This document shows, piece by piece, positions 1-32,000 of a DNA stretch of 32,000 nucleotides (positions are counted from its first letter, which is position 1; the number at the start of each line of letters is the position of its first letter). The notes under the pieces are model-generated. The model was given only the letters and a program-made list of their open reading frames with translations. It was not told the origin of the DNA and made no database searches. Both the position numbers and the translations under genes were made by a program. Source of the DNA: a virus; the IMG/VR virus record IMGVR_UViG_3300035670_013237, positions 30,001 to 62,000 of that record; one strand, written 5' to 3'.

Positions 1-2
1 TC

Positions 3-539
3 GTTCGTGGGCAGGAAGATAAAGGCGTCATGGTCTGGGCCTTCGGCAAGATCGTGTATCAGCGCCTCCTTGGATTCTTCATTGATGAAGATTATGGTGA
101 TATTCTCGATCCACTCCAGGGCTTCGACCTGAAGGTGACGATCTCTCAGCAGCCCGGAAAGCAATTCCAGGACACGGTGGTCGACTGCAAGGGTCGCCCC
201 AGCAAGCTCCATGAAGACTCTGCCACGATCAAGAAGTGGCTCGACGCTGTCCCCAACCTCGATGACATGTACCGTCTCAAGTCGAGGGATGAGATCGAGG
301 CCGTGCTCAATAACTGGCTCAATGGCGGTGATACATCAACTGTCCAGGAAACGGGCACTGCGAAAGGTGGGTCCGGCGGGGTCGATGTCCTTGATGACTT
401 TGTGAAGGAAGTGAAGCAGGCAAAGCCCGCTCCGAAGCCAGGTGCGACGAAGAAGTCATCCTTTGATGATGACGACGCCCCTGCGCCCAAGAAGCAGTCG
501 CTGGATGAAGCTTTCGAAGACCTGATGAACGACGACTGA
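3..539 (+). CDS. T4 gp32-like single-stranded DNA-binding protein, C-terminal part (5' end lies upstream of the window)
   Basis: The frame is open from the window edge. 'EDKGVMVWAFGKIVYQRL' resembles T4 gp32 'ENEGKVFKYRFGKKIWDKI'. The Gly/Ala-rich linker is followed by an acidic tail 'DDDDAPAPKK..EAFEDLMNDD', like gp32 '..DDTDLDDLLNDL'. Confidence 0.7.
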   Translation, partial: VRGQEDKGVMVWAFGKIVYQRLLGFFIDEDYGDILDPLQGFDLKVTISQQPGKQFQDTVVDCKGRPSKLHEDSATIKKWLDAVPNLDDMYRLKSRDEIEAVLNNWLNGGDTSTVQETGTAKGGSGGVDVLDDFVKEVKQAKPAPKPGATKKSSFDDDDAPAPKKQSLDEAFEDLMNDD

Positions 540-547
540 GGTAAAAC

Positions 548-1798
548 ATGGCAAAGGTATCCAATAAGGGCTCTACCTCTGCAGACCTCCCTGAGAAGCC
601 TAGCAAGAAGAAGTCAGGGGATGAGATCGACGATCTTACCTCTGACCTCATCAAGCAGCTCAACAAGGAGTTCGGGCAGAGAATTGCTTACAATTTGAGC
701 GAAGACGAAGCGCCCACGATCGTGAAGCGCTGGATTGACACTGGTTCCATTCAACTCAACTATGCAATTCGTAATGCAGCAAATGGCGGATATCCGGAAG
801 GTCGAATCATCGAAATTTCGGGCCTTCCATCTTCAGGCAAGTCGCATCTTGCTTACCATGCTGCGGCGGTGACACAGGCATTGGGCGGTCTTGTCGTCTA
901 TGTCGACACCGAGAATGCGACTCCCATTGAGAAGTTGAAGCACATGGGCATCAATGTGGCAAAGAAGTTTGTGTACTGCGATACGCATTGCACGGAAGAA
1001 GTCTTCGCCATCATTGAGAGCACAGTGACGAAGGCAAAGCAGATCATTGAAAAGAATGTTCCCATCCTTGTGATCTGGGACTCTGTGGCTGCCACATCAC
1101 CCAAGGCTGAGCTTGACGGTGATTATGACCAGAACACTATTGGTCTGCAAGCTCGTGTCATTAGTAAGGGCATGCGCAAGTTGACGGGTGTGATTGGGCA
1201 AAACAACGTAACGCTTCTGTGCATCAATCAGGTCCGCGAGAAGATTGGCGTGCTCCACGGAGATCCCATCACAACGCCGGGTGGCAAAGCGATTCCCTTC
1301 CACGCCTCTGTACGCATTCGCCTCGGCTCTGGTAGCCCCATCAAGGACAAGGCGGGTAATGTGGTGGGCATTCACACGACTGTTTCTATCAAGAAGAACA
1401 AGGTGGCTCCTCCCTTCCGTAAGTGCGAATTTGACATTCACTTTGGCAAGGGCATTGTGGAACACGAGTTCCTCTTCGATGAGTGCAGGTCTTGGTGCGA
1501 CAAGAACAAGGTCCTGATGGATTACGCTGGTGCTAAGGGACAAGCAAGGAAGGTCGAGGTGAGCGTTTCAGGAACTGGTGCTTGGAAAGAGCTCACTGTG
1601 TCAGACGCGGAGACAGGAGAGGTCGTGCTCGAAAAGAAATTCTATAAGAATGACTTTGGCGACATGCTCGTCGATCCTGTGTATAAGCCCTTCCTCGATA
1701 AGGTGATCGATGATGCCTTGACACTGCAGTCCGGCGCCCCGGCAGGCGACGGAGAATCACCCAGCGACGATGAAGATGAGGTGCTCAATGACGATTAA
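548..1798 (+). CDS. recA: RecA-family recombinase
   Basis: Walker A 'GLPSSGKSHLAY'. 'ILVIWDSVAATSPKAELDGDYDQNTIGLQARVISKGMRKLTGVIGQNNVTLLCINQVREKIGVLHGDPITTPGGKAIPFHASVRIRL' is nearly colinear with the bacterial RecA core. SD-like 'TGAGG' lies upstream of the ATG. The C-terminus is acidic ('DDEDEVLNDD'). Confidence 0.9.
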   Translation: MAKVSNKGSTSADLPEKPSKKKSGDEIDDLTSDLIKQLNKEFGQRIAYNLSEDEAPTIVKRWIDTGSIQLNYAIRNAANGGYPEGRIIEISGLPSSGKSHLAYHAAAVTQALGGLVVYVDTENATPIEKLKHMGINVAKKFVYCDTHCTEEVFAIIESTVTKAKQIIEKNVPILVIWDSVAATSPKAELDGDYDQNTIGLQARVISKGMRKLTGVIGQNNVTLLCINQVREKIGVLHGDPITTPGGKAIPFHASVRIRLGSGSPIKDKAGNVVGIHTTVSIKKNKVAPPFRKCEFDIHFGKGIVEHEFLFDECRSWCDKNKVLMDYAGAKGQARKVEVSVSGTGAWKELTVSDAETGEVVLEKKFYKNDFGDMLVDPVYKPFLDKVIDDALTLQSGAPAGDGESPSDDEDEVLNDD

Positions 1799-2213
1799 GA
1801 AGATCAAGTACATGGGTGACTTCACACCGGCTTATCAGTCCGATGGTGCAGCAGGTTGTGATCTCACGTCATCGATGGATCAGGTCATTGAACCCCAGTC
1901 ATGGGGTGTCGTGCCTACGGGGCTCTTCCTGGAAGTTCCCCCGGGCCATGAGGCACAGATCAGGTCACGCTCTGGTCTTGCTGTGAAGCACGGTGTGTTC
2001 GTGCTCAATGGCATCGGCACTGTCGACTCTGACTACAGGGGCGAAATAAAGGTCATCCTAGCCAACATGAGCCACCGTCCGTTCATCATCAAAAAAGGAG
2101 ATAGGATTGCACAGATGGTTTTTGCGCAATTTTCTCGTGCCATTTTTGAAAAGGTAGATGAGCTGTCTGATACACCACGAGGTGCAGGCGGGTTCGGATC
2201 GACAGGTCGTTGA
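1788..2213 (+). CDS. dut: Trimeric dUTP pyrophosphatase (dUTPase)
   Basis: Motifs 'AAGCDL', 'RSRSGLAVKHG', 'GTVDSDYRGEI', 'GDRIAQMVF' and the C-terminal 'RGAGGFGSTGR'. The start is set at ATG 1788 (MTIKKIKY), which overlaps the recA stop. In-frame ATGs also exist at 1770 and 1776. Confidence 0.9.
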   Translation: MTIKKIKYMGDFTPAYQSDGAAGCDLTSSMDQVIEPQSWGVVPTGLFLEVPPGHEAQIRSRSGLAVKHGVFVLNGIGTVDSDYRGEIKVILANMSHRPFIIKKGDRIAQMVFAQFSRAIFEKVDELSDTPRGAGGFGSTGR

Positions 2214-2218
2214 TCTGC

Positions 2219-2272
2219 CTGTGTGCCATGAGGTTGTTCTCATGGCACACAGCACCCTTTGTGAGATTTTTT
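2219..2272 (+). terminator. Perfect 14-bp hairpin after dut, with a distal T6 run
   Basis: CTGTGTGCCATGAG (2219-2232), loop GTTGTT, CTCATGGCACACAG (2239-2252). The T6 run at 2267-2272 is 14 nt from the stem, so this is not a textbook intrinsic terminator. Confidence 0.4.
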
Positions 2273-2310
2273 GTAATCAAAATTGTAGCAGGGCAAAATA
2301 CATAGAGCAT

Positions 2311-2637
2311 ATGAGAATCACGACTTCACAGCTGCGCAGAATTATTCGTGAAGAGCTACAGGTCATCCGTGAAGCGAGATCTGTCAACATTGGTGCCCTT
2401 GAGAAGCTAATCATGAGGTACAACAATGATCCCGAGAGCGAAATTCCGCCCAAGAGTCTGCAGTCTGTGGGTCTCACCACGAACCCTGAGTATACTTACC
2501 GTGCCGTGTATGGGCAGATTGTGGCGCGGGACGATGGTGATGACGTGGAGTTCTGGTCCAATGAGCTGAACAGGTGGAAGCGGATTGACTACGAGGATCG
2601 TCAGCACTCTGTGTCGATTCACAATCCACAGCAATGA
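2311..2637 (+). CDS. Hypothetical protein with N-terminal 'SQLRRIIREEL' motif
   Basis: Start chosen at ATG 2311 (MRITTSQLRRIIREEL). The longer ORF-track start at 2158 would read through the dut end and the hairpin. No recognisable domain. Confidence 0.55.
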   Translation: MRITTSQLRRIIREELQVIREARSVNIGALEKLIMRYNNDPESEIPPKSLQSVGLTTNPEYTYRAVYGQIVARDDGDDVEFWSNELNRWKRIDYEDRQHSVSIHNPQQ

Positions 2638-2699
2638 AATAACCCACTGTTAGTGGGTCTCTGTACTTCAAAGTATTTATAGGATACTGTGACAGCATT

Positions 2700-3674
2700 A
2701 TGTCGACAGATGAACGGCCTTTTCTCATCATTGATTCGATGAACCTCTTCGTGAGGTCTTATAGTGCATACCCCACAATGTCTGCGCACGGATATCAGAT
2801 GGGCGGGTGCATAGGCTACCTGAAGACCCTGAGGAGGCTGGTGAACGAAATCGGCCCGCAAGGCGTCTATATTGCCTGGGAAGGTGGCGGTTCGCAGAAG
2901 CGCCGGGCCCTGTACTCAGAATACAAGTTGAATCGAAAACCTGAGAAGCTAAATCGCTTCTATGAGGACGATATTCCTGACAGTGACGACAACAAGAAGC
3001 ACCAGATCATTGCTCTTTTGGGCATGCTGAAGTGCATTCCTGCATGCCAGATTTATGTCTCAGACTGTGAGGGTGATGACGTCATTGCTTATTTGGTGAG
3101 AGGTCCCCTGAGGAACAAGCCAAAGATTGTCGTGTCATCCGACAAGGACATGTACCAGCTGCTCGATGACACGACTAAGATATACAGCCTGCACAAGAAG
3201 ACGTACATCACGATTCCTGATGTGGTCGAAGAATTCCGCGTGCAGCCCAAGAACTTTGCGATTGCAAAAGCCCTGTGCGGCGATCCGACGGACAATATTC
3301 CAGGTGTTAAGGGCTTAGGGTTCAAGACTGTGGCTAAGTCGCTGCCATTTCTTTCGACAGAGGAGGACGTCATACTGGAAGATGTTTTCAAGTATTGTCA
3401 TGCACACTCTGACGAGTCTACGATTTTACGCAGGATAATTGGGCACGAAGATGACATAAAGCGAAACTGGAAGCTCGTCCACCTGGACGGTAGCATGCTC
3501 TCAGCTGCACAGTCTACCAAGGTCGACCATCTCATCAATACATTCACTCCTATAGCAGATAGAATGGGACTCATTAGAAGCTTAGTTCGTGAGGGCATCA
3601 ATGATTTTGATGTGGAGGGATTCTTCTACACATTCAACTGCATTTCTGGCGTCGAGAACAAAACGAGGAATTAA
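2700..3674 (+). CDS. 5'-3' exonuclease / flap endonuclease (PIN plus H3TH, PolA N-terminal-domain type)
   Basis: 'FLIIDSMNLFVRSY', 'GDDVIAYL', 'VVSSDKDMYQLL' and 'GDPTDNIPGVKGLGFKTVAKSL' are the classic 5'-nuclease acidic clusters and the H3TH motif. Confidence 0.85.
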   Translation: MSTDERPFLIIDSMNLFVRSYSAYPTMSAHGYQMGGCIGYLKTLRRLVNEIGPQGVYIAWEGGGSQKRRALYSEYKLNRKPEKLNRFYEDDIPDSDDNKKHQIIALLGMLKCIPACQIYVSDCEGDDVIAYLVRGPLRNKPKIVVSSDKDMYQLLDDTTKIYSLHKKTYITIPDVVEEFRVQPKNFAIAKALCGDPTDNIPGVKGLGFKTVAKSLPFLSTEEDVILEDVFKYCHAHSDESTILRRIIGHEDDIKRNWKLVHLDGSMLSAAQSTKVDHLINTFTPIADRMGLIRSLVREGINDFDVEGFFYTFNCISGVENKTRN

Positions 3675-5104
3675 TGAACGACGATAAAACAACGACAAGG
3701 GTCTCTTTTGCGACTTATGGCAAAGCCTTCCAAGAAAAGATCGTGCAGGCCCTGCTTGTCGATAAGCAATTTGCTGAGCAAATGCTGGAAGTCTTCGATA
3801 TCTCTTACTTGGAACCAAAATACCTCCAATTTTTGGGAGATCGTTACTTTTCTTATGCTAAGAAGTACAAGGTCTTTCCGACGATGCAGCTCCTTGTGAC
3901 GATCATTAGAGATGAGCTGAAGGTCGGAACTGACACTATCATTCGTGACCAGATCGTCGATTATTTGCAAAGAATGCGTGCCAACCCGGATCCCGGCGAT
4001 CTGCAATATGTCAAAGAGAAATCTCTTGATTTCTGTAAGAAGCAGGCACTCAAGAAGGCGCTAGAAGACGCAGTCGATCAGATTCAGGCAGAGAAATACG
4101 AATCGATCGTTGATGGCATCAAGAAGGCCGTCATGGTGGGGAATGCGCCCCAGCTGGGACACGATTTCTTCACAGATTTTGAGAGTCGTTTCACGCGCCT
4201 CCAGCGCAATGCTGTGCCAACTGGGCTTGACGAACTTGACAAGAAAGAAATCCTCAATGGCGGCCTTGGTGCAGGTGAGATTGGTGTAATCGTCGCGCCT
4301 ACAGGTGTGGGCAAGAGTCACATGTTGACATACCTCGGTGCCAGCGCTCTTCGAGCGGGCATTGACGTTCTTCATTACACCTTCGAACTGTCAGAGGCCG
4401 CCGTCGGCCTGCGCTACGATTCGAACCTGTGCGATCTCGATTCTAACCAGGTGATCGACAGGAAAGATGAAGTCCTGAAGCAATACCAGGACATGAAGCT
4501 TGGTCGTCTCATCATCAAGGAATTTCCCACGAACACGGCCTCCATCTACACACTGCGAAGCCACATTGAGCGCCTCGATATCAAGGGCTTCCGGCCTGGA
4601 GTCATCATCATCGACTACGCAGACATCATGCGGTCTACCCGGCAGTTCGACTCGCTCCGTCATGAATTGAAGTTGATTTATGAAGAGCTCCGAGGGTTTG
4701 CGACTGAGAAGGGCATTCCCATCTGGACGGCATCTCAGTCGAACAAAGAAGGATCGAACAATGACATTGTAGATCTCAGCAACATGAGTGAGGCGTATGG
4801 GAAGGCGATGGTCGCCGACGTGGTCCTCAGCATTTCACGGCGATCTCATGAAAAGTCGACAGGTTTTGGGCGCCTCTACGTCGCCAAAAACCGTGCAGGC
4901 CGGGACGGCCTCGTGTACCCTGTGAAGATTGACACGGCTAGGAGTAAGTTTGAAATAACTGGCGGTGCAGGCTCTCTAGAGGGTGCGGTGAAAGACAACG
5001 AAGATGAGGTGAAGAAAGCCCTCCGCCTCAAGTGGAAAGAATTGAGAAATGATCCTGTGATCGGGAATAAAATGAAAAAGCCAGATGCCGACAACAGCGA
5101 ATAA
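3674..5104 (+). CDS. Replicative DNA helicase, DnaB/T4 gp41-like
   Basis: Walker A 'APTGVGKSHML'. 'GRLIIKEFPTNTASIYTLRSHIERLDIKGFRPGVIIIDYADIM' parallels T4 gp41 'GRLIVKQYPTGGADANTFRSLLNELKLKKNFVPTIIIVDYLGI'. 'WTASQSNKEG' is also present. The ATG overlaps the upstream TAA (TAATG). Confidence 0.85.
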   Translation: MNDDKTTTRVSFATYGKAFQEKIVQALLVDKQFAEQMLEVFDISYLEPKYLQFLGDRYFSYAKKYKVFPTMQLLVTIIRDELKVGTDTIIRDQIVDYLQRMRANPDPGDLQYVKEKSLDFCKKQALKKALEDAVDQIQAEKYESIVDGIKKAVMVGNAPQLGHDFFTDFESRFTRLQRNAVPTGLDELDKKEILNGGLGAGEIGVIVAPTGVGKSHMLTYLGASALRAGIDVLHYTFELSEAAVGLRYDSNLCDLDSNQVIDRKDEVLKQYQDMKLGRLIIKEFPTNTASIYTLRSHIERLDIKGFRPGVIIIDYADIMRSTRQFDSLRHELKLIYEELRGFATEKGIPIWTASQSNKEGSNNDIVDLSNMSEAYGKAMVADVVLSISRRSHEKSTGFGRLYVAKNRAGRDGLVYPVKIDTARSKFEITGGAGSLEGAVKDNEDEVKKALRLKWKELRNDPVIGNKMKKPDADNSE

Positions 5105-5169
5105 ACTGGACTGAGACCTAGTATAGTTAGAAAACCACTCGAACAAGTAAACACACTGGAGAATTCAGC

Positions 5170-7338
5170 ATGAGCACATACACGTATCAGCAGGTTCGTG
5201 ATGCGTCGATTAAGTACTTTGGCGGTGACGAGCTCGCCGCGGAAGTCTTTGCGGGCAAGTATGCCCTCAGGGATCTGGCGGGGAGCATTTATGAACTGAC
5301 ACCCTCAGACATGCATCGTCGTCTTGCAAAAGAATTTGCTAGGATTGAGGCCAAATATCCTAACCCTCTCACGGAGAAGGAGATTTTCTGTCTCTTTGCA
5401 GATCTTGAACACCTTGACTTGCCCACTCGTGAGTCCATGACTCTTGATGAACTTGCGGCTGAATCACGTGGTCTTGGATCAGTCATTCCACAGGGCTCTC
5501 CAATGTCAGCGATTGGAAATGACCACCAATTCCAGTCACTCTCCAATTGTTTTGTTATTGAATCCCCACACGACTCTTATGGCGGCATCATGAAGGCCGA
5601 CCAGGAAGAAGCCCAAATCATGAAGCGCCGTGGTGGTGTTGGATTTGACATTTCCACAATCCGCCCAAAAGGCATTGTGACTGCTAATGCAGCCCGAACC
5701 ACTGATGGTATTGGTGTCTTCATGGAGCGCTTCTCTAACACTTGTCGTGAGGTTGCGCAGGGAGGTCGCCGCGGAGCCTTGATGTTGACGATTGATGTCC
5801 ATCACCCAGAGATTCGCACCTTCATCAACATCAAGCGTGACCTGAAGAAGGTGACAGGCGCCAACATCTCAATTCGTCTTTCAGATGAATTCATGCAGGC
5901 AGTCAAAGATGGTGGCAAGGCTCACCTCCGATTCCCAGTCCAGAAGGATGCCCAGCACATTGTGTCTGAACATGTAGATGCTGGTGAATTGTGGCATGAG
6001 ATCATTGAAGCCGCCTGGGCATCAGCGGAGCCTGGTTTGCTCTTCTGGGACACGGTTCTTCGTCGTGGTCCTGCTGATGCATATGCAAGCCATGGATATC
6101 TTTCAACATCTACGAATCCCTGTGGGGAGATCACGTTGTCTCCGTATGACTCGTGCCGTCTGCTGCTCGTTAATCTTTCAAAATTTGTGAAGAATCCTTT
6201 TACGGCCGATGCTTCATTTGATTTTAATAAATTCAATGACACGGTTAAGAAAGCACAGAGATTGATGGACGATCTGATCGATCTGGAGCTCGAGGCGGTC
6301 GATCGAATTCTTGATAAGATCAAGAGCGATCCTGAGCCAGAGGAGGTGAAGAGGCCCGAACTCAATCTGTGGATGAAGATTCGCTCTGCGGCTATCAATG
6401 GTCGTCGAACAGGCTTGGGCATCACGGCCTTGGGAGACGCACTCGCATACCTCAACGTTCGTTATGGTTCTGACGAATCTGTCACAAAGACAGATGAACT
6501 TTATCGCGGCTTGGCATTGGGTGCTTATAGGTCAACTGTGGAGATGGCACGTGATCGTGGAGCATTCCCTGTGTTTTCACATGACATTGAAAAGGGTCAT
6601 CCTTTCATTGAGCAGGTGTTGAACGAGGATCCTGCTTTACGTGCAGATTATGAAAAGTATGGTCGTCGTAATATCGCGTTGACAACAACAGCACCCGCAG
6701 GCTCGGTTTCGATTCTCACCCAGACGACGTCAGGCTGTGAGCCGGCGTTCATGTTGGGATACAAGCGCCGCCGCAAGATTAATCCCAGTGACTTTGAGGC
6801 GAAGGTTGACTTTATCGATCCGCTCGGGGATAAGTGGCAGGAGTACATGGTTTATCACCATGGATTCAAGAAGTGGATGGATGTCTCGGGTAAGACGATG
6901 GATCAGGCCCCTGAGTCTCCTTATTATGGTGCCACATCAAATGAGATCGACTGGGTCAAGAAGGTCGACATGCAGGCCGCGGCTCAGAAGTGGATTTGTC
7001 ATTCAATTTCTAATACTTGTGTGGCGGCCGACGCCTTGGTTGAAACAGACATGGGGCTGCTATATATGGATGAGATAGCAAATGATGCAGGTTGTAGCGA
7101 TAATGAACCTGCTCCTGTTAAAGACCTAAGGGTAAAAAATCACCTTGGTCGTAATGCCTCAGTTGGTCTTGTGTCCTCACAAGGAGAAAAGCAGGTCTAT
7201 CGTGTTACTACTAAATCAGGAAATAGTGTCATAACCACGAATGATCATAAATTCATTCTCCTGAATGAGATCAGTGATATTGAGGCATGGACACCTCTTT
7301 TTGATATCAACGTCGGCGACAGAATCAAATTATCATAA
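5170..7338 (+). CDS. nrdJ: Class II (B12-dependent) ribonucleotide reductase, N-extein (5170-7017) fused to the N-terminal split-intein half (7018-7335)
   Basis: RNR motifs 'SNCFV', 'RRGGVGFDIS', 'NPCGEITL' and 'TTAPAGSVSIL'. After 'KWICHSISNT' the sequence switches to intein block A 'CVAADALVETD' and block B 'TTNDHKF', then stops after 106 intein residues. SD GGAGA lies 8 nt upstream of the ATG. Confidence 0.85.
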   Translation: MSTYTYQQVRDASIKYFGGDELAAEVFAGKYALRDLAGSIYELTPSDMHRRLAKEFARIEAKYPNPLTEKEIFCLFADLEHLDLPTRESMTLDELAAESRGLGSVIPQGSPMSAIGNDHQFQSLSNCFVIESPHDSYGGIMKADQEEAQIMKRRGGVGFDISTIRPKGIVTANAARTTDGIGVFMERFSNTCREVAQGGRRGALMLTIDVHHPEIRTFINIKRDLKKVTGANISIRLSDEFMQAVKDGGKAHLRFPVQKDAQHIVSEHVDAGELWHEIIEAAWASAEPGLLFWDTVLRRGPADAYASHGYLSTSTNPCGEITLSPYDSCRLLLVNLSKFVKNPFTADASFDFNKFNDTVKKAQRLMDDLIDLELEAVDRILDKIKSDPEPEEVKRPELNLWMKIRSAAINGRRTGLGITALGDALAYLNVRYGSDESVTKTDELYRGLALGAYRSTVEMARDRGAFPVFSHDIEKGHPFIEQVLNEDPALRADYEKYGRRNIALTTTAPAGSVSILTQTTSGCEPAFMLGYKRRRKINPSDFEAKVDFIDPLGDKWQEYMVYHHGFKKWMDVSGKTMDQAPESPYYGATSNEIDWVKKVDMQAAAQKWICHSISNTCVAADALVETDMGLLYMDEIANDAGCSDNEPAPVKDLRVKNHLGRNASVGLVSSQGEKQVYRVTTKSGNSVITTNDHKFILLNEISDIEAWTPLFDINVGDRIKLS

Positions 7339-7339
7339 T

Positions 7340-7380
7340 TTTCTTGCCCACACCATATTTATAATGGGATGGGCAAGAAA
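7340..7380 (+). promoter_or_regulatory. 11-bp perfect inverted repeat enclosing the endonuclease start codon
   Basis: TTTCTTGCCCA (7340-7350) pairs with TGGGCAAGAAA (7370-7380). The 19-nt loop contains TATAAT (7360-7365). ATG 7369-7371 overlaps the right arm. Confidence 0.45.
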
Positions 7381-8424
7381 GTGTCAAAATCTAGAACAAG
7401 GTTTACGTGTAAAGTTTGTCAAAAAGAACGTGAAGAAATGAACAGCATCATTAAAAAATCAACAAGCTTGAGCAATGGATGCTGTTCACTTGAGTGCTTC
7501 AAAACGACTAAAGAATATTTTTCTCTAAGAAAAGAATCAGATGATAAACGTATTGCCCGTATAAGAATGACCGGTGATTTTCATAAAAATGGAATGGCAG
7601 GGAAAATTACACGTGCAAAAAATTTCTTACATGCTTTAGGGCTTGACACAAGTGAGATGAGTGTTAGCACACTTTTAGCAGAATTTAAGAGACTCTTTTC
7701 TATTCATGCTGGACATGGTGAAAAAATCAAAATAGGAAGGGAAAAGAAGCGGCCAGATCCTGAGGATAGAAAAAAATCTGACCAAGAAAGAGTTGTAAAG
7801 GGCGCATGTAATATGCTGGGGATAAAGTTTGACCCTGACATGTCTTTGATTCTTAGAAAAGAAATTACAAAAAGAGCTTTTGCAAGATTTCGTTCACACA
7901 GTAAAAAAGAATGGAAGCTCAAACACCTGCTCAATATCGGCATGCAGGTGCTTGACGTTTCAGAAGAAAATATCGACAGGCTGTATACTGAGTATCTTTC
8001 AAGAAGATTTAAGAAAAGCTCAATTGAAACAGAAAAAAATGGTTATTCGTGTACAGAAAAAGGCTGGTATGTTATGACTAGCTCCACAGATAGATTTTTT
8101 TATAGATCTTCTTGGGAAAAGAAAGTATTTGAGGCGTTAGATCTGCTTTTGGGCGAGGGAAAAATATTAGACGTGATTGAGCCAGAAAGAGTTCCATATA
8201 GTTTTGATAATATCAAGCGCCACTATTATCCTGATGCATGTTTTATCAATTCAAAAGGGCAAAAAATTGTTCTAGAAATCAAACCGCTAGAAAAATGTGC
8301 TGATCCAATAAACAGTGAAAAATTTTGCGCAGCAAAATCTATTCCTGAAATTTCTTTCCACATTTTGACGGAAGTAGAAATTTTTCAAAAAGACATTAAG
8401 GAATACTTGGAGACCCTAATATGA
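7369..8424 (+). CDS. Free-standing putative homing endonuclease: N-terminal Cys-rich (zinc-finger-like) region plus C-terminal PD-(D/E)XK (TnsA-N-like) nuclease fold
   Basis: The N-terminus has 'FTCKVCQKE...NGCCSLECF'. The C-terminus 'YRSSWEKKVFEALD...HYYPDACFINSKGQKIVLEIKPLEK' fits the E...PD...(D/E)xK pattern. The ORF is Lys-rich and AT-rich, and lies between the two nrdJ halves. Confidence 0.6.
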   Translation: MGKKVSKSRTRFTCKVCQKEREEMNSIIKKSTSLSNGCCSLECFKTTKEYFSLRKESDDKRIARIRMTGDFHKNGMAGKITRAKNFLHALGLDTSEMSVSTLLAEFKRLFSIHAGHGEKIKIGREKKRPDPEDRKKSDQERVVKGACNMLGIKFDPDMSLILRKEITKRAFARFRSHSKKEWKLKHLLNIGMQVLDVSEENIDRLYTEYLSRRFKKSSIETEKNGYSCTEKGWYVMTSSTDRFFYRSSWEKKVFEALDLLLGEGKILDVIEPERVPYSFDNIKRHYYPDACFINSKGQKIVLEIKPLEKCADPINSEKFCAAKSIPEISFHILTEVEIFQKDIKEYLETLI

Positions 8425-9446
8425 ACAGCGATACCATCAAAGATGTTTGCCTAGATCCTAGGGGAAGAATTCCCCTCAATTTTAGAAAAGATAAAAAATC
8501 AGCAGCAACATTTTTGATGCTGGTGTCAACTCTGAATCTCGAAAAAGAGCAGATAAAAAATCCAGGTTATTGGACAATTTATAGGTGGTTGAATGATGAG
8601 CACAATCACAATGATTATGATGAAGTTATTTCAATTGAAAAACTTGGATTTGAAAAAACTTATGACCTAACTGTTCCTGACGGCAATTCATTTACTGCAA
8701 ATGGAATCACGGTTCACAATTGCAATCTTCCAAATAACATTAGCGTTGAGACTGTCAAAGAGGTCTATATGCGTGGTTGGGAGACGGGCTGCAAGGGCGT
8801 CACCATCTATCGAGACGGTAGTCGTACTGGTGTGTTGGTGTCAGACGAGCCGAAGAAGGAAGCAGAAGAGGTTGACGGACAGCCCGAGAAAATTCTTGAA
8901 AATCACGCCCCTAAGAGACCTAAGGAACTTTCTTGCGATATTCACAGGGTGAACGTGAAGGGTGAATCTTACCTTGTTCTTGTAGGCATGTTGGATGGCG
9001 CACCTTATGAGGTCTTCGCTGGTCTGTCTGAACACGTTGAGGTTCCAAAAAAGGCTAAGACCGGTGTTCTAATCAAGAATGGCAAGAAGGATGGCGTGGC
9101 GACGTACAACCTTCGAATTCCAGTCGGTGATGATGACTCTGTTCTTTTCAAGGACGTTGTAGAGCTGTTCTCCAACAAGGTTTATGGCGCCTTCACTCGT
9201 ACAATCTCCTTGGCTCTGCGGCATGGTGTACCTGTCCAGTACCTTGTTGAACAACTGCGTAAGGACAAGAGTAGCGACATCACCTCATTCTCAAGTGTGA
9301 TTGCTCGTGTGCTCAGCAAGGGATACATTCCTGATGGCACAAAGACCACCATCGAGAAGAAGTGTCTCGAGTGTGGCGGCACAAATCTTGCATATCAGGA
9401 TGGCTGTGTGACGTGCATGGATTGTGGATCCTCAAAGTGCGGATGA
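8421..9446 (+). CDS. nrdJ: C-terminal split-intein half (ending at 8720) fused to the nrdJ C-extein (8721-9446)
   Basis: Intein blocks F/G 'TYDLTVPDGNSFTANGITVHN' are followed by +1 Cys. The RNR sequence follows: 'CNLPNNISVETVKEVYMRGWETGCKGVTIYRDGSR', with a C-terminal Zn-ribbon 'CLECGG...CVTCMDCGSSKCG'. The ATG overlaps the endonuclease stop (ATGA). Confidence 0.8.
   Translation: MNSDTIKDVCLDPRGRIPLNFRKDKKSAATFLMLVSTLNLEKEQIKNPGYWTIYRWLNDEHNHNDYDEVISIEKLGFEKTYDLTVPDGNSFTANGITVHNCNLPNNISVETVKEVYMRGWETGCKGVTIYRDGSRTGVLVSDEPKKEAEEVDGQPEKILENHAPKRPKELSCDIHRVNVKGESYLVLVGMLDGAPYEVFAGLSEHVEVPKKAKTGVLIKNGKKDGVATYNLRIPVGDDDSVLFKDVVELFSNKVYGAFTRTISLALRHGVPVQYLVEQLRKDKSSDITSFSSVIARVLSKGYIPDGTKTTIEKKCLECGGTNLAYQDGCVTCMDCGSSKCG
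8613..8720 (+). other. Canonical Int-C core (36 aa: DYDEVISIEKLGFEKTYDLTVPDGNSFTANGITVHN)
   Basis: The length and the terminal HN followed by Cys are typical of Int-C halves. The upstream boundary is approximate. Confidence 0.6.
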
Positions 9447-10105
9447 AAATGAATACTAATCACATAGAATTAATTGGTTTTTATGGAGGAGACGAGGCTC
9501 ATGCCTTGTCTGCTTGGACTTCAACCTCTCGTGATTTGTCACAGGAGAAGCGCGCCAGAATGGGCAAGCTCCTGAAGGACCTCGCGTCGAATGGACATGA
9601 AACCCCATTCGAGAAGAGCTCTCTGCATTTCCTCGTGACGACTGAGATTGCGACGCACATTCAACTTTTGAAGCATCGAATTGGTGTTTCAGTCAACGCT
9701 GAATCTGCACGCTACAAAGAGCTGAAGGACGACAAGTATTATGTCCCTACTGACTGGGATGACGAAGAGCGTGACCGGTACATCCAGCACTTAGAAGACT
9801 CATTAAAAAAGTATCATGAAACGTTGGGCCGTCTTGTTAAGAAGGGTGTCAACAGGAAGCGCGCGAAAGAGTCTGCACGCTTCTACCTGCCCTACGGCAA
9901 CCAGATCACGGCGGACATTATGTTCAACTTTAGGAGCTTCGTCCACTTCTTGCGCCTTCGCTACTCTACACACGCTCAGCTCGAGATTCGTGAAGTGGCC
10001 CGACAGATGCTTGAAGCTGTGGTGGCTGCAGACACTTTCAAGGAAAGCCTGCTTGCATTTGGATTAGTGCAAGAGGATGGCACCATCCGGCCTCCTTTCT
10101 CTTGA
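9443..10105 (+). CDS. thyX: Flavin-dependent thymidylate synthase
   Basis: ThyX signature 'KHRIGVSVNAESARY' (RHRxxSxNxxSxRY type), plus 'HETPFE' and 'ARFYLP'. ATG 9443 overlaps the nrdJ TGA. An alternative ATG lies at 9449. Confidence 0.9.
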   Translation: MKMNTNHIELIGFYGGDEAHALSAWTSTSRDLSQEKRARMGKLLKDLASNGHETPFEKSSLHFLVTTEIATHIQLLKHRIGVSVNAESARYKELKDDKYYVPTDWDDEERDRYIQHLEDSLKKYHETLGRLVKKGVNRKRAKESARFYLPYGNQITADIMFNFRSFVHFLRLRYSTHAQLEIREVARQMLEAVVAADTFKESLLAFGLVQEDGTIRPPFS

Positions 10106-10149
10106 AAAATTGTCAATACATTGGCTCTCTTGAAGAGTAGAATGCCCAC

Positions 10150-10404
10150 ATGGTTTACAAACTGTCTGATAATGTCATTGCTCGAATTGCACAAATTCTT
10201 CAAGAAGGCCTCCTGCTCGGCATCGATGTCGTCGATCTTCTTCGACAAATCGAAGTTGAAGTGGCACCTGATGGCTCTGAGTTGAACCTCACGGATCCTT
10301 ACCTCAAGAGGGTGCTTGATCACCATAATAAGCTCCTTGAAGAACTTGAAGCCTTGAGGGCTCAATCTGAATCCGAGCGCACGAATATTGTTTTTGACAA
10401 TTGA
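10150..10404 (+). CDS. Hypothetical protein (84 aa)
   Basis: ORF in the co-directional gene array with protein-like composition. No motif recognised and no clear SD. Confidence 0.5.
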   Translation: MVYKLSDNVIARIAQILQEGLLLGIDVVDLLRQIEVEVAPDGSELNLTDPYLKRVLDHHNKLLEELEALRAQSESERTNIVFDN

Positions 10405-10413
10405 GGTCATATA

Positions 10414-10782
10414 ATGAGTGACAGACTACAAGAAATGTGGGACCAGCAGCTCAGCTTCATGAAGCTCCTCCAAGAAAAGAGGGGTTTTCCTGAATTTCCA
10501 GTTGACATCACTTCTAAGACAGGCCAGAAGTTCCTGAAGAGCATCACTCATGAGTGTATGGGAGAGCTCTTTGAGGCAAACCAAGAGCTCAAGAACAGCA
10601 AAGGCCACCGTGTGACTGAAGTGTCACACATTGACCGTGATGCGTATGTCGAGGAGCTTGTGGACTCGTTGCACTTCTTTTTTGAGATTGTCATTGCATC
10701 AGGTGTTAGCTTGGAAGAGTTGCACGGAGCATACCTCAAGAAGGGCCTGGTCAATTTTTCAAGAATTGAAAATGGTTATTGA
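10414..10782 (+). CDS. T4 gp56-like dCTPase/dUTPase (all-alpha MazG-like NTP pyrophosphohydrolase)
   Basis: The C-terminus 'EELVDSLHFFFEIVIASGVSLEELHGAYLKKGLVNFSRIENGY' parallels T4 gp56 'ELVDIFHFVLNMFVGLGMNAEEIFKLYYLKNKENFARQDRGY'. An 'HECMGELFEANQEL' acidic metal-binding helix is present. SD GAGGT lies upstream. Confidence 0.7.
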   Translation: MSDRLQEMWDQQLSFMKLLQEKRGFPEFPVDITSKTGQKFLKSITHECMGELFEANQELKNSKGHRVTEVSHIDRDAYVEELVDSLHFFFEIVIASGVSLEELHGAYLKKGLVNFSRIENGY

Positions 10783-10805
10783 CCCACCAATAAAAAGGAA
10801 TTGAC

Positions 10806-11816
10806 TTGAACACTCTAGACGTTCAGGGAATCATAGACAATAATCTAACGTTTGATGATGTCCTGCTCTTGCCCCGTCATGCTCAGCACATTCAAAGCCG
10901 CCAAGATCCCTGCACAGCGACTACACTTGGCACTGTACAGTTGAAGAGCCCAATTGTGTCAGCTAACATGTCCACTGTGACTGAGGTCGATATGATGGTT
11001 GCCATGGCAAACCATGGTGGACTTGGTATTCTTCACAGATTTTTGCCAATCGATGTGCAGCGCAAGCGTGTGAAGCAGGCACTTCAAAAGAGTGTCGTGG
11101 ATGTCGCTGTGTCGCTAGGTGTAGGCTCTGAAGCTCTCAGCGATGCGATGGCCCTTGCACATGAGGGTGCCACAATTTTCTGTGTCGATGTGGCACACGG
11201 CGACAGTACCAAAGTCACCCAGCTCCTGTCCATTCTCAAGAAAGAACTGCCGCATGCTACTCTTATAGGTGGTAACGTTGCGACTGAGGGTGGTGCACTT
11301 CGTCTTGCTGAGGCAGGCGCGGATGTTGTGAAGATCGGGATAGGTCCAGGGAGCGTTTGCACGACCCGTGCAGTCGCAGGGTGTGGTGTTCCACAATTGA
11401 CTGCTGTCGCTGCTTGCTCAAGAGCTTTGAAGCAGAGAGGCTTTGAGACATCAGTCATCGCTGATGGGGGGATCAAGACCTCAGGTGACATTGTAAAAGC
11501 AATCGCTGTAGGCGCTGACGCTGTCATGGTTGGCCGTCTCTTGGCTGGCACTGATGAGGCCCCTCAGGGCGGTCGGTACTTTGGAATGGCATCAACAGCG
11601 GCGGGCAGGATTAGACCTGGAATTGCACCAGAGGGTGTAATAACTGAAGTGCCGTGCCAGGGTCCTGTTGCTGACATCTTGGAGAATCTGCGCAATGGTA
11701 TTCAAACAGGTATGTCGTACCAGGACGCACTGACACTCCAAGACCTCCGTGAAGATCCTCTATTCGTGAAGATTACCTCTGCTGGACTCTATGAGAGTGG
11801 AACACGAGTGAATTAA
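10806..11816 (+). CDS. GMP reductase / IMP dehydrogenase family enzyme (no CBS insert; GuaC-like size)
   Basis: 'FDDVLLLPR', 'SANMSTVTE', '[11 protein letters not shown]', 'GVPQLTAV', '[16 protein letters not shown]' and '[13 protein letters not shown]'. The apparent start is TTG with AAGGAA upstream. Confidence 0.8.
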
Positions 11817-11891
11817 TTTTCACATTCGGCCTGTTCTTGAGCGTGAATGTTTCTATCATTCTTCCATGGGCACAGTGCCCGAACAGGAGAA

Positions 11892-12263
11892 ATGTTAGAC
11901 ATGAGCGCTTTACTCGACTTTATGCCACTAAAGATGATGAACAGGCTGCCCTTTGAGGATTATTTCTTTGACGTGAAGAGGGAATCTGCTTCACAATACA
12001 CTTGTGAAACTACGGAAGATGGACTTGAATTGCAGATCGACCTACCGGGTGTCGTGCCCTCTGATCTTAATGTGCAAGCTGAGGGTAATTTGGTGAAGAT
12101 CACGGCACAACGTAAGGGCGCCGAGATCAAGCAACGCTATAAGATTGCGCGGCCTTATGATGCTTCATCCGCAGCTGCCACCCTGGAGAACGGTGTCCTG
12201 TCGTTGAAATTTGCGAAGCTCGCGACCGAGGCCGCGAAATCGATTCCCATACAATGTAGATGA
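11892..12263 (+). CDS. Small heat-shock protein, Hsp20/alpha-crystallin family
   Basis: Alpha-crystallin domain 'LELQIDLPGVVPSDLNVQAEGNLVKITAQRK...ATLENGVLSLKFAK'. The start is set at ATG 11892, preceded by AGGAGA. An in-frame ATG also exists at 11847. Confidence 0.8.
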   Translation: MLDMSALLDFMPLKMMNRLPFEDYFFDVKRESASQYTCETTEDGLELQIDLPGVVPSDLNVQAEGNLVKITAQRKGAEIKQRYKIARPYDASSAAATLENGVLSLKFAKLATEAAKSIPIQCR

Positions 12264-12280
12264 TATGTTTTGATTATGCA

Positions 12281-12307
12281 GGGGCTCTTCATGAGCCCCA
12301 TTTTATT
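12281..12307 (+). terminator. Rho-independent terminator after hsp20
   Basis: GGGGCTC (12281-12287), loop TTCAT, GAGCCCC (12293-12299), followed by ATTTTATT. Confidence 0.7.
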
Positions 12308-12333
12308 AATTCTGAAATAATATAAAATTGAGC

Positions 12334-13158
12334 ATGCCTAAACTTCTGTGGTGCACTGATATTCATTTGGATTTTCTCGGTGATGAAGACGTGGTCAGGT
12401 TCGCTGAGAGCCTCGCTGCACAGAATCCCGATGGGATTCTCATCACAGGCGATATTTCCTTGTCACACAGCCTCGTCTACCACCTCTCCATTCTAGAGAG
12501 GGTCATTCGACGGCCCATTTATTTTGTGCTAGGTAATCACGACCACTATGGCTCTTCAGTGGCAGTGACACGCCAAAAAATGAAAGAACTCAATAACATG
12601 TCGCAACAACTGAAGTGTCTCTCAGCCACCCAGTACATTTCAGTCTCACCAAAGACTGCGCTTGTTGGACACGATGGCTGGTATGACGCGGGACACGGTA
12701 CATTTGAGGGTGAACCTGTCATGATGAATGACTGGGTCAAGATCAAAGATTATGAAGGCTGTGTCGACATGACATCAGGTCGAGGGCCTGATCTCAAGAA
12801 GATCGTGCAGGTCGCTACACAGATCACTAGGGATGGTGTGAATCATGTCGCGGCGGCGATCAAGGCGGCCACCAGGTACCACAAGACGATCGCGGTGGCA
12901 ACTCATGTGCCACCTTTCGTCGAAGTCCACCAGTTTGAGAGGCCGGGCGGGCCGGACATTCGGCCGTGGTATACTTCAAGGATGATGGGTGACATGTTGC
13001 GACTTGCTGCGTCATCGTATCCAAATGTCAGGTTCGAGGTCTTCTCAGGACACACACATAACAAGTGTGACGTAAAGATTACGGACAACCTGTACTGTCA
13101 TGTGGGTCGCTCTGAGTATGGACTACCATCTATCTCGTCGATGATTGAGCTTCCTTAA
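12334..13158 (+). CDS. Calcineurin-like metallophosphoesterase
   Basis: Motifs 'CTDIHLD', 'ITGDIS', 'LGNHDHYG', 'ATHVPPF' and 'SGHTHN'. ATG 12334 is preferred over the TTG at 12328. Confidence 0.75.
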   Translation: MPKLLWCTDIHLDFLGDEDVVRFAESLAAQNPDGILITGDISLSHSLVYHLSILERVIRRPIYFVLGNHDHYGSSVAVTRQKMKELNNMSQQLKCLSATQYISVSPKTALVGHDGWYDAGHGTFEGEPVMMNDWVKIKDYEGCVDMTSGRGPDLKKIVQVATQITRDGVNHVAAAIKAATRYHKTIAVATHVPPFVEVHQFERPGGPDIRPWYTSRMMGDMLRLAASSYPNVRFEVFSGHTHNKCDVKITDNLYCHVGRSEYGLPSISSMIELP

Positions 13159-13207
13159 AAATGCACATTTAGGGCTTGGATTATAAATTGTCCTCCTAGG
13201 ACTATAC

Positions 13208-13738
13208 ATGAAAAGCTCTCTGCTGCTCAACGCTGATTACACGCCGCTGCACTTCGTCAGCAATGTTCGTGCTTTTGCTCTCGTTTTCAAGGGCCGTGCT
13301 GAGATCCTTGACATGGACGGAAAACCGAGCGTTTGGTCTGAGGATATCGTTAGAACGCCAACCGCATCTTATAATTTACCAGCCACGATCAGGCTCTTGA
13401 AGCGGGTCAATGTGAGGTGGCATCCTCCAAAATTTCGCAAGAGCGCAGTTTTTAGCCGCGACAATTGGCAGTGCCAATACTGCAGAGCTGACCTCTATCG
13501 ATCAAATATGACGATTGACCACGTGTTCCCCCGCTCTCGTGGGGGCGAGACGTCGTGGAAAAATTGCGTTGCCTCATGCAAAAATTGCAACAGGAGGAAG
13601 GCAAATAAAACTCCCTCTGAGGCTGAGATGCCGCTCTTAAAAGTGCCTGTGGAACCCACGCCAGTCCATTTTTGGTCGATGAATAAGTGTAGCGCAAGCT
13701 GGCATGAAGATTGGGCGATCTTTATTCCTCGCGGCTAA
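13208..13738 (+). CDS. HNH endonuclease (McrA-like, with N-terminal 'LLLNADYTPL' domain)
   Basis: 'WQCQYCRADLYRSNMTIDHVFPRSRGGETSWKNCVASCKNCNRRKANK' is a complete CxxC...DH...N...CxxCN HNH motif. Confidence 0.85.
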   Translation: MKSSLLLNADYTPLHFVSNVRAFALVFKGRAEILDMDGKPSVWSEDIVRTPTASYNLPATIRLLKRVNVRWHPPKFRKSAVFSRDNWQCQYCRADLYRSNMTIDHVFPRSRGGETSWKNCVASCKNCNRRKANKTPSEAEMPLLKVPVEPTPVHFWSMNKCSASWHEDWAIFIPRG

Positions 13739-13752
13739 TATAATTAAATACC

Positions 13753-13968
13753 GTGAAGACACAAAGAAGCAATGCAGCCATCCTAGAAATGATTCGCACG
13801 ATTATTCGTGAGGAGCTCGATAGAGCTTCAAAAAAGAATCTCTCCAAGCCCTATGAAGACAACCTGCTCGACGATCCTTCTTATGGGGAAAAGAGTGTGT
13901 ATGTTCCTGATGATATCAAGGCTGCCATCAAAAAATGGGCCAAGGGCATGAAACTCGATGGACAGTAA
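13753..13968 (+). CDS. Hypothetical small protein with 'IRTIIREEL' motif
   Basis: GTG start from the ORF track; an alternative ATG lies at 13789. It shares the IIREEL N-terminal motif with the 2311-2637 product. Confidence 0.45.
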   Translation: MKTQRSNAAILEMIRTIIREELDRASKKNLSKPYEDNLLDDPSYGEKSVYVPDDIKAAIKKWAKGMKLDGQ

Positions 13969-14016
13969 TGCATCAATGATAATTGTTAGCTATATTTATG
14001 AAGCAGGAGTCGATTC

Positions 14017-15153
14017 ATGCGCTTAAAGCTGAGAGAGCTACAAGAGGTTGTCAATAAAACGCTCATGGAGGAGAGAGATGTCGATGCTCTCCGTGAGGAA
14101 GTCTCCAACGTTCTCGGGCCATCAGTCGTCACCGACGTGAAGCTCGAGGCCCTGGCTGAGGGTGTCAATGATCGGATTGACGTCCTTGAGAGAACTGGAC
14201 GTGCGAATCGTATCGCATTCAAGCCTGCTCTCATGTTAAAATTTGCTGACAGCCAAAGTGCTGAAGTACGCAGAATGGCTGCCCGTACGCTGCCTGAGCA
14301 ATTTTTGTCACGCTTCAAGCTTGACAGAGATCCTGCTGTGCGCCACGCAGTGGCCCGCCGCACTTCACTGTCGATTGTCAAAGAGATGGCACGTCGTAGC
14401 CCGAATGACGATGAGCTGCAGCAGATTTATCGCGAGAGGTTGGTGGCTGAATCTGGTGTGCCGACTCCTAAAATTGCCGATGAGCCCTTCGACATGTACG
14501 GCAAAAAATTAGGTGCTGCCGTGAAGCAGCCTGCTGGACCTGAACTGAGCGACCAGTGGTACTCGATGATGGCGCACAAAGCAATCAGTGATTATCACCA
14601 CAACATTGAGGGTATGTGGGATGAAGCTTGGGCACACAGGATCTGTGCCTCGATGAAGGCGACTTCTGGCGTTGATGTCGATCAGAAGAAGCTATGGGAC
14701 GAGATTCAGAGGCAATTGACTGACAGAGACGACCGCACACTCGAGCGCTATTCGCTGAAAGAGGTCGCTCGACGCCTGTATGAAAGTGCTGGAGATGAGG
14801 CTGAGATCTGGCAGGAGTCCATTGACCCTGTTGAGGAACTCATGGGCTCCAGCCTGTCAACATCTGAGTTCTTGAGAGAGGCAGCTGTGATCTTCAACAT
14901 TCAGGAAGCAACAATTCCACGTTCGCTCCAGAAGTATAGATTCTCTGAGGGACACAGGCTTGCTATGAAGGTTCCGTGCAAGGCTAGGGTACCCGGTGGC
15001 CGCGGTGTGACTTCGCTCGTCGAGCGTGCACTTGATATGTACACAAAGCGCTGGAACGAAGCTCAAGCCCAGAGTGACGAACCGATTCGAATCAATTGGT
15101 CTCTCAATCCCTCAGCCGTGGGGGTAATCACATTCAAAATGGAGCTCAAGTGA
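14017..15153 (+). CDS. Hypothetical protein with HEAT-like repeats
   Basis: AGGAG lies 8 nt upstream of the ATG. 'DSQSAEVRRMAARTLPEQF' and 'DRDPAVRHAVARRTS' resemble HEAT/PBS-lyase-type repeats. No enzymatic motif is seen. Confidence 0.6.
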   Translation: MRLKLRELQEVVNKTLMEERDVDALREEVSNVLGPSVVTDVKLEALAEGVNDRIDVLERTGRANRIAFKPALMLKFADSQSAEVRRMAARTLPEQFLSRFKLDRDPAVRHAVARRTSLSIVKEMARRSPNDDELQQIYRERLVAESGVPTPKIADEPFDMYGKKLGAAVKQPAGPELSDQWYSMMAHKAISDYHHNIEGMWDEAWAHRICASMKATSGVDVDQKKLWDEIQRQLTDRDDRTLERYSLKEVARRLYESAGDEAEIWQESIDPVEELMGSSLSTSEFLREAAVIFNIQEATIPRSLQKYRFSEGHRLAMKVPCKARVPGGRGVTSLVERALDMYTKRWNEAQAQSDEPIRINWSLNPSAVGVITFKMELK

Positions 15154-15701
15154 TGAAGAAGCGCATCGCCGAGACGATGGAAGTCCAGCTTGTATCAAGC
15201 CCAGAACTACTCATTTCTGTGGATAACATGTGTACAGAATGGGGTGGACTGCCATACCCACAACTGTCAGTCCTGCTTGTGTATTTGAAGTTTTTGGCTG
15301 CTGTCCACCAGAATCACCATTGGACAGCGAAAGGTGATCCTTACTACGGAGACCACCTGCTATTCGAAAGAATTTACGGCGCTCTTCCAGAAGAAATTGA
15401 TTCAGTCGCTGAAAAAGCGATCGGCCTTGGAACATCTGCCAATGTCGACCTCACCCTACAGACGATGCAACTCAATCGCCTCGTTCAGGGTTATGGAATG
15501 ATGCAGACAATCCCCCAACCCACAGAGCTGGCTAAGAGGTCGCTGCTTGCAGAGCTGAACTTCTTAGCTGTCACTGCGCATTTGGTCCAGTGCATGAAAG
15601 AACAGGGAGTTCTGACACGTGGTCTTGATAACCTCATTGCTGGAATCGAGGACAAGCATGAAACCCATGTTTATCTGTTGAAGCAGCGCTGCAGGTCATA
15701 A
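15153..15701 (+). CDS. Dps-like / ferritin-superfamily protein
   Basis: 'HQNHHWTAKGDPYYGDHLLFERIYGALPEEIDSVAEKAIGLG' matches the Dps ferroxidase-site helix pattern (HW..G..F..LH..F...Y......D..AER...LG). The start overlaps the upstream stop (TGATG). Confidence 0.65.
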   Translation: MKKRIAETMEVQLVSSPELLISVDNMCTEWGGLPYPQLSVLLVYLKFLAAVHQNHHWTAKGDPYYGDHLLFERIYGALPEEIDSVAEKAIGLGTSANVDLTLQTMQLNRLVQGYGMMQTIPQPTELAKRSLLAELNFLAVTAHLVQCMKEQGVLTRGLDNLIAGIEDKHETHVYLLKQRCRS

Positions 15702-15707
15702 GACCAA

Positions 15708-16052
15708 TCAATCTTCACGGGGCCACTTGCCTGTGGCCTTGTGTTGCATCCACGCCGCAGCAGCCGCGGGATCCTCAGCCCACCCGGACACTTTTTTCAT
15801 TTTTTGCTTGAAAGTCTTGGTGCCCCTAAGAATTTTTTTAGCTGTTTTCTTCGTGGGACCCCTACGAGCCTCGGTCATTCCACACTCGCAGACACTCTCG
15901 CTGCACCCGCAACCTTCACACATTTTTTCTTCGTTGACACGTTCATCAGGCACACCATAGGTCGTGGGCCTGTCGCCGATGGGCTCTCCGAATACTTCGA
16001 GGAGACGCCGGAGCACTTTATAGGTCGCTTCATCAATGTTTGTTCTGCTCAT
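15708..16052 (-). CDS. Hypothetical protein with Cys cluster (the only minus-strand gene in the window)
   Basis: The minus-strand translation is protein-like: 'MSRTNIDEATYKVLRRLLEVFG...MCEGCGCSESVCECGM...DPAAAAAWMQHKATGKWPRED'. The overlapping + frame is junk-like. The start could instead be ATG 16115. Confidence 0.55.
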   Translation of the reverse strand: MSRTNIDEATYKVLRRLLEVFGEPIGDRPTTYGVPDERVNEEKMCEGCGCSESVCECGMTEARRGPTKKTAKKILRGTKTFKQKMKKVSGWAEDPAAAAAWMQHKATGKWPRED

Positions 16053-16103
16053 GGTTCTAAATATTCCTGTACAGTGAGCATACTCACATATTACATTTGC
16101 CCC

Positions 16104-16442
16104 ATGTACGAACATGGTTCAAAAGTCCGTTTACTCTCTGAGTTCACTGCTGCACTCCGGCAGGCTGATCCAATGAATCTAGGGTCTGTGCACGAAGATG
16201 AATATGAGCCTGAGGCTCTATCAATCTTGGCGAGGTTCGCGGAGTCTGGATTTCACCTTGCGGAAGACAGTGAGGACATACATCCCTATGCTACAGGAAT
16301 TGTGGCCGAGGTCATGAAGTTCTGGTTCAACTCCGCGGTTGAGGATGACTCACAGTTTCTTGCCAAGTGGAGCTCTTTGGCTGCACGATTGGTTGAAATT
16401 TATCTCGCAGCATGGCCCTTGAATGACCAGAAAAATGGATGA
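16104..16442 (+). CDS. Hypothetical acidic protein (112 aa)
   Basis: Only the part of the ORF-track ORF 15741-16442 downstream of ATG 16104 (MYEHGSKV...) looks coding. The stop overlaps the next gene's ATG. Confidence 0.5.
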   Translation: MYEHGSKVRLLSEFTAALRQADPMNLGSVHEDEYEPEALSILARFAESGFHLAEDSEDIHPYATGIVAEVMKFWFNSAVEDDSQFLAKWSSLAARLVEIYLAAWPLNDQKNG

Positions 16443-17449
16443 AAAATAAGATGAAGGTTTTTATTACGGGTGCCGCAGGATTTTTGGGCAGCCATCTGAT
16501 GTTGCACCACCTCAAACGTGGTGATAGTGTACTGGGTGCGGACAACTATTCGTCTTCCAAGAGAGATTCCCGGCACATCAAGCTGCTGCGCGAGCTCTAT
16601 AGTCCTGATCGCTATTCACTCTGTGACGTTGACATCACAGAGTACATGGACATCTTGTGGGAGTTTGAGAAGTTCAATGCCAAGTGTCCTGGAAAATTTG
16701 ATCTAATCTATAATTTTGCATGCCCAGCATCGCCCCCAAGGTATCAGAACATTCCAGTTGAGACCCTGCTCACTTGCACTGTGGGCACGGCAAACGTGCT
16801 TCAGATGGCAAAGCAGCATGGATCTGTCGTTGTTCATGCCTCGACGTCTGAAGTTTATGGTGACCCAATCGTGAGTCCCCAGCCTGAGACCTACAGGGGC
16901 AATGTCAATCCTTATGGCCCAAGGTCTTGCTATGACGAGGGCAAGCGGGCAGCTGAGGCTCTGTGCTATGATTATTTGCATAAGCATAATGTTGACGTGC
17001 GCGTGGCTCGGATCTTCAACACCTATGGTCCGCACATGGACATGGAAGACGGCCGCGTCATTAGCAATTTTATCGTGCAGGCTCTTCGTGGTGAACCATT
17101 CACTCTGTATGGACAAGGCAAGCAGACACGCAGCTTCTGTTACGTAGACGACATGGTCCGTGGCATCACTGCACTCGCAAAAATTCCCAAGAATCCAGGA
17201 ACGCCTGTTAATGTGGGCAACCCTGAAGAGTTCAAGATCAGTGAGCTCGCGGTCATCGTCAATGCTATGATCCACTCAGGCACGCAGCCTAAGATCAAGA
17301 AGCTACCGCTGCCTGTAGACGATCCGCTCCAGAGGAAGCCTGACACAACTTTGGCAAAGCAGCTGCTCGGGTGGAACCCACAGGTTTCTCTGGCTGAGGG
17401 CCTGTCAAAGACGATAGACTGGTTTCGAGAAGAGTTGGCTCCTGTTTAG
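16439..17449 (+). CDS. UDP-glucuronate decarboxylase (UDP-xylose synthase), SDR-family NAD-dependent epimerase/dehydratase
   Basis: 'ITGAAGFLGSHL', 'STSEVYGDP...PQPETYRGNVNPYGPRSCYDEGKRAAE', 'RIFNTYGPHM...DGRVISNF' and 'GQGKQTRSFCYVDD' are hallmark UXS motifs. Confidence 0.85.
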   Translation: MKNKMKVFITGAAGFLGSHLMLHHLKRGDSVLGADNYSSSKRDSRHIKLLRELYSPDRYSLCDVDITEYMDILWEFEKFNAKCPGKFDLIYNFACPASPPRYQNIPVETLLTCTVGTANVLQMAKQHGSVVVHASTSEVYGDPIVSPQPETYRGNVNPYGPRSCYDEGKRAAEALCYDYLHKHNVDVRVARIFNTYGPHMDMEDGRVISNFIVQALRGEPFTLYGQGKQTRSFCYVDDMVRGITALAKIPKNPGTPVNVGNPEEFKISELAVIVNAMIHSGTQPKIKKLPLPVDDPLQRKPDTTLAKQLLGWNPQVSLAEGLSKTIDWFREELAPV

Positions 17450-17472
17450 TTTTTATACGTTAGCTAAAAGAT

Positions 17473-17531
17473 CCAACCTCAGTGTAAATTTTGGTAGTCA
17501 TGTATTACACTGAGGTTGGTCTTTCATTTTA
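17473..17531 (+). terminator. Strong hairpin terminator or processing site between uxs and dnaE
   Basis: 15-bp perfect stem: CCAACCTCAGTGTAA (17473-17487) pairs with TTACACTGAGGTTGG (17505-17519). The loop is 17 nt, and TCTTTCATTTT follows. Confidence 0.7.
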
Positions 17532-17546
17532 AGACGGAAGGAATAA

Positions 17547-20500
17547 ATGAATTCAACTGCAAACTCGGAGGGTCAAGAGAACCCGGTGAGGGCGCCGAAT
17601 CGCTTTGTCGGTTTGCACGCTCATACCGGGTTCTCCTAGTGATCCCCATTTGATGGACTTGGTTATCCTGATGAGCACTTCGCGTGGTGCATCGAAAACG
17701 GCCTTGATGCACAGGCAATTACTGAACACGGCAACTTCAATTCTTATGCTCATGCCCAACTTTGGGTAGAGAAGTGGAATTCTTCTGGTAAGGGAAGCTT
17801 CAAGTATATTCCCGGAATTGAAGCCTATTTCCACCCTGATCTTGCACAGTGGCAGCGGGACAAAGAGCTGGCAGAGCAGGCACAGTCTGACAAGAAGGCT
17901 GCCGCGAAGCTTGCAAAGACGCAAGAAGCACTTCTGACGAAGATTATTGCGCATGTCGATGAATCAGACGAGACTGAAGAGATTGAGACGACAAACGCTC
18001 TGACCATTGAGAATGAAGACGAGACGAAATCCACAAAGCACTTCAACCCCGTCAACAGGCGTCATCACCTTGTGATTCTGCCCAAAAACCAGAAGGGCCT
18101 GCTTTCTATCTTTGGTGCCTGCTCAAAGTCCTACATCGACGGATTTTATCGATTCCCACGCATGGATTTCAACATGCTCAAGGAAGCAGGAAAAGACGGA
18201 AATGTCCTCGTGTCGTCTGCCTGCATCGGCGGCTTCCCAGCCTGGGGCGTGTTCCAAGAACTCCAGAAAATCTCTTTTGACTCCCTAAATGAGAAATTGC
18301 TCGACGATCCCACGCTTTTGGAAAAGTGCATTCGCTCTGTGGGCAATGTTTATGACATGATGGTTTCCGCGGTGGGAAGGGAGAACTATTATCTCGAGCT
18401 TCAGTTCAACAGGCTTCCTGCACAAAACCTCGTCAACCGTGCACTCATTGAATTTGCGAGGAGGAATGGTGTAACCAGCCAGCTGGTCGTGACATGCGAT
18501 TCACACTATCACCGTCCGGAGCTCTGGAAAGAGCGTGAGCTGTACAAGAAGCTCGGCTTCATGAATTACACTACATACAGCCCAGACTCTCTTCCTAAGA
18601 GCAAAGACGACCTCAAGTGTGAGCTGTATCCAAAGAATGCAACGCAAGTGTGGAGTGAGTACCTCAAGTCCAAAGAGGGCACATCATTTTATGATGACAG
18701 CTTGATTGCTGATGCAATAGAGCGCACACACGACATTGCACATCGAGTAATTGGTGAAGTGCCGGCCGATCGCTCAGCCAAGTTTCCGACTAAGAAGCTC
18801 ATTCCTGAAGGATCGTCGTCTTTCAACCACCTTGTCACCCTCTGCAAAGAAGGTATGGTGAAGCGTGGCCTGCAAGACAAGCCTGGATATATTGAGCGCC
18901 TCAGAGAGGAGCTGGGTGTTATCAAGACGATGAAGAATGCTGATTACTTCATCTCGTACCAGAAAATCATGGAGCTGGCTCGCGAGGTTTGTCTCGTTGG
19001 TCCTGCCCGCGGTTCTGGTGGCGGCTCTCTTGTTGCCTATGTTCTCTACATCACTGATCTAGATCCGATATACTGGGATCTCCCCTTCAGCCGATTTCTA
19101 TCCGTCTACCGCCAAGGTGCGCCTGACATTGATACAGACCTTTCAGATCGTGACAAGGTGCTTGAACAGCTTCGTAATTATTTTGGGTTTGAGAACGTCG
19201 TGCCCATTTCCAATTATAACACGTTCAAGTTGAAGACTCTCGTCAAGGACATTGGTAAATTCTATGGTGTTCCATTTGAAGAAACTAATGCAGCGACTCG
19301 AACAGTAGAAGATGATGTGCGTAAGGCCACTCAGAAGCACGGTGATGATAAGAACATGTTCGTACTTCAGTACGACGACGCATATGCTCATTCACCCTCA
19401 TTCAAAGCCTTCATCGACAAGTACCCACAGATTGCTGAGTCGATCAAAGTTCTTTTCAAGCAGAATCGCTCTCTCGGTCGACACGCAGGCGGTGTGCTCA
19501 TTGCTGACGACTTGCCTAATAAGATGCCTCTCATCACGTCAGGCGGTGAGCCGCAATCACCCTGGGTCGAGGGCTTGAATTTCAAGCACTTGGAGTACAT
19601 TGGTAATTTCATCAAGTATGATTTGCTCGGCCTTGAAACGTTGCGCCTAATCGAGAGGACGATTGAGCTGATACTCATCAAGCAGGGGAATCAAGCTCCC
19701 ACGTTCAAAGATGTTCGTGCGTGGTACGAAGAACACCTTGCACCTTCAAAGATTAATTTTGATGATCCTAAGCCCTATGAAGTGTACGAAAAAGCTCGGT
19801 GGGGTGGAATTTTCCAGCTCACGAGCCAAGGTGCCCAGCGTCTCTTTGTCAAAGCCAAGCCGAAGAGTATCATCGACATTGCAGCTCTCACTTCCATCTA
19901 TCGACCTGGCCCCTTGGCTGCGAATGTAGACAACTTGTGGCTGAAGCATGCTGAAGAGCCTTACGACTGGGGTCATCCTCTCATCAATGACACGCTCAAG
20001 GAAACCCGAGGTCTCCTCGTCTTCCAAGAAGGTGTCATGGCACTCGCGAATAAGGTAGCAGGTTTTCCGCTCGCTGAATGTGATGAAGTGCGTCGAGCAA
20101 TCATGAAGAGAAATCTCTCGGCAGGCGACGCTGCGAAGAAGAAAGTGAAGGAGCTCGAAGATTCGTTCGTCGCAGGTGCCGTGAAGAATGGTGTACCTGA
20201 ATCTGTCGCACGGCGAATGTATGAGACTATCTGCTTCATGAGCGGTTATGGTTTCAACAAGTCACATGCAGTGGCATATGCAATCGATTCTTTCTGGTGT
20301 GCGTGGCTCATGACTTATTACGAAGAAGAATGGGTCTGTGCGTACATGGAGTCCATGTCAGGCTCGCCTGAGACAAGGGCGAAAGCATTTGGTGAAGTGA
20401 AAGCGCTCGGCTACCAGATCGTTCCAATTGACATCAATCTCGCTGAGCTGGGCTGGACTGTTCTTCCAGGCAAGAAGCTGATGCCCTCCATGAAATCTTG

Positions 20501-21281
20501 TAAGGGAGTGGGTGATTCAGCAGTCGAAGAAATCATGCAGAATCGTCCGTACAGGACGATCGAGGAGCTGCTCTGGGATGATGATTTTCAGTGGAAGCAC
20601 AGCAAGTTCAACAAGAAGGCACTCGACGCTCTGATCAAGATTGGTGCCTTCAATTCAATGGACATCGTTGGAGAAGGCAAGCTCTTCAACAGCTACCATC
20701 ACATGCACGAAACTCTCTTGGGATCTCACGTCGAGACCGTGACTAAGAAGAGAAAGGGTGTTGAGGTAACTGAAGATGTTGAATTCGATCACATGGCACT
20801 GGTCAGGAGGTCCACAAAGACCGATCCACACGAGGGCTTGAAGAATCTCTATAAATTGGTGAGGCAGTGCTCTGAGGTCGAGGAGTGGACTGCATCAGAG
20901 CGTGCACAAAATATGGTTGAAGTATTTGGAACTCTCGACGTTCTGTCACTGATAGACCACAGCTTGCTCTCAGCATTTGAGACTAAGGGCATCAATTCGA
21001 TCGATGCTCTTGAGCCAGGCGACCCGCAGGTGGTCTGGTTTGTTGCGGTGCCTGTTGCACCCAAGAAGGGCACAAAACCATCCGTCGGCTTGAAGAAGAC
21101 CACCAAGACAGGTAAGGAATATGTGCAGATTTTTGCTCTAGGCCCAACAGGTAAAGTAAATAGAATTACAGTCTGGGGGTGCAAAAATCTTCCAGAACCA
21201 TTTACAATATTTTGTGCCGAGGTCAAGAAAGATGACTTTGGGATGTCGACCACACAGTGGAAAATGAGAGAAATATCATGA
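17547..21281 (+). CDS. dnaE: DNA polymerase III alpha subunit (DnaE), reading frame interrupted by in-frame TAG-TGA at 17637-17642
   Basis: SD GGAAGGA plus ATG 17547. PHP motif 'RFVGLHAHTGFS' is followed by the two stops. The same frame then continues 'SPFDGLGYPDEHFAWCIENGLDAQAITEHGN...' into the 1069-aa ORF. That ORF carries 'GPARGSGGGSLVAYVLYITDLDP', 'PDIDTDL', 'RHAGGVLIA', 'YRPGPL' and 'GYGFNKSHAVAYA'. Confidence 0.85.
17634..17645 (+). other. Candidate recoding (hop) site TCC-TAG-TGA-TCC inside dnaE
   Basis: Identical Ser codons flank the two stops. Skipping 9 nt restores the H-x-H-[ST]-x-[FY]-S-x-x-D-G spacing seen in E. coli DnaE (VHSDYSMIDG). Confidence 0.5.
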
Positions 21282-21496
21282 CATACGCTTATCAGTGCCA
21301 TGGTTGTGGCCATAAGTTTGAAATCCAACAATCAATCAAAGATGAATCGAGAGCACAGTGCCCATCATGCCAAGAAATCACCACGACCAGAATTATTACT
21401 GGCGGAGCTGGCTTTTTGCTCTCAGGCGGAAAATGGGCAGCTGATGGTTATGGCATCAATCTCGAGCGCGAAAGAAAAGAAAAAAATTTACCTTGA
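21278..21496 (+). CDS. FmdB-family zinc-ribbon protein
   Basis: 'YAYQCHGCGHKFE...AQCPSCQ' is the typical CxxC...CPxC small zinc ribbon. The ATG overlaps the dnaE TGA. Confidence 0.7.
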   Translation: MTYAYQCHGCGHKFEIQQSIKDESRAQCPSCQEITTTRIITGGAGFLLSGGKWAADGYGINLERERKEKNLP

Positions 21497-21512
21497 TTAG
21501 GAGAACTGCCTG

Positions 21513-22040
21513 ATGTTGCCAGGAATGCAAATGAAGCTGTTTGAGTGCGCTGATCCCCCTCGCCCAAAATATTTTAGCAATGAAGTTCTAGAAATGACCC
21601 TGGACAAGCTTCTGCCAACAGTCGCTACTTGGCTGCAAGATGAACAGGCCGTGGATGATCCAGCGGTGAGAGATGACATCAGGAATGCAATTGAGTTTGA
21701 TGATGATTCTTACCAAATTGTGAATTACCTAGATGACAGGGGCTGGCAGTGTGATCGCAGCCTCATTGATGTTATGGACGCAGTAGGGCGGTTTCGCCAG
21801 GCGAGCCACGATTATCAAGTGGAAAAATGGGTTCTGAACAATGGGATTCAGCCAAAGTCTAAAGTTGGTGACAGAGTAAACTTTAAGTCAAAAGGAAAAA
21901 TGTGCACTGGCGAGGTCATCGAAGTCAAAGAGAGCTTGGCAAAATATTTGATTTTTTGTCCTGAACTGGGTCATGTTCCTAAGGGTCAGATTGGTGTACT
22001 AGGTGTGTGTCTTTCATATGAAGATACACAGCATGTTTAG
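21513..22040 (+). CDS. Hypothetical protein (175 aa)
   Basis: AGGAGA lies 8 nt upstream of the ATG. No recognised motif. The C-terminus 'KVGDRVNFKSKGKMCTGEVIEV' might be a small beta-barrel. Confidence 0.6.
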   Translation: MLPGMQMKLFECADPPRPKYFSNEVLEMTLDKLLPTVATWLQDEQAVDDPAVRDDIRNAIEFDDDSYQIVNYLDDRGWQCDRSLIDVMDAVGRFRQASHDYQVEKWVLNNGIQPKSKVGDRVNFKSKGKMCTGEVIEVKESLAKYLIFCPELGHVPKGQIGVLGVCLSYEDTQHV

Positions 22041-22109
22041 TGTGCCAGTGTAGTCCCTGTACAGTGCTGAGCATGCAATTTACTTTTTAGATTCAATTGT
22101 GAGGTTACA

Positions 22110-23153
22110 ATGAAGATTGGTTTTTCTTTCTGGGGTTTCTTGGCTTCTCTTGAGAACAGCACACATGTCAACACACCAGACGGAACACGCGGTGATCGTC
22201 TAGATTTTGTCACCGAACTCCTGTCAAGAGGGCACGAGGTAATTCGTCTGCAAAAGCAGCGTGAAGACGTGCTGTTTCCTGGAACCACTGTGGACGACAC
22301 AGGCTTCCCTGATGTGGATCTGGTGTACTGCGAGTGGAGATGGCCCACTTGGAAAAACTCAGGAGATGCCCCGGCTGAGCCTGACTACAAGCGCCAAAAT
22401 GAACTGCTGGACTACTATCACGCTAAAGGTGTCCCCATCATCATTCATGACGGTGATCTGAGAATGACACCTGAAGATGAACAGCGGTGGCCGAATGCGG
22501 TTCTCGCTGATCCGTGCATTTCTCCTAAGAAGCAGACGAGGGATCGCCTGTCCATTCCCTGGGTCAAGGATATGACACGGCAGTTTCGGGCGTCACAAGG
22601 CTCATACAATTACGTTTATGTGGGCAACAATTACGAGCGCGATGGGCAATTCAAGAAGTACTATAGTGATCCGAGCGTGGGATTGCGCTCGTCAGGCATC
22701 CAGACCCTTGTTCATGGAAATTGGCTCCAGCGTTCACCTGAGCGAGCTGATCCTTCACATGCTATAATTTCATATCCGCATGTGGCCTTTGCTGCCCGGC
22801 TGTCTCTGCGGGACATTTTTCCTGCGCTGAATTCTGCGATCGCAGTGACCCACATCACGAAGGACAATTACACACAGTATGGAAATATCACTGTGCGCTT
22901 CCATGAAGCAATCATCAGCAATGTCCCCGCCTTGATTCCTGAAGAGTACATCTATGCACTGCCTGTGGGTCTTGATGGAAAATTAGTTGTAAAGTCGCCT
23001 GAGGATGTGGTAGAAAAAGTCAAGTGGCTCTCTCAGCTCTCTAGTGAAGAGAGAGAGTTGATTGTGCGCCAGCAAGAAGAAGTCCTAATGTCGATCGCAG
23101 ATCCGCGCCCTTCTACACGCGTCGACAGAATTGAAATGATTGCAAGGGGATGA
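22110..23153 (+). CDS. Putative DNA hydroxymethylcytosine glycosyltransferase (T4 beta-glucosyltransferase-like)
   Basis: 'YNYVYVGNNYERDGQFKKYY' resembles T4 BGT 'LDVIYGGSFRSGQRESKMVEF'. 'NSAIAVTHITKDNYTQYGNITVRFHEAIISNVPALIPEEY' resembles 'NSQAIAALIIGDKNYNDNFITLRVWETMASDAVMLIDEEF', with the UDP-binding Arg/Glu positions conserved. It is adjacent to the kinase and gp42-like genes. Confidence 0.55.
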   Translation: MKIGFSFWGFLASLENSTHVNTPDGTRGDRLDFVTELLSRGHEVIRLQKQREDVLFPGTTVDDTGFPDVDLVYCEWRWPTWKNSGDAPAEPDYKRQNELLDYYHAKGVPIIIHDGDLRMTPEDEQRWPNAVLADPCISPKKQTRDRLSIPWVKDMTRQFRASQGSYNYVYVGNNYERDGQFKKYYSDPSVGLRSSGIQTLVHGNWLQRSPERADPSHAIISYPHVAFAARLSLRDIFPALNSAIAVTHITKDNYTQYGNITVRFHEAIISNVPALIPEEYIYALPVGLDGKLVVKSPEDVVEKVKWLSQLSSEERELIVRQQEEVLMSIADPRPSTRVDRIEMIARG

Positions 23154-23698
23154 ATATGATGATTGCACTTGAGGGACCTGATATGTGCGGGAAGACTCAG
23201 ATAGGCCGCGAGTTGGCTTCTAAGTTGAGTCTTGCATACTATAAAAATTCAGGAGAATGGTCGGGGGATTTACGGACAACTGATTATTTCAAAAATGTTC
23301 TGACTTATGGCACATACATTCAGACTGACATGCTATGTCAGGTCAGGCCGCAAATTTTGCTCGATCGCTTTTATCCCTCTGAGTGGGTTTATTCAAAGGT
23401 CTTCAAGCGTGAGACTGATATAGATGCTCTTGCACGAATCGATCAAATGTTCGCAAGAGCAGGTGGGCGTATCGTCGTGTGCCGGCGAAAGTCCTATGAT
23501 GGAATCACGGATGACTTGCACAGCTATGTTGGGTCCGAGGTTCTGAGGGAGCTTGATAGGGTTTACGAAGATTTTTCAAAATGGACGAAATGTAACACAA
23601 TGACGCTATGGGTTGACGATCACAATCTAGCCCGTCAGGTCACTGACATCCTGCAGTGGATTTCATCTGGTAAGAATAATAGTTTAGGTGAACTATGA
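23150..23698 (+). CDS. Deoxynucleoside-monophosphate kinase (thymidylate-kinase-like P-loop kinase)
   Basis: P-loop 'IALEGPDMCGKTQ' and 'DRFYPSEWVY' (the DRY/S motif region of Tmk-like kinases). It is translationally coupled on both sides. Confidence 0.6.
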   Translation: MNMMIALEGPDMCGKTQIGRELASKLSLAYYKNSGEWSGDLRTTDYFKNVLTYGTYIQTDMLCQVRPQILLDRFYPSEWVYSKVFKRETDIDALARIDQMFARAGGRIVVCRRKSYDGITDDLHSYVGSEVLRELDRVYEDFSKWTKCNTMTLWVDDHNLARQVTDILQWISSGKNNSLGEL

Positions 23699-24459
23699 AA
23701 ATCAATACAGTCTCTGATGTACGCAATGAATTTTCTAATTTAATCGCCTGGAGCCGATATGTCGGTCTCAACCGTGAGGCATCAATGACGAACTTGATGG
23801 GTTCGAGCACGGTCGAGATCGTGGGTGCTTGCTTCGTCGCTGATGAAGACGTCATCTTTGGCAAGGTGAACAGCGACTATGTAGAGCGCGAGAAACTGTG
23901 GTACGAGTCCATGTCACGTAGTGTCAACGATTTTCCAGGTGGGGCGCCCCCTGTCTGGAAGGCAATCGCTGACGCTGATGGGTTGATCAATTCGAACTAT
24001 GGCTGGTGTATCAACAGTCCAGAAAATGGTTCGCAATTTGAAAAGGTTGTGAAGGAACTCAAGAAGAATCCAGAGAGCCGTCGGGCAATCATCATTTATA
24101 CACGGCCCTCAATGTGGGAAGATTATAACCACAATGGTCGCAGCGATTTCATGTGTACGAATGCTGTCCAGTATTTGATTCGTGAAGGGAAAGTTCACTC
24201 CGTGGTCCAGATGAGGAGCAATGACGCGATCATTGGTTATAAGAATGACCGTGCATGGCAGCAAGACGTATTGAAGAAAGTCGCAGAAGAAGTAGGTTAC
24301 CCTGCCGGAAGTGTCATCTGGCAGGTCGGAAGCCTCCATGTGTACGAGCGTGACTTTTATCTTGTCGATTACTATGCAAAGACTGGGACACTATCAGTCA
24401 CTAAGTCGAAGTATTGCTCGTTATATCCTGATTCACCCTTTGCTAAGGATCTCAAATGA
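23695..24459 (+). CDS. dCMP hydroxymethylase (T4 gp42 homolog)
   Basis: Long colinear matches to T4 gp42: 'EIVGACFVADEDVIFG', 'INSNYGWCINS', 'NPESRRAIIIYTRPSMWEDYNHNGRSDFMCTNAVQYLIREGKVHSVVQMRSNDAIIGYKNDRAWQ' and 'GSVIWQVGSLHVYERDFYLVD'. Confidence 0.9.
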   Translation: MKINTVSDVRNEFSNLIAWSRYVGLNREASMTNLMGSSTVEIVGACFVADEDVIFGKVNSDYVEREKLWYESMSRSVNDFPGGAPPVWKAIADADGLINSNYGWCINSPENGSQFEKVVKELKKNPESRRAIIIYTRPSMWEDYNHNGRSDFMCTNAVQYLIREGKVHSVVQMRSNDAIIGYKNDRAWQQDVLKKVAEEVGYPAGSVIWQVGSLHVYERDFYLVDYYAKTGTLSVTKSKYCSLYPDSPFAKDLK

Positions 24460-25013
24460 CATGCATCGTTGCGATCGAGAGGGACGGAGAGGTCTGGATG
24501 GGAGGGGATTCCGCAGCATCCCGAGATGATGACATCGTCCGCCGCGTAAACCCTAAAGTTTTTTGGAACAATGGTTTTCTAATCGGATATTCAGGTAGTT
24601 TTAGGGTTGGTCAGCTATTGCAGTATGCATTTTGTCCGCCATTCCATGCTGAAGACCAGCCGGACATGGAGTTTTTGGTCGTCGAATTCGTCGACGCTCT
24701 ACGGCAGCTCATGAAAGAAAGAGGCACCCTCATGAAAGAAGAAGAGGGCGAAGCGCACGACGCTGAGTTCATCATCGGCTACAGGGGGAAAATCTACGTG
24801 GTGGAATCAGATTTTCATGTTGGAGCCCCCCTCACACCATACGCTGCCTGCGGCTCAGGTGCTGCATACGCAATGGGCGCTCTCCATGCCATTCACAAGA
24901 ATGTAGAGCTGCGGCCACAAGAGAAGATCGAAGCTGCGCTTTCAGCGGCCGCTGAGTTCTGTACAGGAGTAAGATCGCCCTTTACCATCCTGTCGTCAGC
25001 GGTTGATCCATAA
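24456..25013 (+). CDS. HslV / proteasome beta-subunit-like Ntn peptidase
   Basis: Met-Thr N-terminus: 'MTCIVAIERDGEVWMGGDSAAS' resembles HslV '[21 protein letters not shown]'. 'AACGSGAAYAMGALHA' resembles 'AIGSGGPYAQAAARAL'. Confidence 0.7.
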   Translation: MTCIVAIERDGEVWMGGDSAASRDDDIVRRVNPKVFWNNGFLIGYSGSFRVGQLLQYAFCPPFHAEDQPDMEFLVVEFVDALRQLMKERGTLMKEEEGEAHDAEFIIGYRGKIYVVESDFHVGAPLTPYAACGSGAAYAMGALHAIHKNVELRPQEKIEAALSAAAEFCTGVRSPFTILSSAVDP

Positions 25014-25033
25014 TTATTCTTTTGAGGTCAAAC

Positions 25034-26242
25034 ATGGGTGGAAACGTCGTCGTCACTGACACGAGCGGTAAATTGCAGAGGGCAGGCAGGGCAGATTTTC
25101 GCAAGCTCAATCGCGATCAGTTCATCGAAGCTTTCTTCTTGTTGTTCAAGCGACTGGATGCGCTGCACGAAAAATCAACAGGCGATAGCTTATGGCCTCC
25201 AGGAAAGTTGCAGGGTCTCTTGTCTTCAGCTGCGGTCTTTAGTGGTTCATCGGTGCACCTCTTCAATAAGAAATTGAGCGATGAAGAATTTGTCGAGTAC
25301 AAGCCTGTCGTGGGTGACATAGACATCACAATTCCAGGAGAAAAGTTGGAGAGCCTCCATACACTCCTCGACACCCTCCAGGGATCACAGCTCACGTCAC
25401 GAGTAAAGTATGTGGGGCAAAAGCCCTCGATTTCGCACGATCAAATAAACGCAGTCTTTGCGTATGCATTCGACGAGAGCGAGCGCCCTCTCAACATTCA
25501 AATCGATTTTGAGGCTGTCGGCTACGAGAACAGCGGCCCGTCTGAGTTCGTGAAGTTTGCTAGGTCCTCAGAGTGGCCTGACATCAAGGGCGGGGTCAAG
25601 GGCGTTTTTCACAAATACTTGCTCAGGTGCCTCGCTACGGTCCTTTCGAAGCAAGAAGATGTCGTGCTCTTGACACCAGCGAGCCCACTGGAACCTCCTG
25701 AAAAAGTAAAAATTTCGAAGGTCACAGATCCTGTCCACCTCTTGTCTTTTTCAGTCGACAAGGGACTTAGGACTTCCGCTGCGCAACAATTCTTGCCCAG
25801 TGGTGAACCACTTCTCATAAATGGTAAGAGAGCATTTAAGAAATTGTCGACTGCAGAGGCGGAATATCACCAATCCAGGTCTACGATTTTTTCTCTCATA
25901 TTTGGCACTGAGCCAATTGGTAATGAGGTATCTCTCTTTGGATCTTATACGGGCATCTTGCAGTTGATGCAAGACCACCTTGACAACCGTGACATCGAGG
26001 CCGTCTACCTTGACTTCATAGGGAACAAGCTTTATGGTAAGAATGGGCAGGCACTGGACGTGTTCGATCCAAAGAATGACATGCAGGCAAAGATTCCTGC
26101 CGTCAATGTCTTCAAGCAAAAATTTCCATTCCTCTCGACCCATGATGGGTATCTCGAGGGGCTGATCGATGAATATTATAAGAACTACAAGACAAAAGTC
26201 GTCGAGGCCGCTCGACGTTCAAAGGGCATGATTCATGCTTGA
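25034..26242 (+). CDS. Hypothetical protein, possible Pol-beta-fold nucleotidyltransferase
   Basis: GAGGT SD plus ATG 25034. The 'FSGSS...VVGDIDITIP...NIQIDFE' pattern is compatible with the G[GS]...DxD...D catalytic triad of Pol-beta-superfamily NTases. The assignment is weak. Confidence 0.45.
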   Translation: MGGNVVVTDTSGKLQRAGRADFRKLNRDQFIEAFFLLFKRLDALHEKSTGDSLWPPGKLQGLLSSAAVFSGSSVHLFNKKLSDEEFVEYKPVVGDIDITIPGEKLESLHTLLDTLQGSQLTSRVKYVGQKPSISHDQINAVFAYAFDESERPLNIQIDFEAVGYENSGPSEFVKFARSSEWPDIKGGVKGVFHKYLLRCLATVLSKQEDVVLLTPASPLEPPEKVKISKVTDPVHLLSFSVDKGLRTSAAQQFLPSGEPLLINGKRAFKKLSTAEAEYHQSRSTIFSLIFGTEPIGNEVSLFGSYTGILQLMQDHLDNRDIEAVYLDFIGNKLYGKNGQALDVFDPKNDMQAKIPAVNVFKQKFPFLSTHDGYLEGLIDEYYKNYKTKVVEAARRSKGMIHA

Positions 26243-27911
26243 CATTTCAATCAAGGCGCTCGACAAGGTCATCACGAGCAAGAAGAAAGCTTTCGATTTC
26301 ATCAAGAAGCGTGTCCGCGCGGTCGAGAAGATCGATGGCACGAAGCTCACGCTCATTAGGAACGATGAGCCCTTCGATCCAGCTGACTACACGAAGAACT
26401 GGATCGTGTCTTACAAAGGCAGGATCATCTATCCCACTGAGTTCAAGGGTCTTGAGGAGCGTGATCCTGAGATTCGTGCACAAGCCCTGGGCACTTCGCA
26501 GTACAAGTTTGTGCATGACCACCTACGCAGAGTCCACAGGGGCACCGCGAGCGTGCCCCCCAACACTGAGTTCTTCATTGAGTTTGTGCAAAATAAACCC
26601 ACTGTCACCCGTGACTACGGCAGGAAGCACGGGCTCTTTCTCGTCGGCTTTGGCGAAACGAAGCATGCGGTGTCATGGGGGCACATCTACAGCTCTGCTA
26701 GCTTCGAGAATAGTCCAGAATTGATCAAGAAATATTGCAAGATGTTGCAGTTGGGCGAATTTCCAGTAATATTTGAGGGCAATTTCTCGTCAAAGGAAGA
26801 AATCCTCGCAGGCTGCATCGATCCTGGCGTGAAGCAGATGTTCGAGGCAGGCTTCCCGACTGTGGACTTCTCAGATCCCACGTCAATAATTGAGCTCGTC
26901 ACCCTCGTCTTTTCGAGGCTACAGTCTTCTCTGGGGGGACAAGCTGAGGGTGTCGTGCTACAGGTCGGTGGAGATGACATTTCATCACGGGAACTTTACA
27001 AGGTGCTCGCCGCAGACCAGCACTCGAAGACCGTTCGCGGTGAAAAGAAAGCACGCTACAAAGCCGCTGATGAGGTGGACGAGGAGAAGTATAGACGAGA
27101 AGTCGCCACCCTCGCGAACAGCATCATGAAGACCATTCCCGAGGGCGACCTCGATGAAATGTTGGCAGACTTGTCGAGCGCTGTCTATGGCCTCGAAGAA
27201 CTGCCTTTCCACCCCGTGAAGTCCAAAATTAATATTCAGGAGGACATCCTCCTCACTGCGAAGCTCGGCCTTCTGTACGCAGGCACCAATGAAGCACAAA
27301 AAATCGCTATCATTCCCATGGCTGCGAAGCCCTTTCACGCCGGCCACGATTCTCTAATCAAGAGGGCATTCGAGGATGGATGTCAGGCCGCGATCGTGTT
27401 CCTGTCGACGGGCGGACGTGATGAGATTTCGGCCGAGGACATGATTCCCCTGTGGCGCCGGGTGTACATTCCTGGGATCTCGAGAGTATATGGTAAAAAT
27501 GTCTCCATCAGGTTCACTGATTCACCCGTCCGTGATGCAGCACTCTTCGCTAAAAATTTCGCAAAGAATGAGGGCGTCCAGGTCCTCGTCTATGGTGGCG
27601 TCGACGGCGAGGGGTCGAATGAGGCGCAACAGCGGGTCGACATGATCCTCGCCAAGAATCCAGAATTGAGCAATAAGATCACCCCTGTCGGTGTGAGCCG
27701 CTCAGAGACCGGCGGAATAAGCGGAACTGCGATGCGGGGCTTCGTCACTTCAGACGACTTCGACTCATTCATCAATAATCTTCCTAGCTGGCTGGATGCG
27801 AAGGACAGGCGCCTCGTTTGGGACACATTGAGAAAGGTGTACGCAAAGGGTGCATCCGCCACGGTCGAGTCGTTCATTAGAAAAATTGTGAAGGAGTCCC
27901 TCGGCAGATGA
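26235..27911 (+). CDS. Fusion protein: ATP-dependent RNA/DNA-ligase-type nucleotidyltransferase domain (N) plus HxGH/ISxT cytidylyl/adenylyltransferase domain (C, NMNAT/PPAT-like)
   Basis: Ligase motif I 'VEKIDGTKLTL', III 'FFIEFV', IV 'AEGVVLQV' and V 'LYKVL'. The C-terminal domain has 'IIPMAAKPFHAGHDSLI' (HxGH) and 'GGISGTAMR' (ISxTxxR-type). Confidence 0.6.
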   Translation: MLDISIKALDKVITSKKKAFDFIKKRVRAVEKIDGTKLTLIRNDEPFDPADYTKNWIVSYKGRIIYPTEFKGLEERDPEIRAQALGTSQYKFVHDHLRRVHRGTASVPPNTEFFIEFVQNKPTVTRDYGRKHGLFLVGFGETKHAVSWGHIYSSASFENSPELIKKYCKMLQLGEFPVIFEGNFSSKEEILAGCIDPGVKQMFEAGFPTVDFSDPTSIIELVTLVFSRLQSSLGGQAEGVVLQVGGDDISSRELYKVLAADQHSKTVRGEKKARYKAADEVDEEKYRREVATLANSIMKTIPEGDLDEMLADLSSAVYGLEELPFHPVKSKINIQEDILLTAKLGLLYAGTNEAQKIAIIPMAAKPFHAGHDSLIKRAFEDGCQAAIVFLSTGGRDEISAEDMIPLWRRVYIPGISRVYGKNVSIRFTDSPVRDAALFAKNFAKNEGVQVLVYGGVDGEGSNEAQQRVDMILAKNPELSNKITPVGVSRSETGGISGTAMRGFVTSDDFDSFINNLPSWLDAKDRRLVWDTLRKVYAKGASATVESFIRKIVKESLGR

Positions 27912-28492
27912 GAATTTTTTTCACGTCTGACAACCATTACTTTCATGACAACATCATCAAGTACTGCGGCAGGCCCTTCACACAATCACAAGACATGAAT
28001 GCTGAAATGGCGCGGCGCTGGAATTCCTCCGTCGAGCCTGATGACATTGGCGTTTTTGTGGGCGACATCTCTGCTGGGCTTCGCAAGAGGACGGCCGAAT
28101 TACGTGAGATAATCCAGAACCTCAACGGCAAGAAGATCCTGATCAGGGGAAACCATGACCACCAACCCAATGAGTGGTATCTCGAGTCAGGATTTCTTGG
28201 TGTCTATGACCACCTCAATCTTGGTGGCGTTCTTTTGTGCCACTATCCCGTCAGGGCCTTTGCAGAGAGGGGAGTCGATCCCACAAGGCTGGGGGATTAC
28301 GCTCATGTCATTCATGGGCATGTCCATGCGCTGGGTCCAAATTATGATGGACACTTCAATGTAGCAGCGGATAGGAATGATTTCATGCCGTGGCAATATG
28401 CAGATGTCATCCCAGAGGACCTGCGAGAGCCATTTAGAGAAAGTCTCGAAAAACTGATTTTGAACATCACAGAAAAAAAGCGTACATTTTAG
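27908..28492 (+). CDS. Metallophosphoesterase (small phage-type calcineurin-like phosphatase)
   Basis: 'FFTSDNHYFH', 'FVGDIS', 'IRGNHDH' and 'HGHVH'. The ATG overlaps the upstream TGA. Confidence 0.8.
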   Translation: MRIFFTSDNHYFHDNIIKYCGRPFTQSQDMNAEMARRWNSSVEPDDIGVFVGDISAGLRKRTAELREIIQNLNGKKILIRGNHDHQPNEWYLESGFLGVYDHLNLGGVLLCHYPVRAFAERGVDPTRLGDYAHVIHGHVHALGPNYDGHFNVAADRNDFMPWQYADVIPEDLREPFRESLEKLILNITEKKRTF

Positions 28493-28517
28493 AACGTAGC
28501 CTCCTGCGGAGTTCTTA

Positions 28518-29090
28518 ATGCTAATAAACCCTACTTTTACGATTTATACTGGTCCGATGTTCAGCTCAAAGACCACACGTCTTTTGATGGAACTGGAGCG
28601 CTACAGACATCAGCGTAAGTCTACCATTGCATTCAAGCCTGACATTGACGACAGGTACTCAGAGAATATTTCTACGCACGGCGGTTGGAGTTGGACTGCA
28701 GTCAGGGTCACTGAGGGGGCAGACATTCTGAAGTGCCTCGCTGACTGTGATGACGAGGTACACGTGATTGCCGTCGACGAAGCCTTCATGATCCCAGGCA
28801 TCGCTGAAGTTTTAATTTTTCTGTACCGCAATGGGTTCAATATTATTGTATCATCCTTGGACTTTGCTGCGAATGGAAAACCATTTCCAGAAATGGCCCA
28901 GATGCTGCCTTGGGCTACTCGAATTGAAAAATGCACTGCGGTGTGCACAGTCTGCGGAAGAGATGCACTGTACACCTACAAGAAGCAGACAGGCGGCGAC
29001 GAATTCGTGGTCGAGGTGGGTGGTGCTGAGCTGTACGAGCCCCGGTGCTTCGAGCACCACCTTGCGATCAATAATTGCCCCAAGAAATGA
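28518..29090 (+). CDS. tdk: Thymidine kinase
   Basis: 'YTGPMFSSKTTRLL', 'VIAVDEAFM', 'SSLDFAANGKPF', 'AVCTVCGRDALYT' and 'YEPRCFEHH'. Confidence 0.9.
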   Translation: MLINPTFTIYTGPMFSSKTTRLLMELERYRHQRKSTIAFKPDIDDRYSENISTHGGWSWTAVRVTEGADILKCLADCDDEVHVIAVDEAFMIPGIAEVLIFLYRNGFNIIVSSLDFAANGKPFPEMAQMLPWATRIEKCTAVCTVCGRDALYTYKKQTGGDEFVVEVGGAELYEPRCFEHHLAINNCPKK

Positions 29091-29097
29091 GGTGTAG

Positions 29098-29526
29098 ATG
29101 AGCACTCGTAAATCGTGGACTGAGACCTGGATGGAAATTGCGAGAGTTATTTCTGAGAGGTCCTATGACCCAAAGTTGAAGGTTGGAGCCATCATCGTGT
29201 CCGAGGACAACACACAGATGTTGTCCGTGGGATACAACGGAAACTACAAGGGCGGCCCTCACTGTCATGAGTCGAGTGTCCCAGGTGAGAGTGGATTTAC
29301 CCATGCGGAAGTCAATGCACTTGTCAAGTGCGATTATAATTTTCCAAAGAAGAAACACATGTACGTGACGCACAGTCCATGCCGTGCCTGTTCTAAATTG
29401 ATTATTAATGCTGAAATTTCAAAGGTGGTTTACCTCCACCCGTACCGAGATCAGTCTGGACTTGACCTAATGCGCTCAGTCGGGATTGAAGTTGTCAGCT
29501 ATGGTGATACCCTCAAGTCAGGGTGA
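29098..29526 (+). CDS. dCMP deaminase (cytidine/deoxycytidylate deaminase family)
   Basis: 'WMEIARVISERS', zinc motifs 'HAEVNAL' and 'SPCRACSKLII'. Confidence 0.9.
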   Translation: MSTRKSWTETWMEIARVISERSYDPKLKVGAIIVSEDNTQMLSVGYNGNYKGGPHCHESSVPGESGFTHAEVNALVKCDYNFPKKKHMYVTHSPCRACSKLIINAEISKVVYLHPYRDQSGLDLMRSVGIEVVSYGDTLKSG

Positions 29527-29567
29527 TATTTATGTGATACCTCAGCAATAAATAGGGTAGGACCGCA

Positions 29568-29843
29568 ATGAACAAGCTGACAGAATCTGAGATCATTCGC
29601 TTCATGCGCGAAGAGTGGACCCAAAGGGTCAATCGCCTCAATGAAAAAATTGACACATCTCTTAAAACGAAGGGCGATAAGGGAGAGAAGATCGTAATTT
29701 CTCCTGACCTCAAAGTTAAAAAAGATGGTGTTGAGTACACTGTCGTGTCAGCAAGCCTCCTGAACTGTGTCCTTCGCACCCCTGAGGGTAAGAAAATTTC
29801 TGTGAACACTAAAGACCTGGAGAAAGATTATGAGCTTGCTTGA
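29568..29843 (+). CDS. Hypothetical protein (91 aa)
   Basis: Co-directional ORF with GGTAGGA upstream. No motif recognised. Confidence 0.5.
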   Translation: MNKLTESEIIRFMREEWTQRVNRLNEKIDTSLKTKGDKGEKIVISPDLKVKKDGVEYTVVSASLLNCVLRTPEGKKISVNTKDLEKDYELA

Positions 29844-30546
29844 TGGTAAGAATATTTTAGGCGGCGAACTTGACAAGATCTTGAAGAAGGCTGTCAAGGA
29901 GTCAGTGGGCTCTAGTAAAGAAAATTTGGGAGAGGCTTATGTAGCTTCTCCAAAAACTTTCAAGCAGGTCACTGAGCTCAGCAGCCAGAAATCTAAAGAC
30001 GCGCACATTGAGCTCTACAAGGGCTATGTCGAATCGCTGAATGACGTTTCATCGAAGCTGGACACTGCGGACAAGAACGAGGCTAATTCCCGGCACTCAA
30101 ACTTTCGCTCGTTGAAGCTCGATGAAGCGTACAACCTCAATGCAGTGTGGCTCCACGAGCTGCATTTCGCAAATTGCTTCGATCCCCACAGTGAGATTGT
30201 GATGGATTCGATTGCTTACCTTAAGCTCCAGCGGGACTTCGGCACGTTCGATGACTGGCAGCGTGACTTCATCGCGACTGCAATGTCAGCGGGCAACGGC
30301 TGGGCCGTGTGCGGATACCACACGTTCTTGAAGCGCTACGTTAACATGGTCGTTAGCCACCACAGTGGGGACGTGATGCTGGGCGTGTACCCGACGATTG
30401 TCGTCGACATGTGGGAGCATGCATACGCTCGTGATTACCTCACTGACAAGAAGACATATCTCGTGTCGAGAATGCGCGAATTTAACTGGACAGTCATCGA
30501 TGACAGATTCAAGCGGGCGGAAGCCATCGCAGGGGCGGTGAAGTGA
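29830..30546 (+). CDS. Fe/Mn superoxide dismutase family protein (divergent N-terminal helix motif)
   Basis: C-terminal ligand motif 'DMWEHAYARDY' (canonical D-x-W-E-H-A-Y-Y-x-x-Y) and 'WLHELHF' (second His ligand region). The N-terminus has 'AHIELYKGYVESLN' instead of 'H..KHH..YV..LN'. Confidence 0.65.
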   Translation: MSLLDGKNILGGELDKILKKAVKESVGSSKENLGEAYVASPKTFKQVTELSSQKSKDAHIELYKGYVESLNDVSSKLDTADKNEANSRHSNFRSLKLDEAYNLNAVWLHELHFANCFDPHSEIVMDSIAYLKLQRDFGTFDDWQRDFIATAMSAGNGWAVCGYHTFLKRYVNMVVSHHSGDVMLGVYPTIVVDMWEHAYARDYLTDKKTYLVSRMREFNWTVIDDRFKRAEAIAGAVK

Positions 30547-30547
30547 T

Positions 30548-31135
30548 ATGAGACGAAATGGTCCAAAGCAACAGTGGAAGCGCCTCGTAGAGCAACTGCG
30601 TCGCAATCTTCGTGAGGCCGATGAAAAAGATGCGAAGGAGCCTGGTGAGGACTCCCTCGACAACCAGATTGACAGGCTCTTTTCTGATTATGAATCAGAG
30701 GCGAAGTCTGTCAAGGCTGAGGGCTTAGACTGGCGCCGCACCGTGCGTAGAATCCTAGAAGCTGAGGGTGACGAAGAAGAAGGTGAAGAAGAGAAGCAGG
30801 ATGATGCGGACGAGGAGGGTGCTGAAGAAGAGCCTGAGGAGCCTAAGAAGCTGACAGCTGATGATATTCAGGTCGAGGACTTCCTCGAGGGTGTCATGCG
30901 CCTCGTCGACAACTACGATTCACTTCTCGAAGTGAGGAACACGATTCTACGTCGCGCGGTCAATTTTCTCAACAAGAGCTATGAGCCTGACGTCATCACA
31001 CAGTTCAAAGATGCTCTCCGCGAGAATTATGGCTTTGACATCGGTAAGTCCGTGCAGGACGTGCGGGATGAGCAGTTCCCAGCGCCTCCGGCTGATCGTG
31101 CAGGTGGGACAGGCGGGGGCGGCGGCGGCGTGTAA
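30548..31135 (+). CDS. Hypothetical highly acidic protein with C-terminal poly-Gly
   Basis: The ORF has an 'EAEGDEEEGEEEKQDDADEEGAEEEPEE' tract and ends in 'GGTGGGGGGV'. It is coupled to its neighbours. Confidence 0.5.
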   Translation: MRRNGPKQQWKRLVEQLRRNLREADEKDAKEPGEDSLDNQIDRLFSDYESEAKSVKAEGLDWRRTVRRILEAEGDEEEGEEEKQDDADEEGAEEEPEEPKKLTADDIQVEDFLEGVMRLVDNYDSLLEVRNTILRRAVNFLNKSYEPDVITQFKDALRENYGFDIGKSVQDVRDEQFPAPPADRAGGTGGGGGGV

Positions 31136-31431
31136 TGAGATCTGATCTGTTTCAAAAGCGCAAATGCGTTCACGTGAAGCTGGAGAAAGAGATCCATGCG
31201 GCCCTCCGTGCGAAGCTCTTCCAGTATAACATCTCAATGCAAGAAGTTTTTGACGAGTTCGCGAAGCAGGTCGCGGAAGGCACGAGGCCAGCCAATAACA
31301 TTGTAGAAACTGTGACAAAACGCAAGTTGCGCGAGGCACTTGAGGGTCGCCCCAAGAAAAAATATGATGGTTTTGGTGAACTTGATAGTGAACTACTTTA
31401 CAATCTGATCAATGGAAAGAATGAAAAATAA
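31135..31431 (+). CDS. Hypothetical protein, possible ribbon-helix-helix DNA-binding fold
   Basis: 'VHVKLEKEIHAALRAKLFQYNISMQEVFDEFAKQV' has the beta-strand-helix-helix pattern of CopG/Arc-like proteins. Weak. Confidence 0.45.
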   Translation: MRSDLFQKRKCVHVKLEKEIHAALRAKLFQYNISMQEVFDEFAKQVAEGTRPANNIVETVTKRKLREALEGRPKKKYDGFGELDSELLYNLINGKNEK

Positions 31432-31720
31432 TGCCTCTGCTGATGAGACTTCATTTTTAGAGAAGCTCTTCGAAAAGTTGCTTGAGTCATCATCAACATT
31501 CAAGCAGCTCAACGAGAGCTTCTTTACGATCATCTCAAAGCTCGCACAGCTAGCTGAGACCGTGATTGATCTGGTTCAAACTGTCAAAGCGCAGCAGGTT
31601 GCAATCTCTGAGTTGTATGAGCTGCAGGATCTTGCGCTGCGGCGCATGAAAGATTTAGCGGGGGGCCCTGACATCAAGAGTTTTCCGCTTCGGGAGAAGA
31701 AAGATGAAAAGCTTAACTAA
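31412..31720 (+). CDS. Hypothetical coiled-coil protein (102 aa)
   Basis: Co-directional ORF with heptad-like helical sequence. It overlaps its neighbours by a few codons. Confidence 0.45.
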   Translation: MERMKNNASADETSFLEKLFEKLLESSSTFKQLNESFFTIISKLAQLAETVIDLVQTVKAQQVAISELYELQDLALRRMKDLAGGPDIKSFPLREKKDEKLN

Positions 31721-32000
31721 TTTTATCAAAAAGTTGTTCTTAAGTGCCAAGAAAAATTGGCAAATTTTGCTCCTTGTACTAGGCACAATATTTGCTTACA
31801 TTTTTTTTCGAAGGCAAGAAGTGAACTTCGATGCACGTTTGAACGATATTCGTAAGGCTCATGGACAGCAACTTCAGGAAATACAAGATGCACATGCTGA
31901 TGAAATAAAGCGAAGGCAGGAGAATGAGCGGCTCTTGAAGATCGCTCTGGAAGAAATTCAGAAGAAGTACGGCGAGGCAATGAAGAAGCTCGATGAGAAG
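31704..32000 (+). CDS. Membrane-anchored coiled-coil protein, 5' part (runs off the window end)
   Basis: ATG 31704 lies downstream of GGGAGAAG (31691-31698). 'MKSLTNFIKKLFLSAKKNWQILLLVLGTIFAYIFF' (TM helix) is followed by 'RRQENERLLKIALEEIQKKYGEAMKKLDEK'. The frame is open to position 32000, so it is absent from the ORF track. Confidence 0.55.
   Translation, partial: MKSLTNFIKKLFLSAKKNWQILLLVLGTIFAYIFFRRQEVNFDARLNDIRKAHGQQLQEIQDAHADEIKRRQENERLLKIALEEIQKKYGEAMKKLDEK

Follow-up and report, generated by a model that had tools for sequence, protein, structure and literature searches.

A phage nrdJ gene fractured by a putative split intein and a free-standing gene for a predicted TnsA-like endonuclease

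The stretch of viral DNA analysed here (the window) comprises 32,000 nucleotides, corresponding to positions 30,001 to 62,000 of IMG/VR record IMGVR_UViG_3300035670_013237. The gene for its class II ribonucleotide reductase (RNR), NrdJ, was found to be divided between two ORFs, with a third ORF lying between them (Table 1). The first (5170-7338) encodes the N-terminal part of NrdJ, after which the frame switches from KWICHSISNT to CVAADALVETD, the start of an N-terminal intein half (Int-N). The second encodes a putative endonuclease, with a spacer of 30 nt between the Int-N stop and its ATG, and its stop is overlapped by the ATG of the third (ATGA, 4 nt). This last ORF (8421-9446) encodes the C-terminal intein half (Int-C) followed by the C-terminal part of NrdJ, reading ...TYDLTVPDGNSFTANGITVHN/CNLPNNISVETVKEVYMRGWETGCKGVTIYRDGSR across the junction at 8720/8721. 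Over roughly 7050-8720, the G+C content was found to drop from approximately 49% to approximately 35%. The coordinates and peptide strings quoted in the original prediction for this locus are all present in the sequence, and its description of an Int-N of 106 residues ending at TAA 7336-7338, and of a separate 351-aa ORF (7369-8424) whose stop is overlapped by the ATG of a third ORF, was confirmed. Int-C, which it had put at about 36 residues, was found to comprise 100, the 36 being the core only.

Table 1. Features of the fractured nrdJ locus (positions in the window)
Feature	Position	Strand	Basis
NrdJ (class II RNR) N-extein, 616 aa, ends ...KWICHSISNT	5170..7017	+	Pfam Ribonuc_red_lgC
Int-N, 106 aa (CVAADALVE...TTNDHKF...GDRIKLS), and TAA stop at 7336-7338	7018..7338	+	reading frame, intein homology
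RNA hairpin around endonuclease start region (ATG 7369; alternative GTG 7381)	7338..7382	+	folding, conservation
Free-standing putative endonuclease gene, 351 aa (347 aa from GTG 7381)	7369..8424	+	motif, fold
Int-C N-terminal extension, 64 aa, predicted four-helix module, family-specific	8421..8612	+	alignment, AF2
Int-C core, 36 aa, blocks F and G, ends ...TYDLTVPDGNSFTANGITVHN	8613..8720	+	intein homology
NrdJ C-extein, 241 aa, starts CNLPNN, TSCPD/zinc-ribbon C-terminus	8721..9446	+	Pfam

The N-extein was matched to Pfam Ribonuc_red_lgC (E 2e-80) over residues 125-619, corresponding to profile positions 1-496 of 523, and the C-extein to profile positions 492-523 of the same family and to TSCPD, with the thiyl-radical motif NPCGE located at NrdJ residues 316-320 (thiyl Cys at residue 318). 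Values of dN/dS, which are rough because dS is close to saturation, were approximately 0.04 for both exteins, 0.13 for Int-N (compared with its counterpart in the related locus L049), 0.16 for the endonuclease, 0.14 for the 64-aa extension of Int-C and 0.02 for the Int-C core, the most constrained segment. The exteins are complete and strongly constrained, and purifying selection acts on all four parts of the element (0.02-0.16). The best NrdJ match was 51% identical, and no close cultured phage was found by megablast. A JGI source also lists the product of the C-terminal ORF, there on a contig that is up to 271 kb long.

Stretches of 9 kb and 5.4 kb of this sequence recur with zero mismatches in contigs of the independent runs SRR11566349 and SRR10854513. 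As these two independent assemblies are base-for-base identical, the fractured layout is no assembly artefact, a possibility that had been raised in the original prediction for the stop and the gene boundaries. The same identity bears on the idea of a single polypeptide that carries a contiguous intein and an in-frame endonuclease, the stops and frame changes then being either errors of sequencing or assembly or features passed over by readthrough or frameshifting. In the window and in L049, the N-terminal ORF and the endonuclease ORF do lie in one frame with a single TAA between them, as expected of such a polypeptide. However, the endonuclease frame differs from that of the N-terminal ORF in two other loci (L002 and L047), the Int-C ORF lies in another frame, with a start that overlaps or abuts the endonuclease stop in seven of the eight loci that retain an endonuclease (-1 to 19 nt, with an overlap of 1-19 nt in six of the eight), and the structured hairpin and separate start codons are conserved. 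A single polypeptide is accordingly regarded as highly improbable.

Removal of 7018-8720 was found to restore SISNT-CNLP, bearing out the expectation that excision would give a conserved RNR motif, as 79 of the 120 best relatives of the C-terminal ORF are uninterrupted here and read SISNTCNLP, SISKTCNLP or SISNTTNIP. The residues of class 1 splicing are all kept, namely Cys1, TNDH of block B, the Asp of block F (YDLTV), the terminal His-Asn (VHN) and Cys+1. Int-N and the last 36 residues of Int-C were identified as colinear, across the split, with solved mini-inteins (Npu DnaB mini-intein 4o1r, E 6.5e-11). A weak match of Int-N to Pfam Intein_splicing was obtained (E 8e-5), with close homologues carrying PF14890; two PF14890 matches each fell under the curated cut-off. 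More than 100 contiguous inteins were matched by the Int-C core in their C-terminal splicing blocks. A group I or II intron in place of an intein was rejected, with no intron RNA matched in Rfam. [quoted passage not shown] Active NrdJ would, we infer, be made by protein trans-splicing. By a crude count of net charge, both halves are acidic (Int-N -6, Int-C core -5) and show no obvious charge complementarity, unlike characterised split inteins, in which the interface strands are oppositely charged.

In two divergent alleles (L003 and L004), a Glu was found to replace the block B His, so that not every family member would necessarily splice canonically. This substitution, along with the extra conserved module borne by Int-C, would suit a non-covalent assembly of the two NrdJ fragments with no ligation, in which the intein halves would be interaction domains only, a role perhaps shared by the extension. 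There is a precedent for this in Aeh1 NrdA, split by mobE, where the element-derived tails of NrdA-a and NrdA-b assemble an active RNR in the absence of splicing (PMC3045599). Such an arrangement is nonetheless considered unlikely, as the window and its closer relatives keep every catalytic residue (Cys1, TxxH, block F Asp, HN and Cys+1) and constraint is strongest in the Int-C core, which is not expected for binding alone. Moreover, the break interrupts a conserved barrel motif (SISxTxNLP), and in the absence of splicing its junction would retain 206 foreign residues.

Across the family, Int-C is 95-103 residues long, with the extension preceding the canonical 36 residues. Four positions of the extension were found to be invariant among 22 sequences (R16, P18, R22 and W56), and AF2 modelled most of the segment with a pLDDT of 92-96. 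An exhaustive search identified the extension only in Int-C/NrdJ ORFs, and no match to it was obtained in Pfam, PDB profiles or Foldseek, the Foldseek query being weakened by the low-confidence HINT part. In the AF2 model of the joined intein, made from an alignment with three Int-N homologues, this HINT part was poor (mean pLDDT 60.7), and the model thus does not place the extension with respect to the splicing domain. An origin of the extension as a relic of a LAGLIDADG endonuclease was considered, as 'RIPxEFR...FL' resembles by eye the 'K.IP......FLxGlxDxDG' of contiguous inteins at the same site. This was not supported, since hhalign produced the same alignment with a score of 13.2 (E 0.14), column-shuffled controls reaching 14.5, and in a longer comparison with the LAGLIDADG inteins the signal came from blocks F and G alone. 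A relationship of the extension to the endonuclease was also rejected (hhalign E 0.57). The extension is regarded as part of the functional Int-C protein, where our best guess is a module for docking or solubility through which the halves are helped to meet.

In the endonuclease, a CxxC...CCSxxC motif at the N-terminus is followed by a helical middle and then by a PD-(D/E)xK nuclease at the C-terminus (residues ~232-351, i.e. 8062-8421). The protein belongs to a family of 30 clusters that occurs together with the same nrdJ site. Residues E250, D289, E303 and K305 are invariant among 17 sequences, and no His of the nuclease domain is invariant. Using the AF2 model (pLDDT 85.7), the best Foldseek matches were to TnsA (1t0f/1f1z, E 5e-4, probability 1.0), and matches among viral folds (BFVD) were to TnsA-N, a head completion nuclease and putative homing endonucleases. 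At the sequence level, the protein matched phrog_218 (E 4e-11), and its profile matched PDB TnsA with an E of 0.07. No Pfam match, and thus no GIY-YIG domain match, was obtained for the window protein; PF08722 was matched by four of the 17 family members (best E 1.8e-4) and is precomputed for one homologue. A GIY-YIG identity was ruled out by the PD-(D/E)xK fold together with this lack of a Pfam match. An EDxHD/Vsr-like identity was likewise ruled out, as the EDxHD motif and a conserved catalytic His are both lacking, the PDB profile search gave no match to 3r3p or 1cw0, and neither was among the top 50 fold matches. The protein is accordingly predicted from its modelled fold to be a TnsA-like / T4-gp4-like PD-(D/E)xK nuclease that carries a Cys-rich motif at its N-terminus. 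In L001, a Vsr-like endonuclease situated in another nrdJ fracture was found to possess the same CxxC...CCSxxC motif, but the nuclease domains do not align.

The hairpin at the endonuclease start has a dG of -25.1 kcal/mol (z -6.2), with none of 200 shuffled sequences equally stable. Its structure is kept in six of seven loci with differing sequence, and one compensatory pair was identified between the window and L049. It probably sequesters the RBS region and start codon, keeping translation of the endonuclease low. The ATGA start of the Int-C ORF is preceded by GGAG, and given this and the overlap, the ORF is probably either translationally coupled or independently initiated. Counts of promoters and terminators within the element were equal to the shuffled expectation. 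Dassa et al. 2009 (PMC2677866) reported a T4-late-like box, TATAAATA, which was found to be present in L004 but absent from the + strand of the hairpin loop of the window, where only its reverse complement TATTTATA occurs.

Fracture at the same site was identified in at least 32 clusters among the 120 best relatives of the C-terminal ORF, which, alongside the 79 uninterrupted ones, amounts to a presence/absence polymorphism. The same architecture at this site is shared by loci L001-L004, L044, L047, L048 and L049, which differ widely in sequence and base composition, and a scan of metagenome contigs gave at least five loci. Empty sites were found in the close relatives L050 and L051. The nrdJ of a syntenic phage is fractured elsewhere and intact at the SISNT/CNLP site, and this site is also intact in relatives fractured near the thiyl-radical Cys (junction HN/CAELILSPYDSC).

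Decay of the endonuclease was observed, as a frameshift in L001 and a near-complete deletion in L046, and these would represent degenerate stages of a homing cycle. As insertion of a mobile element can kill a gene, such decay would also fit a pseudogene, with nrdJ inactivated and the phage depending on the RNR of its host. This is scarcely credible for exteins that are complete and under such strong constraint, for intein halves that are intact even where the endonuclease has decayed, and for an arrangement present in at least 32 diverged clusters.

It is considered very likely that the phage nrdJ is fractured by a composite mobile element (7018-8720), composed of a trans-splicing class 1 split intein and a free-standing homing endonuclease gene. 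The class 1 intein would be split at the canonical endonuclease-insertion loop, with the endonuclease gene filling the gap. Two precursors, NrdJ(1-616)-IntN(106) and IntC(100)-NrdJ(241), would be translated, and their intein halves would associate and splice in trans, joining ...SISNT to CNLP... to give a full-length class II RNR. The endonuclease presumably acts as a homing endonuclease on intein-less nrdJ. The cut would fall near the SIS(K/N)T/(C/T)N(L/I)P codons, and its repair would bring in a copy of the whole element (homing).

The fractured layout was already reported in 2009 (Dassa et al. 2009, PMC2677866), a source accurately cited for it in the original prediction; the endonuclease type and the unusually long Int-C have not been described before. 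The family, a separate and well-populated one in which the native junction is Cys+1, a sister group has Thr+1 and Int-C bears an unusual extra module, may supply new, possibly orthogonal parts. The split inteins gp41-1, NrdJ-1 and IMPDH-1 of fractured phage genes are widely used protein-ligation tools. The family also offers a test case for the association of split-intein fragments that show no obvious charge complementarity. Empty sites, intact elements, frameshifted and deleted endonucleases, same-site LAGLIDADG inteins and alternative fractures together cover the gene-breaking model with a natural series of unusual completeness. A canonical PD-(D/E)xK, TnsA-like catalytic domain would add to the intein endonuclease types listed in a 2025 survey, namely LAGLIDADG, HNH, GIY-YIG, Vsr-like and EndoVII-like. 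Tentatively, the family could represent a distinct class of natural split intein, although we hold this to be possible rather than probable; the extension would be needed for association or splicing, replacing the charge zipper, or for DNA recognition in homing, and the partner nuclease would constitute a further family of intein-associated homing endonucleases (TnsA-like / T4-gp4-like PD-(D/E)xK).

The loci of Dassa et al. 2009 (PMC2677866), foremost NrdJ-1 and NrdJ-2, share with that of the window a phage context, the same-strand order of host-N with Int-N, endonuclease, and Int-C with host-C, an intein broken at the canonical endonuclease-insertion loop, a short spacer (27-51 nt; 30 nt here) with a hairpin where the endonuclease begins, and an endonuclease 3’ end overlapping the Int-C ORF. 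The overlap of 4 nt is smaller than the 6-69 nt reported there, and Int-C is longer than the reported 33-54 residues because of the conserved 64-aa helical extension. The fractured-gene endonucleases of that study are GIY-YIG or Vsr-like/EDxHD, unlike the TnsA-like PD-(D/E)xK nuclease predicted here. The insertion of NrdJ-1/NrdJ-2 lies one residue C-terminal of the NrdA site, which adjoins the thiyl-radical Cys N-terminally (PMC2677866), whereas that of the window follows residue 616, approximately 300 residues downstream.

Contiguous LAGLIDADG inteins in other class II RNRs (P0125 and P0133; ...SGSISK/CVSGDTLV...HN/TVNLP) interrupt the same motif of the same host protein, at the Thr+1 position of the L004 subgroup, one residue upstream of the Cys+1 of the window. 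Their blocks A (CV.GD.LVE) and G (ANGI..HN) are similar to those of the window, but they form one polypeptide with an in-frame LAGLIDADG, with no free-standing gene and nothing matching the 64-aa extension. The predicted nuclease shares its core fold and E...D...(E/Q)xK with the TnsA N-terminal domain of Tn7 and T4 gp4-type head completion nucleases, from which it differs in approximately 230 extra N-terminal residues (the Cys-rich motif and helical region) and in its location inside a split intein in nrdJ, with no transposon or head-assembly module. Like I-Bth0305I of the EDxHD family (PMC3239194), it appears to be a modular free-standing phage enzyme with an N-terminal DNA-binding part and a C-terminal restriction-endonuclease-like nuclease, although it lacks the EDxHD motif and the conserved catalytic His. 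The nrdA/mobE locus of Aeh1 (Crona et al. 2010, PMC3045599) likewise has a free-standing endonuclease gene breaking up the gene for an RNR large subunit, extra residues derived from the element at the break and, as cited in Dassa et al. 2009 (PMC2677866), hairpin-type endonuclease control. It possesses no intein, its fragments assembling non-covalently (PMC3045599), whereas an intein is present at the locus of the window.

Re-reading of the nrdJ locus from the sequence returned the three ORFs of the original prediction, with the same coordinates and peptides (see table). Its figure of about 36 residues for Int-C was wrong, as the third ORF carries 100 intein residues. This ORF reads ...TYDLTVPDGNSFTANGITVHN/CNLPNN across the junction 8720/8721 (slashes mark splice junctions), 3' of which lies the C-terminus of the reductase (Pfam profile positions 492-523, plus TSCPD), and G+C changes from ~49% to ~35% across the insert. 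The residues for class 1 splicing were found to be complete (Cys1, block B T-N-D-H, block F Asp, C-terminal His-Asn and Cys+1). When Int-N was fused to the final 36 residues of Int-C, the sequence aligned colinearly over the break with the solved mini-inteins of Npu DnaB (4o1r, E 6.5e-11) and Ssp DnaB (1mi8, E 6e-8); known split inteins matched the joined intein weakly (gp41-1, E 0.016; Npu DnaE, E 0.2-0.4). Int-C residues ~65-100 matched blocks F and G of >100 contiguous inteins when searched exhaustively. The insert is an intein broken at the canonical place, the halves of which would trans-splice. Two divergent AT-rich alleles (L003, L004) carry Glu in place of the block B His, and may follow a non-canonical splicing route, or none.

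The alternative that the stop at 7336 and the gene boundaries are artefacts was examined using contigs assembled from two independent runs that span the locus. These were identical to the window with zero mismatches over 9,026 bases (SRR11566349, 86 kb contig) and 5,361 bases (SRR10854513, 5.5 kb contig). A JGI source likewise records the product of the C-terminal ORF, the contig there being as long as 271 kb. No Rfam intron model matched the region.

Features of the interrupted nrdJ locus, its surroundings and related loci
Feature	Position	Description
NrdJ N-part	window, in ORF 5170-7338	class II ribonucleotide reductase, 616 residues, ends ...KWICHSISNT; Pfam Ribonuc_red_lgC, E 2e-80
Int-N	window, same frame; TAA stop 7336-7338	106 residues; starts CVAADALVETD, contains TTNDHKF, ends GDRIKLS
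Hairpin	window 7338-7382	dG -25.1 kcal/mol, z -6.2; takes in ATG 7369, GTG 7381 at its end
Endonuclease ORF	window 7369-8424	351 residues; begins 30 nt past N ORF
Cys-rich motif	window 7399-7497; L001 1000-1896	CxxC-x(~20)-CCSxxC(F/Y)
Int-C and NrdJ C-part	window, ORF 8421-9446	ATG overlaps endonuclease stop (ATGA); GGAG 8 nt 5' of ATG
ThyX (Thy1)	window 9449-10105	
HNH endonuclease gene	window 13208-13738	HNH_5, E 5e-16; between metallophosphatase gene and downstream genes
ThyA-like protein	window 23695-24459	Thymidylat_synt, E 7e-16
Shared frame, N and endonuclease ORFs	window 7336-7369; L049 3913-3958	TAA and 10 sense codons between the ORFs
Second nrdJ fracture	L001 910-3952	upstream, at ...FYTSN/CNHPEIETF (window DVHHPEI, residue ~211)
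Vsr-like endonuclease ORF	L001 910-1899	precedes second fracture; best PDB hits 3r3p, 1cw0, weak
TnsA-like endonuclease	L001 3986-4396 / 4243-5040	frameshifted
Block B variants	L003 3273-3596; L004 3520-3849	TTKE / TSNE for TNDH
Endonuclease-less element	L046 1-1500	~30 3'-end codons (...LGKNFQVLTEDEIFEGSLLEKLENL) between Int-N stop and Int-C start
N-terminal nrdJ ORF	L049 1-3915	1225 aa; extra contiguous intein with weak HNH_3 hit
PD-(D/E)xK protein gene with nrdJ-like gene	L033 3992-7014	156 aa, T4-gp4-like; overlaps the nrdJ-like gene (863 aa) that directly follows it
Interrupted nrdJ	MT774385.1 / NC_055878.1, 73951-76878	nrdJ match in two pieces

Excision of 7018-8720 leaves SISNT-CNLP, restoring, as had been predicted, the conserved motif of uninterrupted relatives. 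Among the clusters of the best 120 relatives of the C-terminal ORF, 79/120 were uninterrupted at the site (SISKTCNLP, SISNTCNLP, SISNTTNIP...), while 26 start with a long Int-C and Cys+1, six with a long Int-C and Thr+1, the insertion lying one residue upstream, and nine are fragments lacking the junction motif. Individual intein-less alleles confirmed that the site can be empty: L050 shares 20 N-side residues with the window (...KKVDMQAAAQKWICHSISNT/TNIPNQ), L051 reads ...HAISKT/CNLPND, and the contig of P0173, from a syntenic phage, is uninterrupted here and fractured at another site. Presence/absence polymorphism of this kind is expected of a homing element, and we infer that this one homes. 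As a site for inteins at large it is not novel: the class II reductases P0125 and P0133 hold contiguous LAGLIDADG inteins at ...SGSISK/C...HN/TVNLP, with blocks A and G similar to those of the window.

The same gene order was identified, at the same motif, in L001, L002/L048, L003, L004, L044, L047 and L049, with an Int-N of 106-109 aa, an endonuclease of 345-414 aa (identity down to 32%) and an Int-C of 95-103 aa, in strongly divergent and sometimes AT-rich DNA. The endonuclease shows stages of decay, being frameshifted in L001 (IMGVR_UViG_3300032243_001742) and nearly absent from L046 (Ga0172373_10072205), where both intein halves are intact, a counterpart of step III in the Dassa model (Dassa 2009, PMC2677866). 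At its start, the same L046 ORF has an Int-C belonging to a different site, immediately N-terminal to the thiyl-radical Cys (HN/CAELILSPYDSC). Comparison of the window with L049 gave dN/dS values, rough as dS is near saturation, of 0.04 (N-extein), 0.13 (Int-N), 0.16 (endonuclease), 0.14 (Int-C extension), 0.02 (Int-C core) and 0.04 (C-extein), which all point to purifying selection on the six segments. The N and endonuclease ORFs share a frame in the window and in L049; this is probably coincidence, because they do not in L002 or L047.

The 351-residue endonuclease had no Pfam match. Its family (30 clusters) has invariant E250 (SSWE), D289 (YYPD), and E303 and K305 (EIKP), a canonical PD-(D/E)xK signature, with a CxxC...CCSxxC motif at the N-terminus. 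The AF2 model (mean pLDDT 85.7) consists of beta-hairpins (9-24), helices (25-224) and an alpha/beta nuclease core (232-350), with TnsA (1t0f and 1f1z, E 5e-4, probability 1.0) as the top PDB fold matches. Matches in BFVD were phage proteins labelled TnsA-N domain, head completion nuclease, endonuclease and putative homing endonuclease, and phrog_218 (T4 gp4-type) matched at E 4e-11. Neither Vsr nor I-Bth0305I was among the 50 best PDB fold matches, and the E, D, H and D residues that define the EDxHD/Vsr-like family (PMC3239194) were not found. In L001, the second fracture and its Vsr-like ORF mean that one nrdJ is broken at two sites with two endonuclease types. These two types have only the N-terminal Cys-rich motif in common (hhalign E 9e-4, probability 24%), which, on this weak similarity, may be a zinc-binding DNA-recognition module shared by two nuclease cores. 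In L033, a relative of the nuclease domain is encoded by a gene of its own beside an RNR gene.

Comparison with relatives indicates that GTG 7381 may be the true endonuclease start. Hairpins equivalent to that at 7338-7382, unrelated in sequence and holding the purine-rich stretch for ribosome binding in their 3' arm, were present at 6/7 loci, and one compensatory pair (G-C to A-U) separates the window from L049. They match the translational-control hairpins of Dassa 2009 (PMC2677866) and of Gibb and Edgell. Generic scans for promoters and terminators gave results at chance level.

Across the family, Thr+1 and AT-rich branches included, residues 1-64 of the Int-C ORF are conserved, with R16, P18, R22 and W56 invariant, and AF2 models this stretch as four helices (pLDDT 92-96 for most of its length). 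An exhaustive search, and a profile search among its hits, located this extension nowhere but at the start of Int-C/NrdJ ORFs, in 11 representative clusters (50% identity), and no match was obtained in Pfam, PDB or Foldseek. Kinship with the endonuclease was rejected for want of resemblance, and a LAGLIDADG relic scored no better than shuffled controls. Topologically, the extension occupies the position of the endonuclease domain in contiguous inteins. Known split inteins have interface strands of opposite charge (Dassa 2009, PMC2677866), whereas by crude count Int-N (-6) and the Int-C core (-5) are both acidic and the extension is +2. Our preferred guess is that the extension serves as a docking module.

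The window represents the module for replication and nucleotide metabolism in a large, uncultured phage, for which no close cultured phage was found, and encodes RecA, a 5'-3' exonuclease, DnaB, NrdJ, ThyX, a dUTPase_2-like protein (faint Pfam hit), an IMPDH/GMP-reductase-like protein, HSP20, a metallophosphatase, a free-standing HNH endonuclease, a DnaE-type Pol III alpha and a ThyA-like protein. The HNH gene is a further candidate mobile nuclease, and the ThyA-like protein could be not a redundant thymidylate synthase but a DNA-modification enzyme of the dNMP hydroxymethylase type. The closest relative, L049 (SRR26784073 contig; C ORF 86% identical), also has an intein signal in the neighbouring DnaB, its lineage gathering inteins in replication genes. 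Another interrupted phage nrdJ is that of uncultured crAss-like phage cr108_1, where a 'hypothetical protein' annotation separates two 'vitamin B12-dependent ribonucleotide reductase' features.

[quoted passage not shown] Endonucleases of fractured genes were reported as GIY-YIG and Vsr-like only (Dassa 2009, PMC2677866), a 2025 survey lists LAGLIDADG, HNH, GIY-YIG, Vsr-like and EndoVII-like types with inteins, and our literature search found no paper tying a TnsA-type nuclease to split inteins. The published NrdJ-1/2 split inteins adjoin the thiyl-radical Cys (Dassa 2009, PMC2677866), which is residue 318 in the window NrdJ, whereas the present intein lies ~300 residues downstream. It thus differs from published fractured genes in its nrdJ site, its TnsA-like PD-(D/E)xK endonuclease and its Int-C, which is atypically long and includes a conserved helical module.

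Follow-up and report, generated by a model that had tools for sequence, protein, structure and literature searches.

A conserved stop-led gap at one serine codon of phage dnaE and its probable decoding by a short ribosome hop

Results

The window analysed here is a 32,000-nt stretch of viral DNA (IMG/VR record IMGVR_UViG_3300035670_013237, positions 30,001 to 62,000), and its dnaE gene lies on the plus strand downstream of an epimerase gene that ends at 17449. A Shine-Dalgarno-like GGAAGGA, read off the sequence at 17536–17542, stands 4 nt 5′ of the start codon, ATG 17547. The first 30 codons (ORF1, 17547–17636), encoding MNSTANSEGQENPVRAPNRFVGLHAHTGFS, contain PHP motif I (HxH) and end in TTC (17631–17633) and TCC (Ser30, 17634–17636). 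There follow TAG (17637–17639) and TGA (17640–17642), a second TCC (17643–17645) and CCA (17646–17648), so that the gene reads TTC TCC TAG TGA TCC CCA over 17631–17648. From CCA (Pro), 1211 codons run to a TGA stop at 21281 (ORF2, 17646–21281), and translation of 17547–21281 gives MNSTANSEGQENPVRAPNRFVGLHAHTGFS, two stops and then SPFDGLGYPDEHF…, with the next stop only at 21281.

Downstream of the gap the frame encodes PHP, DNA_pol3_alpha, finger and HHH_6 domains, that is, a full DnaE. The first ATG, GTG or TTG past the gap is a GTG at 18072, leaving 143 codons without a start codon. The +1 frame lacks similarity to DnaE and runs into a stop after 44 codons, and the +2 frame stops immediately and is without homology. 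After removal of the gap the window reads HAHTGFS/PFDGL, the same as the GFSPFDG of ungapped relatives L001 and L005. A sequence-only reading of this DNA had already described the ribosome-binding site, the start codon, the TCC TAG TGA TCC, the long stretch lacking start codons and the absence of homology in the alternative frames, and had concluded that the upstream 30 codons and the downstream body are one gene; re-reading the same letters bore out each of these points, with a single frame carrying the complete set of DnaE domains. The Logan gene call for dnaE begins 725 nt downstream of the end of the upstream gene. A promoter and terminator scan found neither, and Rfam gave only far sub-threshold, miRNA-like matches, on an intergenic hairpin.

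The double stop is not an assembly artefact, a question that the sequence-only reading had raised. The Logan assembly of SRR11566349 is 100% identical to the window over 7 kb, and a relative from another metagenome (L234), 86.5% identical, has the same TCC TAGTGA TCC. The window and L234 are 93–100% identical from −75 to +45. A fixed nucleotide signal around the gap was considered and rejected in favor of recent shared ancestry, because other relatives of the clade vary at synonymous sites. Reassignment of a stop codon was also rejected, since all three stops end window ORFs (TGA 20, TAA 12 and TAG 3 among the terminators of 35 long ORFs, at 94% coding density under code 11) and no tRNA gene and no suppressor tRNA was found in the window. 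Among deposited phages, megablast found no close DNA relatives and the best tblastn match had 27.5% identity; neither search turned up a cultured or annotated reference relative.

The gap belongs to a family. A search of IMG/VR for the pattern HxHxGFS followed by a stop gave 36 matches, 32 of which are dnaE broken at the serine codon, whereas the same scan of 596 Gb of cellular genomes, which served as a negative control, gave 87 matches with none in dnaE, consistent with chance. The sequence-only reading had proposed comparing related dnaE 5′ ends, and these show the gap to be conserved: of 91 non-redundant relatives drawn from viral and metagenome contigs, 54 have the break at precisely this serine codon. 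The take-off codon is TCN in all 54 gapped relatives but in only 22 of 37 ungapped ones. The 54 comprise 36 distinct combinations of take-off codon, gap and landing codon, with gaps of 2–13 nt that in every variant open with a stop codon (TAA 14, TGA 13, TAG 9); examples of gap and landing codon are TA/ACG, TAG/TCG and TGAAGACACTTAA/TCT. A 39-nt gap occurs in relatives L013 and L044, the only ones that hold an in-gap hairpin (12 bp).

Removal of the gap regains the S-x-[FYM]DG spacing in all 36 variants. When the landing position is set solely from this homolog spacing (S-x-[F/Y/M]-D-G), the landing triplet matches the take-off codon at two or more of three bases in 36/36 variants, compared with 0–12/36 at 15 other offsets, a contrast that, like the duplex-energy, covariation and helix-to-hop statistics below, overstates independence because the relatives share ancestry. 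The landing codons are TCN in 23 variants, [A/G]C with the same third base in 10, and TTG in place of TCG, where a G•U pair is possible, in 3; landing is near-cognate in 13 of the 36. The gap is thus real, conserved and restricted to one codon position, with matched take-off and landing codons. The gaps contain only 2% C and therefore almost no premature NCN landing triplets. They share no consistent SD-like element, and the window TAGTGA contains no GAG, GGA or AGG.

The sequence around the gap is also distinctive. Gapped genes have a median start-to-take-off distance of 29 aa, compared with 20 aa for ungapped ones, reflecting an N-terminal extension of about 9 codons; in the window, codons 1 to about 10–14 of ORF1 make up this extension, which is present only in gapped relatives. 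Downstream, dN/dS between gapped pairs is 0.04–0.055, and the ORF is under strong purifying selection; for pairs involving the window, synonymous sites were saturated. The downstream frame in the 54 relatives is stop-free, interrupted in some only by split-intein insertions. We considered these second interruptions as further bypass sites, but they proved to be ‘fractured gene’ junctions of split inteins, with Cys-rich ORFs after them, rather than gaps. These phages commonly have split genes.

The gapped genes also carry a stem-loop 5′ of the gap, which escaped the sequence-only reading, as did the nuclease link in relatives and the size of the family. In the window its 5′ arm, GAGAACCCGGUG, occupies 17577–17588 (codons E11-N-P-V14) and its 3′ arm, UACCGGGUUCUC, occupies 17624–17635, reaching as far as base 2 of the take-off codon; the assignment draws on the MFE fold (z = −3.75), in-register pairing and compensatory changes in relatives. 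Duplexes between the last 14 nt and the 76 nt upstream have a mean energy of −17.1 kcal/mol across 44 gapped genes, compared with −6.9 across 36 ungapped genes and −7.9 for control positions (Mann-Whitney p = 7e-14). In 41 of 45 gapped relatives the helix terminates inside the take-off codon. In an alignment of 25 sequences picked for a common N-terminal architecture (A1), 85% of cells in the helix are paired and the covariation score is 0.288, a value reached by none of 500 shuffles, whereas slid controls give at most 60% and 0.18, respectively. RNAalifold recovers the same helix independently.

Compensatory sets include AAC/GGG, AAT/GGA and AAG/GGC, and in L021 a motif change of F to R (CGC) is paired with CGC in the 5′ arm. 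Longer helices go with longer hops (rho = 0.63, p = 3e-6). The hairpin is a specific feature of gapped genes and covaries within them. The conserved E-N/K-P-V codons of the extension are the complement of the T/S-G-F-S codons. We therefore rejected a nascent-peptide signal of the gene 60 type as the primary explanation for ENPV conservation, which is accounted for by pairing of these codons with the TGFS codons in RNA, with compensatory changes. The encoded peptide may also have a role.

A T7-endonuclease-I-like nuclease gene lies directly upstream of dnaE in 27 of 44 gapped loci and 5 of 37 ungapped loci (p = 1e-5). This nuclease is of the PD-(D/E)XK type with Cys-rich motifs; it resembles Phage_endo_I below the Pfam cut-off and matches PHROG 945 ‘endonuclease’ at E = 1e-12. 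Gapped L006 and ungapped L007 are ~100% identical outside −1085 to +115, and the L006-specific segment of ~1.2 kb comprises the nuclease gene, a new dnaE 5′ end and the gap, as well as a stretch spanning +16 to +115 that is 87% identical. The L006/L007 pair thus displays the nuclease presence/absence and the co-conversion tract of intronless homing, a pattern not seen at the window locus. There, no nuclease gene precedes dnaE, and an ORF at 7369–8424, examined as a homolog of the dnaE-linked nuclease, was rejected: BLASTP gave no significant similarity, and the two share only a weak match to phrog_22215. The gap may have originated as the immunity insert of a homing-nuclease cassette that was lost, or was never received whole, in the window phage; as the window lacks the nuclease gene, a cassette origin is putative at this locus. 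The hairpin and its compensatory changes are kept in 17 of 44 gapped loci that have no nuclease gene, including the window.

Discussion

Our comparative results make it probable that the window dnaE is a single gene decoded by programmed translational bypassing, in the form of a short ribosome hop. Removing the gap restores collinearity, the same peptidyl-tRNA can read both codons, and a stop codon would occupy the A site. After initiation at ATG 17547 and translation of 30 codons, the ribosome would pause with peptidyl-tRNA-Ser on TCC (17634–17636) in the P site and UAG in the A site. The 5′ arm of the hairpin, by then outside the ribosome, could pair with the emerging 3′ arm, and zipping of the helix may draw the mRNA backwards through the ribosome. 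The tRNA would release, the ribosome would slide 9 nt, and the tRNA would re-pair at the identical TCC (17643–17645). Decoding would restart at CCA to give …HAHTGFS-PFDGLGYP…, a normal PHP motif fused to full-length Pol IIIα; the expected junction peptide is …HAHTGFSPFDGL… / …HAHTGFSPFDGLGYPDE…, within a single product of ~140 kDa. This move of peptidyl-tRNA-Ser across TAG TGA is the one that the sequence-only reading had proposed, and the 54 relatives and the landing match in all 36 variants strongly support it. The exact landing triplet depends on homolog spacing alone. We infer both the occurrence and the efficiency of the hop from sequence, and the role of hairpin zipping as the driver of the slide is likewise a proposal. 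Unstimulated hops over stops in E. coli reportedly occur at ~1% or less (Weiss et al. 1987, cited in PMC10732093), and a useful yield would therefore depend on the proposed stimulators.

Could the two ORFs instead yield two polypeptides, with termination at TAG releasing a 30-aa peptide and re-initiation at a non-canonical codon producing a truncated DnaE, with or without non-covalent complementation? The stop codon in every variant, the prevalence of split genes in these phages and, in genes of the L056/L057 type, an in-frame ATG (the M of MDG) among the first resumed residues would fit such an arrangement. However, the window offers no ATG, GTG or TTG over the 143 codons past the gap, and the HxH motif of ORF1 has remained conserved as an element of the PHP domain. 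Re-initiation also fails to predict the match between landing and take-off codons, the exact S-x-FDG spacing, the C-depleted gaps or the end of the hairpin within the take-off codon, and we judge it very unlikely. Less likely still is readthrough, suppression or a simple ±1 frameshift. Because the window gap is in frame (9 nt with the landing codon), double readthrough to GFS-X-X-S-PFDG is formally possible, but two different tandem stops would both have to be suppressed with no tRNA gene in the window and with all three stops terminating other window genes, and three residues would be added inside the invariant spacing of the PHP motif, where a hop adds none. Displacements in the relatives range from 5 to 16 nt, many of them not divisible by 3; since many gaps thus change frame, neither readthrough nor a single-base frameshift can explain the set. 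In L056, L057 and L002 the +1 frame runs into TAA immediately ahead of the landing codon, so only a hop restores the protein, and in the window the +1 and +2 frames are without homology.

A double stop so near the start of an essential gene resembles a null allele or an artefact, but decay to a pseudogene or a sequencing or assembly error is the least credible of these explanations given the identical independent assembly, the same gap in an 86%-identical relative, the 54 relatives broken at the same codon with an otherwise open frame, the low dN/dS between gapped pairs and the 1211 stop-free codons past the window gap. A different question is whether the inverted repeat acts instead, or additionally, at the DNA level. 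In its exclusive form, this explanation takes the repeat and the gap as signals of the nuclease cassette only, the hairpin having no role in translation and any hop being unstimulated. It draws on the resemblance of the nuclease to the structure-specific T7 endonuclease I, on the association of the gap with the nuclease gene, and on the protection of the gene 60 family by its insert against MobA cleavage (Manning & Atkins, bioRxiv 10.1101/2022.08.31.505936). Persistence of the hairpin in the 17 nuclease-free gapped loci argues against it, and a role in DNA immunity predicts neither a 3′ end locked to the take-off codon nor a helix length that tracks hop length. Moreover, extrusion of a cruciform is unlikely with a 35-nt spacer. 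We consider this exclusive form improbable.

The proposed hop shares much with bypassing in T4 gene 60 (Huang 1988; Bonocora 2011; Manning & Atkins). In both, an essential gene of DNA metabolism is split at an invariant motif by a non-coding insert, the take-off and landing codons match with a stop directly 3′ of the take-off codon, the gap is free of premature landing triplets, and an N-terminal extension has been added. Both are linked to a free-standing, homing-type nuclease and keep the bypass in some lineages after loss of that nuclease. The sequence-only reading had invoked the logic of gene 60, which holds for the matched codons and the stop in the A site but not for the in-gap hairpin and the mini-SD, for which a 6-nt gap has no room. 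The host gene here is dnaE, at PHP motif I, rather than the large subunit of topoisomerase II at Gly46/Asp45; the gaps measure 2–13 nt (6 in the window) rather than 50; and the tRNA is Ser (TCN) rather than Gly or Asp. The window has neither a take-off hairpin in the gap nor a mini-SD ~6 nt before the landing codon, and no HNH MobA, and the nuclease of its relatives is T7-endonuclease-I-like. Conversely, the 5′ stem-loop is the best-conserved element in dnaE but is not conserved across gene 60 clades, and apparent conservation of the dnaE peptide is explained by RNA pairing, unlike the nascent-peptide signal of gene 60.

Shorter hops offer closer parallels in scale. E. coli reporters such as CUU-UAG-CUA (Weiss et al. 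1987, cited in PMC10732093) reportedly show a P-site peptidyl-tRNA re-pairing a few bases downstream across a stop, at cognate or near-cognate codons, and the +5 and +6 hops described there correspond to TCG-TA-ACG and TCG-TAG-TCG in our relatives. Those hops are low-level events in artificial constructs without a dedicated stimulator, whereas the dnaE site occurs naturally, is conserved within an essential gene and comes with a dedicated hairpin. The terminase of Streptomyces phage φHau3 (PMC10732093) is likewise a phage gene with short gaps, ~10 nt, that change frame, with a 5′ stem-loop proposed as stimulator and bypass inferred from conserved junction spacing. There, however, the trigger is UUA, a rare sense codon tied to host development, rather than a stop codon as always in dnaE; inserts occur in just 3 of 100 terminases, compared with dozens of dnaE variants; and no nuclease link was reported (PMC10732093).

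The mitochondrial byp elements of Magnusiomyces capitatus (Lang 2014) resemble the dnaE gaps in being mobile and sequence-variable, in having AU-rich 3′ gap parts and in their matched or near-matched landing. They differ in length (27–55 nt), in their internal hairpins and in occurring at many positions, up to 12 per gene, and no 5′ hairpin locked to the take-off codon is described for them. In the +1 frameshift of prfB (RF2), too, the A site holds a stop codon and the ribosome is pushed forward by an mRNA element lying a short, fixed distance upstream, although landing there is on an overlapping +1 codon and the element is an SD:anti-SD pairing, whereas dnaE has a non-overlapping landing codon and, as its upstream element, an intramolecular hairpin.

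The literature searched held no prior description of bypassing at phage dnaE, and the dnaE hop sites are apparently a widespread, undescribed family of short skip-over sites. We give roughly even odds to a broader proposal, that they represent a new class of mobile bypass cassette in a phage replicase. Such a cassette would consist of a 5′ extension bearing a hairpin arm and a C-free, stop-led gap, and would be spread by a T7-endonuclease-I-like homing nuclease from whose cleavage the gap shields dnaE; the hop would be powered and metered by zipping of the hairpin rather than by an in-gap hairpin, a mini-SD or a nascent peptide. One practical consequence concerns annotation, in that these dnaE genes come out truncated from gene callers.

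Efficient programmed bypassing has so far meant nearly always T4 gene 60 and its homologs, with mitochondrial byps and one Streptomyces phage candidate besides. If our interpretation is correct, dnaE would add a second, independent family from phages, located in another essential gene and built differently. Its natural variety spans gap length, stop codon, landing codon and hairpin strength, and the at least 36 natural variants would serve as an existing series from which to derive the rules of short-range sliding and near-cognate landing. Because the helix has a set position relative to the take-off codon and is longer where the hop is longer, the family makes it testable what propels a ribosome forward once it is uncoupled from its codon. 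In evolutionary terms, our work suggests that bypassing may be a general route by which mobile nucleases put immunity inserts into invariant motifs.

Results

In the window, dnaE begins with GGAAGGA-N4-ATG (ATG at 17547) and continues for 29 codons after the ATG to a gap region at 17631-17648 that reads TTC TCC TAG TGA TCC CCA. Frame 1 translated from 17547 gives MNSTANSEGQENPVRAPNRFVGLHAHTGFS, two stops and then SPFDGLGYPDEHF…, and is open until 21281; direct reading thus bears out the tandem TAG TGA inside dnaE described in the sequence-only reading. The earliest canonical start codon past the gap is GTG 18072, 143 codons downstream, and no DnaE homology was found in the two other frames past the gap, both of which soon terminate. 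The part downstream of the gap (ORF2) holds the full set of DnaE domains, in agreement with the earlier view that it forms one gene with the 30 codons at 17547-17636 (ORF1), with no intervening start codon and no homology in the alternative frames. The proposed hop from TCC (17634-17636) to TCC (17643-17645) over TAG TGA (17637-17642) is predicted to yield …HAHTGFS-PFDGL…, spaced, as that reading had expected, exactly as in the continuous (ungapped) dnaE genes of relatives L001 and L005. The genetic code of the window is standard, with genes terminated by all three stop codons and a coding density of 94%, and a search of the window found no tRNA gene.

The sequence at the gap is reproducible. 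An assembly error, the first concern raised earlier, is countered by the Logan assembly of SRR11566349, which is identical to the window (100% across 7 kb), and by relative L234, which comes from a different metagenome and has exactly the same TCC TAGTGA TCC at 86.5% identity. In the identical Logan contig (L309; 4011-4736 corresponds to window 17449-18174), the public dnaE call begins 725 nt downstream of the end of the epimerase gene and gives a 1035-aa product that leaves out ORF1 and ~170 codons of ORF2. Database entries for gapped dnaE genes are probably truncated systematically.

The break recurs among relatives. Searching IMG/VR by homology yielded 65 related dnaE loci, 12 of them broken inside the first PHP motif, and a pattern scan (G-x-H-x-H-x-G-F-S then T[AG][AG]) gave 36 IMG/VR matches, including 32 dnaE genes broken at the Ser take-off codon, as well as many further gapped dnaE genes among the metagenome matches listed. 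Bacterial and archaeal genomes (596 Gb) gave 87 matches to the same pattern, none of them in dnaE. After de-duplication, the IMG/VR and metagenome matches listed comprise at least 54 gapped and at least 37 ungapped 5' ends. The 54 gapped genes, all broken at the same codon, show 36 distinct take-off/gap/landing combinations with gaps of 2-13 nt, so the matched-codon gaps sought in relatives were indeed present. In a neighbour-joining tree of the downstream protein, gapped and ungapped genes are intermixed across one large clade, and a more distant clade is ungapped throughout. Purifying selection on the downstream ORFs is strong (dN/dS between gapped pairs, 0.04-0.055).

Several relatives (L002, L018, L020, L055, L056, L070, L074, L093, L096, L260, L280 and others) have a further dnaE interruption ~270-990 codons in, where the N-terminal fragment has split-intein-like ends (…NRGWVEAQxL…EV*) and Cys-rich ORFs follow. 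We rejected these as further bypass gaps in favor of split-intein and endonuclease insertions; dnaE in the window has no such interruption.

With the landing position set by protein homology only (invariant spacing S-x-[F/Y/M]-D-G), the landing triplet matches the take-off codon at two or more of three bases in 36/36 variants, compared with 0-12/36 at 15 neighbouring offsets. Landing codons are TCN in 23 variants, [A/G]C plus the same third base in 10, and TTG following a TCG take-off, where G•U pairing is possible, in 3. The first codon of the gap is a stop in all 36, and the take-off Ser codon is TCN in 54/54 gapped but only 22/37 ungapped genes (p = 2e-7). Because the gaps are nearly free of C (2%), premature NCN landing triplets are all but absent.

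Readthrough, frameshifting and re-initiation were considered as alternatives and set aside, since none fits all variants under one rule: displacement ranges from 5 to 16 nt, many variants shift frame, and the +1 frame of L056, L057 and L002 has TAA directly ahead of the landing codon. As judged from these variants, the one event that would explain them all is peptidyl-tRNA-Ser pairing anew with a downstream triplet that does not overlap the take-off codon. The TCC-to-TCC hop suggested at the outset is supported by the landing matches, the stop-initiated gaps and the frame-changing gaps of relatives, and we consider it likely, with good confidence, that translation crosses the dnaE site by a programmed hop.

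Gapped genes also have a longer N-terminus (median start-to-take-off distance, 29 aa versus 20 aa in ungapped genes). The fold of 17530-17660 contains a strong hairpin (z = -3.75) in which a 5' arm at 17577-88 (GAGAACCCGGUG, codons E-N-P-V) pairs with a 3' arm at 17624-35 (UACCGGGUUCUC) whose last base is the second of the take-off codon. Most gapped relatives share this register (9-12/12 positions paired), with compensatory sets that include AAC/GGG, AAT/GGA and AAG/GGC; in L021, where the PHP motif has R (CGC) in place of F, a matching CGC is present in the 5' arm, and in groups with three additional loop codons the 5' arm lies 9 nt farther upstream. In 41/45 sequences the end of the helix falls within the take-off codon, and RNAalifold predicted the same helix independently. 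In statistics inflated by kinship of the sequences, duplex energy (last 14 nt against the upstream 76 nt) is -17.1 kcal/mol in gapped genes (n=44), compared with -6.9 in ungapped genes (n=36) and -7.9 at control positions (p = 7e-14); helix length correlates with hop length (rho = 0.63, p = 3e-6); and an alignment of 25 sequences, picked for shared N-terminal architecture, has 85% paired cells (≤60% when slid) and a covariation score of 0.288 (≤0.18 when slid; reached by 0/500 shuffles). Since the 'ENPV' codons are complementary to the 3' arm and change in compensation with it, the motif is best read as an RNA constraint, which would make a nascent-peptide explanation unnecessary.

The window, a phage replication module, encodes UvsX, DnaB, ribonucleotide reductase, ThyX and an HNH nuclease. 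The epimerase gene and dnaE are separated by a 97-nt spacer that holds a perfect 15-bp inverted repeat with a 16-nt loop at 17474-17519 (CCAACCTCAGTGTAA … TTACACTGAGGTTGG), which may be a terminator or regulatory hairpin; it went unflagged in a simple terminator scan, and its Rfam matches were all spurious and miRNA-like. Besides ThyX at 9362-10105 (Thy1, E = 6e-37), a ThyA-family protein is encoded at 23695-24459 (Thymidylat_synt, E = 7e-16) and, instead of being a second thymidylate synthase, may serve in DNA base modification as a pyrimidine hydroxymethylase.

The HNH endonuclease gene is free-standing at 13208-13738 (Pfam HNH_5, E = 5e-16), and the ribonucleotide reductase large subunit (5170-9446) is a 'fractured gene', arranged as Dassa et al. 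2009 (PMC2677866) described. Its first ORF (5170-7338) ends with an N-intein fragment and its second (8421-9446) begins with a C-intein fragment, both Intein_splicing matches below the Pfam cut-off; between them is a 351-aa ORF (7369-8424) that belongs to no Pfam family and matches phrog_22215 only weakly. The genome therefore carries several homing-type elements.

Gapped L006 and ungapped L007 are ~100% identical over -2500 to -1100 and from +116 on. Between these, L006 has a segment with a 293-aa ORF adjoining the dnaE start codon and a different dnaE 5' end that includes the gap; the tract from +16 to +115 (87% identity) has the look of co-conversion. The N-terminal part of the ORF contains Cys-rich motifs and its C-terminus is of the PD-(D/E)XK type (…YTPDF…YEIKG); it matches PHROG 'endonuclease' families (E = 1e-12) and, under the gathering score, Pfam Phage_endo_I (E = 3e-6). 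This nuclease gene immediately precedes dnaE in 27/44 gapped versus 5/37 ungapped loci (p = 1e-5). Loci of the window's subclade are arranged epimerase–[nuclease]–dnaE; the nuclease is present in L002, L067, L075, L246 and L276 and absent from the window, L234 and L260. Essentially the only differences between L201 and L039 are the 27-nt extension and the 10-nt gap. Some ungapped genes (L008, L029, L005) also follow a T7-endonuclease-I-like nuclease gene, so the nuclease-gap link is statistical, not absolute; the L005 nuclease, recovered by tblastn in two pieces that lie in different frames, may be a pseudogene.

Discussion

Our results suggest a model in which the hairpin drives the hop, a proposal we hold less firmly than the hop itself. 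At take-off, the 3' arm would still be within the ribosome and the 5' arm already outside. With the ribosome stalled by a stop codon in the A site, the emerging 3' arm would pair with the waiting 5' arm, drawing mRNA from the exit channel and moving the ribosome forward, and the tRNA-Ser anticodon would then meet the first compatible triplet within the C-free stretch. Forward bypassing in gene 60 has likewise been proposed to be driven by pairing of mRNA leaving the ribosome (10.1101/2024.12.09.627546).

Natural bypass is known from T4 gene 60 and its homologs, in topoisomerase genes in every case, from the φHau3 terminase (PMC10732093) and from mitochondrial byps. A full-text search for bypassing with DnaE or Pol III, in which subscription journals were thinly covered, returned no report of the dnaE site. 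At the dnaE sites no element is better conserved than the 5' stem-loop, whereas members of the gene 60 family do not conserve theirs. L013 and L044 have a second architecture that is nearer to gene 60 than the usual site, with the break three codons earlier (about 3040-3130; CAT TCG TAA … TCA GGA TTC), TCG take-off, TCA landing, a 39-nt gap within which a perfect 12-bp hairpin begins at the stop codon, and their own 5' helix (AAUGCGCG/CGCGCAUU) adjoining the take-off codon.

In the T4 MobA/gene 60 cassette, the insert guards against self-cleavage, and some lineages lost the nuclease but retain bypass (10.1101/2022.08.31.505936). The dnaE gap and its linked nuclease mirror this arrangement, including gapped loci without a nuclease. 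A nuclease-cassette origin of the gap is thus suggested by the locus comparisons, though with less confidence than the hop, and the gap may confer immunity to the linked nuclease. Judged by its sequence features, the dnaE site appears to share its logic with gene 60, the φHau3 terminase and mitochondrial byps, and to stand outside the gene 60 family by four features: a different host gene and the lack of an in-gap hairpin, a mini-SD and MobA.
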